Part shown: positions 1 through 64,000 of the stretch, in pieces | How positions within the stretch are numbered: position 1 is the first letter of the stretch | Layout of the letters: each line of letters opens with the position of its first letter | Position numbers and translations under genes: made by a program | Notes under the pieces: model-generated | Told to the model about the DNA's origin: nothing | Seen by the model: the letters and a program-made list of their open reading frames with translations, nothing else | Databases searched by the model: none | Assembly: GCA_963708075.1 (NCBI GenBank) | Contig: OY970194.1 | Location: 5,632,001 to 5,696,000 of the forward strand | Direction of reading: 5' to 3' | Length of the DNA: 64,000 bases | Source of the DNA: Sedimentisphaerales bacterium | GTDB taxonomy: Bacteria > Planctomycetota > Phycisphaerae > Sedimentisphaerales > Anaerobacaceae

Positions 1-120
1 ACTTTCACTCCCATGATGCAGTTCATGCTGGACGACAACACGCTCTCCGAGCGGGAGCTGGAGAACCTGGAGGAGATGATCCGCAAGAAACGCCGGCCGG
101 AGAGAACGGGCACGAAGTGA
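1..120 (+). CDS. BlaI/MecI/CopY-family transcriptional repressor, 3' end only (runs in from window edge)
   Basis: Frame 1 reads TFTPMMQFMLDDNTLSERELENLEEMIRKK...*, a typical BlaI C-terminus, directly upstream of an M56 gene. Confidence 0.7.
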   Translation, partial: TFTPMMQFMLDDNTLSERELENLEEMIRKKRRPERTGTK

Positions 121-174
121 TAGTCCATGCAGCGAGACATTCCGATGGATGTGCTTAGAAGCGGAGATGCGATC

Positions 175-3100
175 ATGAACGTGGTAGTGGAAACGATCAA
201 TGGAGCCGGCGGGGCATTCGTTGATTTCGCCTTGCCCATGCTCGTGCAGTCCAGTGTGCTCGTCGTGATTCTGCTGCTTGTCGATGCCGCACTGCGGAAG
301 CGCGTGCGTGCGGTGTTTCGCTACTGGATCTGGATGCTGGTGCTCGCGAAACTCGTGCTCCCTGCGTCGCTGGGGTCGCCGGTGAGCATCGGCAGGTGGC
401 TTGGCGATCCGCTGACGGCGCCGACAGTCGCTTTATACGAGCTGAGCGAGCGACAGCCGACAGCACCGACTGCAGAACCTCGCTCTGTAGCGGACAGTGT
501 GCTCTCGCACGACCCTCCCACGTTCCTCGTGAAACCCGCATCGCCTACGGAAGATCGCTACTTGCCGGCCGCGCACCCTCAAGCTGCCGGCACGCAGGCC
601 GGGATGGACCCCGAGCCGCTGTCCGGTTCGGTGGCGATCCCATCTACTCCGGCGCCGGCTCCCTCGTTGAGTTGGCAGGGTCTTGTGCTTCTGTCCTGGG
701 CGGCGGTGGCGGCCGCTCTACTGCTGTTGCTGCTGTGGCGCAGTTTCTTCGTGCGAGGTCTCGTCGCACAAGCGGACGAGACAAGTGCCGCCATGGTGAG
801 TGACCTGAACCAGTGCCGCAGGCGAATTGGCATGCGAAGAGAGGTGGCACTGAAGCTCTCCGCGATCGCGGGCAGCCCGGCCGCATGCGGGCTGATTCAT
901 CCCGTGATTCTGATCCCGCAGCATCTGGCGCCGAGGCTGGCAGCGCATGATCTGCAGGCGGTCCTGCTTCACGAGCTGGCGCATATCAAGCGGGGCGACT
1001 TGTGGATCAATCTTGCCCAGACGCTCCTGCAGATCGTGTATTTCTATAATCCGCTGCTGTGGCTGGCGAACGCGATCATCCGCCGGACGCGCGAGCAGGC
1101 CGTCGATGAAGCGGTCCTCGTCGCCATGGGCGAGGCCGCACCACGATACCCCGAAACCCTGGTCAACGTCGCAAAGCTGGCCTTTCGAAAGCGTCCGGGC
1201 CTGAGCCTGCGTCTGATCGGCGTGGTCGAATCCAAAAGCGCCCTGTCCGCCCGGATCAAGCACATTCTCACTCGCCCCATTCCGAAATCCGCCAAGCTCG
1301 GCCTGCTCGGACTGCTCGCCATCTTCATCATCGCGGTCGTGCTGCTGCCCATGGCCGAGATGCTCGAACCCCTCGCCACAGTCGTGAATGACGGCCCGCT
1401 GGATATCCGCTTCCTTGGCGTCTGTCCCGATCAAAGCAGCGACATCCTGGATGGCGACGGCGGGAAGATCGCGCCGGTAGCCTACCCGCGGACAGGCCGG
1501 GCAGCGTGGGAGCCGGACACCCTCCGGCGCGATTTCCTCTTCGAGCTGCCGGAAGCGAATGAGCCCATCTTGTTCTCCCATCACCGACTCGTCAGTGTGG
1601 CAGGCGAGGATATACGGCTTCATCAGTCAGATGCCAGCCCTCTCTATCCGGTAGTGGTTGATGGGCGAAAAGTCGCTGCCGTGGAAACCTACATACCGCG
1701 GGTCTATCGCAAGTTGATGCTGCGATTCTTCCGCCGCACGCTTGCGATTCAAAGGGTGGATGTGACGCTGAAGTACTTCTACGGACCGCCTCGGCAAACC
1801 CTCGTCAGTTTTCAAGGTCCATTTGCCGAAGGTCAGGTCCTTGCCGACGCGCAGATGCCGGGGGCCAAGCTGACAGTCCTGCCGGAACAAGCCTATAGCC
1901 GGTCGGTCGAACAGGGTGCGTCCTTCCGTCTGGATCTGCCGTTCGAGCTGGATTACGGCACGCCCGTCCTCGTGTACGACACGGAGGGCAAGCGGAGTCC
2001 GGCCTGGGCCTCAACCATGTCAACCGGCGGTAGGACAACGACATTGGAGTTTCACAACTATCCGCAGTACTTGTCCCTGTCGAATGTGGCCCGCGTCGCC
2101 GTTGAGAAGCCCTACGCATTCACAGTTCGGAACGTCCGCGTGAATTACCCGGACCGTCCGCCCCGGGCTTATGCGGCGTATGTGGATGCCATGGCGCAGC
2201 GCCTTGGCTGGACCGGCACGCCGGAGCAACTCGCAGAGCACCAGACCCTGGATCCTCAGCAGGCAATCAAGGTGATCGATGTTGTCGAGGGTGGGTACAT
2301 CCCGGCGACCCTCCAGGCCCTGAAATACGGACCTCGACGCGTCAAGATATCCGGTCTGGATCGGGCGACGCGGGAGAGGATTCACCAGACCGCCGCCCGG
2401 TGGATCGAATCCGGTTACAGACCCTATGGGATTCAGTTGGGTCTGATGGGACAGTGGCCCGAGTTTCTCGACATGGCCATCGAGGAACTCGCAAACCGGA
2501 GGCCGACCGGCGAGTACTCTTACCAGGAACGTGCCCGAATCGATGAGAGTCGCTCCGTTGCCAGTGCCCTGCAGCAATCTGAGCTTGAACTGAATGCCTC
2601 TCAGGTGGAGAAGCTCAAGCAAATTGTCCTCAACACCGACGATGGTCGGATCCAGGTCATGCTGTTGTGGTGTCTTGCAAGTACCGACACGCCGGAGGCG
2701 ATTGCTGCTTTGTGGGAGCTGGCCCAGGACGACAGGCCCTGGATATGGTGGAAGGCAACCGAGATGTGGCACTCCCGTACGGCGCGGACCCGCCGCGGGT
2801 ATGACGATCTGCCTGGGAAGATGAGGCTGCGATTGTTCCTGACCAGCGGCATTCCAGTGGATGCGAAGCTGAAGGCCGAGGCCTCGGCGCTCCTGCCGCA
2901 GATCTTCACGCCGGAGCTGGGCCAAATGACCTCGGAGGTATGGCGCATCGTTCATGAGAAGATCGCCAGTGGATCCGACAGGAAAGCAGGCACGGAAGCT
3001 TTTCTCAATTACCTGCGTCAAATGCAGTCTGCCATGACCGAGCGCCTGTGGGTCGGCAATTATGGTTACGCGAACGATGCAACGTGGATGGTAGCCCATG

Positions 3101-6100
3101 TAATAAGAACGCTGAACGTCTGGTACGGCGTTGACATCGGTCATCTCGGGACCGTGGAGGCAAAGGAGTGGCACGAGACGAAACCGAATACCTTTTCCGA
3201 CTTTCAGAATCTCATCGCTCAGGTCCTTCAATGGCATGAGGGCAATCGTGATGCTGAGCCTCTTGAGGTGACCTTTCGGGGCAAGGTGGTGGATACCGCC
3301 GGAAGGCCTATCGCGATGGCGGAGCTTGGCCTCACCCGAGCGGAGGATTACGTAGACGCGCGTGGGCAGTCCAGCCAACGCCAGGTTGATGCGGGGCAGT
3401 GCCGCACCGACACTGCCGGCGGCTTCGTGTTCAGCAAGCTGCGGAACACCAGCCACGCTCTGCGTGTCGCGGCGGAGGGCTTTGTCACACTGGAACACGT
3501 GTCTGTCACCCGGCTGCCGGATGGTCGGTTCCGGATCAGCGAGGGCACGGACAACACGATTGTCATGGAGAAACCGGCGTCGCTGTCCGGCAGGGTGACC
3601 GGGCCTGACGGCCGGCCGATGGCCAATGTCCGGGTGGAACTATGGCGCTGTCCCTCCGATCGCTACTTTCATCCGGACCCACCCGTGACGGACGCCGAGG
3701 GCCGCTTCACCGCCGGCTCGCTCATATCGGGCGACTACCTTGTGCAGCATCGTGGCATCGAACGGCCCCCCGACAGGGGAGAGTTTACGAGCGCCAAGGC
3801 GTTTCAACTTGTCGTCGTCGAGGAAGGCCAGGCCGTCGAGAACGTGATCCTCGACCTGCGTCACTCCACCTGCTCCCTCGAATTCGAGATCGTGGACCGC
3901 GACGATCAACCCATCCTCGGCGAGAGCGTGGCCTTACTGGTCCCGCTCCCCTCCGACAGTGGCTCCTTCGCGACGATCTCCGGCGCTCATCGTGTGCCGG
4001 CCAAGTCCGTTCACCGGCTCGACAGTCTCCCGCCGATGGATGGGTTTCTCAGCGTGTACACCGGCGGGCAGGGCCCCAAACGCGTCGAGGCGCGTCTTCG
4101 TCCGAATCAGACCACGCGCTGTCGGGTGAAGTTCAACCTGGCTGCGGCGGAAATGGAGATACCGGTCCCTCCGCGTGAGTCGCAGGCCCGGTACGAGGTG
4201 TCGCTGCCCAATGGCATCAAGGTGGCACTGCTCGGCTTGAAGGATGCTCGCGCGGCGGACAATGTGTGGTGGGCGCCTGACGGGTCACCGCTGCCGGAAC
4301 CTGTACACACCCGGAATCTCGGCGTTTACGGCCCGCCCGGCGACGCCTTCCGCCTCGAGGACACAGTGGAGCGGGAGATCGCGTTCAGACTGACCGGCGC
4401 AACGGACCCGAACGTATCGCCTGTCTTTGAGCTCCACGTGTTGAGCTCAGGAGCGGGGCCGGTGCCGGTGAGCAGCTATCGCCATTCGCTGATTGCGCGC
4501 GCCGCGGGCACGCATCTTCGCAGCGAGAACATCATCGTGCCTCGGGAGGCGAAGGGGGGCGATCTCCGCATCGGCTTCGACGTGCGGGATGAGGATGAGT
4601 TATGGAAAGACCGGCCCCGGCGCATGTGGGCAAGCTTCATCCATGTCACGTTTCAGCCCGGCGTCAAGACGCACACTATGGCCGGCTATTCCATGCCTGC
4701 CCCAACCCGACGGCTGGAGCCGGCAGAGCTGGACAGAGTGCAGCGGTATGTCTCCGTGGCGGCGACTCCTCTGCAACAGGGTGGCTATTATGGATTGCCG
4801 AAGAACGCCCCCGTTACTCTGTTTGATGTTACCAATGCTGCTCGATTTGAGCCGAAGCGCACGGCTGACGCGTTCCTCGAAGTCGTGCGGCAAGTCGATC
4901 TGGGCGAAACCAGGGCTCGGCTGATCTACAGCCGCAACATCGAGGGCCTGTTCAACGGCAAAGAAGCGGATATCCGCCTCGAGCCCGGCGACACCATCCT
5001 CGGCAGCTACGCTGAGAGCCCGCGCGGCGAAAAGACTCCCGCGCAGTACCGGTTCGGCGACGTCATCACAGTCGCTCTGCCGGATGAGAACAATCGACCG
5101 GGCCCGTTCATCGATCTCGACACCGGCAAGCTCCATCATCCTCCTGCCGGCCTCGACACGCGCGACAGCGATGCATTCGGCGCGTGGATGGCGGCCAATT
5201 CGATCGACGCTCGCTTCGAACGCGCGCCGCCCGTCCAGGGTCTGGTTGGCCTCACCATGCTGGCCCTGGAGGTGGACGACCGATTGTGGTCCGGCGCCAC
5301 CGGCATCCACGACCGACTCCTGACGAAAGCCGAGGTCCCCGTCCTGCTCAGCGGCGACGACTACCCGCCCACCACGTATCTGATCAAGACGGATCAACAG
5401 AGAACAGGCATCCTGCAAATCCTCGACCCCGCCGCTGGCCCGGACGGAACGAGCATCCGGTACAAATTCCTGCAGGACCCGCCCGGCACAAGCGATTCCC
5501 AGCCGTCCGACACACAGATCGTCCACGACATCGGTCCCAGCCAGAGCCACGCCCGCACCGGTAACTCCACCGATGCCGACGCCGCCGACCCACGGTGGAT
5601 TGGCCTTGTGGGAGATGATCAGGCAGGATCGGGCGAGGCTTTGCGGGAAATCTTGGGCGTCGTGGTGGACCCGAATGGGCGGCCGATTGCGGACGCCTGG
5701 GTCACTGTGGAGAACAAGGACCTGCTGCTGGAGCCCGAGCCTAAGAAGTTTGGCTTGCTGATGCATCTGGTCGTGCGCGAGGACACGGCGCAATCAGATT
5801 CCACAGGCCGTTTCGTACTCACCGGTCTCCGCCCCGGTGCCACGGATATCCGCGTCTGGGCGGACGGGCACCGTACGGAGCTGGTGCAAGCCGTCCCCGC
5901 CGGGACGATGGACCTGCGGGTCGTCCTGGAAGAGCCGCGGCCGTACACGGTGTCGGGCGTCGTGGTGGACAGCCGGGGCATGCCGCTCGGCGAGGCAAGC
6001 GTCACGCTCGTGAGCGAGCTGTTCACTGCGCAGGATGCGGGCAAGGCCGTACCCCCGGTGACGGTCCGCACCGATGCGAACGGCACGTTCCGGTTCAGTG

Positions 6101-6114
6101 AGACGTTTCAATGA
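175..6114 (+). CDS. BlaR1/MecR1-like M56 metallopeptidase with very large extracytoplasmic region (carboxypeptidase-regulatory-like repeats)
   Basis: N-terminal TM helices, HELAHIKRGD zinc motif, YFYNPLLW and REQAVD; repeated GxVxDxxGxPIAxAxV...TDxxGxF units. Start taken at ATG 175 (ORF opens at 127). Confidence 0.85.
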   Translation: MNVVVETINGAGGAFVDFALPMLVQSSVLVVILLLVDAALRKRVRAVFRYWIWMLVLAKLVLPASLGSPVSIGRWLGDPLTAPTVALYELSERQPTAPTAEPRSVADSVLSHDPPTFLVKPASPTEDRYLPAAHPQAAGTQAGMDPEPLSGSVAIPSTPAPAPSLSWQGLVLLSWAAVAAALLLLLLWRSFFVRGLVAQADETSAAMVSDLNQCRRRIGMRREVALKLSAIAGSPAACGLIHPVILIPQHLAPRLAAHDLQAVLLHELAHIKRGDLWINLAQTLLQIVYFYNPLLWLANAIIRRTREQAVDEAVLVAMGEAAPRYPETLVNVAKLAFRKRPGLSLRLIGVVESKSALSARIKHILTRPIPKSAKLGLLGLLAIFIIAVVLLPMAEMLEPLATVVNDGPLDIRFLGVCPDQSSDILDGDGGKIAPVAYPRTGRAAWEPDTLRRDFLFELPEANEPILFSHHRLVSVAGEDIRLHQSDASPLYPVVVDGRKVAAVETYIPRVYRKLMLRFFRRTLAIQRVDVTLKYFYGPPRQTLVSFQGPFAEGQVLADAQMPGAKLTVLPEQAYSRSVEQGASFRLDLPFELDYGTPVLVYDTEGKRSPAWASTMSTGGRTTTLEFHNYPQYLSLSNVARVAVEKPYAFTVRNVRVNYPDRPPRAYAAYVDAMAQRLGWTGTPEQLAEHQTLDPQQAIKVIDVVEGGYIPATLQALKYGPRRVKISGLDRATRERIHQTAARWIESGYRPYGIQLGLMGQWPEFLDMAIEELANRRPTGEYSYQERARIDESRSVASALQQSELELNASQVEKLKQIVLNTDDGRIQVMLLWCLASTDTPEAIAALWELAQDDRPWIWWKATEMWHSRTARTRRGYDDLPGKMRLRLFLTSGIPVDAKLKAEASALLPQIFTPELGQMTSEVWRIVHEKIASGSDRKAGTEAFLNYLRQMQSAMTERLWVGNYGYANDATWMVAHVIRTLNVWYGVDIGHLGTVEAKEWHETKPNTFSDFQNLIAQVLQWHEGNRDAEPLEVTFRGKVVDTAGRPIAMAELGLTRAEDYVDARGQSSQRQVDAGQCRTDTAGGFVFSKLRNTSHALRVAAEGFVTLEHVSVTRLPDGRFRISEGTDNTIVMEKPASLSGRVTGPDGRPMANVRVELWRCPSDRYFHPDPPVTDAEGRFTAGSLISGDYLVQHRGIERPPDRGEFTSAKAFQLVVVEEGQAVENVILDLRHSTCSLEFEIVDRDDQPILGESVALLVPLPSDSGSFATISGAHRVPAKSVHRLDSLPPMDGFLSVYTGGQGPKRVEARLRPNQTTRCRVKFNLAAAEMEIPVPPRESQARYEVSLPNGIKVALLGLKDARAADNVWWAPDGSPLPEPVHTRNLGVYGPPGDAFRLEDTVEREIAFRLTGATDPNVSPVFELHVLSSGAGPVPVSSYRHSLIARAAGTHLRSENIIVPREAKGGDLRIGFDVRDEDELWKDRPRRMWASFIHVTFQPGVKTHTMAGYSMPAPTRRLEPAELDRVQRYVSVAATPLQQGGYYGLPKNAPVTLFDVTNAARFEPKRTADAFLEVVRQVDLGETRARLIYSRNIEGLFNGKEADIRLEPGDTILGSYAESPRGEKTPAQYRFGDVITVALPDENNRPGPFIDLDTGKLHHPPAGLDTRDSDAFGAWMAANSIDARFERAPPVQGLVGLTMLALEVDDRLWSGATGIHDRLLTKAEVPVLLSGDDYPPTTYLIKTDQQRTGILQILDPAAGPDGTSIRYKFLQDPPGTSDSQPSDTQIVHDIGPSQSHARTGNSTDADAADPRWIGLVGDDQAGSGEALREILGVVVDPNGRPIADAWVTVENKDLLLEPEPKKFGLLMHLVVREDTAQSDSTGRFVLTGLRPGATDIRVWADGHRTELVQAVPAGTMDLRVVLEEPRPYTVSGVVVDSRGMPLGEASVTLVSELFTAQDAGKAVPPVTVRTDANGTFRFSETFQ

Positions 6115-6456
6115 GGCGATGTCCGCTCGATCCAGCGCACGCTCATCGCGCACAAGCAGGATTATGGCCTCAGCGGCACACGAGTGGATGGCACGGGGGG
6201 AGTACCATCGGTGCGGATCACGCTGGGGCCGGAGGAGAAGGTTTCAGGCACAGTGCTGAACGAAGCCGGCGAGCCGATTGCCAATGCGAAGGTCGCCCTG
6301 CTCTCCGCCTTCTGGAAACGCAGTGGTGCCTCTGGACGATGGCCGACGCGAATAAGGCAGATCCCAGGAACCCCTGTCTGCATCACTTCTGCGTCTGGCA
6401 ATCCGTGTTGGTCCGTGTGCGTCCGTGCAGGTCTGTGTTTTCACCCGAAGTTGTAA
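6115..6456 (+). pseudogene. In-frame continuation of the M56 gene beyond the TGA at 6112-6114; degenerates/truncated
   Basis: Same frame continues GDVRSIQRTLIAHKQDYG...KVSGTVLNEAGEPIANAKVAL, another carboxypeptidase-like repeat. Confidence 0.6.
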
Positions 6457-6713
6457 TGCTTGCGCACGGCCTTCTCCACGCTCCAGATGCAGTCGAGGTC
6501 CTGCGGGAAGATGACCAGGTCGCCGGGACCGAAGCTGACGGATTCCTTGCCGTCCGAGATCGTAACCTTTCCCTCCAGAATAAAGCAGGTTTCCTTTTCC
6601 GTGTAGGACCAGTCGAACGTGCTCGGATCGCACGTCCAGATCGGCCAGCTCTTGCAGTGGGCGGCTTCTTCCTTCGTCGGCTTACGAACCACAATATCCC
6701 TGACGGTCGGCAT
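6441..6713 (-). CDS. Small cupin-domain protein (DUF861/cupin_3-like)
   Basis: WPIWTCDPSTFDWSYTEKETCFILEGKV...GDLVIFP...W...VRKHY. Confidence 0.85.
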   Translation of the reverse strand: MPTVRDIVVRKPTKEEAAHCKSWPIWTCDPSTFDWSYTEKETCFILEGKVTISDGKESVSFGPGDLVIFPQDLDCIWSVEKAVRKHYNFG

Positions 6714-6887
6714 CCTTGATACTCCTACCGATGCTATTGATAATCAAACATCCTTGGTCAACGGCTGTATTATATCGAGGCACGCGCGTTTGGGAACGAT
6801 GCGATGATTTTTCTTGAAAGCGGCCGGTCGTTCTCAGTACACTCGTGGCCTTTCCGGCGATATGGTTGATTTTGAGACACGAGGCAG

Positions 6888-7682
6888 ATGAAGCAGGAAC
6901 AGGTGGAGCGATTCAGGCGTTGGTTTGAGGAATATACAGCGCGTTTTCTGGGCGATGACGAATACGTCAACATCCACATCCAACTGAAGCAGGAGCACAC
7001 GAAGCGGACGTGCGAGGAGATTCTCTTCCTGGCGGAGCAGCTTGCCCTGGATGAGGGTCAGAAGTACGTGGCCGAGGTGGTTGCTTTGTTTCACGACATC
7101 GGCCGATTCCCGCAGTTCGCGAAGTATCGTACTTACAAGGATCACCGAAGCGTCGATCACTGCCGGCTGGGCGTCGAGGTGCTTGCTCAGGAGGGCGTTC
7201 TGGGCAGCCTGCGACGCGAGGAGAAGCAGTGGGTCGAGACGGCGGTCGAACATCATGGCCGCAAAGCCCTGCCGGCCGATCTGCGGGGCCAGGCCCTGCT
7301 GTTCGCCAAGTTGATCCGCGACGCGGACAAGCTCGACATCTACCGCATCGTGGTAAGCAGCTATCGGGCGTACCGCGAGAACCCCGCCAAGTTCTCGTTC
7401 GAGGTCGAGCTGCCTGACGAGCCGGGCTATTCGCCGCCCGTGCTCGATGCGATCATGAACGGAAGGGTCATCGATTACCACGACCTTCGCACGATGAACG
7501 ACATGAAACTCTGCCAGCTCGGCTGGGTCTACGACATGAATTTCCCCGCCACCCTCGAACGGCTCCGGCAGCGGGGATTCGTCCAAGATCTGCTTGGCTG
7601 CCTGCCACCGGGTGATGAGGTGCAGCGCGTCCGGCGGAAGATTCTGGAACACATTGAGTCGCGGCTGACATCCGTCTCGTAG
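6888..7682 (+). CDS. HD-domain metal-dependent phosphohydrolase
   Basis: KQEHT, FHDIGRF, EHH, RDADKLD motifs. Confidence 0.85.
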   Translation: MKQEQVERFRRWFEEYTARFLGDDEYVNIHIQLKQEHTKRTCEEILFLAEQLALDEGQKYVAEVVALFHDIGRFPQFAKYRTYKDHRSVDHCRLGVEVLAQEGVLGSLRREEKQWVETAVEHHGRKALPADLRGQALLFAKLIRDADKLDIYRIVVSSYRAYRENPAKFSFEVELPDEPGYSPPVLDAIMNGRVIDYHDLRTMNDMKLCQLGWVYDMNFPATLERLRQRGFVQDLLGCLPPGDEVQRVRRKILEHIESRLTSVS

Positions 7683-7730
7683 CCGGGCGGACAAGGACCT
7701 CCTCTGAAAATACGCCGGATAGATCTCCGC

Positions 7731-7755
7731 GTAGGGCGAGCGTCCCCGCTCGCCC
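7731..7755 (+). repeat. GTAG-type REP palindrome
   Basis: GTAG followed by gggcgagcg-tccc-cgctcgccc hairpin in intergenic space. Confidence 0.55.
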
Positions 7756-7801
7756 AGGGTCGTGCGAGGGTACGTGTTTAGCGTGAAGCCTATCGTTCGC
7801 C

Positions 7802-7894
7802 GGGTGGCACCGCCAAACTCGTTTGACGGTGCTCATTCGACCGAGTCTGGTCAATCGGGACCCCCACGGGCAAACAAGTTTGCCCGTGCCACCC
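7802..7894. repeat. REPIN (family B): two inverted GGGTGGCAC-headed palindromes
   Basis: gggtggcaccgccaaactcgtttgacggtg ... cacgggcaaacaagtttgcccgtgccaccc; homologous to 24834-24911. Confidence 0.75.
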
Positions 7895-8000
7895 AGGACT
7901 GGGCGCATCCAGGCTAAACACGTACGTGCGAGGACGCACGACCTGCGAAGAGCATCGCATCTTCATCCTCTTCGGGTGCAAGGCCCATGGATGGCTCTGC

Positions 8001-10649
8001 TTAGAACAGCCAACTGTATCGCAACCAGATGCTGTGCTGCCGGGCGTCCGGGGAATAGTCCCCATCGTAGGCCAGCGACACGGCATGCCGGGTCCTGGTC
8101 AAGGTCAGAGAGCCCGACAGCGTCATCGCGGTCCGATCCTGTTCGGAGTGGACGAGCACCGGAATCGCCCCATTGATGGATTGCCAGACGCTCGTCTCGG
8201 CATCCGTCAGCAAATGACGAATGCCAACCGACACGGACGGCAAGACACGGATATCGCCGTGCAGGAAGCTGCTTAACCATCGCAGTGCCGCTACGGCTTG
8301 GACGTTGTGGTCGTCCGTGGCCGAGTAAGTGGTGTCCCAACTCGGATCGGTCGCCTCGGTGGTATATCGCTCGCGGTGGGCCCAGAGCCAGTCCAGCCCC
8401 GCCTCCGGGAGGAATACGTGTGCGCCCCGTCGGAAGATGTGCCCCGCCATGAGCGTGGCGGCCGTGCCGTAGCTGTCATAGGAAGCGGTTTCCCGTTCGT
8501 CCAGCGCCAGGCCGGTCAGCCCCTCGTAGTCATGTTGGCCATAGAATCCGGTGAGTCCGTAGCGCAGGGTCCATGGATCCCAGCGCGTCAGGGCACTGAA
8601 GCCGCCGGTCACGACGTCCTGGTCCTCGCTGTTGCCGCTACCGCGGCCGGTGTATTCGATGTCGGATTGCCCATAGCCCAGGTGCAGGCCCAGGAGGGTA
8701 TTCTCGACGTATCGCTCGCATCCTGCAGAGAATCCCCACAGGCTCGCATCAAACCCTAACGGGTTGGCGTCCCTATCGATTCGAGAGTAGTAGGGCTCGA
8801 CGAATACGCCGGAGGTCTTGCCGGGAGCCGCCTCCGCCAGGACCAGACTCTCAGCCGTCGAGCCGGCGTCGGCCAACAGGCCGGACGAGGGTGGAAAGAG
8901 AACGTTTTGCAGCAGGGTGGTTGTCATGTGGCGGTTGACGACCTCGCCGGCCTGAGAGATCACCTGCTTCGCCACCTCTATCGAAGCCAAAGTCGGCGAG
9001 GCGAGGGGGGTGTAGGCCAGCGCGACCGTGTCATCTGCGCTGCCGGCGGTACCTTGGTCATAGTAAGTGACGGTGGTATTGGGATTGGCGGCCTGCGCGT
9101 CGGCGAAATTGCCGTCCACGGCGCCGGTGCCCTCGGCTTCGAAGAGCTTGTATTCCGTGCTCCAAAGGGTCTGGCCCGAGACCGCAGTGACAGTCAACGT
9201 CGCGTCATTGAGAGCCAGCGTCGCTCCATCGGCGACGCCGAACGAGCCTCGGTTCGGGTCCCCGTCGAGGGCGACATTGTAGATGTCAACAAGGGTCGTC
9301 GTTCCGGAGGCGACGTAGACCTCGTAGGCCGTATCGGCGGCGGCGCGGATGATGCCGGTATTCGTGAGGCGCCCGCCGGAGTTCATGAAGATGCCGTAGG
9401 CGTGGGAGTCAAACCCCTCCTGGGCTGCGCCCGTGACAGTGACGGCGCCGCTGTTGTTCACATCTCCGTCGGTGGCGATGCCATAGGCCTCGGCGTCGGC
9501 TTGGGCATCAGCCGCGGCGGCTATCCCCCCGACGGCCGTGACGGAGATCGCGCCCGTGTTGTTCACATCTTCACCTGTCGCGATCCCCTCCGCGTAGCTG
9601 TGAGCGTCAGCGAAGTCGTCGGCGCCGGCGGTCCCGCCTATGGCGATGATGGTGAGATCGCCGCGATTATTCACAGCTCCGAAGGCCCTGATGCCGAAGG
9701 CTGCGCCGTCGGCGTCGGCGGTGTCGTTGGCGTCGGCGGTTCCGCCTGTGGCGATGGCCAGGATATTACCGCTATTGTTCACACTCCCTTGCGCGGAGAT
9801 GCCATAGGTATAGGCGGCAGTGGAGGCCGTGGCGAAGTCGCCGTCAGACCCTGCCGACCCTCCGGCAGCCATAATGCGGAGTGTCCCCGTATTGGTGACG
9901 TCCTTCTCCGTGAAGAAACCCGTGGCATTACTGTAGGCGAAGGCGTCATTGGCGGCATTGGCGGTCCCGCCCGTGACGGCGATCGTGATATCTCCGGCGT
10001 TGTAGAGGTCTTCCCCGGCATAGATGCCAAGGGCGTCCCAAATGTCGGCGTACGCGCTGCCGTCGCTGGAATCGGCGGTTCCGGCGGTCGCGGTGATTGT
10101 GATGTTCCCTGTGTTGTGGACACCCGCCCAGGCATAGATGCCCCCTGGGAACTGGATGTTTGCATTAGCGCCGCTACTGCTGCTGTCGGCCGCCGTCCCG
10201 CCCGTGGCGGTGATTGTGATATCCCCGGCGTTGTTGGCGTCTCCAAAGGCGAAAATACCAAGGGCATCCCAAACGTAGGCGCGGGCGGAGCCGGCATCAG
10301 TGGCGGCATTGCCTCCGGTGGCATTGACGCCAATCGAACCGGTGTTGATCAGGTTTGGCTCGCTGGAGAGGCCGTAGGCGCTGAACGCGACGTTGGCATA
10401 CAGGCTGGGGTCGGTTTCGCCCCAAGCCTGGACGGAGATGTTCTCTTCGTTAAGATAAGGGGGCTCCGCCATCAATACATCAACCCCGGAGACGCTGACG
10501 TCATCGTGCAGCCCGGTTTCATTGACATCGATCTGTGCCCCCGCGACCGCCCACATCGACTCCAGGATCGCCATCGCTGCCAGAATCTGTCCCAGTCCCC
10601 CACTCCGCCCCGCCGATCGACCCATCGTGCCGACGCCGTGCACCATCAT
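8001..10649 (-). CDS. Autotransporter (type Va) with repetitive Gly/Ala/Thr-rich passenger and C-terminal beta-barrel
   Basis: Signal-like N-terminus, ~40-aa repeats (GIxAxGxVxNxGxIxxxAxGGxA), amphipathic beta C-terminal region ending YSWLF. Confidence 0.8.
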   Translation of the reverse strand: MMVHGVGTMGRSAGRSGGLGQILAAMAILESMWAVAGAQIDVNETGLHDDVSVSGVDVLMAEPPYLNEENISVQAWGETDPSLYANVAFSAYGLSSEPNLINTGSIGVNATGGNAATDAGSARAYVWDALGIFAFGDANNAGDITITATGGTAADSSSSGANANIQFPGGIYAWAGVHNTGNITITATAGTADSSDGSAYADIWDALGIYAGEDLYNAGDITIAVTGGTANAANDAFAYSNATGFFTEKDVTNTGTLRIMAAGGSAGSDGDFATASTAAYTYGISAQGSVNNSGNILAIATGGTADANDTADADGAAFGIRAFGAVNNRGDLTIIAIGGTAGADDFADAHSYAEGIATGEDVNNTGAISVTAVGGIAAAADAQADAEAYGIATDGDVNNSGAVTVTGAAQEGFDSHAYGIFMNSGGRLTNTGIIRAAADTAYEVYVASGTTTLVDIYNVALDGDPNRGSFGVADGATLALNDATLTVTAVSGQTLWSTEYKLFEAEGTGAVDGNFADAQAANPNTTVTYYDQGTAGSADDTVALAYTPLASPTLASIEVAKQVISQAGEVVNRHMTTTLLQNVLFPPSSGLLADAGSTAESLVLAEAAPGKTSGVFVEPYYSRIDRDANPLGFDASLWGFSAGCERYVENTLLGLHLGYGQSDIEYTGRGSGNSEDQDVVTGGFSALTRWDPWTLRYGLTGFYGQHDYEGLTGLALDERETASYDSYGTAATLMAGHIFRRGAHVFLPEAGLDWLWAHRERYTTEATDPSWDTTYSATDDHNVQAVAALRWLSSFLHGDIRVLPSVSVGIRHLLTDAETSVWQSINGAIPVLVHSEQDRTAMTLSGSLTLTRTRHAVSLAYDGDYSPDARQHSIWLRYSWLF

Positions 10650-11352
10650 GTCCCTCTCTGCCCAAAGCCATTCATATATCTGAGGAGGAAATGGGACAGT
10701 GACTCACCCATTCCCGCTCTACTCAGGATTGCGCGACATTGTAGTCCAAAGCCTGGCAGTGGTTGTACCTTCATTTCCATTCGCCACGTCCGGCAAATGA
10801 CTCATAGTGAATCCCCGATCCTCTTCCCTTCATCTCACAGGGCACAAGGGCCGCCAAGTCCTGGTCCCATCATAGGGACAATCTTGCAGACAGTCAATTG
10901 CGAATGAGGTGAAGCAGGGGGGATACGTCGAGGAGCTTCTCAGCACCCTGCCTCGGCCGCCGGAGACCACCAAAGCAGGCGAGCAAATCCGCGCCTGCAT
11001 AGCGGCCAAACTGAACCACGCCCCGCAGCCTAAGCTGCCATCCGAGGTATGACCATCACCGCCTTTCGCAATCGCCGCGACCGCGGTGACGTGCATCGCC
11101 CATTTCTGCGGGACAGCCGCCCATCCTCGACCGGATCGGGAGTACGGCCAGAAACTGGGCCGCCATGCTCGGGCCATCCCGGGGTTGGCACGAACTCAGT
11201 GACTGAGTGCAAGGCCCGGATTTCTGGTTGCATTCGGGTCGATGGCTGATAGAATGGTAGAACCAGTGGGCGTGACGGACCGCACCTGGAGGCTAGTGAC
11301 TTTCATGGGATGGAGAATACAGACACGGACTTTTGACTTGGAGGTAAGTATC

Positions 11353-12045
11353 ATGAAGCGCGCATGTCTCACCGTCATTCTGGGGTTGTTCCTTGCCAGC
11401 CCTGTCCTGGGGCTCACCTACCTGGGCTCGCCGACGACGATCCTGAAGACCGGCGAATGGGCCGCTGGGGCGAGTTACGCCCAGAGCGAGCAGGACCTGA
11501 ACCTGAGTAAGGGAGCTGAGATGCCGGAGTTGGAAGAGGAATCCGTGCTTGGACGCGTGGCGGTGGGAATCGCCGATGAGCGGATGGAAATCTTCGGCCT
11601 GTTCGGCATCGTCGATCTGGAGCACGACCCCGCCGAGACGAATGGCGAATTCCTTATGGGCTTCGGTACTCGCATCACGACGAACCTGGGCGGCGATCTG
11701 GACTGGGGCGTTGTCGGGCAATTCACGTACCTCACAAGGGAGGACCAGAGCGTCATCAACGGCGTGTGGACACCGTTTGAGATGGATCTCATCGACGTCC
11801 AGATCGGCATGGGCCCCTGCTGGCGGCCGGGACCGTTCATCCTCTATGGCGGCCCCATGCTCCAGTTCATCGAGGGCGAGCTCGAAACGGACAACTTTGG
11901 GGATCTCGACGTCAACGAGGAATCCTGGTTCGGCGGCTACATTGGCGGCGGAATCGAGCTTGCCGAGCACCTGGGCCTTACCGGGGAAGTTCAGGGCACA
12001 GGAGACGCCTGGGCGCTGGCGGCCTCGCTGATGTGGAGATTCTGA
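11353..12045 (+). CDS. Small outer-membrane beta-barrel protein
   Basis: GGAGGT RBS, signal peptide MKRACLTVILGLFLASPVLG, alternating beta strands, C-terminal WRF. Confidence 0.7.
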   Translation: MKRACLTVILGLFLASPVLGLTYLGSPTTILKTGEWAAGASYAQSEQDLNLSKGAEMPELEEESVLGRVAVGIADERMEIFGLFGIVDLEHDPAETNGEFLMGFGTRITTNLGGDLDWGVVGQFTYLTREDQSVINGVWTPFEMDLIDVQIGMGPCWRPGPFILYGGPMLQFIEGELETDNFGDLDVNEESWFGGYIGGGIELAEHLGLTGEVQGTGDAWALAASLMWRF

Positions 12046-12220
12046 GTCCTGGCGTTGACAGAGTCCGGCGGGTCCCGGGGACACCACAGGGAACCGGGCA
12101 GTGGGCGACATTCTCCTGACGCATCCAGCACCTGCGTACATTCAGGCGGCGGGGGTGGTCTGTTTGGATTGACGGGATGGGGGGATGACCTTAGCATAGA
12201 GGAAGCTCAATCAACCAGGC

Positions 12221-13135
12221 ATGGAAAGGAATCTGATGGAAACGATCCTGCAGACGCAGATAGCAGGTATAGAGCCGAGCCGCGGCAAAGTCCGCGATAT
12301 TTATGACTTGGGCGACAAGCTGCTGATCGTGGCTACCGACCGCCTCAGCGCGTTCGACGTCGTGATGACCACCCCGATTCCCTGCAAGGGAGCCGTCCTG
12401 ACACAGATCTCGAAGTTCTGGTTCGAATTCCTCAGTGGCACGGTCGAGCACCACCTGATCTCGGACAAAGTCTCGGATTTCCCCAAGCCGTTTCCGAAGT
12501 ATGCGAAGCAACTCGAAGGCCGCAGCATGCTGGTCCGCAAGGTTGAGGTGCTGCCTATCGAGTGCGTGGTTCGCGGCTACCTGGCCGGCTCCGGATGGAA
12601 GGAGTACCAGGAGAGCGGCACGGTCTGCGGCGTGAAGCTGCCGGCGGGGCTTAAGCAGTGCCAGAAACTGCCCCAGCCGATCTTCACCCCCGCCACGAAG
12701 GCCGAGCGCGGCCTGCACGATGAGAACATCAGCTTCGAGCAGTCTGCCGGGATCGTCGGCAAGGAGCACGCCACATACGTCCGCGATAAGAGTATCGAGA
12801 TCTTCAACAAGGCCGGCAAGTACGCCGAGAGTAAGGGGATCATCCTTGCCGACACGAAATTCGAGTGGGGCCGGACCGCCGACGGCAAGATCATCCTGAT
12901 CGACGAGGTGCTCACGCCCGATTCCTCGCGTTTCTGGCCGGCGGACAAATACGAGCCGGGCCGGGACCAGGAGAGCTTCGACAAGCAGTTCGTGCGAAAC
13001 TGGCTTGAAAGCATCCACTTCAACAAGTCCGGCCCCGGCGTCGAGCTGCCGCCCGATATCGTCGAAAAGACCAGCCAAAAGTACATCGAAGCCTACGAGC
13101 GCCTCACCGGCAAACCCTTCGCCTGGAAAGCATAG
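12221..13135 (+). CDS. purC: Phosphoribosylaminoimidazolesuccinocarboxamide (SAICAR) synthase
   Basis: [57 protein letters not shown]. Confidence 0.97.
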
Positions 13136-13252
13136 ACGGAGTTGCATGATTGCGTCGTCGCCGTTCCCCGTTTCGAGGCGACCCCACGCGTGTCATTCCC
13201 GTGCCGCCGGAAGGCTACGCGGCGCGGCTGTCAGAGCCCGGTCGGAATAGTC

Positions 13253-13363
13253 TCAGCGTTGGGCTCTTCTTCGTTTGAGCCTGCGGAGGAATTTGAGGTC
13301 TTCCTTGTCTTTGGGGCGGCCGGCGGCTTGCTTCATTTGGATCAGATCGTCAAGCGAGGCAAA
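13253..13363 (-). pseudogene. C-terminal remnant of a minimal nucleotidyltransferase-like (DUF6036-type) gene
   Basis: Minus strand reads FASLDDLIQMKQAAGRPKDKEDLKFLRRLKRRRAQR*; the LxxxKxAAGRPKD signature of this family. Confidence 0.7.
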
Positions 13364-13421
13364 TCAGACGAATGGTCGGCATCTGCTTGCGTAACCGCCT
13401 GGCCGATGGTATACTCATGGC

Positions 13422-13607
13422 ATGACGAGCAAAGACATGGCCATCAAGACAATCCAGGAACTCCCGGACTCGGCGACCTGGGAAGAGATTGAGGAGCGCG
13501 TCCGCTTCCTGGCCGGGATTGACAAGGGCCTTGCGGATATCAGGGCTGGCAAGGTCGTTCCCCACGAAGAGGTCAAGGAAAGCCTCAAGAAATGGCTTAC
13601 CAAATAG
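13422..13607 (+). CDS. Putative antitoxin of RelE/ParE pair
   Basis: 61 aa with ...IDKGLADIRAGKVVPHEEVK; overlaps the toxin start. Confidence 0.8.
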   Translation: MTSKDMAIKTIQELPDSATWEEIEERVRFLAGIDKGLADIRAGKVVPHEEVKESLKKWLTK

Positions 13608-13891
13608 TCTGGTCTCAGACGGCTGTTGAGGACCTCAAGCAGATCGTTCAGTTCATCGGCTTGGACGACGCCGGTGCTGCCGCCGGTCTCGCGGATCGCA
13701 TCCTCAACCGCATCGAACAAGCAGCCGAGTTTCCCTTCTCCAACCGAGCCGTTCCTGAGAAAGGGGAGGATTCCATACGAGAGATCATCTTGCGGCCGTA
13801 TCGGATCATCTACCAGGTAGATGACCGGCGAAATGCCATCCACATTCTCAGAGTCTGGCACGCTGCGCGCGGCGTCCCCGATCTCGAATGA
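13592..13891 (+). CDS. Type II toxin, RelE/ParE family
   Basis: IVWSQTAVEDLKQI...IREIILRPYRIIYQV...ILRVWHAAR. Confidence 0.9.
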   Translation: MAYQIVWSQTAVEDLKQIVQFIGLDDAGAAAGLADRILNRIEQAAEFPFSNRAVPEKGEDSIREIILRPYRIIYQVDDRRNAIHILRVWHAARGVPDLE

Positions 13892-13943
13892 CGAACCGGA
13901 CCTTATGCTCTTTTAATGATTTGAGTAGTCCTTCGACTTCCAT
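13887..13943 (-). pseudogene. N-terminal remnant of the same nucleotidyltransferase-like gene
   Basis: ATG 13943 reads MEVEGLLKSLKEHKVRFVI and breaks just before the expected IGG/IGA motif; start overlaps the 3' end of the upstream small gene. Confidence 0.6.
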
Positions 13944-14085
13944 GTCGTTTGCGCAGGCGGGCCATCTCGCGGCTCTTGCGGAGCATCATCTCAAATCGTT
14001 GCTGCGTGGTCAGAGTCGCCAGGTAGTCCAATTCGAACTCGATTTCTGCACGTTCATTGTCAGTTCGTGTTTTCAACACAGCCAT
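13903..14085 (-). CDS. Small hypothetical protein, probable partner of the disrupted nucleotidyltransferase
   Basis: MAVLKT...EIEFELDYLATLTTQQRFEMM; overlaps the start of the NTase remnant. Confidence 0.65.
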   Translation of the reverse strand: MAVLKTRTDNERAEIEFELDYLATLTTQQRFEMMLRKSREMARLRKRHGSRRTTQIIKRA

Positions 14086-14186
14086 TGAATTCGCCCTAAT
14101 CGGCTCAAGCACGTGACCAGCAATCGTCAATCCTATTCTATCACGTTCAACTCACTCAGGCACGATGAATCCCGGGGATCGCTCAC

Positions 14187-16433
14187 TCATTTGACGGTGA
14201 ATTCGACGAGGTAATAAGGAGTCTCGTCACGGGCGGTGTCGAGAATGATGGCGCCGTTTGTGGCGGGGAGCGTTCTGGTTGTTCGCAGGCCGTCATGAGT
14301 CAGCAGGTACACCTTTAGATCGCCGGATTTGCGGATTGTGATGGTCGCCTTTACGGGCTCCATCAGGATGGGCGGCTTGCCGCGGTCGAGCAGGCCGTCG
14401 CCGGCGTCGTTGAACTGCATGCCGCTGTTGCGGGCGCGGGCGATGGCGGTGATCAACAGCTTGGCGGACGTGTCGATGGTCTTGTCGGACTCGCGGGCCG
14501 TCACATAGATCGCCGCGAAGGGACATTCGGGTGTGATCGTCACCTTGCCGAGTTGGATCTGTCGGCCTTCGGCGAAACCGACCACGGCTTTCGTGCCGGG
14601 CGTATCGATGGCGAAATGGCCGCCCAGCTTCTCCTCGCTTGCTTCTTTCCATTGGAGCTGGCGCGTGGATGAGGTAACAAAACCATCCTTCGCAAACGGG
14701 GTGAGATCAAAGGCGGGCGTGTCGCGGTACTGGTCGGTGAACTCGATCGCGCAGCGGGCGACGGCCAGCGCGCGGGCAGGGACCTTGTCGGTGTCGAAGC
14801 TCTTGACATCGTACTCTTGCATGGTCCGGTCGGTGAAGCCGAGTTTGTTTTGAGCCAGCGACGGCATGTGCACGTACAGCGGGGCGAGGAGCTCGGATTC
14901 CTTGACATCGCCTCGCAGGACCTGCCGGGCGACAGCGGGGAAGATGCCGAGCACTTGCGGAGCGGTCGCGTCCCACTGGTCCCGGCCGATGCGGTCGCTG
15001 AACGTCCCGGCGTCGCGGTTCTGGAACATATAGGAGACGTCCCAGCCCTGCAGGCCGTAGCCGTACGCCCCGAGGATCGCGGGACCTTCCACGCCCCATT
15101 CGCTCGGGAACACGTGAATCCACTCCGAGAGCATGAAGGGCCGGTCGCTCGCCTGCTGCAGGCCGACGCTGAGCGTGCCGGAGCCGGCGGTGTGCAGCAT
15201 GGTGGCGTTGTTGAACTTCGCGCCGGCCTTGGCGCTGCCGCCGCCGAAGTAGTTGTGCCGGTCGATGGTCCCGACGCGCCAGTCGGAGTGCAGGTTGTAG
15301 TAGTGGCTGATCGCCCGGCCCGCCTGCCAGTTCGAGCCGAGAACTTCGCCCTGGTAGCCGACGCCGCGCATCGCCTGCACGTAGCGGTCGTAGAACCCGC
15401 ACTGGAGCTCGTAGAGGAACTGCATCGTGTCCAGCAGCCGCTGCTTGCGGAAGGCCTGCGAGCCATTCAGTTGGTCCGGGTCCCAGTACCAGGGGTTGCC
15501 GATGGGCAGGATGTTGCGCTTGTCCAGATGCTCGCCGACGGCCGGAAAGCCCTCGTTCGCAAAGCCATCGAAGGCTTTGTCTCCCCAGGCCGCCACGAGC
15601 TTCTCGTGACCGCCGTACTTGGCGCGGAGCCAGTCGGAGAAATGCTCGGCCGTCATCTGTCGCAGCGTGGCGCTGGCCTTGAGCGGCGCCGTGGAGGAGT
15701 AGAAGAGGATGCTTTGCTCGTTGATGATCTCGATGAACGCGACGGCCGGGTCTTCGGCGTAAGTCAGGCCTGTATAGGGGTTCTTATGCCGGAGCAGATT
15801 GACCGTCTGGAGGATTTGCACATCCTGCAGTTGCGGCGAGTAGTGGAGGGCACTGTGCGGCGTCGTCACGCGGTCCTCAGCACCCGTGAATTTGCCGAAC
15901 TCCTCCAGGTAGGGGACGAGCCGGCGGTCGGCGGGGCCGAGCTTCAACGCGCCGAAGTGGGCCGACAGCAACACGTAGATGCCGGCCTCCTTGAATTTGG
16001 CCACCTGATAATCCATTCGGTCGAGGGCCGCGGGGTCGAACTGCACGCAGCTATCCGTCGACTGGATGCCTGCCCAGCCGGGACCATCGATGTACTTGTG
16101 CAGGCGGACGGAGTTGATGCCGTACTTGGTGTAGAACGCCGCTCGCTTGTCGGCCAGCGCTTTCTCTGGGGAACACGCGCCGTAGCACAGGTTGATGCCC
16201 CAGAGCTTGACAGGCTTGGCGTTGTAGAGGAGCTTGTCCCCCTCGCGACTGATGCGGCCGTGCTTGCCCGCCGGCGTCTCGAACCAATCCTGCATCCCGA
16301 TCTCGCCCGGCGCGGCCGTGCTGTTCGGCTCAAACACGTACCACGAGGACATGTCCGTCGCCCCCGCGACCAGGCCCGTCGCCGTCAGAAGGGTGATTAT
16401 AGCGCAGACTCCGACACATGAACGAAATGTCAT
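14187..16433 (-). CDS. Secreted clan-A glycoside hydrolase (GH5-like TIM barrel)
   Basis: Signal peptide; GINSVRLH, HKNPYTGLTYAEDPAVAFIEIINEQ (acid/base), PFMLSEW (nucleophile). Confidence 0.75.
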   Translation of the reverse strand: MTFRSCVGVCAIITLLTATGLVAGATDMSSWYVFEPNSTAAPGEIGMQDWFETPAGKHGRISREGDKLLYNAKPVKLWGINLCYGACSPEKALADKRAAFYTKYGINSVRLHKYIDGPGWAGIQSTDSCVQFDPAALDRMDYQVAKFKEAGIYVLLSAHFGALKLGPADRRLVPYLEEFGKFTGAEDRVTTPHSALHYSPQLQDVQILQTVNLLRHKNPYTGLTYAEDPAVAFIEIINEQSILFYSSTAPLKASATLRQMTAEHFSDWLRAKYGGHEKLVAAWGDKAFDGFANEGFPAVGEHLDKRNILPIGNPWYWDPDQLNGSQAFRKQRLLDTMQFLYELQCGFYDRYVQAMRGVGYQGEVLGSNWQAGRAISHYYNLHSDWRVGTIDRHNYFGGGSAKAGAKFNNATMLHTAGSGTLSVGLQQASDRPFMLSEWIHVFPSEWGVEGPAILGAYGYGLQGWDVSYMFQNRDAGTFSDRIGRDQWDATAPQVLGIFPAVARQVLRGDVKESELLAPLYVHMPSLAQNKLGFTDRTMQEYDVKSFDTDKVPARALAVARCAIEFTDQYRDTPAFDLTPFAKDGFVTSSTRQLQWKEASEEKLGGHFAIDTPGTKAVVGFAEGRQIQLGKVTITPECPFAAIYVTARESDKTIDTSAKLLITAIARARNSGMQFNDAGDGLLDRGKPPILMEPVKATITIRKSGDLKVYLLTHDGLRTTRTLPATNGAIILDTARDETPYYLVEFTVK

Positions 16434-16465
16434 CTTCGACTCCTTGTTCCTGTTGCTGTAGGTCC

Positions 16466-17443
16466 TTATGCGCGCCAGGTGCGGTTGCGGGTCTTCAGCT
16501 CGTCGAGCGTCTTCCTGGCGATGATCGCGTCCTCGGCGACCTGGAAGTCGAACATGCCGACGCAGACGAAGTCGGCGCCGCCTTCGAAGGCGTATTTGAA
16601 TCCGCTGCTGGGGTGAATGGCGCCGGCGGCGAGGACCTTGAACGCGATCCAGGGCTTCTTGACCGCCTTCATGACCTCGATGGTCTTCTCGGGGTTCTTG
16701 TCCCAGTAATTATCCGTTTTACTGTCCACGACGTCGTCATTCTGATCGGGCCGGCGGGTGGACCAGTAGTTCGTATGATGCAACGTCTTGACGTAGAAGT
16801 CCGGGTCGAATCCGCGGGCCTCGGAGTTCTCGATCACATCGATCATGTGGGCCCCGAGCCCGCCCGGGATGCCCTGTGCCTTGATGAATTCGACGCATTC
16901 GCCAAGCTGGTCCACGTGACCGGCCTTGAGCCAGCGGTCGCCGATGACGCCCTGGAGATAGACAGCCGAGGCGCCCCAGTCGATGGAGGCCTTGATGTTC
17001 GTGTGGAGGTCTTCCGGCGTGGGGTGTCCCTCCGCGATCCATTGGATCTTGCCGCCTCGGTTCCAGTGCTTCTTGAAGATCTCCATGGGCTTCTTGCGGG
17101 GGTCGGCGATGATCGTGTTGACGCCGTTCTCTTCCAGCAGGGCCAGGGTTTCGAGGACCTTCTCGGGCGTGTTGTAGTTGTCCATCAGATTATGCACGTA
17201 GGCCAGGTCCCGGGCGTGGGACCAGCCGCTGATCAGGTTGCCGCCGGAGATCAATCGGCTGATCTTGAGGTCCTTGATCTGTCCCATCGGCATGCCCTTG
17301 GCTCCGACCCCGGCGTCGGCGCGTCCCCGGCCCGGCTGGTCCGCGGCACCGGTTGGCTGGGCAAGACCCATTCCCATGGCGGCCCCGGCCGCAGCGGCCA
17401 TTGATCCCTGGAGAAACTCGCGACGATTCACATGCTCTGCCAT
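16466..17443 (-). CDS. Tat-exported aldo/keto-reductase-like TIM-barrel protein
   Basis: NRREFL twin-arginine signal; ISRLISGGN, KPWIAFKVLAAG, GADFVCVGM. Confidence 0.7.
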   Translation of the reverse strand: MAEHVNRREFLQGSMAAAAGAAMGMGLAQPTGAADQPGRGRADAGVGAKGMPMGQIKDLKISRLISGGNLISGWSHARDLAYVHNLMDNYNTPEKVLETLALLEENGVNTIIADPRKKPMEIFKKHWNRGGKIQWIAEGHPTPEDLHTNIKASIDWGASAVYLQGVIGDRWLKAGHVDQLGECVEFIKAQGIPGGLGAHMIDVIENSEARGFDPDFYVKTLHHTNYWSTRRPDQNDDVVDSKTDNYWDKNPEKTIEVMKAVKKPWIAFKVLAAGAIHPSSGFKYAFEGGADFVCVGMFDFQVAEDAIIARKTLDELKTRNRTWRA

Positions 17444-17763
17444 AGCTTTTACCCTTCCACGCTCTGTGACCCAGATGCCCTCTCCGGTTCTCCACAGGCA
17501 TCTTACAATAACCTGCCCCGCAACGCCAGCGCGAATAGCGGCATTGGTGGCTCTGAACGGATGTCACGGAGAATCGCACGGCAATCGTAACACCAGGCAC
17601 AACCGGCACTTGCGCTCGACACGCGAGCATGGGACGGAGTCAGCGAATCCTCGTAGCCACCGCTGCGGATTGTGGCGAGGTTATGAGACGATTGCGGGAT
17701 TGTTGTGGAGACATGATCGATAGGCTTGGGGGGGGCGTAAGACAAGAGAGTGGCAGTCGGGCC

Positions 17764-18017
17764 GGGTGGCAGCGTCAAGCGCAGCTTGGCGATGGCCTGC
17801 TTGGGCTGCGGTGCAACCGTCGCCAAGGCAGGGCTATCGCATCTAAATTGTTCGACGCTGACTATTGGCGCGGAAACGCGGAAAGCTCGGATCACGGATC
17901 GGCCGGGCCACCGAACTTGTGAGCGTCCGATAGGCGTTTTCGCGGGCAAGAAGCCCGATTCCAATTTAGATGCGTAAGCCCTGGTCGCCAAGGCCTACGG
18001 CCTTGACGCTGCCACCC
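17764..18017. repeat. REPIN (family A) interrupted by a MITE
   Basis: gggtggcagcgtcaagcgcagcttggcgatgg ... gccaaggcctacggccttgacgctgccaccc; same arms as 24727-24807. Confidence 0.8.
17829..17983. mobile_element. 155-bp MITE with CAGGG-ended terminal inverted repeats (ISAs1-family-like)
   Basis: TIRs cagggctatcgcatctaaattg / caatttagatgcgtaagccctg; 10-bp direct repeat gtcgccaagg at 17819-17828 and 17984-17993. Confidence 0.8.
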
Positions 18018-18076
18018 AGGACTTGGTACTTGCTCTGCCACAATCTTGTCGTGCACCCGCTTGGGCCAGAAAACGC

Positions 18077-18105
18077 TTGACTTTCCGGACGAGTAGAGGT
18101 ACACT
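18077..18105 (+). promoter_or_regulatory. sigma70-type promoter
   Basis: TTGACT-N17-TACACT. Confidence 0.7.
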
Positions 18106-18111
18106 ATAGAC

Positions 18112-18282
18112 TCAGATTAGGGGGCCGTGCACCTTGGCACGCCGGGGGCAGTAGATCCGGTTTGGTGCGCGGAATCCTCCGCACTATGGGCGTGGATTTA
18201 TGGCGGCGTTCGCCTGGCGAGCGTCGCGATACACACGGTATCAAGACCCCGGACGGACCCGAGGCTCCGTCGGGGTTTTTTT
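18112..18282 (+). ncRNA. Probable ~170-nt structured small RNA (6S RNA candidate)
   Basis: Bounded by promoter and intrinsic terminator; nested pairings ccgtg/cacgg, cgccggg/cctggcg, agatcc/ggattt, gtgcgcgga/tccgcac form one long bulged hairpin. Confidence 0.55.
18246..18282 (+). terminator. Rho-independent terminator
   Basis: accccggacgga-loop-tccgtcggggt followed by T7. Confidence 0.8.
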
Positions 18283-18361
18283 GTGGGTATGGTTGGCTGC
18301 CCGGCGTGCTCCTGCTTCGCCGGGTGAGATGGAACAACCGAACTACTGGAGGAGCCGGGGG

Positions 18362-19365
18362 ATGAAGACGATACGAATGCCGGCACTGCTGGCCTGTGTT
18401 CTGCTGCTCGGTGGCTTGGCCGAGGCGCGCACAGTGACCGTACAAGACACGCTCGACTACACCGACATCTTCAACGGGAACTACTTCTGGGATCCCGATG
18501 TCATCCTGGATCATTCCCCCTTCTTCCGCACCTCGCTGGAGGACTGGGACTGGACCCACGACATGCAGAGCGTGGTTCCGGCCGATGCCAACGGCATCCA
18601 AAGCGCCAGCCTGTCCATCCTGGCATGGGATGTGGATACCGAGGAGGGCGAGATCGACATCGTCTACGCCAACGGGATCAAACTCGGCACGCTGAAGGGC
18701 ATGGCGCCGGGCGAGGAGCGCACGTGGACCACGACGGTCTTCAACCTGCCGGCGAAGGTGCTGCAGGAGCTCTGGACCAGCCGCAAAGTCACGATCTTCC
18801 TCGATATCGACTGGGACACCGTCGGCGACCGCGTGACCCTGCGCAACTCGATTCTGTCGGTCAACTATACGGTCCCGGGGGGCAGCGCCGGGGCGCGGGA
18901 CCCGATCCGAACGCCGCCCTGCATCGCTGCTGGTCGCCCGTGCTGTCCGGTCACTTCTATACGATCAGGGAGAAGGACAAGGACAAGCTGATCCGCGATA
19001 ACCCGTTTGTTTGGAAGTATGATGGGATCGCCTATCACGTGTTCGGCGCGCTGGTGAACCCCAATTTGAAACCCGTGTACCGGTTCTGGTCGAGCCAGTG
19101 CAGCGCCTACTTCTACACGATCAGCGAACAGGACAAGGACAAGCTGATCCGCGAACCATCGCGCGGGTGGACCTACGAGGGCGTGGCGTTCTACGCCTAT
19201 CCCGACGGCCGCCAGCCGGCGGGCGCGAAACCGGTGTACTGCTTCTGGTCCGACAAGCTGAGCAAGTATTTCTATACGATCAGCGAGCCGGAGAAGCAGT
19301 TGCTTGTCGCCAAGTACGCTCAACTCTGGCTTCCGCAAGGCGTGGCCTGGTACGCCTATGAATAG
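18362..19365 (+). CDS. Secreted protein: N-terminal domain shared with neighbouring PEP-CTERM protein plus three VYRFWS/HFYT (DUF5648-like) repeats; frameshift near 18880
   Basis: ORF 18362 carries signal + DTLDYTD...EDWDWTHD domain; repeats continue in another frame after a G run at ~18877-18900. Confidence 0.7.
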
Positions 19366-19497
19366 GGGGTGATGGCCCGCGTCGCCGGCGGCGGACGCAG
19401 GCCCTGATGATGCATGACGATTGTCACGGTCTCACTTGCACGGTGTGTGCTGTGTGGGGGGAAGACCTGTGTACATGATTCTGAGGAGAGAAGGAAG

Positions 19498-20151
19498 ATG
19501 AAAGTTGTGAGAGTGATCACGCTGGCAGTTTGTCTGCTGGCGGGAGCCGGCGCTGCCAACGCCGAGATTGTCCAAGTCAGTGACACCCTGAACTACACTG
19601 ACAATGGGCCCGTGCATGGTTTCTACTTCTGGGAACCGACCACCGTCGTGGATCATACGCCCTTCCATCGCCACGCGTGGGAGGACTGGGGATGGATGCA
19701 CGATGTCAGCGCTCTCGTGCCGGACGGCGCCACCGGCATCAGCTCCGCGACCCTCAACGTTCTGGCCTGGGGTGTAAACGACAGCGTGGGCGAGGTGGAT
19801 ATCATCTCCGCCAACGGCACACAGCTCGGGACGCTTACGAGCATCTCCAGCGAGCCGGTGCCTCCGGTTCCGCCCGAAATGTACACGACACCCGGCCAGC
19901 CCTACGGAGCCCTTACCGACTGGTCCATCACGTCGTTCGCGCTGCCTTCGAACGTCCTGCAGGCGCTGTTCCTGAACGGCGACCTCAACGTCTTCATGAA
20001 CATCGACGCAACCTTGAACGGCGATCGGGTCACGATCCGCAGCTCGACTCTCAAGGTGAACTACCTCACGGGCACGCCCGTTCCGGAGCCGGCGACGCTC
20101 GGTCTGCTCGGCCTGGGCGCCCTGGCCCTGCTGAAACGACGCCATGCGTAA
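19498..20151 (+). CDS. PEP-CTERM sorting-domain protein
   Basis: Signal peptide; C-terminus VPEPATLGLLGLGALALLKRRHA. Confidence 0.92.
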   Translation: MKVVRVITLAVCLLAGAGAANAEIVQVSDTLNYTDNGPVHGFYFWEPTTVVDHTPFHRHAWEDWGWMHDVSALVPDGATGISSATLNVLAWGVNDSVGEVDIISANGTQLGTLTSISSEPVPPVPPEMYTTPGQPYGALTDWSITSFALPSNVLQALFLNGDLNVFMNIDATLNGDRVTIRSSTLKVNYLTGTPVPEPATLGLLGLGALALLKRRHA

Positions 20152-20184
20152 CAGGCGTTGAGCTCAGGAAATTGCCTGCCCTTC

Positions 20185-20263
20185 GGGTGCCATGTCTACG
20201 CTTGCGTAGACATGTTCCACTCGATGGGCAAGGCATGCTTACGCGAGCGTAAGCATGGCACCC
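20185..20263. repeat. REPIN (family C)
   Basis: gggtgccatgtctacgcttgcgtagacatg ... catgcttacgcgagcgtaagcatggcaccc; inverted homologue at 27817-27894. Confidence 0.8.
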
Positions 20264-20296
20264 GCATGGGCGTGACGTGCGCGAGAGCCGGGACGT

Positions 20297-21194
20297 TCAT
20301 TTATGATCGGCCCGGCCCAGCCACGCCTCGGATTTGCATTGTTGCGTCCAGGCCCGCAGCGCCTGGAGCGATGCGGTCAGCGTGTCGATTCCGCCGCGCG
20401 CAGAAACTCCGACGGAGGGACTTCGAGAATGATCCGACCGTCAAAGTCATTGAGGATCAGAAGCCTGAGGAAGTCCTTCCAGGGGACAGTGTTATAGACG
20501 AGCGGCTGGTGGTCGTCGCCGCAGACGTCGTGGCAATGGACGTGCCCGATGCGCGGATCAGCGCCTGCGGCGGATGGAGCGGCCAGCCGTAGCGGCGAGC
20601 GTTCCAGTATGCATGCCCGAAGTCCCAGCACGCCACCGCGTCCGTCGCGATCGAGATCTCCAGCAACTCCTCGTATGTGTCGCCGATGCGCTGCCTCGGC
20701 TCATCGGCGTTCGGGCTGATCTGCAATTCCACCGCAACGGCGACATCGGGGACATTGTCGCGGCACCAATCGTGGGCCCACGTGAAGAATGAGATCGATT
20801 GGTCAAGGAGATACCGCCTGGGATCGGCGGATACGCCTGCCGCCGCGTGGATGTTGACGACCGTCGGGAATTGTTGCCGCCGGGCGGCCTCCGCAGCCAG
20901 AAGGAAGAATCGCTCGTGCAGGGCCCGGCAGGGATTCTCCTCCTCAGGCGAGAAGCACACCGGATTGAAGACGGTGCCCTCGGAGTAGGGATGCAGCGTC
21001 ACCTTCAGCCCCGCATCGACGCACCGGGCGATGTGGTCCTGCAGTACCGCCGTCTCGGTTTCCGGCCCGACCGGCGTCTCCACCACCTCCACGCCCAGTT
21101 CCCTCAGGAACGGCAAAATCTCCCGGCTGCCAAACAGCCGCTGGTAAACCTCATCGTGCGAAAACCCAATATCGAATTTCAGTCCTATCAGCAT
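20297..21194 (-). CDS. Sugar phosphate isomerase/epimerase (xylose-isomerase-like TIM barrel); two apparent frameshifts (~20553, ~20395)
   Basis: TLHPY, VNIHAA, VELQ, CWDFGHA then, in a shifted frame, IGHVHCHD...DHQPL...IILEV; TATAAT at 21206-21201 just upstream (near leaderless). Confidence 0.7.
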
Positions 21195-21261
21195 CGGCCC
21201 ATTATAGCGACCGTCCCCGCCAAACCAAGTGGCTGGCTCGTCCCCGCGACCCATCGCCGCA

Positions 21262-21918
21262 AATTGGCTTTGTTTCGCAGAACCGGCCCTGCCTGCTTCT
21301 GTCATTGCGAGCAGCACAGCGACGAAGCAATCTCAGGCGACTGCATGAATTGGCTTTGTTTTTCACACAGGCACTATCCGTGCTTTCTTTTATAACTCCT
21401 TTCCCCGTCAGCAGTTGCCCGTTGTCTGTACCTCCTGCAAATTGGCTTTGTTTCGCATTATCCTCTCTCGCTGCGCACGTGACATCGCCTCCCGTGACCC
21501 AGGTCTCCCATCTTCCCCACATTTGGCTTTGTTTCGCGCAGTAGGGTGAACGTCCCCGTTTGCTCCGGTGGTTGTGCAAGGCCACAGCCCGGAATTGGCT
21601 TTGTTTCGCGTCATCGTCTCTCCACGCGCATGGGACATTCGCGTTCCATGACCCAGATCCCCCATCTTGCCCAAGTTTGGCTTTGTTTCGCAAAGTCGGG
21701 TGAACGTCGCCGTTTGCTCCAGGTCCGCGTGCCGGGCCGCCGTCCGGAAATTGGCTTTGTCTCGCAGAATCGCCTGCTGAGTTCGCGGCGATCTCGTCTC
21801 GGCCATGTCTCCCATGCGCAATTGGCTTTGTTTCGCACAATTGATCCCTCGCCATCACGGCTCGTCGCCAGCGTGGCGACGAAGCCGTCTTGGCCGTCGA
21901 GATTGGCTTTGTTCCTGC
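21262..21918 (-). repeat. Interspaced repeat array: 9 copies of ~18-bp motif (A/G)(A/T)TTGGCTTTGTTTCGCA (minus: TGCGAAACAAAGCCAATT) with variable spacers
   Basis: Motif starts at 21262, 21348, 21440, 21521, 21593, 21675, 21749, 21820, 21901 (period 71-92 bp). Confidence 0.9.
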
Positions 21919-21947
21919 GTCTGGGTGATTTGAGGTTGCCTTCATGT

Positions 21948-22029
21948 CTCACGCAGAGACGCAGGAATGGACAGTGTGAAATCCGGTTCGGTCCCGCCCT
22001 TGTCGGCGCCTCCGCGTCTCTGCGCCTGA
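21948..22029. repeat. Inverted repeat/hairpin (cgcagagacgc family)
   Basis: tcacgcagagacgcagga ... tccgcgtctctgcgcctga. Confidence 0.6.
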
Positions 22030-22125
22030 ATTGGGTTATGGTCCAAGGCTCCACTGCCCTCTCGGGATGGCGGTGGCGAGAAGCCCAGACGTGCCGCTTG
22101 CGATTCTCTATTCAGTTGTGCAGCA

Positions 22126-22154
22126 ATCGTACAGGAACACCTGTTCTGTGTCAA
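22126..22154 (-). promoter_or_regulatory. Near-consensus sigma70 promoter facing the repeat array, with GAAC-N4-GTTC palindrome in its spacer
   Basis: Minus strand TTGACA-cagaacaggtgttcctg(17)-TACGAT. Confidence 0.75.
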
Positions 22155-22232
22155 GTGAAATACCAAGAATCTGGAACTTTATTTGGCTGCCCGGGGAAGA
22201 AGGAGCCGTCCTCAGGTGTTCTCCGGACACAA

Positions 22233-23282
22233 CTACGATGATGGTCCGGTTGGGCCCCTGCCCAGAATCGCCTCAAGCCTCTTGTGGAGGAGATTTCGCA
22301 GTTCCGTGATATTCTTGTACTCAGGAACATTGTGTACAGAAAGATCGAAGTGCAATCTTGTACCATGCTTTCGATAGAGAATTGGCCGTTTCTGCATTGC
22401 ATGGGCATAGCCAATTTCATAATAGACGTTCGGCCGCTCATAGGACAAATCTGCTATCAGCAATTCGCAGAGCGCTATTTCAGACAAGATCAGGTCGGTG
22501 ATTCTATCTTGATGTTGAATCTCATCGGCTCGGTAGGCGCGTACGCCGAACGAGACACACACCCGCTTGATGGTTTCATAGACATCTTCCAGTTCGGCGT
22601 TCTCAGGGTCCATCGGCATTAGGACAAAAGCAGTACCCTTCTTTATCTCCTGACGAAGCGGCGGTGACGGATTGTAAGAGACATAGTGGGTTGGTTGCCA
22701 CACTTGCCCGGAGAGAATCGTTCCAGGAAAATCCGTAGTATGCAGCGTGTAGGCCACGGAATTCTCTGCACGCCTTTCATAGTACTGTTGCATGAGTGGC
22801 TCTAAGCCTTCGAACGCAAGGTAAGCATCGTAGGCGTCGTCGCCATTAAGGGTAATAGACAAAAGTCCCGCTGACCCGGACCTTCCACTTCCCCCCGAGT
22901 AGAAACCCCCAAGACCAGATAGATTCTCTAACGCTATCTCAGCTTCTGTTTCTGGCAGTTGAACCATCTCAGACAGTCCCTTGGCGGTTATTGTCTCAAT
23001 GCCAGGTTGTTCCACTATGAGATCGCGAATCTTGAAGATCACCCGTTCAAGGTTCTTGAGTACAGGGGAATCGGGATCTACTTTCCAGATCCCGAGTATT
23101 GTCAGTTTCTTCCCGTTGAGCAGAAATCTGCTGTCGACCTTCTTAGGATCAAAGCCCCTCGGTAATTTGTCGCATAGCGTGACTTTTGCTATCTTTGGGT
23201 CAAACTGGGTGTCCTGATAAACAGCCTTGAGCCATGTAATGTCAGCCTCAGATAGCGCGTGGTCTTTGAATGACGAACTCAT
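22233..23282 (-). CDS. Protein with C-terminal TIR-like/nucleoside-2-deoxyribosyltransferase-like domain (possible defence effector)
   Basis: AFVLMPM...RADE...IADLSYERPNVYYEIGYAHA...HFDL; visibly AT-richer than flanks. Confidence 0.7.
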   Translation of the reverse strand: MSSSFKDHALSEADITWLKAVYQDTQFDPKIAKVTLCDKLPRGFDPKKVDSRFLLNGKKLTILGIWKVDPDSPVLKNLERVIFKIRDLIVEQPGIETITAKGLSEMVQLPETEAEIALENLSGLGGFYSGGSGRSGSAGLLSITLNGDDAYDAYLAFEGLEPLMQQYYERRAENSVAYTLHTTDFPGTILSGQVWQPTHYVSYNPSPPLRQEIKKGTAFVLMPMDPENAELEDVYETIKRVCVSFGVRAYRADEIQHQDRITDLILSEIALCELLIADLSYERPNVYYEIGYAHAMQKRPILYRKHGTRLHFDLSVHNVPEYKNITELRNLLHKRLEAILGRGPTGPSS

Positions 23283-23461
23283 GGTTTTTCACTTTCTTCT
23301 AAAGGGCCTTCATACAGACCTTAATCTTGACTCCCTTCAGGTCACTCTAACGCAGAGAACGCCCAAGGTCAATTTTCACCAGACGGATTGCGTGGACCTT
23401 CTAGGCCGGCAAATAAGGCAATGCGCGGAGCACGCCTTACCTGCTCTGGCCGATGCCGTAT

Positions 23462-24439
23462 TCAGTCGCTGCCGGGGAGGAGGTCGATGTCTTCGCGTTG
23501 GAGTAGTTGGATGATCTCGGCTTTGGTGGGCAGGGCCTCGATCACGCCGAACTTCGTGCAGACCAAGGCGCCGGCGGCGGAGGCGAACTTGACCGCTTCG
23601 CGCAGGTCGTGCTTGACCGCGCAATAGGCGGCCAGTGCGCCGGCGAAGGCGTCGCCGCTGCCGGTCTTGTCCACCAGGTCCACCCCGAAGGCGGGCACGT
23701 GGTCGGCGCCGCCGCGGTCCACTACCACGCATCCTCGCCGGCCCATCGTGATGACCGCGCAGCGGGCGCCGCGGGCCACGAGGTCCGAGCCGATGGATTT
23801 GGCCATGCGGATGTCGGTGGCCAGCGTGTCGGTGATTTCCGCCGCCTCGCCGAGGTTCGGGATCAGGACGTTGGCGGAGAAGTACTCGGGCGGCAGATCG
23901 ACGTTCTGCTGGCCCGCGTGTTCGAGCGGCCGGGCGGGATTGAGGATCACCGGCGTGCCGTGCAGCTCCGCGCAGCGAAGCGCCGCCACAATCGCCTCCT
24001 GCGGCAGGCACCCGTGAATCAGGCACACGTCCGCTTCGGCGATGCACTCCTCCGCCGTCTCGATGTCCGCCGGCTGCAGGGCGCTATTGGCCCCGATGTA
24101 GTGACAACTGGCGTTCTCGCCCTCGCAGTTGACCATCGTGACGATGACGCCCGTGCTCTTGGACTCGGCGAAGAACACGTACTCCGTGTCCACCTTGTAC
24201 TCATTGAGGCTCTTGAGGGCCATCTGGGCGAACCCGTCGCCGCCGACCTTGCTGACCAGGTGCACTTCGCAGCGGCACAGGGCGGTCTGAATGGCCTGGA
24301 TCGGGCCGGGACCGGCAATCGCGCAGGACAGGGCCGAGCCGCTGACCGCCTGCCCCGGGGCGGGAATCTGGCCGCACCGGAAGGCCATATCGACGTAGGT
24401 GCCGCCAATGACAACAACCTTCGGAATCCGTTCCGACAT
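23462..24439 (-). CDS. rbsK: Ribokinase (PfkB family)
   Basis: VVVIGG.VDM, KVGGDGF, STG, LNPA, IPNLGEA, VDKTGSGDAFAGALA. Confidence 0.85.
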   Translation of the reverse strand: MSERIPKVVVIGGTYVDMAFRCGQIPAPGQAVSGSALSCAIAGPGPIQAIQTALCRCEVHLVSKVGGDGFAQMALKSLNEYKVDTEYVFFAESKSTGVIVTMVNCEGENASCHYIGANSALQPADIETAEECIAEADVCLIHGCLPQEAIVAALRCAELHGTPVILNPARPLEHAGQQNVDLPPEYFSANVLIPNLGEAAEITDTLATDIRMAKSIGSDLVARGARCAVITMGRRGCVVVDRGGADHVPAFGVDLVDKTGSGDAFAGALAAYCAVKHDLREAVKFASAAGALVCTKFGVIEALPTKAEIIQLLQREDIDLLPGSD

Positions 24440-24726
24440 CTTCTATCCTCAGGCAATACCTTTTTCTCCTGATCGCCCCAGTATAGGCCCCTGTTCCAAG
24501 CGACACAACGATTTTCCGGACGAATCCGCCCAGCGGGCTGGCGCCTGGGGATGCCTGCTCAGCGACGGGTCAATTCCGCCGCTGACCGCCGACAGGTTCC
24601 CAAACAGATCCTGTGACTGGGCGGCGGACAAGGTTTGGTAGCTGATACTTAAGGATTTGGTGCACCGTCAAGTAAGTTGGCAACGTCCCAAATCCTTGAG
24701 ATCGAGCCTGTGCAAGCTGCGCAGTC

Positions 24727-24807
24727 GGGTGGCAGCGTCAAGGCCGAAGGCCTTGGCGATGGCGAATGGGCAAGACCATCGCCAAGCTGCGCTTGACGCT
24801 GCCACCC
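24727..24807. repeat. REPIN (family A)
   Basis: gggtggcagcgtcaaggccgaaggccttggcgatgg ... ccatcgccaagctgcgcttgacgctgccaccc. Confidence 0.85.
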
Positions 24808-24833
24808 AAAACTCAACAACTTGAGACGAACCC

Positions 24834-24911
24834 AACTCGTTTGACGGTGCTGTTTCGACTGAGCCGGTTCATTCGAGACTTCGCGGGCCAACGAGTTTGC
24901 CCGTGCCACCC
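24834..24911. repeat. REPIN (family B), left arm truncated
   Basis: aactcgtttgacggtgc ... gagtttgcccgtgccaccc; matches 7802-7894. Confidence 0.75.
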
Positions 24912-24939
24912 ATGACTTTGCCCTTCCACGCCGGGCAAC

Positions 24940-25296
24940 TCATTGACTTGCCTGCTGCTCGAGCCAGCGTTTGATGACGCTCAGGATGTAGTCGATCTCG
25001 GCCGGGGAGAGGGGCCGGCCTTTGGGGATGGCGTGCCATTTTTCCAGGCAGCCGCGACAGCAGGTGGCGGTGGCGTGCTGGGCGATGAAGGCGGGGTGGT
25101 TGCGCATCGGGGTCTGGCGGCCGTCGTTGGCGGGCTCAGCCGGGGCCAGCCGGCTCTCGATGAAGTCCCTCGCGTGAACAAGGACCGTGTCCAGTCCCTT
25201 CTCCTTGAGGTACGCGGCTTCCCTGCCGCGAAGCCGGAACCGGCTGCGAAACTCCGACCGTCCCAACGCCGCGAACAGTTCATCCAGGTCACGCAT
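24940..25296 (-). CDS. DUF4186 family protein
   Basis: SEFRSRFRL...RLAPAEPANDGRQTPMRNHPAFIAQHATATCCRGCLEKWHAI. Confidence 0.9.
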   Translation of the reverse strand: MRDLDELFAALGRSEFRSRFRLRGREAAYLKEKGLDTVLVHARDFIESRLAPAEPANDGRQTPMRNHPAFIAQHATATCCRGCLEKWHAIPKGRPLSPAEIDYILSVIKRWLEQQASQ

Positions 25297-25298
25297 CA

Positions 25299-27656
25299 CT
25301 ATGGGCCCTTCTTCTCCGCCAGCATCGTGTCGAAGAAGCCTGTTTTCTTGAGGTACTGGTACAGGTACGAGACCCCCACGAGGGCCAGGCCGGTCACCAG
25401 GAATCCGGCGATGCGGTATATGGTTTCGAGCTCGCGGGTGTCTACGAGGAAGATCTTGGCCAGCAGGAGCACGAAGATGCCGAGGGCCAGGTACCGCAAA
25501 GGCCGGACCCGACGCCAGAAACCCACCACCATCAGCACCGTTGCATACACCGCCCACAGGATCGAGATGTACATCTGCATCAGGAACCGCCACTGGGCGC
25601 TGGGACGCAGGCGGTCATAGTAGAGCCAGATCTCCTCCGTCAGCAGGATCCACAGCACGACGATCGTGCCGAGCACGACGAGTCCCGAGGCTACGAACTC
25701 GTCCGGCTCCCGGCGCTCCGTTTGCTGCAGCAGCCACGCCGACGCGAAGAGCACGGCAACCAGCAGGATCGCCCGGGCGAAGTCGCCGTTGACGAACATC
25801 GTGAACTTGGGTTCGTGGACGCCCGGGAGCGTCACCAGGATATGAACGGCGGCGGCCGCGGCCAACAGTGTCCCCGTGACCCTGCTGGCCAGCCCGCGCG
25901 GGCAGATCGGACGCGCGATGAGCAGGAGGATGAACACCGCGAAGACGAGCACCATCTGTTCCCAGAAGAACGCTACGCTGCCTTTGCTGGCCGGGATGTT
26001 GAACTCACGATGCCACCACAGTTCCATCACGACGGTCGCCATGAGCAATCCGAGAGCGGCCACGTAGAGCCCTTGCGTGCTCATCGATCGCAGGACAGGG
26101 TCTATGCGTCCGTCGAGCCGGTACAGGACATGGCAAACCATCACCGCCGCGGCGACGAAGCACCACGTGCCGAACGCAGTGTTGAAGACCGGCCGGAACG
26201 GATCAATGTGCAGGGGCAGACCGGTCACGAGGTCGCCAACCGCCAACGCCAGCACGATGGCCCCTGCAAGCTGCGTCGGGAGACTGCGGTAACGCAGACC
26301 AGTGATGACCAGGAGCAAGCCCTCGATGCCCCACAGCATCGCAACCGCGTACACCTCGAAATACAGCGGCACAGCGATCGTGATGAATGCCAGCCCGGCG
26401 ATCAGCAGCACCTGCCACAGGTCCGAGTCTTCCCGGTACCGCACGATGACCGCGGCGGCTGCCGCGAGGTGAGCGGCGCCCATGCCGACGCTGCACCACG
26501 CCAGCGCCGCTCGATAGTCGTGGTTTAGGATAGTCCACAGGTAGTAGAACACGGCGGCGGCGTTGGCCAGGACCAGCACGATGTCCTGCGGGGCGGATTT
26601 GACCCGGCGGACCAGCGTGTGCAGGAGCGGGAGCATGAGGTAGATGAGGAAGAATATCGTCAGCCAGAACAGGGCGACGCCGAGCTGCTCGGGCGGCCCG
26701 TCGTGCGACATCGCGGGCCGGTAGAACCGCTCGAACCAGCCCGTGTACAACAGGTATGTGCCGATGAAGACGAGGATGTTGACGGGATTCCACTTTCGCC
26801 AATAGGCGCAGGCCACCGCGCCCGCGCTGAGGATCAGGACGTAGCTGAACAGCAGCATGGGCCGATTCTGTCCCGTGGACAGCACGACGGGCGTCAGGTA
26901 TCCGCCGATCAGCGAGAGCATGGCGATGACGATCTCATCGAGCACGACGGCGTAGAGCATGGCTCCGGCAGTGACGCCGATGGCCAGGACAAAGGCCGTC
27001 GGTGAGTTGATCAGGCCGTACCAGCGATGGGCGGCGAACACCGTCGCGTAGAGAATCGCGAAGCCCAGGGCCGTCACGCCCTTGGCCACGATGTCATACC
27101 CGCGCCGACGAGTCACCTCGCCGATGGCCAGTGCGGCCAGTCCCGAAAATCCCGCGATCAGCACCCGGCCCAGCGGCCCAATCCACCGCTGATCGTACGC
27201 GTACTTCAGGAAGAACCCGACGGCGAACATGACCGTGATCACGCCCGCAATAAGTACCCATCGCGTCCCGATCCGCTGCTCCAGGCCGGCACCCGTATCT
27301 TGCGGCGCAGGCCCCGGCATCACACGGGCCTCTCTGTCCTTCTGGAAGAAGGCTTCGACTCTTGCCGGCTGGGGCGCAGGCCTCGGCGCCTCCTCTGTTT
27401 GCACAACAGGGGCTTGAGCGACCGTCTCACGCCGGACCTCTTCAATGCCCGATGCCGGCCAGATTGTCTTCATCGGCTCAGGCCTCGCCGGCACAGTCGT
27501 TGCGGAGGCCGCGACTGATCCGCGAGATGCGCGCGCCAACTCGTCCACGCGGCCCTGCAATTCTTTGAGCCTCTTGAGCGCGACAAAGCTGATAATCATC
27601 GCAATGGGTCCGCTCAGGACAATGAATAAGGCCAAGAGAAACAGCAATCCCTGCAT
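25299..27656 (-). CDS. DUF2339 family multi-pass membrane protein
   Basis: LEQRIGTRW...VGFFLKYA...WIGPLGR; many TM helices; C-terminal KIFLVD...YRIAGF. Confidence 0.85.
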   Translation of the reverse strand: MQGLLFLLALFIVLSGPIAMIISFVALKRLKELQGRVDELARASRGSVAASATTVPARPEPMKTIWPASGIEEVRRETVAQAPVVQTEEAPRPAPQPARVEAFFQKDREARVMPGPAPQDTGAGLEQRIGTRWVLIAGVITVMFAVGFFLKYAYDQRWIGPLGRVLIAGFSGLAALAIGEVTRRRGYDIVAKGVTALGFAILYATVFAAHRWYGLINSPTAFVLAIGVTAGAMLYAVVLDEIVIAMLSLIGGYLTPVVLSTGQNRPMLLFSYVLILSAGAVACAYWRKWNPVNILVFIGTYLLYTGWFERFYRPAMSHDGPPEQLGVALFWLTIFFLIYLMLPLLHTLVRRVKSAPQDIVLVLANAAAVFYYLWTILNHDYRAALAWCSVGMGAAHLAAAAAVIVRYREDSDLWQVLLIAGLAFITIAVPLYFEVYAVAMLWGIEGLLLVITGLRYRSLPTQLAGAIVLALAVGDLVTGLPLHIDPFRPVFNTAFGTWCFVAAAVMVCHVLYRLDGRIDPVLRSMSTQGLYVAALGLLMATVVMELWWHREFNIPASKGSVAFFWEQMVLVFAVFILLLIARPICPRGLASRVTGTLLAAAAAVHILVTLPGVHEPKFTMFVNGDFARAILLVAVLFASAWLLQQTERREPDEFVASGLVVLGTIVVLWILLTEEIWLYYDRLRPSAQWRFLMQMYISILWAVYATVLMVVGFWRRVRPLRYLALGIFVLLLAKIFLVDTRELETIYRIAGFLVTGLALVGVSYLYQYLKKTGFFDTMLAEKKGP

Positions 27657-27816
27657 ACACGTCGCTCCCGATCCTGCGACCATCACAAAAGCCGAACCGT
27701 CACCACTTTATCCCCTTTCCACGCGGCCTGTCAAATCCTATCCCCACCGCCTGACAGCATCGTGCCATATGAAAGGTGTGCACGGCACACCCTGCCCTTT
27801 CAAGGTGAAAGACCAC

Positions 27817-27894
27817 GGGCGCCATGTTTATGCTTGCATAGGCATGCCTTGCCCGTCGATGGAGCATGTCCACGCGAGCGTGGACATGGCACCC
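27817..27894. repeat. REPIN (family C)
   Basis: gggcgccatgtttatgcttgcataggcatg ... catgtccacgcgagcgtggacatggcaccc. Confidence 0.8.
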
Positions 27895-28009
27895 GCAACC
27901 CACAAGTTTAAGATAGTCGGGGTACTATGAAAGCCAAGGCCTCCTGCCTGGAGGGGTTCGGCCGGGTTTGACTGCTTTGAAAAAGTTGCGGAGGGCGGAG
28001 GGTTTTTAT

Positions 28010-28035
28010 GTAATCTGGGGGGCTGGGGTGTGTCT
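28010..28035 (+). promoter_or_regulatory. Putative ECF-sigma (autoregulatory) promoter
   Basis: GTAAT-N16-TGTCT, 30 nt before the ECF start. Confidence 0.45.
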
Positions 28036-28065
28036 TTATTGTGGAATCCAATGACGGAGCTCTGA

Positions 28066-28593
28066 TTGGACGAACGCAGCGATAACGATCTGGTGATGGC
28101 GTCGAGCCGGGGGGATCGGACGGCGTATGCCGTGCTGGTCAGGCGGCACTATAACCAGACCTTTCTCGTCTGCCTCGGCGTTCTGGGCCACGTCCATGAC
28201 GCCGAGGACGTCGCGCAGGACGCGATGATCAAGGGATTCGAGCGAATCCGCCAACTCCGCACGGGCTCGCAGTTCGGGGCCTGGGTCGGGGCCATCGCCA
28301 GGAACCTGAGCATCAACCTGCTCCGCAAGCAGAAGATGACGGAGAAGGCGCTGAATGCCGAGGAATCTTTGCGGCGGCGCGAGGGCCGGCCTGCCTGCGA
28401 GGACTTGCAGCAGGCGGTGGCCCAACTCCCCTGGGACCTTCGACTGCCGCTCGTGATGTATTACTTCGACGGCCAGAACGTCAAGACCGTGGCCGAGAAG
28501 CTGGAGATATCGACTTCGGGGGTCTATCAGAAACTCAGGACCGCCATCCAGGAGTTGCACGAGATTTTAACCACGCAAGGAGATACACCATGA
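28066..28593 (+). CDS. ECF RNA polymerase sigma factor
   Basis: DAEDVAQDA, FGAWVGAIARN, region 4 LPWDLRLPLVMYYFDG. Confidence 0.92.
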   Translation: MDERSDNDLVMASSRGDRTAYAVLVRRHYNQTFLVCLGVLGHVHDAEDVAQDAMIKGFERIRQLRTGSQFGAWVGAIARNLSINLLRKQKMTEKALNAEESLRRREGRPACEDLQQAVAQLPWDLRLPLVMYYFDGQNVKTVAEKLEISTSGVYQKLRTAIQELHEILTTQGDTP

Positions 28594-29297
28594 ACAGACC
28601 TTGCCCGAATATGCAGGACAAGATTGCGGATTACGTGCTCGGGGCGTTGGACGCCGCGCAGGCCGATGCTTTGCAGGAGCACGTCAGCGAGTGCTCCGGC
28701 TGCCGGCAGTACATGCAGAGTCTGAGGAGTCAGAGCGAATCGCTTGTTGAGCTGGGTCGCGAGATCGGCACCGGCATGACCACCCGTCAGGACAAGGTAA
28801 TCGAGGCCCTGGAGAACGCCGAGCCGATTGCCCGCCGTGCGTTCCCGTTCGTCGGCGGATTCGCTAAGACTGCCGTCGCGGCGGTGCTGCTGCTCGGCGC
28901 CGGGATCACCATCGGCCGGTGGACGGCCCCGCGCCAGGTTGATGTCGAGAAGCTCCGGGCCGACCTGCAGGCATCCATCGCCGCTTCCATCAAGCCGGTC
29001 GTGGAAACGACGGTCCTGGCCCAGGTCGATCGGCGTCTGCAGGCCGAGGCCCAGCGGCAGGCTGAGCTGGCCATGCAGACGCAAAAGGACCTGTTCATGC
29101 TGGTTGAGCAGTGCACAGGCCTCGAGAATCTCATGAAAGGACGATTTGCCGAGTTAGTCGAGATCATCGAAGCCGGCCGCGAGACGGACCGCTGGCGCGT
29201 CGAGAAGGCGCTGCTGGAGATGAGGACACAGACGGGATTGGGCCTGCAAGCCCTCGCCGTTCGAGCCGGCGATCGCGCCACCACCGTCCATGACTGA
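28590..29297 (+). CDS. Zinc-finger (zf-HC2) membrane anti-sigma factor
   Basis: HVSECSGC motif, single TM helix, coupled to the ECF gene. Confidence 0.85.
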   Translation: MNRPCPNMQDKIADYVLGALDAAQADALQEHVSECSGCRQYMQSLRSQSESLVELGREIGTGMTTRQDKVIEALENAEPIARRAFPFVGGFAKTAVAAVLLLGAGITIGRWTAPRQVDVEKLRADLQASIAASIKPVVETTVLAQVDRRLQAEAQRQAELAMQTQKDLFMLVEQCTGLENLMKGRFAELVEIIEAGRETDRWRVEKALLEMRTQTGLGLQALAVRAGDRATTVHD

Positions 29298-29328
29298 TAC
29301 CGACTACCATTGAATATCTCATTCGTCC

Positions 29329-29408
29329 GGGTGGCAGCGGCAAGGCCGAAGGCTTTGCCGATGGCGGATGGGCAAACCATCGGCAAGCTGCGCTTGCCGC
29401 TGCCACCC
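29329..29408. repeat. REPIN (family A) inside the ECF operon
   Basis: gggtggcagcggcaaggccgaaggctttgccgatgg ... ccatcggcaagctgcgcttgccgctgccaccc. Confidence 0.85.
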
Positions 29409-29468
29409 AAAGCTGAATGACGTGTGATGCCGGAAGACGCAAGTAGCACCCATGAAAGGATAAACGTC

Positions 29469-31406
29469 ATGATTCACATCCGCAGGACCGCTATCGCCCT
29501 GACCGTTCTCACTCTGCTTGCCCCGGGTCTCAACCGCGTTGCCCGTTCTCAGACCCCGGCATCCCCGGAGGTCTCAAAGAAGACCTTCATCATCACCGGA
29601 TCGACCGGCGTGGGGGGCGTGACGTTCAAAAGTCTGCCGGGCGATCCCATATCGGACGAGCATGGCAACTTCGCCATTGAAGTCCCGAACGACCTCAATG
29701 GCTACGTGATGCCGATCAAGGAAGGCTATACCTTTAACCCGCCGTTCGTCGCCTTCGGCCCTGCGAACAGGGTCAACAACATCTCCTTCACGGCGCGCGT
29801 GGATACATTCACGATCTCCGGCAGCGTCGGGTTCGCTGGTGTCCGGATGACAGATCTGCCTAACACTCCGGTCACGGATGACAACGGCCGGTACAAAGCG
29901 GTTGTTCCATACGCATGGAAGGGGCAGGTCATACCCTCGAAGCTTGGCTATGAGTTCGAGCCTCCCGCGCGGCAGTATACCCGGGTCACGGAAGATCTGG
30001 CGAATGAGGACTATGTGGCCCGCGCGCGCACGATTACGATCTCCGGCAATGTCGGGGCTGCGGACGTGATTCTAGAGGGTTTGCCGGAAGAGGTCGTCTC
30101 CGGACAGGATGGGTCCTATTCCGTGGAAGTCCCCTATGGGTGGGCGGGAACCATCACCCCGATCAAAGACGGCTACAGCTTTTCGCCGGCAAAAAGATCG
30201 ATTGCAGTTGTCACGCGGAATAAGACGGATGCAGACTTCACCGCTGAGGCGAAGATGCTGACGATCACGGACCAGATTCTGCTGGACGGCGATGAGCCCA
30301 TTCAGGGCGTGTATGTCAAGGCCGTGCCGGGGGGCTCTTCCGCGGTCACCGACGCACGGGGAAGGTACGCGATCCAGGTTCCCTCCGGATGGAGTGGCGA
30401 CTTATTCCTTGAGAAGAAGGGGTTCGAATTTGATCCACCAAGTGTCCACTATGACAATGTGACGGAGGATATTGACCTTACGGCGTCAAGGCGTCCCGTG
30501 CCGCCGTCCGGTGCAAAATACCCAAGAGCGCCAGCCCCTGATACCGCTGGCGATGTCCTGGTCATTCCTACGACCGGGGTTTCGACGGTGCAATTCACCG
30601 AGATCGCGGAGGACATGCGCGTGATGCTGAACATCCTGCGTGAGAAGCTCAGCGAGCCGCGGACGATTTCCGGCGTGTTGTACGATTACGGGGACTTCTT
30701 CGGAGACTCGAAGCGAGCGACCGAGGCGCTGTACCTGCAGGGCTACGCGGCCATCTTCATGCTGAAGGCGGACTTCCCGCTGTCCCCGCCGGCGCCGCAG
30801 GGTCAGGCGGAGCCGCCGAAGACCGAGCCGGCCGATCCGGTCTGGCAGCGGGCCAGGGACAGGCTCTATGCTCCGCAGAATGCCGGTGCGTATGGACCTC
30901 CCAGGGCCTCGTCCGAGGCACAGGAGAAGAGCTTCGACCAGCTCAAAGAGGACTTGATCAAGACGCTCAAGCACGCCGCCAATATCCGCAACATCGATCC
31001 CAACGAGTGGATCATCCTGACGGTCACAGGACGCAGTGGCGGGTCGTTTGGCGGCGGTTTCGGCGGGGGCATGTATGGCAGCATGGGCATGATGGGCGGC
31101 GTCGGCGGAGGTGGGGGCGGCGGTATGTATGGAGGCATGATGGGCGGCATGGGCGGCTACGGCGGCGGAGGGGCGGGCGGCGGCTCGTTCGGTTATGGCG
31201 GCGGGGGGCGCTTCCGCATGGACTCCGGCTCACAGGCGGCTGCACCCCGGAGCCGCGGCGCCGGCCGCACTCCGCGGACTCCGGCAGATCCGGCGTCCGC
31301 CACTGTCCTGACGATTCAAGCGAGCAAGGCTGACATTGACGCCCTCGCCGGGGGCAGCCTGAGCTTCGAACAATTCCAAGAGAAGGTGAAGGTCTTCACA
31401 TACTAG
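29469..31406 (+). CDS. Secreted protein with four ~75-aa beta-sandwich repeats and Gly/Met-rich C-terminal region
   Basis: Signal peptide; repeats TISGxVG...VTDxxGxY...VPYxWxG...PxKxGYxFxP. Confidence 0.75.
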   Translation: MIHIRRTAIALTVLTLLAPGLNRVARSQTPASPEVSKKTFIITGSTGVGGVTFKSLPGDPISDEHGNFAIEVPNDLNGYVMPIKEGYTFNPPFVAFGPANRVNNISFTARVDTFTISGSVGFAGVRMTDLPNTPVTDDNGRYKAVVPYAWKGQVIPSKLGYEFEPPARQYTRVTEDLANEDYVARARTITISGNVGAADVILEGLPEEVVSGQDGSYSVEVPYGWAGTITPIKDGYSFSPAKRSIAVVTRNKTDADFTAEAKMLTITDQILLDGDEPIQGVYVKAVPGGSSAVTDARGRYAIQVPSGWSGDLFLEKKGFEFDPPSVHYDNVTEDIDLTASRRPVPPSGAKYPRAPAPDTAGDVLVIPTTGVSTVQFTEIAEDMRVMLNILREKLSEPRTISGVLYDYGDFFGDSKRATEALYLQGYAAIFMLKADFPLSPPAPQGQAEPPKTEPADPVWQRARDRLYAPQNAGAYGPPRASSEAQEKSFDQLKEDLIKTLKHAANIRNIDPNEWIILTVTGRSGGSFGGGFGGGMYGSMGMMGGVGGGGGGGMYGGMMGGMGGYGGGGAGGGSFGYGGGGRFRMDSGSQAAAPRSRGAGRTPRTPADPASATVLTIQASKADIDALAGGSLSFEQFQEKVKVFTY

Positions 31407-31429
31407 TTCGGCAGGGAAAGGGTTCGTCC

Positions 31430-32218
31430 ATGAAACGCACAACGTATTGCAGCGTCATCGTCGTGGTGCTCGTCGCTGTCTTAGTGACATCCGCCTATTC
31501 GCAGGTGCAAAGAGCGCCGGTCCGCGTCCGGCGTAGCGGCACACCGTCCACAGGCACACAGTCCATGGGGCCGTTGCGTGGGCCGATCGATCCTAATATG
31601 ACGCCGCAACAGCGGATGGCCCAGCATCAGCAAGAGTTCCAGCAGCGAATGGCGGAAATGCAGCGCCAGTTGGAGCAGATGCAACGTCAGGCCGAGGAGA
31701 GCTGGAACAACGCCATGCGCCAGATGCTCAACGCTACCGACGAGCAGTGGCCGCGAATCAAGACGAAGCTGGACCTCATCGACAAACTGAAGAAGGAAGC
31801 CGATGTCGCGATAACCAATATTTCGCCGGACAGCGGCTCCTCCAGTGGTGTAAACACCTTCCGGAGCACTGGACAAACCTTCAGCGGCGGCGGGTTCTCG
31901 GGCGGCGTGAGCGGCGGCATCGGGGGATTCAGCATGGGTTCTTCGGGCACGCCGCAGACCTGGAGCAGGACCTGGGGCACCGGCTCGAACCGCCGCGACC
32001 CCGCGAATCCCAGCGACGGCGAAGCCCTCTGCGAGCAACTGCTCCGCGACCTGCAGACCCCCGGCACCCCGCCCGCCGACATCGCCCAGCGAGTGGCCGC
32101 CCTGCGCAAAATTCGCGCCCAGGCCCAGGGACAGCTCGCGCAGGCCCGCAAGGACCTCCGCAGCCTGATCACCCCCGCGCAGGAACCCGCCCTCGTCGCG
32201 ATGGGCTATCTGGACTAA
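31430..32218 (+). CDS. Secreted hypothetical helical protein (Spy/CpxP-like character)
   Basis: Signal peptide, Gln/Met-rich helices, C-terminal LITPAQEPALVAMGYLD. Confidence 0.6.
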   Translation: MKRTTYCSVIVVVLVAVLVTSAYSQVQRAPVRVRRSGTPSTGTQSMGPLRGPIDPNMTPQQRMAQHQQEFQQRMAEMQRQLEQMQRQAEESWNNAMRQMLNATDEQWPRIKTKLDLIDKLKKEADVAITNISPDSGSSSGVNTFRSTGQTFSGGGFSGGVSGGIGGFSMGSSGTPQTWSRTWGTGSNRRDPANPSDGEALCEQLLRDLQTPGTPPADIAQRVAALRKIRAQAQGQLAQARKDLRSLITPAQEPALVAMGYLD

Positions 32219-32264
32219 GATTTGGGAGTTCACCGGATTTTTCTTGCCGGGGACGCGCTCGCGT

Positions 32265-32290
32265 GTTACGATTTCCCGCGATTAGCGTCT
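32265..32290 (+). promoter_or_regulatory. Putative ECF promoter
   Basis: GTTAC-N16-CGTCT; same motif at 40571-40596 in a homologous leader. Confidence 0.55.
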
Positions 32291-32458
32291 CCATCATTAT
32301 CGATGCGGAATGCTGGAGATTGCTCTCTCCAGAAGAGCGGCTGCGACGAGAAGTTATACGGCGGATGGCGGTGCAAGGCGGGATCGTCAAAACAGCAGTT
32401 GTGACGCTGTTTGGGTCTTTTTCATTATCATAACGATCATTTTTCAGGAGGGACGACA

Positions 32459-34697
32459 ATGCAAGGCGGGATTCTCAGCAAATGGTTCGTGGTCATCGTT
32501 TGCGCATGCGCGGCGGCGGCAGTCGGCGCACCGGCGACCGTCATCTATGTGGACGCCGGGGCCACCGGGACCCAGACCGGGTCCTCCTGGGCGGACGCAT
32601 GCAATCACCTTCAGGATGCTCTGACCTTGGCGGCGGCTGCGGAAAAGCCCGTTGAAATCCGGGTCGCTCAGGGCGTCTACAAGCCGGACCAGGGGGCCGG
32701 CATCACACCCGGCGACCGGGCAGCCACCTTCAAGCTGCTCAACGGCGTCAGCATCAAAGGCGGGTACGCCGGCGTGGCGGCATCCGATCCCAACGCCCGG
32801 GATATCAAGCTCTATGAGACGCTCCTCAGCGGCGATGTGGTCGGCGATGACGGCTCTAAAGACCCGGCCAGACACAACAACAGCCTGCGCGTTATCACCG
32901 GCAGTGGGACTGACAAGACAGCGGTGCTGGACGGCCTCACCGTCACGGCTGGTTTCTCTGCGTTCGATCCGGCTGGGGCGTCAGGTGACCGCGGGGCGGG
33001 CCTGATGGTCAATGCCGGCAGCCCCACAGTCCTCAATTGCCGGTTCATCGGCAATCACGCCTCGGGGCCCGGGGGAGCAGTGACGGCTCGCAACGGGAGC
33101 AATCCCATTTTGACCGGCTGCGAGTTCCTCAACAATCAGGGAGCCGGCTTCTACTGCCGGGAGAACAGCAATCCCGTCCTGACCCATTGCCGATTTGAAG
33201 GCAATATCTTTAGGGACATGGAGAGCCAGAACAGCAGTCCTGTCATTACCGGTTGTCAGTTCCTCAGCACCGGGGTCAACGCCATCCAAGCCGTGGACTG
33301 CAATTTTGTCCTGATGGATTGCGTGTTCACGGGCAGCGACGGCAGAATGCCCACACAGGGGATCGACTTCATGGGTGGCCGGGCCACGCTGACGGGCTGC
33401 ACATTCACGGGTTTCACAGACGGGGCCATGGACGCTCCCGACGATCTGACCCTCGTGCGCTGCACGTTCAGAGACAACTCAGGATTCCTGGCCGGCGCCG
33501 TGCGGGGCTCTTTCAATCGTCACATTACGGCATTGGAATGCGTCTTTGCCGGGAATCACGGTTCGATAGCCGGGGCGATCTCGGGCGGAGATATGGAGCT
33601 TCACGATTGTGAATTCACAGGCAACTCAGGATCCGGGGTAGGCGCCGTAGAGGCCGGCCCTGAGGCGTTCATCGCTACCGGCTGCGTGTTCTCCGGGAAT
33701 TCCGCCAACACGTATGGAGTGGGTGCAATCTCCGGCCACGCAGAGATCTTCAAGCTGTCTAACTGCACCTTCGTCGGCAATCGCGGCAGATACACCAGTC
33801 TCGATGGCAGGTTCTCCGGGATGTTGCCAATTCAGATCACGCAGTGCATCATCCGCGACGGACCGGAACCGTTCGGATCACGTCCCCCCGCGGGCACGCC
33901 GACGCGGATCGACGCCACCTTCAGCAATATTCAGGGCGGCTACCCGGGCGAGGGCAATATCGATGTGGACCCGTGCTTTGTCGATCCGGGTTACTGGGCC
34001 AGTCCGAGCGATCCGACCAAAGAGGTCGGGCCGGATGATCCTTGTGCCGTCTGGGTCGCGGGCGATTACCATTTGAAATCGCAGGGGGGCCATTGGGATC
34101 GGGCGACAGAGAACCTGGGTGCGCGATGAGGTCACCAGCGGGTGCATCGATGCGGGCGATCCAAACGGCCTGCTGGGTGTCGAGCCATTCCCGAACGGGG
34201 GATTTGTCAACCTTGGCGCCTATGGCGGCACCGCGGAAGCCAGCAAGTCATACTTCGGCGAGCCGATCTGCGAGGACCAGTTAGCCGGCGACATCAACGG
34301 CGATTGCAGGGTCGATCACGCGGATATAGACATTCTGTTGATGCATTGGCTCATGAAAGGAAACGGGCTCGCCAATCTCCCGCCGACCATCACCCTCCTC
34401 TGTCCCAAAGATGGCGACGAATTCACGTATCCGGCGCCCATCCTCGTTCAAGCCACGGCATCCGATCCTGACGGGGCCGTGCTGCGGGTCAAGTACACGT
34501 TCGAATACCGCACGGCGAATACCCGGAGCACGAGCGGCACGACGATCACTGACCCGACAAACAACTGGGCCAAGGAATGGTCATGGTCGAACCTTCGCCA
34601 CGACGGGACTTATACGGTCTGGGCGGAGGTCATGGACAATGAGGGCGCCAAGACAGCCACGCCCAAGGTCAAGGTGACGTTGCATCCGCAGAAGTAA
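32459..34697 (+). CDS. Secreted right-handed beta-helix (pectin-lyase fold) protein with dockerin-like and Ig-like C-terminus; +1 frameshift at ~34112
   Basis: IYVDAxA...SW...LQDAL, CxFxxN repeats, GDINGDCRVD; extra A versus intact paralog 40761-43013. Confidence 0.8.
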
Positions 34698-34792
34698 TCG
34701 CGGAGGGAAACAGACTGCCAAGGCATGAAGGGGCGGGGAGCGGCATTGTCTCCCTGCTCTCCTGGTCATAGGCTTGCGCCGTAGAGTGCCTG

Positions 34793-35632
34793 TCAATCCC
34801 AGGCCAGTGCGACGAGGAAGGAGATCAGGCCGATGATGAAGAAGGCCAGGAAGTAGCCGAAGTGCTCCGTGGTCAGGGTGACGCCCGCCCCGGTGATCGT
34901 GGCGGCGAAGGTCACGGCCGGCGGCGTACCTGCCAGGCCGACGAACGCGGCGACCGGGCCCGTGTGCAGCGAGGCGGCGGTGATGGTTCCCGCCGCCGGG
35001 ACACTTTCGGCGGGGGCGGTGAGCAGGCCGAACAGGCCTAGTGCCGTCAGCAGCAGTCCCTTGGCGAATCCCCGCTTGGTCAAGTGCCGGCTCAGCGACC
35101 GCTTGGCCCGGAAGAACAGCACCCGCGCCCGCAGCTCCTTGCAGCCCATCTGGTCGGCGATCTCGGCGTACGACATCTGCTCGTAGCAGCGAAGCAGCAG
35201 GACGTTGCGATACGTCAGCTTCAGTTGCCCGATCGCCATGACAATCGTCTCGGACAGCTCCTCGCGTATCGCGTGGTTCAGGCCGTCGTTGTGGTCGTCG
35301 GTCAAGTAGTCCGACAGCCGCTGCCGGCTCAGTGCTGAGAATTCGATAGCCTGTTCCCGGGCGAGGTCGCGATAGTAGTGCTGGACGGTGCCCAACGCCG
35401 TGCGGAACAGCCAGCACCAGAACCGCTCCGGCTGCTCCAGCTCTTTCATGTTCTCGACCATCTTCAGTAGCGTCTCCTGCAGAAGGTCCTGCGCCAGGTC
35501 GTGGTTGAGGGTGAGCCGGTAGATGTACGAATAGAGTCTCTGCCTGGCCACCGCCGCGAGGTAGTTGGCCGCCCCCTGGTCCCCATGCTGCGCCTGGCGG
35601 ACCCACTGTGTAAAACCGGCTTCAGTTCCCAT
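34793..35632 (-). CDS. ECF sigma factor with C-terminal hydrophobic (membrane) extension
   Basis: DLAQDLLQET, FWCWLFRTA, EQMSYAEIA; hydrophobic tail ending FLAFFIIGLISFLVALAWD. Confidence 0.88.
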   Translation of the reverse strand: MGTEAGFTQWVRQAQHGDQGAANYLAAVARQRLYSYIYRLTLNHDLAQDLLQETLLKMVENMKELEQPERFWCWLFRTALGTVQHYYRDLAREQAIEFSALSRQRLSDYLTDDHNDGLNHAIREELSETIVMAIGQLKLTYRNVLLLRCYEQMSYAEIADQMGCKELRARVLFFRAKRSLSRHLTKRGFAKGLLLTALGLFGLLTAPAESVPAAGTITAASLHTGPVAAFVGLAGTPPAVTFAATITGAGVTLTTEHFGYFLAFFIIGLISFLVALAWD

Positions 35633-35647
35633 GTGTCTGACCCGTAT

Positions 35648-35673
35648 AGTCCAGGATCTCCCGCCCGCGTTAC
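35648..35673 (-). promoter_or_regulatory. Putative ECF autoregulatory promoter
   Basis: GTAAC-N16-GGACT, 16 nt before the sigma ATG. Confidence 0.65.
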
Positions 35674-35764
35674 ACGAAAAATTGACGGACCTGGTGAAAA
35701 ATATATCCGTTCGGCCGACCAACGACGAGTACCTTCCATTTTGAAATAAGTCCCTGAAAAGAGT

Positions 35765-35790
35765 GTAACATCGCCCGCCCTCGCTGGACT
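35765..35790 (+). promoter_or_regulatory. Putative ECF promoter for GLUG gene
   Basis: GTAAC-N16-GGACT. Confidence 0.65.
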
Positions 35791-35856
35791 GAACGTCGCA
35801 GATGAGCAAACCTCGAATCGCACGGGATGCCACTTGGCTGAACACGAGGAGTAACC

Positions 35857-38050
35857 ATGAGCACGAATACAGATCGCTTTTACGAAATCATCGTTGTTCT
35901 CTCCGTACTTGGGTCGGGCCTGGCCGCCCACGCTTACGAATTCGCCGGGGGCACGGGCGAGCCGAATGACCCGTACAGAATCGCCACGGCTGAGCAGCTC
36001 ATCTCCATCAGTTCCGACCCGAATCTGCTCGACAAGCACTTTGTCCTGCTCAACGACATCGACCTGGACCCGAACCTGTCCGGCCGGCGTGTTTTCACAG
36101 TCGCCGTGATTGCACCCGGCTTGACCAACCGTGAACACGATTTCCAGGGGGGCGCCTTCATGGGCAGCTTCGATGGCGACGGCCACACAATCCGGAATCT
36201 CAAGATTGATGCTGGCTCCGATCCTGACGCTGGCGATTGCGTGGGTCTGTTTGGCAAAGTGGGCAGACAGGCCGTGGTGAAGAACCTTGGAATCGAGAAC
36301 CGAAAGTGACGGGATAAATGGAGTCTATCGTGGTGCTTTGGCCGGATGGAATGACGGCCGCATTGTGGATTGCTATGCAAAGGGATTCATGGTCGCCGGC
36401 TTCGAAAGCGTCGGTGGGTTGGTGGGATACAACGGTGGCGAGATCATCCGCAGCCGCGCTGATTTCGGACGGATTGCGGGTCATGAGGAAGTGGGTGGCC
36501 TGGTGGGCCACAACAATGGCGGCGGCAGAATAATCGGGTGTTCTGCGGCGGCCTCCGATATCCCGGTCATTAGTGGTTACAGCGGTGGATTGGCCGGGAT
36601 CAATGAAGGCAACATCACCCGCAGTTGCGCGACGGGGAACATATCCGTCCAAAGCCGCACAGGATTTGCAGGGGGGCTGGTGGGAAGGACAGACCCTTCC
36701 AGCAGGATCTCCAACAGCTACGCCACCGTCAACGTCTCCTCGCGGACAAGAGCTTCCCGCCTCGGTGGTCTCATTGGGTTTATGAGCGGCGGCGATATCA
36801 GCAACTGTCTTGCAGCAGGCGGTATTTCCGGCAGTGCCATGAGCGATTCACTTGGGGGCCTGGTGGGGTCGGTCGGGGATGGGAGCATCAGAAACTGCTA
36901 TGCCGTCGGCCAGGTCCGCGCCGGCACGAACAGCACCAGGATCGGCGGCTTGATCGGAGATGGCGGCGACGACAAGGTCAAGGCATCGTTCTGGGACACC
37001 GAGGCGAGCGGATTATCCGAGAGCGCCGGTGGCACGGGGCTGACCACCGTCCAGATGCAGGACCTGCAGACGTTCGTGGGGTGCGGATGGGACTTTGTGG
37101 GTGAGCGGGCGAACGGCACGGCCGACGTGTGGCGGATGCCACAAGGGGGCGGTTATCCAGCGCTGACGCTTCCATCCGATGCATACGACCCGCCCGGACT
37201 CGCCGGCAGCGGTACACCCGATGATCCGTACAGAATTGGCACGCCGGAGGATCTGGGCGCGGTCTGGCGAGATCCGTTCGCCTGCTACCAACTGACGGCG
37301 GATGTCGATCTGGGGGATGTCACCTGGAGCGCCGCTCCGATGGACTACTTCAATGGCGAGTTTCACGGCGCTGGGTTTGTCATTTCCCACCTGAGCATCC
37401 GCGGCCGAGGCTGCCTGGGCCTGTTCGCCTCGCTGGGGCCGCAGGCCATCGTGACGGACCTGGGCATCGAGGACGCCAACATCACAGGTGAAGATGATGC
37501 CGAGCATCTTGGCATTCTGGCCGGGTACAACAAAGGGAATATCAGCAGGTGTTATGTCACCGGCCGTGTCTCGGCGGGCATGAGAACCTGGAGTGTTGGC
37601 GGCCTGGTTGGGGTCAATGGCGATTATCTTCAAACGTGGATGGAGAGCACATACCCTCTCAGCGAGGGCAGAATCGCCGACTGCTATGCTATCGCGACTG
37701 TCTCTGCCGGCCCCGATAGTGGTCCCATAGGCGGCCTTGTCGGGGACAGCCAACGGGGCACGCTGACCCACTGCTATGCGGCCGGCCCGGTCTCGGGCGG
37801 AAACAGAAATTGGAGCGTGGGTAACCTTGCGGGAGAAGAGACCGAGAACAGCACAGTTGTCGATTGTTATTTCCTGACTTCTCCCGAGGCCAACGGACCC
37901 CCTTACAACGGGATCGGTGTGCCCTTGACCGACGGACAGATGAAACAGCAAGCCAGCTTCACCGGCTGGGACTTTGGAACCATCTGGATGATCTGTGAAG
38001 GCAAGGACTACCCCCGGCTGTGGTGGGAACTGGTGCAGTGTGGGCCGTGA
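35857..38050 (+). CDS. Secreted GLUG-motif repeat protein; frameshift near 36300
   Basis: FAGGTGEPNDPYRIAT, repeated VGGLVG, GWDF...W...YP termini (two modules). Confidence 0.8.
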
Positions 38051-38068
38051 TTTTTTTTCCGAAATCGC

Positions 38069-38094
38069 GTAACGCGGGCGGCGGGTCTTGGACT
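38069..38094 (+). promoter_or_regulatory. Putative ECF promoter for beta-helix gene
   Basis: GTAAC-N16-GGACT; spacer begins gcgggcgg as in 35648-35673. Confidence 0.65.
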
Positions 38095-38318
38095 AAACGA
38101 GAGAACGACGCCGGGACGGCTGTCCGCGGCTGTGGAATTGGGTGAAAACCTGTGCCCAGTAGCATTTGGCTGGCCGGACAGGTCATGCGGGCAGTATGGG
38201 CCGCCGTGGAGGGGCGGCCCAGCTTCCTCCTTGCGGACTGTCTGTACGGTAGGGGAGCATGCACCAACACGACTGATGGCTATCCAGCAGGCGAGTTGGG
38301 CGATGAAAGGAGAGGAAC

Positions 38319-40518
38319 ATGAACAGGACCGGATACGGCAGATTGGCGGGATTTGCATTGGGTATCGTCCTCAGCTTGTGTTTCGCGTGCGAGGGGCGAA
38401 TCCTCTACGTCGATGGCACGGGCCCCGGGGCGAACGACGGCTCATCCTGGGCGAACGCCTGCAAGCATCTTCAGGACGCGCTGACGAGGGCGAAGGCGGC
38501 GGATAAGCCCATGGAAATCCGCGTCGCCCAAGGCATCTACAAGCCGGACCAGGGGACCGGCATTACCCCCGGCGACCAAACGGCCAGCTTCCAACTGCTT
38601 AACGGCGTCACCCTCAAGGGCGGCTACGCCGGTGCCGCCGCACCCGACCCCAACACCCGCGACATCGAGCTCTACGAAACCATCCTCAGCGGCGACCTCA
38701 AAGCAGATGACAGTGCAGACCTCCGCCGCAGCCAGGACAATAGCTGTCGGGTTGTTGCCGCTTCGGCAACAGACGAAACGGCTGTGATCGACGGCTTCAC
38801 CATTACCGCCGGCGGGGCGGGATGGGGCAAGTGCGGCGATGAATATGGTGGTGAGGCCGGGATTGTGATCGATGCCGGCAGCCCTGTGATTCGGGCCTGT
38901 CATTTCACCGCGACCCATGCAGGTGGTGTGTCCGCGCGCTGCAAGTAAGCCTTTCTTGGTCGGATGCATCTTTGATGGCCATAGCGTGCGGACTCTGGAC
39001 AGCAGCCCCGTTGTGGCTGACTGCATCTTCATCAACGGCACAATGACCAATGACAAGGGCAGCATGTCGTTGACCAACTGCACGTTTGATCAGGCGCGCA
39101 TCAGCAGCCTCAACAGTGGCAGCCTCGCCCTGACCAACTGCATTTTCAGAAATAGCCAGCATTCCGCGATCGAGATACGGAACGTCGACTCCATTTTCAC
39201 GGGCTGCCTCTTCGAACAAAACGGTCGGCCTGGCTGGCTGGACCGCGTCATTGAGTCTTATGGCGGCGTTATGACTCTGGAGGACTGTCGGTTCGTTGAG
39301 AACAGCGGACTCTGCCTCGATGGCACCGAGGGCACCAAACTCAACCTGACCCGCTGCTCATTCACTGCGAACACGGCGATGGGCACCACGGCCATCTGGG
39401 CATCGGGAAGCCTGGTCCTTCATGATTGCGAGTTCATCGGCAATTCATCTCAGATTGGTGCAGGGGCCATCCATGCTAGTGGTGATCAACTGAAGGCCAC
39501 AGGCTGCCTCTTCGCCGGCAACTCCACCGAGATGAAGATATTTGCGTCTGGCGCGGTCATGTGTAATACAGTGGTGACACAACTGTCGCATTGCACCTTC
39601 ATCGGCAACCGCGGCCAACCCAGTGCGATAAAATGCACAGGCGGTCGCGCAGAGCTTTCGTACTGCATCATCTGGAATGGTCCCGATCCCTTTAGCAAGG
39701 ACCCTTTGGACCAGCCCCGGGTCGACGTCACATACAGCGATATTCAGGGCGGTTATCCGGGTGAGGGCAATATCGATGTGGACCCGTGCTTTGTCGATGC
39801 AGGATACTGGGCGGAACCGAATGATCCGAATATAGAAGTCGGCCCGGACGATCCGAACGCGGTCTGGGTGAATGGCGACTATCATTTGAAGTCCCAGGCG
39901 GGTCGCTGGGACCGGAGTGCCGGGGCCTGGGTATGCGATGAGGTCACCAGCGCGTGCATCGACGCGGGGGACCCTGCCACACCCATCGGCTTGGAGCCTT
40001 TCCCGAACGGCGGCATTGTGAATCTGGGCGCGTACGGCGGCACGAGCGAGGCCAGCAAGTCGTACTTCGGCGAGCTCGTGTGCGAGACCCGGATCGCCGG
40101 CGATATCAATGGCGACTGCAAGGTCGATCAGACGGACATGGACATTCTGCTACTGCATTGGCTGACGGATGCGGCGGATCTGGTCAACATGCCGCCAACG
40201 GTCACACTCACATTACCCGAAGATGGCGAGGTATTCGATTATCCAGCGTGGGTGGCCCTTCGTGCCGATGCCGCTGATAGCGATGGATCGGTGATCAGTG
40301 TGAAGTTCATCATGGACTACAGTAACAACGGCAACCATGTCCGGGCAACTTCCACAGATACCGACCCATCGGACGGCTGGCGCTACGACTGGCAATGGTG
40401 GGGCACCACGGGAGTGCCATTCCAAGGCTCTTACACCATCTGGGCCGAGGCAATGGATAACGACGGTGGCATGGCCGTCTCGCCCAAGATCACGATCACT
40501 CTCCGTGTGACGAATTAA
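38319..40518 (+). CDS. Secreted beta-helix protein paralog; frameshift near 38938
   Basis: Same architecture as 32459 and 40761 genes, split across two frames. Confidence 0.8.
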
Positions 40519-40570
40519 CCTTTGGAACCGGGGTTTCCGGAGAATTTTCTCGTCTGAAGGCCCCTTGAGT

Positions 40571-40596
40571 GTTACGATTTCGTATGATTCGCGTCT
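40571..40596 (+). promoter_or_regulatory. Putative ECF promoter
   Basis: GTTAC-N16-CGTCT. Confidence 0.55.
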
Positions 40597-40760
40597 ACAT
40601 AAGCACGAATGCGGAACCTTGAGATTGCTTCTTGCGAGAGATGAGCCGCAGCGGACGTATTGCACGGCGGGCTCAGGCTTCAACCAAAGCGGTTGAACAG
40701 CGGCTGTAACGCTGTCTGAGTTTTCAGTCGTTACGAACGGTTTCTCCAGGAGGTACGACA

Positions 40761-43013
40761 ATGCGGAGCCGAATTTTCAGCCAATCACTCATGGTCGTTC
40801 TTTTTGCATGCGCGGCGGTAGCGACCGCGGAGCCAGTGCGAGTAATCTACGTAGACGCCGCGGCGGGAGGCGCAAAGACCGGCGTTTCCTGGGCGGCTGC
40901 GTACAATTGCCTTCAGGATGCCCTTGCGGCGGCGAAAGGACCAACCAGACCCGTCGAAATCCATGTCGCGCAGGGCCTCTACAAGCCGGACCAGGGGGCC
41001 GGCATCACCCCCGGCGACCGGGCAGCTACCTTCAAACTGCTCAACGGCGTCACTCTCAAAGGCGGCTACGCCGGAATAGTCGGCCCCGACCCGGATGCAC
41101 GCGATGTCAATCGCCATGAGACAATCCTCAGCGGCGATCTGGCCGGCAACGATGGTACCGCCAAGGTCACCAGGGATCCCGGTGCTCCTGACTTCCCCAT
41201 GAACGAGAATACCTGCAACGTCGTCACAGGCAGTGGCACGGATAACACGGCTGTGATCGACGGTCTCACGATTACCGCCGGTTCCATGACGTCTCTGCGC
41301 CCATCTGGAAGCCAGCCCCTTGTCGGCGGGGCAGGCATGCTGATCGAGGCTGGAAGCCCGACAGTCCTCAATTGCTGCTTTGTGGACAATTACGCGGCGT
41401 CAAAAGAGGCCCTGCTGGCCCGCAACGGGAGCAATCCGATCGTGACCAATTGCACATTCCTCAACAATCAGGGGACCGGCATGAGCAACGCATTCAACAG
41501 CAACGCTATCCTGACCAATTGCCGATTTGAGGGCAACGCCTGGATGGCGATGGACAACTCGTTTAGTAGTCCTGTCATCATCGGCTGTCAGTTCCTCGGC
41601 AACGGAAATGGCGCTATCCGTGTCTCGGATGGCAATTCCATCCTGACTGATTGCGTGTTTGCAGGCAATGACGGGAAGACGTTCGATCAGGGTATTAGTT
41701 TCTCCAGTGGCCGGGCCACGCTGACGGGCTGCACATTCACGGGTTTCAACGGCGCCGCCGTGGAAGCCCCGTACGATCTGACCCTCGTGCGCTGCACATT
41801 CAAAAACAACTCAGGATTTGCGGGCCGTGCCGTGCGCGGCACTTCCAGTAGCCGCATTATCGCATTCGAATGCTCCTTTGTCAGGAATGAAGGTTCCGGA
41901 GCGATCTCGGGCGGAGACTTGGAACTTCACGATTGTGAGTTCATCGGCAACTCGGGGCATCAAGCAGGTGCCATCGAGGGCGGCTCCGAAAGGCTCATCG
42001 CAACCAACTGCGTATTCTCGGGCAACTCCGGCAGGTCTGGAGCTGGCGCAATCTCCATCCACGGAAGGGTCGTCAGACTGTCCAACTGCACCTTCGCCGG
42101 TAATCGCGGCCCATGCAACTCTCTCGATTGGCTGGCCCCTGGGACTTTGCCAGCCCAGCTCACACAGTGCATTGTCCAGGACGGGCCGAGATCATTCCAC
42201 ACGCGTTCTGGGGACATAACTCAGATCAGCGTCACCTACAGCAATGTCCAGGGTGGTTATTCTGGCGAGGGCAATATCGACGTGGACCCATGCTTTGTCG
42301 ATCCGGGTTACTGGGCCGACCCCAACGATCCGACGAAGGAGATCGGGCCGGAAGACCCGCGTGCAGTGTGGGTCGCGGGCGATTACCACTTGAAATCACA
42401 GGGCGGTCACTGGGATCGGGCCACGGAGACCTGGATGCGTGACGAAGTCACCAGCTCCTGCATTGACGCGGGTAATCCGAACGATCCGTTGGGTGCCGAG
42501 CCATTCCCCAATGGAGGATTCGTGAATCTCGGCGCCTATGGCGGCACGCCCGAAGCCAGCAAGTCCTACTTTGGCGAGCCGGTCTGCGAGGTCGAGTTAG
42601 CGGGCGATATCAATGGCGACTGCAGGGTCGATCACGCGGATATAGACATTCTGATGATGCACTGGCTCATGGAAGGGACGGAACTCATCAACGTCCCACC
42701 GACAGTCACCCTCATCAGCCCAGAGGACGGCGCCGAATTGACCTACCCGACGCCCATTTCCTGTCAATGCGTAGCAGCCGACCCCGATGGAACCGTGGTG
42801 TGGGTCAGGTACACGCTCGAGTACCGCACGCAGAACAGGCTGGCGATGCGCAGCACCACGGTCACTGATCCGGCAAACAATTGGAATCGCGAATGGGCGT
42901 GGTCCGATGTATACGAAGGTGAAGCCTGGACGATCTGGGCGGAGGCGATGGACAACGAGGGCGCCAAGACGGTCTCGCCCAAGATCACCGTGACGCTGCA
43001 TCCGGCGAAGTAG
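40761..43013 (+). CDS. Secreted right-handed beta-helix protein with dockerin-like and Ig-like C-terminus (intact paralog)
   Basis: Signal peptide, CxFxGN repeats, GDYHLKSQ...CIDAG...GAYGGT, GDINGDCRVD, VTLISPEDG...EAMDNEGA. Confidence 0.88.
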   Translation: MRSRIFSQSLMVVLFACAAVATAEPVRVIYVDAAAGGAKTGVSWAAAYNCLQDALAAAKGPTRPVEIHVAQGLYKPDQGAGITPGDRAATFKLLNGVTLKGGYAGIVGPDPDARDVNRHETILSGDLAGNDGTAKVTRDPGAPDFPMNENTCNVVTGSGTDNTAVIDGLTITAGSMTSLRPSGSQPLVGGAGMLIEAGSPTVLNCCFVDNYAASKEALLARNGSNPIVTNCTFLNNQGTGMSNAFNSNAILTNCRFEGNAWMAMDNSFSSPVIIGCQFLGNGNGAIRVSDGNSILTDCVFAGNDGKTFDQGISFSSGRATLTGCTFTGFNGAAVEAPYDLTLVRCTFKNNSGFAGRAVRGTSSSRIIAFECSFVRNEGSGAISGGDLELHDCEFIGNSGHQAGAIEGGSERLIATNCVFSGNSGRSGAGAISIHGRVVRLSNCTFAGNRGPCNSLDWLAPGTLPAQLTQCIVQDGPRSFHTRSGDITQISVTYSNVQGGYSGEGNIDVDPCFVDPGYWADPNDPTKEIGPEDPRAVWVAGDYHLKSQGGHWDRATETWMRDEVTSSCIDAGNPNDPLGAEPFPNGGFVNLGAYGGTPEASKSYFGEPVCEVELAGDINGDCRVDHADIDILMMHWLMEGTELINVPPTVTLISPEDGAELTYPTPISCQCVAADPDGTVVWVRYTLEYRTQNRLAMRSTTVTDPANNWNREWAWSDVYEGEAWTIWAEAMDNEGAKTVSPKITVTLHPAK

Positions 43014-43101
43014 GCACGGTTCTGACCGCGGAATCGGATCAAAGAGGGTTGTTTTCGACAGTAGCGTGGACCTAATGACGGCATCTTTAGGAGAGACGAC
43101 C

Positions 43102-44130
43102 ATGTGTGGCGATCTGTTCAGGAAATGGCTTGTGCTGGTTGTTTGCGTGTGCGGTGTGGCAGCGGCGGGGGAGCCGAACGAGCTAGTGGCGGAGGCAAAC
43201 GAGCCCTGGATTGCGGCCGAACATCTGGCGCCGGGCTGGGAGTCCATGACGCTGGCGACGCGGCTCTTCAACCACGAGATCCCCATAGACAGGCCGATGC
43301 CGCCCAGGCGATCCCTGTCGTTCGGAGGCTGGATGTATGTGATCGATCCCAACGGGTTAATCGGCCTATCGGAGGTAGTGAAGAGTGCGAAGGTGTTCGA
43401 TGAGGTCGGCTACCGGATTCAGGTGGAGTACACTCCGCAGGCGACGACCCGCTACGGGCCCCCGCTGCAGGGACCCTCCTATCAGCCGCTGGAATACCAA
43501 ACAAAAGTGGATGCGGACACCAAGCTGCGGATTGCCAGCCCTGAGCCCTTCAATTTCACAATCGACATGTCGATGGGGTACAATGCCGCATTTCCACTGG
43601 CTCTCAGCCGACTTGAATGGTCGATGTCCGCACTGCGCAGCGACCATATAGGGGCAATCGACATCCCGTTTGCCCCCACCGGGAACTGGACCGAATTGGT
43701 GCCGGGATTGGAGGTCCTCGTGGAGCAGGCGACCGTAGAGGAAGGGAAGTACCGCTATCGGATGAAAACCAGGTACGACCCGAATAGAATCTCATATCTG
43801 GACGTCAGAGACAGTCCTCCCTGTTACACAGGACATGGGCCTGATGTGCCGTACTCATGGCCGTGGCACGCCTATCCGGAGATGATCGTCACCGCCATCG
43901 ACATGCTGGATGCCGAAGGCAACTCTGTCACGACCCAGAGCACAGAATACCGTATAAGCGGCGGCACCACCTTCAAGGACTCCGGCGGCCAGAGAATTGT
44001 CACCCAGCAATACACCGGCACATGTTCCGAATGCGCCAAGGCTGCGTTCATCCGGCACGTTATTGCGTTCAAGCCCTACAATCAGGACTTGCAATTCGTC
44101 CTGGAGAACGTGCCCGTCCCAACCTTCTAG
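43102..44130 (+). CDS. Secreted hypothetical protein
   Basis: AGGAGA RBS, signal-like N-terminus, long ORF; no recognised motif. Confidence 0.7.
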   Translation: MCGDLFRKWLVLVVCVCGVAAAGEPNELVAEANEPWIAAEHLAPGWESMTLATRLFNHEIPIDRPMPPRRSLSFGGWMYVIDPNGLIGLSEVVKSAKVFDEVGYRIQVEYTPQATTRYGPPLQGPSYQPLEYQTKVDADTKLRIASPEPFNFTIDMSMGYNAAFPLALSRLEWSMSALRSDHIGAIDIPFAPTGNWTELVPGLEVLVEQATVEEGKYRYRMKTRYDPNRISYLDVRDSPPCYTGHGPDVPYSWPWHAYPEMIVTAIDMLDAEGNSVTTQSTEYRISGGTTFKDSGGQRIVTQQYTGTCSECAKAAFIRHVIAFKPYNQDLQFVLENVPVPTF

Positions 44131-44251
44131 CCGTGACGAAGCAGGAGTTGCTGAACATCTGTGGCTGATGGAGAGTCTGGGCCGGCCCGGCTGTTAGTGG
44201 TGGCTGGCATTGTCAAGCGCGTAGCGCTCTGTAATGGCGGCCTGCAATCGC

Positions 44252-47200
44252 TCAACCGCCCCCGGCGCTGCTGAGATCGATGGGATTCGCGTTGAAATCG
44301 TACAGGATGATCCGCGATTGATTGGCCCCGACGTTGTCCTTGTCCAGAATCATGTGGATAAATCGGATTCCTTTATTCTGCAATTGGCTGACGATGACGG
44401 CGGAGATCCCCGGCTCGAGCCTCGGCTCGAAGAGGAAGTGCTCGGCGACATTGTGATGCTCAGGCCGGAACGTCTGGGAGTAATAGCCTTTCAACACGAT
44501 CGGTTCCGTCGTGAGGCCCTCGATGACGGTTCGATCCCATCGCTTCAATGGGCCCGTATTGCCGCCGGCCTGTTCCCACATGGTGAATCCTCGGGGCAGC
44601 GGAGGATAGTAGAAGTACGATTTGACGGAAACGCCGTGATCCACGAGAGACCGCTCCTGGGGCATGTCGGCGCTGCTGGCGGGCGAGCAGGCCCACAGGT
44701 ACACCTCGTTGCCTGTCACAGGGCGCATGCCCGCTGGATGCCAGGACACAACCGGAGCGCCATAGTCCACATTCAGCGGCAGGAACCGGTACGGGACGCG
44801 GTACCCGGAGCAGCCAAGATCCGACGGCGCGAAGATCGGCCGCAGGAATGGCGGAATGGCCGTCGGCACGTCGGGCGTCCAAAGATGGTAAGTTCGGGGG
44901 TTCACCAGATCGGGCAACTGCCAGCTATCGATGGTGTCGTCGTCGATGAGGCTGTGGTTGCCGGACGGCAGGAGGGCCATCTTCCCCGAGATCGTGCGAA
45001 TCCGATCTTCATCGAGGTACTCGATCTGCACGTCGGTGTAGAGACTCTCGCCCAGAGCGTTGGCGTCCAGAACCGTATTGCGGGTCTGGATCGTCCAGCG
45101 GGACTTGAGGCGATGATCGGCGAACACATCGACTGTATCCTTTAACTCGACCTCGCCGGTGTAGACTTCGAATTCGGTAGGTTGGTTGACCAGGCAGGGG
45201 GTCTGCATGCGGTCGGAGGAGGGGACCTGGCGGACCTGCTTGATGACCAGTCCGCCGGCAGGCAGCACGCGCCCGCCGGGAGCGACCTTCTTGTATTCGA
45301 GGTCCAGGATGTATGGGAACTTGCCGGTCCTTCGTTCGAACTCACTGCTGACCTTCAACAGCAGGGCGGTGAGGTCCTTGTAGTCGCTCGATCCCTGGAT
45401 GGATTTGCCCCGCAGCGTACCGGTCAGGACGATATCGCCCAGCCGGACGAGACTGGATGCCCGTTTAAGCTCAGGCCACGTGCTGCTGCCGGACGGGAGG
45501 ATCATCACGGTGACTTCCTCCGGGATCGAGCCATCCTCGGGGTTGGTCACGGAGACCGTCCCCAACTGGGTGACCAGCGTGATGTACGTGTTGGCCTGCA
45601 TTCCATCCCGTTCCACGGTGGCCACGCCGTTGGCCAACTCGATCTCGTCGGGGAAGGAATGGTGAACCACGACAGCCATGCCGACATTCGTCTCGTCCAG
45701 ACCGTGACGCAGGCGCTCCAAATACGCATTGTCGTTATAGAAGCCGGCGAAGACCTGCCGAATCGCCTGGAAGACATCTCGCTCGGACCCGCGGTTCGGA
45801 TCGCAGGCGCACGGGCCGTCGTCGTCGAGGTCAATCGCGTCGTCCAGACAGCCGCTGTAACTGTCGTAGAGACCCGCCCCGATGAAGTCCACGCTGTCCT
45901 CGACGTTGGTCGAGCTGCGGAACCGCAGGGGAACGTTGGGATCGAAACCGTACTTTGGATCGGTCAGCACGTCGATCGTCGCCGCTCGCAGTGCCGCGGT
46001 AAACGCGGTGACGCCGGAATTTGTGAACAGGTTGCGAATCGAGGCCACGTCCCGCGACAGCGTCAGCATGTCCGCGGGCGGGTACGCCGTGTACTTCGAC
46101 AATCGCCGGGCGATCTCCTGTCGCAGCGTCGGACCCGTAACCTCAGGGCGGACCTGCCACCGGGTCGGCTCGTTTGCATCATCGGTCAGGTATATGCCGT
46201 TGAGAACGATGGTTTGATCCGAGGCGTTGTACAGCTCGATCCAGTCCGCGTATTCGCCGCTCTCGCAGGGGTCTTCGATGGTCCGTTTGTTGTTCGCCAT
46301 GAGTTCGTTGATGACCAGGCCGCCCGTGTGCTCGCTCGGGGCGGCTGAGTTCGGCAGGCCGGGGGTGGGACGGTCAAACGCCTGCCATACGTCGCCGCCA
46401 TCGACCGAGCGGCCGTAAGAGACATCCTTCGTCTGACGTCCGAAGTGAATCGAATCCAGCAGGGTGGCTCCATCGACATCGAACAGGCTGATGGTTTCAC
46501 CGTCAGCGTTCAATCGAAAACTCGTATGCGTGGGGCCCTGCTGCTCGTCATCATCGGCCCAGAACAGCATGTGTTCCCGCGGCATCAGGGTGATGGCGGA
46601 GGCGGGCGTGAGCGGCTGGTCGAGAAACGCGTTCCACAGGTCGAACGTCAGTGTGATCGCCCGGGGAGAGTTGTCGGGCACTGCGGCCCGCAATAGGCTG
46701 AAGTTGGCCGCCTTGCCGCCAACGTACTGAATATCCGTGGCTTGCAGTCCCTCTACAGAGACGCCGAACGTCCCCAGCGACGCCATCGGGGAGATGTCCA
46801 GAGGCGCAGCCTGCTTGAGTTGCAGAATCTCTGCGGCGGCCGCGTCATCCAGAATGCCCTCGGTATCCATGATCCGCACGTCTACGCCGAACTCGTCCTC
46901 GTAGGCGCAGAAGACGATTCGGTGTCCGATCAACTGCTGGATGTGCTCGGCATCGGCCGCCAGGGCCAGGTAGACAAAGGGCACCATATACGTCTTGGCG
47001 AGGATGGCCACGTGCGAGTTGGGTGTGGAAGGAGCCAGGGAAATGATGCCCGCGACGAAGGGCACCTCGGCCGGCACCCCATCGGTGAGCAGGATGTCCC
47101 CGGGTTTGAGGACGCCGCTGTGGTAGGCACTGGCAATACTGCCCCCGGGGACGTAGTTGAGCCTGCCGAAGGCCCATCCGGGGGAATAGCAGGCATTGCC

Positions 47201-47848
47201 GCTGGCCCACCGTGCCGTGGACCCCAGCGGGACACCCTGGGATTCGAACCAGTCGCGATTGGCGGAAGCGGCCGCCTGCTGCTCATACGTCGGAAAGTAA
47301 AACACTTGCACATCAGCCGGGGCGCCGACATGGGCTTTGACGAGCTGGAACAGGTCGCGGATTTGTTCCCGCGTGAACGGGTCCTGGCGCACGAATTGAA
47401 TGCCGTATTCACGGAACTGGGGCTCTGTCGGCCAGGCAACCGCCGGGGGCAGGATGACGGTGCCCAGGATGGCCTTTTGGTTCTTCTCGAACAGGGTGGC
47501 CGCGTTGAACTGCGGAGCCGTCATCCCGCGGAAGGGGTCGAGCACTTCCGTGGCGAAGCTGTAGTGGAACACGTACTTGCTGCTGTCCTGGAAGTAGACC
47601 ACGTTGGGATCATACGGCGCCAGGAGAATTGTGAACTTGATCCACTTGACCTTGCCGTCCACGAAACGGCTGTTGCAGAACGTGTCGTATGGGTAGGCGA
47701 TCTGGTTCTTCCAGTAAGGCGACGGACTGATAGTCGGGGGCTCGGCGTGAGCTGCTTGCAGCGTCGCGGCCAGCAGGATAAGGATCGCCCACGCTCGCGA
47801 GCTATTGTCTCGATGTTTACGATCGATGGATCGAAAATGGTCAATCAT
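44252..47848 (-). CDS. Secreted PEP/pyruvate-binding (PPDK_N-like) domain protein with inserted lamin-tail domain
   Basis: TPNSHVAILA, VGGKAANF, FRSSTNVED...GAGLYDS, MAVVVH, ANGVA, DLEYK, KQVR; LTD motifs INELMA/DWIELYN. Confidence 0.8.
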   Translation of the reverse strand: MIDHFRSIDRKHRDNSSRAWAILILLAATLQAAHAEPPTISPSPYWKNQIAYPYDTFCNSRFVDGKVKWIKFTILLAPYDPNVVYFQDSSKYVFHYSFATEVLDPFRGMTAPQFNAATLFEKNQKAILGTVILPPAVAWPTEPQFREYGIQFVRQDPFTREQIRDLFQLVKAHVGAPADVQVFYFPTYEQQAAASANRDWFESQGVPLGSTARWASGNACYSPGWAFGRLNYVPGGSIASAYHSGVLKPGDILLTDGVPAEVPFVAGIISLAPSTPNSHVAILAKTYMVPFVYLALAADAEHIQQLIGHRIVFCAYEDEFGVDVRIMDTEGILDDAAAAEILQLKQAAPLDISPMASLGTFGVSVEGLQATDIQYVGGKAANFSLLRAAVPDNSPRAITLTFDLWNAFLDQPLTPASAITLMPREHMLFWADDDEQQGPTHTSFRLNADGETISLFDVDGATLLDSIHFGRQTKDVSYGRSVDGGDVWQAFDRPTPGLPNSAAPSEHTGGLVINELMANNKRTIEDPCESGEYADWIELYNASDQTIVLNGIYLTDDANEPTRWQVRPEVTGPTLRQEIARRLSKYTAYPPADMLTLSRDVASIRNLFTNSGVTAFTAALRAATIDVLTDPKYGFDPNVPLRFRSSTNVEDSVDFIGAGLYDSYSGCLDDAIDLDDDGPCACDPNRGSERDVFQAIRQVFAGFYNDNAYLERLRHGLDETNVGMAVVVHHSFPDEIELANGVATVERDGMQANTYITLVTQLGTVSVTNPEDGSIPEEVTVMILPSGSSTWPELKRASSLVRLGDIVLTGTLRGKSIQGSSDYKDLTALLLKVSSEFERRTGKFPYILDLEYKKVAPGGRVLPAGGLVIKQVRQVPSSDRMQTPCLVNQPTEFEVYTGEVELKDTVDVFADHRLKSRWTIQTRNTVLDANALGESLYTDVQIEYLDEDRIRTISGKMALLPSGNHSLIDDDTIDSWQLPDLVNPRTYHLWTPDVPTAIPPFLRPIFAPSDLGCSGYRVPYRFLPLNVDYGAPVVSWHPAGMRPVTGNEVYLWACSPASSADMPQERSLVDHGVSVKSYFYYPPLPRGFTMWEQAGGNTGPLKRWDRTVIEGLTTEPIVLKGYYSQTFRPEHHNVAEHFLFEPRLEPGISAVIVSQLQNKGIRFIHMILDKDNVGANQSRIILYDFNANPIDLSSAGGG

Positions 47849-47854
47849 AAATAG

Positions 47855-49690
47855 TCAAGGTGAGTGGCTCAGACTCGCCTCGGCGGTGCCACCGTACGCG
47901 CCCATATTGACGATCCCGCCATTGGGAGCGGGCTCGTACCCGATCGGACTGGCCGGATCGCCGGCGTCGATGGCGGGACTGGTCACTTCATCTCGCCGCC
48001 ACGATCCCGCAGCCGGATCCCAGCGGCCGGCCTGGGACTTCAGGTGGTAATCTCCGTTCATCCAGACGGCGCCAGGATTCTCCATCGTGACCACCATGTT
48101 TGGGTCGGCTGGATCCGCCCAATAGCCCGGGCGGGCCAGCAGCGGATCGCTGCGCGTATCACCGAGGGCCGGCCACGATCCGCGAACGTTGCAGTACCGA
48201 ATGGAAGGATCGCTTGTGCCGCGAGCCCTGATCTCGGACGGGTAATTGTCCCAGAGAATTGAATCCACCACGTTGACGTCGCTGTCAACGAGGGCCAGAC
48301 CTGCGCCGTTCTGGCCGGCATAGTTGTCCGCGACCGTGCAGTTGGTCATCACGGCCCGGCTCTGCTCGAAGTACACGGCGGCTCCATTAGGGTCGGTGCA
48401 GAGGTTGCCGACGATCAGGCAGTGGCTCAACTTGGGACTGGCTCCGGAGCAGTAGATCCCACCGGCCAAGCTGCCTCGCCCTCTGGTGATGACGAATCCG
48501 GACAGGCTGCAGTTCCAGCCGGCGCCTGGGTAAATCGCGACGACCGGATCGCCGCCCGTGCCTTCGATGGTGGCGCAGGGACCCGCGTTGGGTCGGCAAG
48601 GATCGATTGCCGTGACGTGGATCATCTTGCCCATCTTGATGTTCCCGCGATAGAGGCCCGGGGCCACGAAGATGGTCACGCCGTCGCGCGCGACTTCGAT
48701 GGCATCCTGGATCCTCGATATCGGGTGCTCCGGGCTGCCGTCCTGATTGGGATCGGATGCGGCATCGTCGTCCACATAGAGCGTGTCCCGCAGGCTCAGG
48801 AAATGCGCCTGGATGTCACAGTCCCAGTCCATAAAGACATTAGTGGGATTGTCGGTGAAGAGGGAGGCACCGGTCCAGCGGTTGAACACGAAGCCCGGAT
48901 CGGCTACGGCGTTGAGGTGGACGTGCGTGTGGTACGGGTACGGGAACTCCCCCTCTCCCGGCTCGACCACGGACCCGCCGAACGTGGAGGACAGCGTCAG
49001 CATTCGTTCGCCGTAATCGAGCTCGATTGTCATTGCCGGATTGTTCGCCCGGATCTGGGGCAGGTACACGTCATAGGCCTCATCGTTCAAAGGGCAGTCC
49101 CGAAGATCGACGTACCGCAGCGTCGTCAGGTTGGCCAGAGGTGAGATGTCGCTGACTGGCGTCCTCAAGAGCGACAATACCGCCAGGCGGGGCATGCTGG
49201 CCAGTGGGGAGAGGTCGCTGACCGGATTCTCACGCAGGGCCAGGAACCACACGTTGACCAGGTTGGACAGGGCCGAGATGTCGCTGATCTTGTTGTGGTG
49301 AAGGTCCAACTGGGTCAGGTTGGTCAGGCCGCTCAGGGGCGAGATATCGCTGATAAAATTGTCGTTCAGGAACAGCGTGTCCAGATTGCTCAACCCCCCG
49401 AGGGGAGTCACATCGCTGAGGTCGTTGGCTCGCAAGCGAAGGGTCTGAAGATTTGAGGCGTACTCCAAGCCTGTCAAGTCGGGCATCTTGACTGATAGCG
49501 CCGTAAGGTTGATCAGATCCAGCATGTCTGTCGGCGTGGGATCGGAAACCTGCAGATGGTTTTCAATGGCTGCCCTGAGATTCGGATCGGGGATATCGAC
49601 CGGCAGCTCGGCCCATGAAGGGCCAGAGACCAATGGCAACAACAACACCAACATGGATAGTGCGCTTCTCACCTCGTCCTCCTGCCGCAA
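47855..49690 (-). CDS. Secreted internalin-like LRR protein with InlB-B-repeat-like and beta-helix domains
   Basis: IPDPNLRAAI cap, LxxLxLxxNxISDISPL repeats, ADPGFVFNRWTG, C-terminal GDYHLKSQAGRWD...GAYGGTAEAS. Confidence 0.85.
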   Translation of the reverse strand: MRQEDEVRSALSMLVLLLPLVSGPSWAELPVDIPDPNLRAAIENHLQVSDPTPTDMLDLINLTALSVKMPDLTGLEYASNLQTLRLRANDLSDVTPLGGLSNLDTLFLNDNFISDISPLSGLTNLTQLDLHHNKISDISALSNLVNVWFLALRENPVSDLSPLASMPRLAVLSLLRTPVSDISPLANLTTLRYVDLRDCPLNDEAYDVYLPQIRANNPAMTIELDYGERMLTLSSTFGGSVVEPGEGEFPYPYHTHVHLNAVADPGFVFNRWTGASLFTDNPTNVFMDWDCDIQAHFLSLRDTLYVDDDAASDPNQDGSPEHPISRIQDAIEVARDGVTIFVAPGLYRGNIKMGKMIHVTAIDPCRPNAGPCATIEGTGGDPVVAIYPGAGWNCSLSGFVITRGRGSLAGGIYCSGASPKLSHCLIVGNLCTDPNGAAVYFEQSRAVMTNCTVADNYAGQNGAGLALVDSDVNVVDSILWDNYPSEIRARGTSDPSIRYCNVRGSWPALGDTRSDPLLARPGYWADPADPNMVVTMENPGAVWMNGDYHLKSQAGRWDPAAGSWRRDEVTSPAIDAGDPASPIGYEPAPNGGIVNMGAYGGTAEASLSHSP

Positions 49691-50015
49691 AGCAAATCAC
49701 CTAGTATCCAAGCCCTGAGGGTTATCTCTCAACATAGTATAGCATCCGCACCCGGATATTTTCAAGACAAATCGCCGCAGTCTCCAGGTACACAGGACGG
49801 CATGGACCGCTGGCCCTTCGCACCGAGCGTGCCCTGGGCCGGCCTTGCGCTTGGGACGCCATCTGCATGTAAGTTATGATTGGGCCTATGGTTACATGCT
49901 GCTCGATGCATCAGGCGGGAGGAACGGGCCGTAGGGGGTGTACGAGCAACTCCGTCCACAAGCCAGCGGGGCGGCAAAAAAATTCTTGGAATTCCTGTAA
50001 CATTTTGTTGTTTGC

Positions 50016-50054
50016 TTCGACATATGTAGTAGAATTGCTTCTACGATTGTAGAA
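50016..50054. promoter_or_regulatory. Putative BlaI operator dyads
   Basis: ttcgacatatgtagta and perfect TTCTAC-N4-GTAGAA directly before blaI-like gene; resembles TACA/TGTA BlaI/CopY operators. Confidence 0.65.
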
Positions 50055-50065
50055 GGGATAGTGAA

Positions 50066-50440
50066 ATGAAGCTGACAGAAGCAGAATGGCAGATCATGAA
50101 TGCGTTGTGGCAGAAGCACCCGGCTACGGCGCGGGAGATCATGGAGCGGCTGGATCGCCGGGTCAAATGGGCCTATACCACAATAAAGACTATGTTGACC
50201 CGACTGGTAGAGAAAGACGCCGTCAGCGAGGTCAAGCAGGGCAATACGAGCGTGTATGAGCCCCTGGTCTCGCAGCAAAAGGCCCGGCTCAGCGCCTTCC
50301 GGTCATTGCTGGATCAGGCCTTTGACGGGGCCGTCGGGCCGCTGGTGCATTTCCTGACGGAGGAAAAGCAGCTCACGGCCAAGGAGAAAAAGGAACTCAG
50401 GAAGATTCTGGAAAGCGAAGTGGAAGATAAGGGAGAGTAG
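50066..50440 (+). CDS. BlaI/MecI/CopY family repressor
   Basis: LTEAEWQIMNALW, WAYTTIKTMLTRLVEK. Confidence 0.93.
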   Translation: MKLTEAEWQIMNALWQKHPATAREIMERLDRRVKWAYTTIKTMLTRLVEKDAVSEVKQGNTSVYEPLVSQQKARLSAFRSLLDQAFDGAVGPLVHFLTEEKQLTAKEKKELRKILESEVEDKGE

Positions 50441-50442
50441 TC

Positions 50443-53358
50443 ATGGTGGAGCAACTGAATCAGATCGCCCGCCTGTGGTGGGATTGGTCGGTGGCCATGT
50501 TCTGGCAGGCCGGCCTGCTGATCATCCTCATTGGATGCGTCGATCTGCTCATTCGCCGGTGGGCATGGCCGCAGTTGCGATATGCGCTGTGGTCGCTCAT
50601 TCTGGTCAAGTTGCTCCTGCCGCCCACCCTGTCTCTGCCGAGCGGCATCGTTCCGGAGCTTCGGCCGGTGGTCAGTCAGGCGTTTCGCCTGGTGAACAAC
50701 GACAAACCGGCGGCCGCAGAGAGCAATGCGGCGATTTCGGATTTCGGATTGCAGATTGCGGATTTGACTCGTGATTCTGATGTGCAATACGAAATCGTGA
50801 ATCTGCAATCGGCAGGCGCGGGGATTTCAGATGACAGATCTGAAATCTCAGATTCAGGATTCGCCGCTATTCCGCAATCCGCATTCCGCACTCCGCAATT
50901 CGCATGGCAAGTCTATGCCATGCTTACCTGGCTTGCAGGCACCTCGATTCTGGGAATATGGCTGTTTCTCAGGTTGCATTCGCTTTGTAGTCGCCATGGG
51001 TATCAGGCGGCAGCCGCTTCACTGCCGCAATCCTTCTACAATCAGATGGCTGACTGCGCGAATCGCCTGGGGCTGCGGCGTGTTCCCCGGGTCGTGGTGA
51101 CAAAGCGGCTCGCCAGTCCCGCCGTGTTCGGGGCCGTTCGCCCCGTGCTGCTCATGCCGAAAGGCTACTTGAGCAAGCTCTCGCGACGGGACACCGAGCA
51201 CATGCTCCTGCACGAGTTGGCGCACGTCAAGCGGGGCGATCTGGTCATGCACAGCCTCTACATGCTGTTACAGATCGCCTATTGGTACAACCCGCTGCTG
51301 TGGCTCGTGCGCCGGCAGATGCACCATCTGCGCGAGCTGTCCTGCGATGCCACGGTCGCCAACCTGCTTCGGGAGCGGACGACGGCGTATCGTCAGACGC
51401 TCCTGGAGACGGCCCGGCGACTGCTGAGCACCTCGGTCGAGCCGGGCCTCGGCCTGCTCGGCCTGTTTGAAGATTCGAACCGTTTACTAGTCCGTTTGAA
51501 TTGGCTGACAAAGCCAACCTGGAGGTATAGAACCATGAAACGTGTTACCGTTATCGCCATCGCCGCCCTGATGGTCGCCTGCGTGCTCCCCATGGCGCAG
51601 GGACAGGAGTCGGCTTCGAATGAAATCAGACACCCCGTACAGAATGAAACCATCTCTGTGAGCATAGAAGAGCGCCGCCCGGAGACCCCGGACCCACAGT
51701 CCCGGGAACTCATCGCCCTCCAGAAGCATCTTGACCAGATGATGGTCCAGCAGAAGGAGTTGCAGAATCAACTCCGGGCCCTGGCCGAGAGGCGCCGCGA
51801 AATGTCGCCAAGCCGGGAGGCAGGCCAAGAGTACGACGATCAGGAGCTCGCTGCCCTGCAAGAGCATCTCCATGAGATGACGATCCAGCAGCGGGAACTG
51901 CAGAATCAGCTCCGGGCGCTGGCCCGCGAACGCCGGCCGCTGGCTGAAGGACGCCGTGAAGGACAGCGGGAGCCGGCTGAGGGACGTGGCGGTGGCGCGC
52001 CCCGGCGGGAGCGAGTGGAAGAGGACATCACCGTGACAATCCCGCCGCGGGATGGGCCCGCCGAGGTGGAGGTCCGGCGCGGTGGTGGACGGCCGGGTAG
52101 CCGCGAGGCTCCCGAGGTCCGAGACGAAGCCAGACGCGAGCGAGAAAGGGCTTTGACCGAGGCCTCAAGAGCTCTGGATGAGGTGAAACGGGCCGCCGGG
52201 GAGACTCGCGCCCGGGTGCAACGGAAGTATGCAGACCGGATGGAGGCCTGGGGCTCGGAGATGAAGCAGTGGCAACAGAGCGAGCAGATGCAGCAATGGC
52301 GCCGGGAAATGGAGAATTGGCAAAAGCAGATGCAGGAATGGGCCCACAATCTGGTGCACCGGCAGGGGGACGCGGAAGTCCCTTCACCGGACGCTGCCAG
52401 GCCGGCCCCGGCGCCCCCGATGCCGCCGATGCCTCAAATGCCGAAGATGCCCGCTCCCGTGCCCAGTCCGGCTCCCTTGGAAAAGGATTTGGATCTAGAG
52501 ATGGACATGGGCGACTTGGACATTGCGGTGCAGGTGCCCGAGATCGAGTTGCCTCCCATCGAGGTGCCCCGGATCGAGCCGCCGGTGCCGCCGGTCCCAC
52601 CGGAGATCCCGGCGGAGGCAGAGGGTCTGGAGGAGGCGGTGCATCACGGCGGATTTGGCCCCATTCCGGGGGACAGGTTCCTCGAAGTGGTGAATCACGT
52701 GGGTTCGATCACGGTTCGCAGCGGCGACGCGCCTGAGTATGTGATCCGCGCGACGATCAAAGGAAGAGCGGAAACCCAAGAGCGGGCACGCGAGATCGCG
52801 GAGCGGCTGGCGATCGAGGATACAGGGCCGCAGGATGATGGCGTGGAACGCATTCTCGTGAGCAAGCCTGAGGGCCTGAGGGACCGAGAAAGCTGCGTCG
52901 TCACGATAGAGGTGACCGCCCCTCGCAACGCACGGCTCAAGCTGCGCCAGGAAGTCGGCGACATCCGCCTGGTCGGTCTGCGTGGCTCCGTGGAGGCATT
53001 TGACCGGGTGGGCTCCATCCGGGCCACCGACGTTGCCGGGAAAGTCGCCCTGAACGTCGAGGTCGGCGGCATCGATTTCGCCGCCCCCAGGGACTTGTCA
53101 GCCAAGGTGAAGGCTAAGGCCGAGCTGGGCGGCATTCAGAGCAATCTGCCACTGGAATTTGCGAAAACCGACGGCCTCGCCATGGGCCATAGCGCCTCCG
53201 GCACAATCGGGCAGGGCGATGATAACATCTCTCTGAACACGAAGATGGGCTCGATCCACATCCGCTCGCAAGCCTCCGAGTTGGTGGGGACCGAAGGGCG
53301 CCGGCGCGAGCCTCGACCTGAGCCCAGGCCTGAACCGGAGGGCGAGGAGGTGTTTTGA
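50443..53358 (+). CDS. BlaR1-like M56 peptidase with coiled-coil/Pro-rich linker and C-terminal DUF4097-like beta-repeat domain
   Basis: HELAHVKRGD, YWYNPLLW, RELSCD; duplicated helix ELxALQxHLxxMxxQQxELQNQLRALA; VGDIRL/VGSIRA/VGGIDF repeats. Confidence 0.88.
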   Translation: MVEQLNQIARLWWDWSVAMFWQAGLLIILIGCVDLLIRRWAWPQLRYALWSLILVKLLLPPTLSLPSGIVPELRPVVSQAFRLVNNDKPAAAESNAAISDFGLQIADLTRDSDVQYEIVNLQSAGAGISDDRSEISDSGFAAIPQSAFRTPQFAWQVYAMLTWLAGTSILGIWLFLRLHSLCSRHGYQAAAASLPQSFYNQMADCANRLGLRRVPRVVVTKRLASPAVFGAVRPVLLMPKGYLSKLSRRDTEHMLLHELAHVKRGDLVMHSLYMLLQIAYWYNPLLWLVRRQMHHLRELSCDATVANLLRERTTAYRQTLLETARRLLSTSVEPGLGLLGLFEDSNRLLVRLNWLTKPTWRYRTMKRVTVIAIAALMVACVLPMAQGQESASNEIRHPVQNETISVSIEERRPETPDPQSRELIALQKHLDQMMVQQKELQNQLRALAERRREMSPSREAGQEYDDQELAALQEHLHEMTIQQRELQNQLRALARERRPLAEGRREGQREPAEGRGGGAPRRERVEEDITVTIPPRDGPAEVEVRRGGGRPGSREAPEVRDEARRERERALTEASRALDEVKRAAGETRARVQRKYADRMEAWGSEMKQWQQSEQMQQWRREMENWQKQMQEWAHNLVHRQGDAEVPSPDAARPAPAPPMPPMPQMPKMPAPVPSPAPLEKDLDLEMDMGDLDIAVQVPEIELPPIEVPRIEPPVPPVPPEIPAEAEGLEEAVHHGGFGPIPGDRFLEVVNHVGSITVRSGDAPEYVIRATIKGRAETQERAREIAERLAIEDTGPQDDGVERILVSKPEGLRDRESCVVTIEVTAPRNARLKLRQEVGDIRLVGLRGSVEAFDRVGSIRATDVAGKVALNVEVGGIDFAAPRDLSAKVKAKAELGGIQSNLPLEFAKTDGLAMGHSASGTIGQGDDNISLNTKMGSIHIRSQASELVGTEGRRREPRPEPRPEPEGEEVF
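50733..50904. repeat. Inverted heptamer repeat clusters (GATTKCG / CCGCAAT) embedded in-frame in the M56 gene
   Basis: gatttcggatttcggattgcagattgcggattt ... attccgcaatccgcattccgcactccgcaatt. Confidence 0.7.
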
Positions 53359-53412
53359 TAGATGATCCGCTCGCCGACTGGGCGGGCTTCCATATGAGGC
53401 AAATTGCAGGAG

Positions 53413-53439
53413 AAGGCCGGGACAGTTACCCGGCCTTTT
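53413..53439. terminator. Hairpin terminator between convergent genes
   Basis: aaggccggg-acagtta-cccggcctttt. Confidence 0.6.
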
Positions 53440-53478
53440 CCATTGTGTCTCACAGACTGGCGGTCTCCAGGTGTCCCG

Positions 53479-54540
53479 TCAGCGCTTGTCGAAGTAGTGT
53501 AAATCCCACTGGTCGAGCCAGGGGATTGTGACAGTGTTGTCAGGGCCGATCGTGAGGGGCAGCCAGATGTAGCGGGAATCGGAGAGTCTTCGCGGCATCC
53601 AGCGGTCGGCCATGAAGATGAAACGGCCCGGCTTGCCTGATATCGGCAGCACGCACGTGCTCTGTGAACGGAAGGTGAGTTCCGCCTCGGGACCGGCGCA
53701 TGGATTGCCTTTCGATTCCCATGGACCGAGGATGTTGTCGGCCACAGCGTACTCGGCGGCGTTGGGGTTCCAGCCCGTGCAGCCCGACGTGACCATGTAA
53801 TAGCGGCTCCCGTATTTGAATGGGGCGGGGGCCTCCCGCATTCTGCGGACGAGGATTCGCGCCCAGGTCTTGTCCTGCACCATGGGAGTCTCGGGGCCTG
53901 TGTAGTCGTCATTCAGCCGCACGACGTACATGGTCCAGTTACCCTCAGAGGCGTAGAACGCGTAGGCCTTGCCGTCGTCGTCCACGAACAGGTTCATGTC
54001 GCGGTAAGTTCCGCCGAATTCCTTCTGGCGGTCGGGGTCGTCGTCCTTGGCGCCGAAGTCGAATTGGACGGGTCGCGCGTGATGCAGGAAGGTGAACGGT
54101 CCGGCCGGCTGATCGCTTACGGCGACGCCCGCCTGTGCAAAATGGTATCCTCGCTGCTCCAGATGCATCCACATGACGTACTTGCCGGTCTTGGCGTTAA
54201 AAATGACCTTGGGCCGCTCAAAGAAGGAGGTGTCGCGGATGTCCGCCGGGAGCGCATCATGCGAGAATACGACGCCTTCATGCTTCCAGGTGTACAAGTC
54301 TGTGGAACTGTAACAGGAGACGCCAGTCTGGCGGTTCGTGCGGTCCTCGCCATACCAGTAATAGGTATTGCCTCGAACGAGGACGCCGCCTCCGTGAGCT
54401 TGGATCGACTTGCCATTGGTGTCGAGCCAGACTTCCCCCGGGACAAACTGCCTGTTCTTGCTCTCCTGCTGTACAGATTCCTGAGCCCACAGAGAGTGGC
54501 AGATCGCAGCCACAAACGCCAGAGAGATGATCCGTTTCAC
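53479..54540 (-). CDS. Glycoside hydrolase family 43 (GH43_24-like, exo-beta-1,3-galactanase-like)
   Basis: Signal peptide; IQAHGGG, YYWYGE, ERPKVI, RDMNLFVDDDG, REAPA, SQST. Confidence 0.85.
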   Translation of the reverse strand: MKRIISLAFVAAICHSLWAQESVQQESKNRQFVPGEVWLDTNGKSIQAHGGGVLVRGNTYYWYGEDRTNRQTGVSCYSSTDLYTWKHEGVVFSHDALPADIRDTSFFERPKVIFNAKTGKYVMWMHLEQRGYHFAQAGVAVSDQPAGPFTFLHHARPVQFDFGAKDDDPDRQKEFGGTYRDMNLFVDDDGKAYAFYASEGNWTMYVVRLNDDYTGPETPMVQDKTWARILVRRMREAPAPFKYGSRYYMVTSGCTGWNPNAAEYAVADNILGPWESKGNPCAGPEAELTFRSQSTCVLPISGKPGRFIFMADRWMPRRLSDSRYIWLPLTIGPDNTVTIPWLDQWDLHYFDKR

Positions 54541-54706
54541 GTCCTTACCCTTCCAATGACTACGATTCTGACATACAAGATCGTGAGCGATTCTACCCAT
54601 CCTGATGGGCGGACTTACACACAAAAAAAGCGGATTGGTATACGAAAGCGCATGCCCGCGTTGTTATATATGCGGCAATCGATTGTTTTGTGAGAGCGGC
54701 CGTTCG

Positions 54707-55252
54707 ATGCTGGAAGACACAGTACTTGTGCTGAGATTCAATCGCGGTGATCTACGCGTCCTTCACCGCATCTACGATAAGTATAAGGACGATCTGGTGA
54801 CCCTGGCGGCGGCGCTGTTGATGGACATAAGCTCGGCCCAGGACGTTGTGCACGATGTGTTCATCTCGTTCCTCGATTCCGCCGGGCGGTTCAGGCTGAC
54901 AGGCAGCTTGAGGGGTTACCTGGCGACCTGCGTCGCGAATCGGGCCCGCAACCTGAACAAGGCCGCCCGACGGCATCATGGGTCCGCATTGGAGGATGTC
55001 GCGGACCCGGCCTGTGATTCTCCGCCGCCGGAACAGAGGGCGATCTTTGGCGAGGAGTTGAGCCGCTTGAGCCGGGCTTTGCTGCAACTGCCGTACGAGC
55101 AGCGCGAGGTCCTGCTCCTACGCTCGCATAGCGGCATGCGGTTCGCCGCGATTGCCAAAGCTCAGGGCGTTTCGATCAACACCGTGCAGGGCCGCTATCG
55201 GTATGCCATGGACAAATTGCGATCCCTGCTCAATCCCGAGGCGAACGAATGA
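54707..55252 (+). CDS. ECF sigma factor
   Basis: MLED...AQDVVHDVF, YLATCVAN, LPYEQREV, TVQGRYRY. Confidence 0.92.
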   Translation: MLEDTVLVLRFNRGDLRVLHRIYDKYKDDLVTLAAALLMDISSAQDVVHDVFISFLDSAGRFRLTGSLRGYLATCVANRARNLNKAARRHHGSALEDVADPACDSPPPEQRAIFGEELSRLSRALLQLPYEQREVLLLRSHSGMRFAAIAKAQGVSINTVQGRYRYAMDKLRSLLNPEANE

Positions 55253-56094
55253 GATCAGCACACGACATTGACAATCGCATCAGGCAGCTACACCTGAGGG
55301 CCAGCGATGCTCTCGATGCCCGTGTTCATGCCGGCATCGACAGGGCACTGGCCGACAAAGAGAAAAACACGCATCCTGTGATAGGGAGAACGATTATGGC
55401 TCATCCAATCATGAAGTTGGCGGCAGTGGCGGCGGTGGTCATTGCCGGGCTGTTCGGCCTGAATATCATCAGTATGCCGCACGGCGGCGTGGCCTGGGCG
55501 GCGATACCCGGCCACATCGGCGAGATCGACACCCTCATGTTCCGTCTGACCATCGGCGTCGGCGGAGACGATACGGCCAAGACTATACCTACAGGCCAAT
55601 GGACCTTCTACCTGTCAGAGCGCCACGGCTTTCGCATGGACATCGGCGCCGGCGAGGGGGCTGTCGCCTCGTGGTACGTCGCCCCCGGATCAGACACGCT
55701 GGTCACCGTGATTCCCGGCGAGAAGAAGTGGTCGAAGCGCCTGCTCTCGCCGGAGGAGCGAGCCAAAGCGCTCGAGGAATACGAAGACCCGGCAGACTAC
55801 ATCAATCGTTTTCTGGCTCATGGGTACACAGAGCTTGGCCGGTCGGTGATCGACGGCATTGAAGTCGAGGGAATCGAGGTGACTGACCCGCCCACGGATG
55901 GCGAGAAGCTCCAGAACGCCGTAGGCAGATTGTGGGTGGATGTCAGAACGGAACTGCCCATCCGAATCGAAATTGAAGGTATGGCCGGCGGTCAGGCGGT
56001 TCAACGGCTCATGGAATTCAAGTGGGCAGAGGCCGTGGACCCCGCCGCCTTCGAGCCCAATATCCCCAGCGATTACACGCCGTTGGGCGAGTGA
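55249..56094 (+). CDS. Putative membrane anti-sigma factor with LolA-like periplasmic domain
   Basis: Coupled to ECF; short N-terminal helical domain, TM KLAAVAAVV, RLWVDVRTELPIRIE, FEPNIPSDY. Confidence 0.75.
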   Translation: MRSAHDIDNRIRQLHLRASDALDARVHAGIDRALADKEKNTHPVIGRTIMAHPIMKLAAVAAVVIAGLFGLNIISMPHGGVAWAAIPGHIGEIDTLMFRLTIGVGGDDTAKTIPTGQWTFYLSERHGFRMDIGAGEGAVASWYVAPGSDTLVTVIPGEKKWSKRLLSPEERAKALEEYEDPADYINRFLAHGYTELGRSVIDGIEVEGIEVTDPPTDGEKLQNAVGRLWVDVRTELPIRIEIEGMAGGQAVQRLMEFKWAEAVDPAAFEPNIPSDYTPLGE

Positions 56095-56126
56095 GCTATT
56101 GCTCAAAGCACAGATGTTTGAACTCC

Positions 56127-56219
56127 GGGTGGCAGCGGCAAGCGGAGCGCAGTGGAGCTTGCCGATGGTGTTACGCATCTCAGGAGCCATCGGCAAGCTC
56201 GCGCTTGCCGCTGCCACCC
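56127..56219. repeat. REPIN (family A)
   Basis: gggtggcagcggcaagc...gcttgccgatgg ... ccatcggcaagctcgcgcttgccgctgccaccc. Confidence 0.85.
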
Positions 56220-56366
56220 GGCACAGTGCCCTAAAATCTGCCCAGACACCGCCCACTCGTCAGGCACTATATTCATCGAAGAGATCCTCTCCGTAAGGTA
56301 AAATCACCTCAACCAACGTCATACTGGTGACAATCGGTTGTCAAGCAATGCTTGGGCGGATCGCGG

Positions 56367-56912
56367 ATGCTCGAAGACAGAAGACTCCTGTGGCGGCTGA
56401 AGCGCGGCGACAAGGACGCGCTGCGGCTGATCTATGAACAGCACGAGGGCGGTCTGTTGACTCTGGCTGCCAACCTCCTGCACGATCCTGCGACCGCGGA
56501 GGACGTGGTTCAGGATGTGTTTATCGCCCTGGTGCGTTCTGTGCCCCGGCTGCAGCTTCGCCGCACGCTCCGGGCCTATCTGGCCACCGCGGTGGCCAAC
56601 CGCGTGCGGGATTGCTATCGCAAGAGGTCCCGGGAACGGCTGGTCCCCATCGAGGACGCCGGCCGGGTCGCCGCGGGCTCCGACGGGCCGGTGCAGATGG
56701 TAATCGACGACGAGCAGATGCGAAAGCTCAGATCGGCCCTGGAGGAACTGCCCTACGAGCAGCGCGAGGTCATCATGCTCCGCATGCACGCGGACATGAA
56801 GTTCAGAGAGATCGCAGAACACCAGAATGTGACAGTCAAGACCGCTCTGAGCCGGTACCAGTACGGATTGAACAAACTCCGTTCGATTCTGAACGGCGAG
56901 GTGTCAAAATGA
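56367..56912 (+). CDS. ECF sigma factor (paralog of 54707)
   Basis: MLED...AEDVVQDVF, YLATAVAN, LPYEQREV. Confidence 0.92.
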   Translation: MLEDRRLLWRLKRGDKDALRLIYEQHEGGLLTLAANLLHDPATAEDVVQDVFIALVRSVPRLQLRRTLRAYLATAVANRVRDCYRKRSRERLVPIEDAGRVAAGSDGPVQMVIDDEQMRKLRSALEELPYEQREVIMLRMHADMKFREIAEHQNVTVKTALSRYQYGLNKLRSILNGEVSK

Positions 56913-58492
56913 CCGTGAACGATCCTTTGGAAAACATGCTTCGGAAGTTGCGTTACCAGGCCGCCGCCGAGCGACGGCAGGAAACGCTTTCGAACATCTC
57001 CGATGTGATGGATGAGTTTCAGGAACAAGTCCCGACGGCAGGTCGGCCGCAGATATGGAGACTGACCGTGAACACCCGAGTCGGAAGGCTGGCCCTGGCG
57101 GCGGCTGTGATTCTGACCGTGCTGGGCGGCGTCACCTTCTGGCCTGGGGGCAGCGACACCAGCGGCAAATGGTGGCTTGGCTCACGCGCGGCGTGGGGCC
57201 AGGAACTGCTCAATTCCCTGGAGAAGATCGATGCCGTGATCTACCGCCAGCGGGTTGGCCGCGTCAGCGATTTCGGCTTGCCGGAGATGAGCCGTGGCTG
57301 GGAGCGGCGCTACAACGCAAAGGATCGGTACCGTCGGGACCGCTACGACGACGGGGTGAACATCATGAACACCCAATGGGTTTTCCCCGATGGAAACGAT
57401 CTGCGGATGGTCGAAGTCTCGTACGAGTACGAGTGCTACTTCGAACGGAAGAACGAGGCCTACGGCTTTATCGAGGATTTCACCGAGAGGATGCGATCCT
57501 ACGTCCGGCTTCTCGACAAGGCAGATCGCATTCTCGACACGCAAGTATTCAACGGCCGGGAATGCATCGGCTTTGAGATCAGCACCGCCAAGTATGGCAA
57601 TAATCCACAGGGCCCATTCGACCGCATCTGGTTCGATGTGGAAACGAGGCTCCCCGCGAGGATCGAGAGGCACCGCCCGGATTCCGGCTTCGACGCGCAC
57701 GTGGATTTCGGCTTCGATGCGGCGGAGACGATGATCATTATTCACGATCAATTCCAGTATCTCGCGAAGGTGCCTATGGATCTGTTCATACCGGCAATTC
57801 CCGCCGGCTATGTCAACGCCTTTCCGGACGATATCCGCACGGCAAGAGACAAAGAGAAGAAGGGCGAGATGATCGTTGCCCAGGTGCCCGAGGGCCTCCA
57901 AGAGCGGATCGTCGCCGCCTTGACAGCCGTGGACACCGGGGCCTATACCGAAGGGGACGCGCGTATCTGTTTCACGAAGAACGCCTGGCGTAACGATCGT
58001 CCTTATGGGGGCGAGACTCAGTATACCCTGTGGTATGTTCTGAAAGGGGCATTGCCTGAGGGACCGTTCGAGCTCACCGACGGCCTCGGCGTGACAGAAA
58101 CCCTGGTGGATTTCACAGAGAAGACGTATCGGATCACCGATCACACGGGGCAGCAGCCGCCCCGTCATCCCATGACTCATATCTTCTTCCGCGCGGGCCT
58201 CATCGACAGGGCGGATCGATTCTACGAGTCTGCGGAGATCGATGGCATCAAATGCTTCGGCTTCGACGTCAGCGCCAAGAAGTACGGCAACAACCCGGAT
58301 GGCGCATTCCATCGTGTCTGGTTCGATGCGGCGACGCATCTGCCCGTGCGGATGGAGACTCATTGGCCGGACGGCGACGGCACCGGCGTGAGCACCACTG
58401 TCCAGGAGCACTTTGACTGGGACCCCGAGCTGCCTGAGGGTTTCTTCACTGCCCAGGTTCCGGCGGGATTCACCTTAGACGCAAAGGAGTAA
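56909..58492 (+). CDS. Putative membrane anti-sigma factor with two tandem LolA-like domains
   Basis: TM RLALAAAVIL; duplicated GFxxSxxKYGNNPxG..xRxWFDxxTxLPxRxE and FxxxxPAGY/F. Confidence 0.75.
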   Translation: MTVNDPLENMLRKLRYQAAAERRQETLSNISDVMDEFQEQVPTAGRPQIWRLTVNTRVGRLALAAAVILTVLGGVTFWPGGSDTSGKWWLGSRAAWGQELLNSLEKIDAVIYRQRVGRVSDFGLPEMSRGWERRYNAKDRYRRDRYDDGVNIMNTQWVFPDGNDLRMVEVSYEYECYFERKNEAYGFIEDFTERMRSYVRLLDKADRILDTQVFNGRECIGFEISTAKYGNNPQGPFDRIWFDVETRLPARIERHRPDSGFDAHVDFGFDAAETMIIIHDQFQYLAKVPMDLFIPAIPAGYVNAFPDDIRTARDKEKKGEMIVAQVPEGLQERIVAALTAVDTGAYTEGDARICFTKNAWRNDRPYGGETQYTLWYVLKGALPEGPFELTDGLGVTETLVDFTEKTYRITDHTGQQPPRHPMTHIFFRAGLIDRADRFYESAEIDGIKCFGFDVSAKKYGNNPDGAFHRVWFDAATHLPVRMETHWPDGDGTGVSTTVQEHFDWDPELPEGFFTAQVPAGFTLDAKE

Positions 58493-58496
58493 TCTC

Positions 58497-60396
58497 ATGT
58501 ACCGCTACTTGACGAGCATTCTCATCATCACGTGTGGATTGTGCTGTGGCAGCCCTGTAAGCGGGGCGGCCTCGAATGCGGGTCCCCAGCCGGCCTGTGT
58601 CGATTCCGACTCGGATGGGTTGGAGGATTCCTTCGAGGCGAAGCTGGGGACTGATCCCGCACGCCCCGACTCCGACGGCGATGGATTCTGCGACTACGAC
58701 GAACACTGCAAGTACCGGACGGACCCGACGCAGAAGGACACCGACGGCGACGGCACGCCGGACGCGGATTGGGGAGAACGCAGGGAGTATGCCTACACCA
58801 TACGGGCTATCTGCGAGATCAGGCCGCCGAACACCGTGGAGGGGATGAATGACCTTTATCAGGATGTCCGTCCGGCAGGCAGACAGGCCCGGCTGGAGGA
58901 CGGCACCGTCGTGGAAATCCTGCTCTTTCCCTTCTCCTCGCCGTACGTGTTTGCACAGCCCTATCCCCGTACCGCGATTCCTGAATCTCTGCAGAAGTAC
59001 GTCGAGCGCGACCTGAGCATGAACTTCTCGGATGAGATGCAGAAGGAAATCAAGGAAAAGATCGTGCGCGGTGCGACGACAGATGTCGAGGCCACCGAGA
59101 AGATTCTTGCCTGGATGGCCGGCGGAGACCAGCCTGGCGAACCGTCTTCCTGAGTTTGCCTTTTTCAACGTGGTGGACAACAAGATCGTCTGGCGGCAAT
59201 CGTTGGGCAGTCCGCAGCAGGATGAGCAGCTTTTACAGACGAATTTCTTCGGGGACTCGATGTTCAAAAGCCGCCTGCACGGGACCTGCAGCTCGACGGC
59301 TACCTTGCGGGCGACCATGCTGCGCGCCGCCGGCATCCCGACGCGCCTGATTCAGAACCTGCCCCTGATCAACCGGTACGAGAGAGATCCCGAACCTCTC
59401 TTGGAGGCGCTCCGCATGAGGGTCATGGCGGGAGGGTACGACTGGGGACAGGGTGGCGGGGGCGCCAACCACGTCTACAACGAGGTATTTCTGAACAATC
59501 GGTGGATTCGCGTGGACAACGTGATCAACCCCGGGCCATTCGTGGGCGATAAGCTGTTTGTCAGGGTCTACTCGCTGGCAAGCTGGAATGACCGCGCCGA
59601 CTGGCGTACGCCGAGACCACAGGAAGAGGGCTGGAATGAGAATCGCGACCTCAGGACACTCGAAGTCTCAGACGCGTACCCGAAATACCCATCCTCTGCC
59701 GCGCTCGCCATCGACATGGCGGTGGAGGATGCGAGTCTTAGCGTAAAGGCGAACGCCGACGGGAGCTTCACCGCGACGATCCGCATCCGCAACAAGGGGG
59801 CCGCGCCGAGCACCGAGTTCGGAGTCCACTTCTTCGCGGGCGATCCTCAGAAGGGGGGAAGACTCTTGGCCACCCACAGTTCCGGACCGATCATGCCGGG
59901 AGGGACCTGGGGTGAGTATAACCCTGAACTTCGCCTGAAGCCCGACGAGGATACGATTGTCGTGATCATCGACCCGGAGGACAGAGTCAAGGAATTAGAC
60001 GAGTCGAACAACAAAGCGTCACACAGGATCGAGGGACGCCTGCCCAAGGAGTCTTCCGCTGCTCAGAAAGCTGGGCCCGCTCGCCAACGCCATTTCGTGA
60101 CCATCGTCCTCGGCGAGGACAAGATGACGTTCCAGGGGCAGGAGGTGACTTGGGAGCAGTTGCCCGCGCTGCTCGAACAGGTGCCGGATCGTCCGCAGAC
60201 TGTTTTGCAGCTCGCCGTGACGTCACGAGACATTGAAAACCGTCAGGACTGGAAGGACACGATCGACCGTTTGGGCACCTTACATTCCAAGTACGGCTTC
60301 GAATACGATAGCTTGATTGGTGTGCATCCCCTGGGCACGAAAGGTGGGCCATCGCAGCTCTTGTCCTCCGAGGGATCTGCTGAGGCGCAACCATAA
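58497..60396 (+). CDS. Secreted transglutaminase-like protein with Ca-binding DxDxDG repeats, CARDB and ExbD-like tail; frameshift near 59125
   Basis: DSDSDG/DSDGDG/DTDGDG; GTCSSTA...RAAGIPTR...NHVYNEV...WIRVD triad; IDPEDRVKELDESNN. Confidence 0.75.
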
Positions 60397-60457
60397 CTCC
60401 GGGCTGGGTCTTTTCCGTTGCCGTTCCAAGCCCGAGCCGCTACCTTGTCCCGACAGC

Positions 60458-60967
60458 ATGGACATCAGGGACAAGAACATCGTGTTGATCGGTATGCCGG
60501 GCGTGGGCAAGAGCACCGTGGGTGTGCTGCTGGCCAAGGCCCTCGGCCGGTACTTTCTCGATACCGACGTCTTCATCCAGGCAATTCAGGGCCGGTTCCT
60601 GCAGGAGATCATCGACAGCGATGGCCTGGCCGCCTTTTGCAGGATCGAAGAGGATTATGTCCTTTGCACCGACCTGACGAACGCCGTCATCGCCACCGGC
60701 GGCAGCGTCGTCTATAGTGAGAAGGCGATGCAGCACCTGTCCGCCCACGGCGTCATCGTCCATCTCGACCTGCCCGTAGACAAAATCGAGCAGCGCATCC
60801 GCAACCTCCCCACCCGTGGCGTGGTCATGGAGAAGGGCCAGACCATCCGCTCCCTCTACGACCAGCGCCAGCCCCTCTACCGCCACTACGCCCAAGTCAC
60901 CATCGACTGCACCGGCAGGAATCACGAGCAGATCGTCTCGGAGATCATCGGAAAGCTCGCTGATTAG
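60458..60967 (+). CDS. aroK: Shikimate kinase
   Basis: NIVLIGMPGVGKST, FLDTD, IATGGS, RQPLY. Confidence 0.93.
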   Translation: MDIRDKNIVLIGMPGVGKSTVGVLLAKALGRYFLDTDVFIQAIQGRFLQEIIDSDGLAAFCRIEEDYVLCTDLTNAVIATGGSVVYSEKAMQHLSAHGVIVHLDLPVDKIEQRIRNLPTRGVVMEKGQTIRSLYDQRQPLYRHYAQVTIDCTGRNHEQIVSEIIGKLAD

Positions 60968-61077
60968 AATCCCCGCCTTCTTCTGACGGCACCGGATTTT
61001 TCGCGCCTACTTTTTCCGCTGAAGCCCGACAATAGAGTGACGACAGGACAATATGGCCTCAGTCAGGAGAACAGACA

Positions 61078-61608
61078 ATCGAATCGGAACTGAGACTGGT
61101 ACAGGCCGCTCAGGTGGGCGATCTCGACAGCTTCGGTAAGCTGTGTGAGCGGTATTATGCCCCGCTGGTCGCGATCGCGTACGGCGTGCTCAGGGACCAT
61201 CAACTGGCGGAGGACGCCGCCCAGGAAGCGTTTGCCAGGGCCCTCGTCAGCCTGGGCAGATTGAAAGAGCCTGGCAAATTCGCTCCCTGGCTGGCGCAAA
61301 TCTGCCGAAACGCTGCCGCCGACATAGCACGGGCACGAAAGCCACAGGGCAATCCGGAAGACTTTGCGCAGGCGCCGTGCCGCGGCACAGATGAATTCGC
61401 GAGTCAAGTCGTCAGGCAGGCCATTGACCGGCTGCCGGCGTCCCTGAGGGAGGTCGTCGTCCTGCGCTATCACAATAATTGTTCGTACGAGCAAATTTCC
61501 GCCGTGCTGGGCCTGTCGAAGATGGCCATCAACGGTCGGCTCACACGGGCCAAACGAAAACTTGCCAGGTACTTGCGCCGACAAGGCGTGCTGGAGGATA
61601 TGCCATGA
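61078..61608 (+). CDS. ECF sigma factor (start uncertain: ATC 61078 or GTG 61114)
   Basis: LAEDAAQEAF, FAPWLAQICRN, LREVVVLRY...SYEQI. Confidence 0.9.
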   Translation: MESELRLVQAAQVGDLDSFGKLCERYYAPLVAIAYGVLRDHQLAEDAAQEAFARALVSLGRLKEPGKFAPWLAQICRNAAADIARARKPQGNPEDFAQAPCRGTDEFASQVVRQAIDRLPASLREVVVLRYHNNCSYEQISAVLGLSKMAINGRLTRAKRKLARYLRRQGVLEDMP

Positions 61609-62945
61609 ATACCGAGAAGCATGATGACAAGATCGATCAACTCATTCGCACCGCCATCGGCGGGGACTCTGCGCCCTTCGATTTCCAGCGGTGGAAGCAG
61701 GAGCACCAGTGTGAGGTCACTACGTTCCACTCTGAGGTACAGCACCTGGAACCACAGACGACTGTCTTGCCGGAAAGGAGGCGAACGATGATACGTACGC
61801 TCAAACTCGCGGCCGCCGCAGCGATCTTCGTCGGCGTGTGCCTGGGATTGCCCCGTCTCGGCCATAAGCAGGAGAGCAACACGGCGTTCGCGCAAATTCT
61901 TGAGCAGATTGAGCAAGCCAAGGCCATGACCTGGCGGCTCACCTTTTATAACCACGTCACCAGCAAGGACGGTCAGCGAATATGGGTGGAGACGGAGACG
62001 CGGGAGATGGCGTACAAGGCCCCCGGTCTGTATCGAGAGGTCCTGCATCCGACCGGTCACGGGCAGATCGAACACACGTGCATCACGGATGCCGCGAATC
62101 TCAAGAGCTTGAGTCTGGTCCCGGCGGACAAGAGGGCCTCCATCCGTGAGTTGGCGGTGACAACCCAGGATCCGCGCGGACCATTTACATCGGCCAGGGA
62201 GCACATGAACAACTCCGACCTTGAATGGGTGGGAAAGAAAACGACCGCCAATGGAGAGGTGAACGTCTTTCGAAGAGCATTCAAGCAGCCCGACGGCCGG
62301 GACTGGAGTTATGATTTCTGGGTCGATGCGAAAACGAAGCGACTCGTCGCCGTCCAAATACCCGGAGCGGATATCTATGATCCCGAAGCGGACCCCGCAC
62401 GCAGGAACCCCATCGAGAAGGAATGGTCCACGATGACGCCCGCGTGCTGCCTGCAGTACGATATCGATTTCGATGCGGAGCTGGATGATTCACTGTTCAG
62501 TCTGGAACCGCCCCCGGGTTACACCATCCGGACCGAGCAGCGTGCCCAGGTGACGGAGAAGGAGATGGTGGATTACCTCGGCATCATGGCCGAGTACAAC
62601 GACAAGACGTTTCCTGATCGGCCCTACTCGATTGACAGCGACCGGCTGAATGAGATCTACGACAAGGCAAAAGAGGACCGAACTGCGGCCGAGCAGAAGC
62701 TCCTGGAAACGGTGGACCACTACAAGATGGCGAGTCTGAACATGATGCCCACCGGTCATTTCATCGAGGATCACACGGTGAAGGGGAGTTTCCGGTACCT
62801 GGGCAAAGGCGTCAAGCTCGGCGACAAGGACCGCATCGTCTGCTGGTACAAGCTCAAGGACGCCGTCACTTACCGCGTCGTCTACGGCGATCTGAGCATC
62901 AAGGACGTGCCCGCGGAAGACCTGCCGTTGCCTGTAGAACCATAG
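61605..62945 (+). CDS. Putative membrane anti-sigma factor with LolA-like domain
   Basis: Coupled to ECF; TM KLAAAAAIFVGV, AFAQILEQI, FWVDAKTKRLV, LFSLEPPPGY, YLGKGVKLGD. Confidence 0.75.
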   Translation: MNTEKHDDKIDQLIRTAIGGDSAPFDFQRWKQEHQCEVTTFHSEVQHLEPQTTVLPERRRTMIRTLKLAAAAAIFVGVCLGLPRLGHKQESNTAFAQILEQIEQAKAMTWRLTFYNHVTSKDGQRIWVETETREMAYKAPGLYREVLHPTGHGQIEHTCITDAANLKSLSLVPADKRASIRELAVTTQDPRGPFTSAREHMNNSDLEWVGKKTTANGEVNVFRRAFKQPDGRDWSYDFWVDAKTKRLVAVQIPGADIYDPEADPARRNPIEKEWSTMTPACCLQYDIDFDAELDDSLFSLEPPPGYTIRTEQRAQVTEKEMVDYLGIMAEYNDKTFPDRPYSIDSDRLNEIYDKAKEDRTAAEQKLLETVDHYKMASLNMMPTGHFIEDHTVKGSFRYLGKGVKLGDKDRIVCWYKLKDAVTYRVVYGDLSIKDVPAEDLPLPVEP

Positions 62946-62978
62946 CTCTCCCGGCACATAAACCACTGCATCTTACAG

Positions 62979-63016
62979 CGCCAGGCTCTGCACGAACGAG
63001 CCTGGCGTCTTCTTTT
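62979..63016 (+). terminator. Rho-independent terminator
   Basis: cgccaggctc-loop-gagcctggcg followed by tcttctttt. Confidence 0.7.
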
Positions 63017-63087
63017 CACGGAAGCTGTTCCATGCTATAAGGTGGCAAGTGTCACGATACGAGCAGTGATTCGATACGGAGCAGCCG

Positions 63088-64000
63088 ATGGGAGAAACAC
63101 GACGCCTGTATTTTCTCGATAATCTGCGGATCGGGCTGACCATCCTGGTGATCGCTCATCATGTGGGCCAGGCGTATGGGCCAACCGGCGGTGCATGGCC
63201 GATCCAGGAGTCAGCGCGGGCGGCGGTGCTCGGGCCATTTTTCACCGTGAACCGGTCCTTCTTCATGAGCCTGTTCTTTCTGATCTCCGGCTACCTCATG
63301 GTGATGTCCTACGACCGCGGCCGACCCGGGACCTTCCTCAGGGGCCGGCTCCTGCGGTTGGGCGTGCCGCTGGTGGTCTTCTTCACCCTGGTCATCCCAC
63401 TTCAGCAATATCTGTGTCACTGCTACGTCGGCGACCTCAAAGGCGTAGGCTTCCGGCAGTACTACACGTGGCACTACTTCGGGGCGGGGGAACCGCCCGC
63501 AGGCTGGCAGGGTCCACCTCGGCCCGAGATGAACTTCGGCCACCTGTGGTACGTCGAACACCTGCTGGTCTTCAGCCTGTGCTACGCCGGGCTGCGCCTG
63601 GTGTGGAGACGCCCGGTGGAGCAGAATTCGGTAACCGCCAGGCCGCTGGGGCATCTGGCCATCGTTCTCTTTGCGTTACTGCTGGCTGTGGCTTCGGCAA
63701 CAGTCCGGATCTGGTATCCCATCGATAAGTGGATTGGGTTCCTCGGCTTCATTCAGGTGGCCTTTGCCGACGTTCCCCGCGATTTGAGCTTCTTCATCCT
63801 GGGTGCTGTTGCTTATCGCCGAGGATGGTTCCTTGGCCTTCCAAACAGACTGGGCACGGTCTGGTTGCTGATCGGCGTGACCCTTGCGATTCTGTGGTAT
63901 GCCTTCTCCCTGGGAGGACTGTGGCCGGTCTTTCACATCACTCGTGAAGCCATGGGATTCATCTACCCCGTCTGGGAGGCGCTGTTGTGCTGCGGAATAT
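63088..64000 (+). CDS. Acyltransferase family 3 (OafA/MdoC-like) membrane protein, runs off the window
   Basis: MGETRRLYFLDNLR...VIAHH...FFMSLFFLISGY...RLLRLGVP...GHLWYV; no stop before the end, so absent from the ORF track. Confidence 0.88.
   Translation, partial: MGETRRLYFLDNLRIGLTILVIAHHVGQAYGPTGGAWPIQESARAAVLGPFFTVNRSFFMSLFFLISGYLMVMSYDRGRPGTFLRGRLLRLGVPLVVFFTLVIPLQQYLCHCYVGDLKGVGFRQYYTWHYFGAGEPPAGWQGPPRPEMNFGHLWYVEHLLVFSLCYAGLRLVWRRPVEQNSVTARPLGHLAIVLFALLLAVASATVRIWYPIDKWIGFLGFIQVAFADVPRDLSFFILGAVAYRRGWFLGLPNRLGTVWLLIGVTLAILWYAFSLGGLWPVFHITREAMGFIYPVWEALLCCGI

Follow-up and report, generated by a model that had tools for sequence, protein, structure and literature searches.

Introduction

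In architecture, the arrays described here are closest to the NIMEs and BIMEs. In the NIMEs of Neisseria, ~20-bp dRS3 repeats flank RS units of 50-150 bp. dRS3 is an inverted repeat, and serves as an integration site for phage or IS110-type recombinases. BIMEs are composed of REPs, which are imperfect palindromes in alternating orientation and are usually located at the 3' ends of genes. Repeated sites are also presented, in single-stranded form, by protein-sponge RNAs, namely CsrB and RsmZ for CsrA, and CrcZ and CrcY for Hfq-Crc. In the ToxI-like type III toxin-antitoxin RNAs, near-identical tandem repeats of ~34-45 nt are followed by a terminator and the toxin gene.

The locus discussed here lies in a 64-kb stretch of DNA, which is referred to as the window. 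It shares with NIMEs, as these are generally described, a short constant element (here an 18-nt core) that alternates with variable units from limited families. The intergenic location of the arrays, the many copies per genome and the quick turnover of loci are further similarities. In contrast to dRS3, the core is not an inverted repeat and always lies on one strand. Moreover, the arrays have a conserved promoter module, their sequence and the taxa are unrelated to those of NIMEs, no link to phages or IS110-type elements was seen, and no multi-copy gene is consistently adjacent. With BIMEs, the arrays have in common that they are mosaics of recurrent short dispersed motifs and linkers in intergenic DNA, with families common to up to 17 arrays. 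There are also REP-like modules that consist of a hairpin and CTAC, and the genome has 13 matches to Y1 transposases (RAYT-like). Unlike REPs in BIMEs, the modules are co-oriented (88/90), the arrays are placed upstream of genes, and the core is an unstructured A-rich 18-mer.

A promoter-bearing leader that is followed by a constant repeat in one orientation, with variable inserts, is also reminiscent of CRISPR arrays. However, the repeat has only 18 nt, compared to about 23-50 nt in CRISPR arrays, and the inserts range from 15 to 345 nt instead of being near-constant in length. Moreover, they are reused between arrays and derived from the dispersed repeats of the genome itself, rather than being foreign or unique. 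A Pfam search of the 40 nearest downstream genes, and of the genes around the array in the window, did not identify cas genes. An earlier note on this DNA, made from the sequence alone, had already set the array apart from CRISPR, and repeat length, spacer lengths and the absence of Cas families near the arrays agree with this.

If transcribed, the arrays would resemble sponge RNAs in being promoter-driven and in having many short exposed purine-rich or A-rich sites between hairpins. In a Sumerlaeota genome, the spacers also carry CAGGAUG-like repeats. Sponge RNAs are encoded by 1-3 loci per genome, whereas there are 41 loci here, and the arrays differ further in having no terminator and in not being conserved at their loci between species. 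A type III toxin-antitoxin RNA was considered and rejected, since the spacers vary, 33/41 arrays have no terminator, and the downstream genes are unrelated. An array of sigma-54 promoters (consensus TGGCACG-N4-TTGC) on the opposite strand was also rejected. The sequence TTGGCTTTGTTTCGCA places the GG and GC elements one base closer together than in this consensus, and the orientation would point away from the co-oriented gene.

Searches of the full-text literature with sub-strings of the motif returned only unrelated eukaryotic or primer contexts, and nothing relevant was found in the literature on repeats and small RNAs of Planctomycetes. The Rhodopirellula-1 motif of Weinberg et al. (2010, PMC2864571) is a different motif with a hairpin.

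Results

The array in the window

A repeat-family search of the window identified nine same-strand copies of the minus-strand 18-nt motif TGCGAAACAAAGCCAATT at 21262-21918, with start-to-start spacings of 86, 92, 81, 72, 82, 74, 71 and 81. The pattern TTGGCTTTGTTTCGC with up to two mismatches has 8 matches in the 64 kb, compared to 0.11 expected, and none of 100 shuffles reached 8. The ninth copy (21901-21918), which is promoter-proximal and has number 1 below, is more degenerate than the other copies. The features of the locus are the following:

22233-23282, minus strand: upstream co-oriented TIR-like gene (PADLOC PDLC00733, TIR effector, E 1.1e-9)
22095-22164, minus strand: conserved promoter module, GGTATTTCAC-TTGACA (22154-22149)-N17-TACGAT (22131-22126)-N10-CAACTGAATAGAGAAT (consensus scan and nhmmer profile)
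21919-22094, minus strand: leader from the promoter module to the first motif copy, with a sequence that is not conserved between arrays
21901-21918, minus strand: motif copy 1, promoter-proximal, degenerate, GCAGGAACAAAGCCAATC (repeat family and sequence reading)
21820-21837, minus strand: motif copy 2, TGCGAAACAAAGCCAATT (repeat family and pattern match, as for copies 3 to 8)
21749-21766, minus strand: motif copy 3, TGCGAGACAAAGCCAATT
21675-21692, minus strand: motif copy 4, TGCGAAACAAAGCCAAAC
21593-21610, minus strand: motif copy 5
21521-21538, minus strand: motif copy 6
21440-21457, minus strand: motif copy 7
21440-21720, minus strand: two-unit tandem duplication, with units 21440-21592 and 21593-21744 diverged to 83-85%
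21348-21365, minus strand: motif copy 8, degenerate, TGAAAAACAAAGCCAATT
21298-21335, minus strand: dispersed ~36-nt repeat module GATTGCTTCGTCGCTGTGCTGCTCGCAATGAC within the last spacer, with 13 further copies in the genome
21262-21279, minus strand: motif copy 9, last and perfect, with its 3' end 55 nt upstream of the TATAAT of the next gene
20457-21194, minus strand: downstream co-oriented gene of 245 aa without Pfam or NCBIfam family, with TATAAT at 21206-21201, 6 nt before the ATG at 21194

The segments 21485-21566 and 21639-21720 are 85% identical, and the segments 21440-21485 and 21593-21638 are 83% identical. The motif core is the same in both copies of the duplication, and the flanks differ. 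The number and periods of the motif copies are exactly those that the earlier note had given, and its proposal of growth by two-unit duplication is in agreement with the 83-85% identity of the segments.

Open reading frames across the array have no Pfam matches, and none of them was picked by a gene caller that relies on codon usage. As judged from its sequence, the array is non-coding, as had been claimed. Covariance models of Rfam 15 gave no near-threshold match in the region 20000-23500 of the window, in the array locus at typA, or in 17 Terriglobia loci.

Of seven spacers of this array that were tested, six have no match elsewhere, and one holds the dispersed ~36-nt repeat. Copies of the latter with 91-97% identity are found in genomes across the genus, and its summed contig depth is very high in contigs from sediment and wetland metagenomes. 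When four sets of metagenome DNA contigs were compared with the stretch, only short fragments and repeat-driven joints were obtained.

Neighbouring genes

The downstream 245-aa gene is present in 22/23 other genomes of the genus, with 70-76% nucleotide identity. Among the loci of its orthologue in eight relatives, none has an array (0/8), and one (in genome G013) has a lone core. The earlier note had assigned the gene a TATAAT of its own. This hexamer is present, but it lies only 6 nt upstream of the start codon.

The upstream TIR-like gene matches Pfam PF05014 (NDT) with an E-value of 0.0023, below the cut-off. Within the genus, a single further genome has this gene, and it does not share a contig there with the orthologue of the 245-aa gene. 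The TIR-like gene, which had been put forward as a possible effector, is an incidental accessory neighbour that is located outside the element.

A family of arrays in the host genome

The host genome is a single contig of 7.52 Mb with 60.4% G+C. The 15-nt core with up to two mismatches has 296 copies in it, compared to 0 for the reversed control pattern. Of these copies, 276 are grouped in 41 clusters of 2-13, and the motif orientation is uniform within every cluster. The start-to-start distance is 33-375 nt, and the modes are 87 and 34. According to a crude gene caller, which predicted 5362 genes and assigned 83% of the genome to them, all 41 arrays are intergenic. The array in the window is thus not a stand-alone system, as first thought, but one of about forty arrays, with unrelated neighbours, of an apparently undescribed repeat family.

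When nucleotides were counted position by position over all copies, only the 18-mer was conserved, preceded directly by a weak RYYST. The expected conservation at the nucleotide level, and of the motif over its flanks, is therefore seen in all 296 copies and also across phyla. The core shows neither a palindrome nor any dyad symmetry, and no inverted partner accompanies it. A possible ATTG/CAAT stem around the core was considered; its upstream half is only ~50% conserved. Lone motifs with exact or near-exact sequence were considered as the gene for a complementary RNA acting in trans. This was rejected, as they are single units in intergenic DNA.

Arrays A05 and A13 contain four to five near-identical 87-nt units, which indicates recent tandem amplification. 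Comparison of units within arrays and of loci between species shows that arrays grow by tandem duplication, and that they are gained and lost at single loci between species.

Spacers and dispersed modules

The spacers have lengths of 15-345 nt, with modal lengths of 72, 19, 62 and 48 nt. Among 235 spacers, 105 fall into families that are common to several arrays. A family with a hairpin and a (GCGGATT)n heptamer run accounts for 30 spacers in 17 arrays, a 72-nt unit with GACCATCGCCAAGCTTCGCTTGACGCTGCCACCC for 18 spacers in 8 arrays, and GTTTGAAGTGTGAAG-type runs for 15 spacers in 12 arrays. Another family consists of units of a hairpin and CTAC that resemble REPs.

Outside the arrays, 146/235 spacers have matches, 104 of them more than 3 and 77 more than 20, and the other 89 have none. 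About half of the spacers are composed of short dispersed repeats, such as heptamer runs and the REP-like units of a hairpin and CTAC. The dispersed repeats that match spacers have up to ~280 copies outside arrays. Spacers with only 1-3 matches elsewhere have matches of 15-30 nt, mostly 16-18 nt (E 0.0003-0.05), and in one case of 42 nt at 86% identity; these matches are at about chance level. The orientation of six non-palindromic modules relative to the core is nearly invariant (16/16, 32/32, 13/15, 10/10, 12/12 and 5/5, or 88/90 together). Outside arrays, the same modules lie in either orientation relative to genes. The description of spacers as fast-drifting sequences thus fits the array in the window, where six of the seven spacers tested have no match, but not the genome as a whole, where most spacers match elsewhere and modules are fixed in orientation.

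The promoter module and the leader

The TTGACA-17-TACGAT sequence at 22154-22126 on the minus strand has a consensus score of 10/12, and a profile of the module matches this site with an nhmmer E-value of 1.2e-16. The module has a length of ~70 nt and the consensus GGATTTCRC-TTGACA-N17-TAnnAT-N~9-CAACTGAATAGCGAAT. In a profile search of the genome, 10 copies were found next to arrays, 7 of them at E<=1.6e-9 and 3 weaker, all on the same strand as the array and 79-296 nt upstream of the first core. Four more matches adjoin no array, and each has E>1. In 80 loci from other genomes, the module has 7 copies. Cores on the same strand follow 58-181 nt after each of them, and none precede it. Altogether, the 17 array-linked modules (10 from this genome and 7 foreign ones) are located 58-296 nt upstream of the array on the same strand.

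Both hexamers of the module (-35 and -10) are kept at a spacing of 17+-1, and the sequence between them is variable, as would be anticipated for a promoter that is under selection. The presence of the module upstream of 17 arrays, and nowhere else except for the four matches with E>1, argues for transcription into the array. The promoter that the earlier note had pointed out is therefore part of a more general feature. A quarter of the arrays are preceded by a predicted promoter module of the sigma-70 type that is directed into the array, and a recognisable copy is present in only 10-13/41 arrays. In 150 genomes of the same class, the promoter pattern gave only scattered single matches. An alignment of six array leaders shows that conservation stops after the ...GAATAGCGAAT block.

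Polarity, composition, folding and termination

In the motif sense, the next gene is co-oriented in 30/41 arrays, and the preceding gene in 21/41. Promoter-bearing arrays point at a co-oriented gene in 9/10 cases. According to a Pfam scan, 40 downstream genes are unrelated and mostly have housekeeping functions. They encode SHMT, an EF-G-like protein, TypA/BipA, ClpX, RecQ, PBP2, an RNase II/R-type enzyme and a PurF-like protein, and also two ECF sigma factors and three transposases. Neither Cas proteins nor another constant partner are among them. With respect to replication (origin at ~5.15 Mb, terminus at ~1.4 Mb), the motif sense is on the lagging strand in 25/41 arrays, a bias that does not reach significance.

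Purines predominate on the sense strand (A 26, G 33, C 25 and T 15%). The predicted probability that the core is unpaired is 0.63 for the sense and 0.46 for the antisense strand, and it is higher for the sense strand in 33/33 arrays. Shuffled spacers also give 0.63, so that base composition by itself accounts for the unpaired state of the core. A search for hairpins followed by T-runs did not identify an intrinsic terminator inside the array or within 400 nt after it in 33/41 arrays, and there is none on the minus strand of the window.

Distribution and evolution

The motif is present in 24/24 genomes of the same family that were searched, with 3 to 692 copies and GCGAAACGAAGCC as a frequent variant. 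This variation in copy number, from 3 to 692, is found between species of one genus. In 16 genomes of other families of the order, and in 200 other genomes across the phylum, the motif is at chance level. In an exact-match scan, the 18-mer was identified in MAGs labelled as Planctomycetota (40-65% G+C), Acidobacteriota and Sumerlaeota, often in short arrays. The taxon names of these foreign loci are the labels on their records. Whole-genome counts for three Acidobacteriota and one Sumerlaeota gave 24-46 copies, compared to 0-3 for the control. A match in Flavobacterium was rejected, because the whole-genome count is at chance level. The genome-wide and cross-taxon search that the earlier note had suggested has thus revealed 41 arrays with unrelated neighbours in the host genome, and carriers in three phyla.

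The same 18-mer is found across genomes of 40-69% G+C. In a Terriglobia genome, the core is mostly single, has an A-tract before it, and lies at the 5' edge of repeated non-coding elements of 170-470 nt. In the Sumerlaeota genome, the units have about 62-69 nt and the spacers contain CAGGATG-like repeats.

A seven-copy array with promoter module is located upstream of typA. It has no counterpart in 18 species, for 10 of which the full 1.5 kb of upstream sequence was available. Sequence homologous to that of the relatives begins again ~200 nt ahead of the start codon, with the native promoter and a conserved 5' UTR, which places the array directly upstream of this promoter.

Discussion

The explanation that we tentatively favour, with confidence that falls somewhat short of even, is that the array is a promoter-led mosaic element with fast turnover, which would give rise to a purine-rich transcript or leader with an exposed, single-stranded A-rich site. 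At the locus in the window, transcription would start at about 22119 and proceed from right to left. The product may be a purine-rich non-coding RNA, or a long additional leader of the next gene. In this RNA, the A-rich core would stay single-stranded between GC-rich hairpin modules, and could offer a putative factor repeated sites for binding or cleavage. The promoter, the co-orientation of genes, the polarity of modules, the purine loading and the lack of a tie to replication favour a function, or at least a constraint, at the level of transcription or RNA. The earlier proposal of a stand-alone transcript of ~850 nt is not upheld, since no terminator defines its end, and read-through into the next gene is equally likely.

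That hundreds of copies of the 18-mer are conserved in genomes of 40-69% G+C, and in three phyla or more, implies that a specific factor reads it in trans. In the main alternative, the arrays could be selfish DNA mosaics similar to NIMEs or BIMEs, in which the 18-mer is the recognition or crossover site of a putative recombinase or transposase, or a hotspot for the exchange of units. Units of module and core would then be copied between arrays, and promoter and transcription would be incidental or serve the element. We regard this alternative as rather unlikely, although many data fit it well. Spacer families recur in many arrays (30 spacers in 17, 18 in 8 and 15 in 12), many spacers have matches to dispersed repeats, of which up to ~280 copies are present outside arrays, and the near-identical 87-nt units of A05 and A13 suggest recent tandem amplification. 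IS elements are found inside or beside some arrays. The copy number varies from 3 to 692 among the species of one genus, and the patchy distribution across phyla, with identical sequence in each, suggests horizontal spread. The absence of arrays from orthologous loci, together with the patchy spread, is expected of selfish DNA and speaks against a conserved cis-regulatory role.

It is more difficult to reconcile a selfish DNA mosaic with the gene neighbourhoods. For each of the 12 largest families of multi-copy genes, at most 2 members are located within 1 kb of a motif, and the association with IS or other multi-copy genes involves at most 2/6 copies of any family. The 40 genes next downstream are not related to each other, and most of them have housekeeping functions. 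Counts of Y1/RAYT-type transposases do not track the motif counts, and no recombinase associated with the arrays was found. Known recombination sites and REPs differ from the core, which is not a palindrome and lacks an inverted partner, and array orientation follows genes rather than replication. Finally, an element that is purely a DNA parasite would hardly be expected to have a dedicated and well-conserved promoter module.

The reading of the arrays as transcribed elements can be taken further. They may represent a new class of bacterial ncRNA genes, with dozens of loci per genome, that has spread horizontally among Planctomycetota, Acidobacteriota and Sumerlaeota. The RNAs would be promoter-driven polymers of a single-stranded 18-nt handle and interchangeable hairpin modules. 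A putative dedicated protein would bind or cut the handle, and the arrays would provide an RNA scaffold or sponge throughout the genome, or supply RNAs of unit length against the dispersed repeats of the genome itself. This proposal is speculative, and we consider it unlikely in its full extent.

Alternatively, the core could be recognized in duplex DNA. In this case, the arrays would be sets of sites upstream of native promoters, either for a nucleoid-associated, silencing or activating protein, or in the manner of UP-element-like A-tracts, and would modulate or insulate the downstream gene. The arrays are indeed located upstream of genes, and their cores are A-rich islands in GC-rich DNA. 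The array at typA ends ~30 nt before the native -35 element, which is conserved in relatives, and the last core in the window is 55 nt away from the TATAAT. The single cores of the Terriglobia genome, which follow an A-tract at the 5' edge of repeated non-coding elements, could be understood in the same way. However, the distance from the last core to the promoter is variable (55 nt in the window, 33 nt to the -35 element of typA, and ~83 nt in array 0), and the spacings of 33-180 bp have no helical phasing. Duplex binding does not require the strict one-strand polarity of cores and modules or the purine loading, and the promoter of the array itself points through the array. Sites in duplex DNA thus appear quite improbable.

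A guide array, in the manner of CRISPR or piRNA clusters, in which the transcript would be cut at the cores and modules from dispersed repeats would guide an effector against repeats or invaders, could account for the promoter and leader before a one-orientation array, the 146/235 spacers with matches outside arrays and the fixed module orientation (88/90), but is very improbable in view of the 18-nt core, spacers of 15-345 nt without fixed unit length, many of them simple heptamer runs, the chance level of matches for spacers with 1-3 matches elsewhere, and the absence of a cas-like or other constant neighbour among the 40 downstream genes.

If the arrays produce RNAs, they would constitute a large new family in a phylum with almost no characterised regulatory RNAs, and the conserved promoter module makes this hypothesis directly testable. 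If they are DNA parasites, they would be a new type of mosaic repeat that brings mobile promoters upstream of typA, a fusA-like gene, glyA and clpX, and the expression of these housekeeping genes would be affected. In either case, annotation of such regions as CRISPR arrays or ORFs should be avoided.

For the favoured reading, in which a factor binds or cuts an A-rich site in RNA, Hfq and CsrA were considered as candidates, and the tests gave no support for either. Hfq (PF17209) has 0 matches in the host genome, which is 92.8% complete by markers, and the same search was positive in five control genomes. A CrcZ-type sponge was therefore rejected, since the Hfq that would bind A-rich (ARN or AAnAAnAA) sites was not found. 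CsrA is present in the host genome and in 15/16 relatives from the same order outside the array-bearing family, and was not found in 2/4 array-bearing genomes from other phyla, which are possibly incomplete. CsrA sites are not enriched in the arrays with respect to GGA (621, compared to 591+-21 in shuffles), and are depleted with respect to AGGA (104, compared to 151+-10). GGA repeats do occur in the (GCGGATT)n modules and in the CAGGATG-like spacers of the Sumerlaeota.

Repeats and transposases in and around the arrays

The spacers between the cores of the window array include a short repeat that is widely dispersed.

21298-21335, minus strand: repeat of ~36 nt, GATTGCTTCGTCGCTGTGCTGCTCGCAATGAC, with 13 further copies in the same genome

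Copies that are 91-97% identical occur in genomes throughout the genus, and in one wetland metagenome the summed contig depth of the repeat reaches about 19,000; this dispersed repeat is thus very abundant in the communities concerned. The genome also contains several dispersed REP-like families, in which a GC-rich hairpin is followed by CTAC (e.g. GGTGGGCACAGCCCACCCTAC), and such units are found, for example, in the spacers of arrays A09, A17 and A18. The Y1 transposase family PF01797 has 13 matches in the genome, in RAYT-like ORFs that are 163-425 aa long; two of the 13 matches are located 0.6-3.8 kb upstream of array 3.

Insertion sequences of other types are also found in or near arrays. 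The array at G000:C1:4778930-4780453 (locus L043) is interrupted by an IS4-like transposase gene.

Within the L043 array: IS4-like transposase, domains DDE_Tnp_1 and DDE_Tnp_1_assoc, 13 genomic copies

For the ISLre2-like (UPF0236) transposase, two of the six copies lie at most 260 nt from arrays.

G-quadruplex-type motifs, defined as four runs of at least three G and counted over all arrays genome-wide (20.5 kb in total), are present eight times on the motif-sense strand versus none on the opposite strand, at a density per kb ~15x the genome average, although the numbers are small (n=8).

Genes flanking the window array

22233-23282, minus strand: upstream gene, protein of 349 aa, TIR-like domain at the C terminus, hit by the PADLOC TIR effector model at E 1.1e-9

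within 21194-21228, minus strand: TATAAT of the downstream gene, 6 nt upstream of the ATG

The N-terminal 200 residues of the TIR-like protein have no family match, and its gene is seen in just one other genome of the genus. As the TATAAT is only 6 nt ahead of the start codon, the mRNA of the downstream gene is probably leaderless. Orthologues in relatives retain an upstream region of ~60-100 nt with a different promoter-like site, and the 5' region of this gene has therefore been remodelled in this genome.

The typA leader and core-led elements in Terriglobia

At the typA array locus of the same genome (L214:3370-3590), a conserved promoter and 5' UTR precede typA/bipA, starting ~200 nt before the gene. 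The promoter (TTGCAT-N17-TAGAAT) and the ~150-nt 5' UTR are 69-83% identical between species of the genus. The 5' UTR opens with AACTGGGTTYAGAATCGGC, similar to the start region of the promoter module conserved upstream of some arrays. Rfam has no match for the region, and the UTR could represent an uncharacterised leader RNA.

In the Terriglobia genome G044 (L179-L198), the core, preceded by AAAAACAAAAAAT, stands at the start of repeated non-coding elements, 170-470 nt long, that fall into two families, neither of which has a match in Rfam. Both families have a TACACCC-N2-TGTCAAG block in common, and in one of them AGCCAATT of the core pairs with AATTGGCT further downstream.
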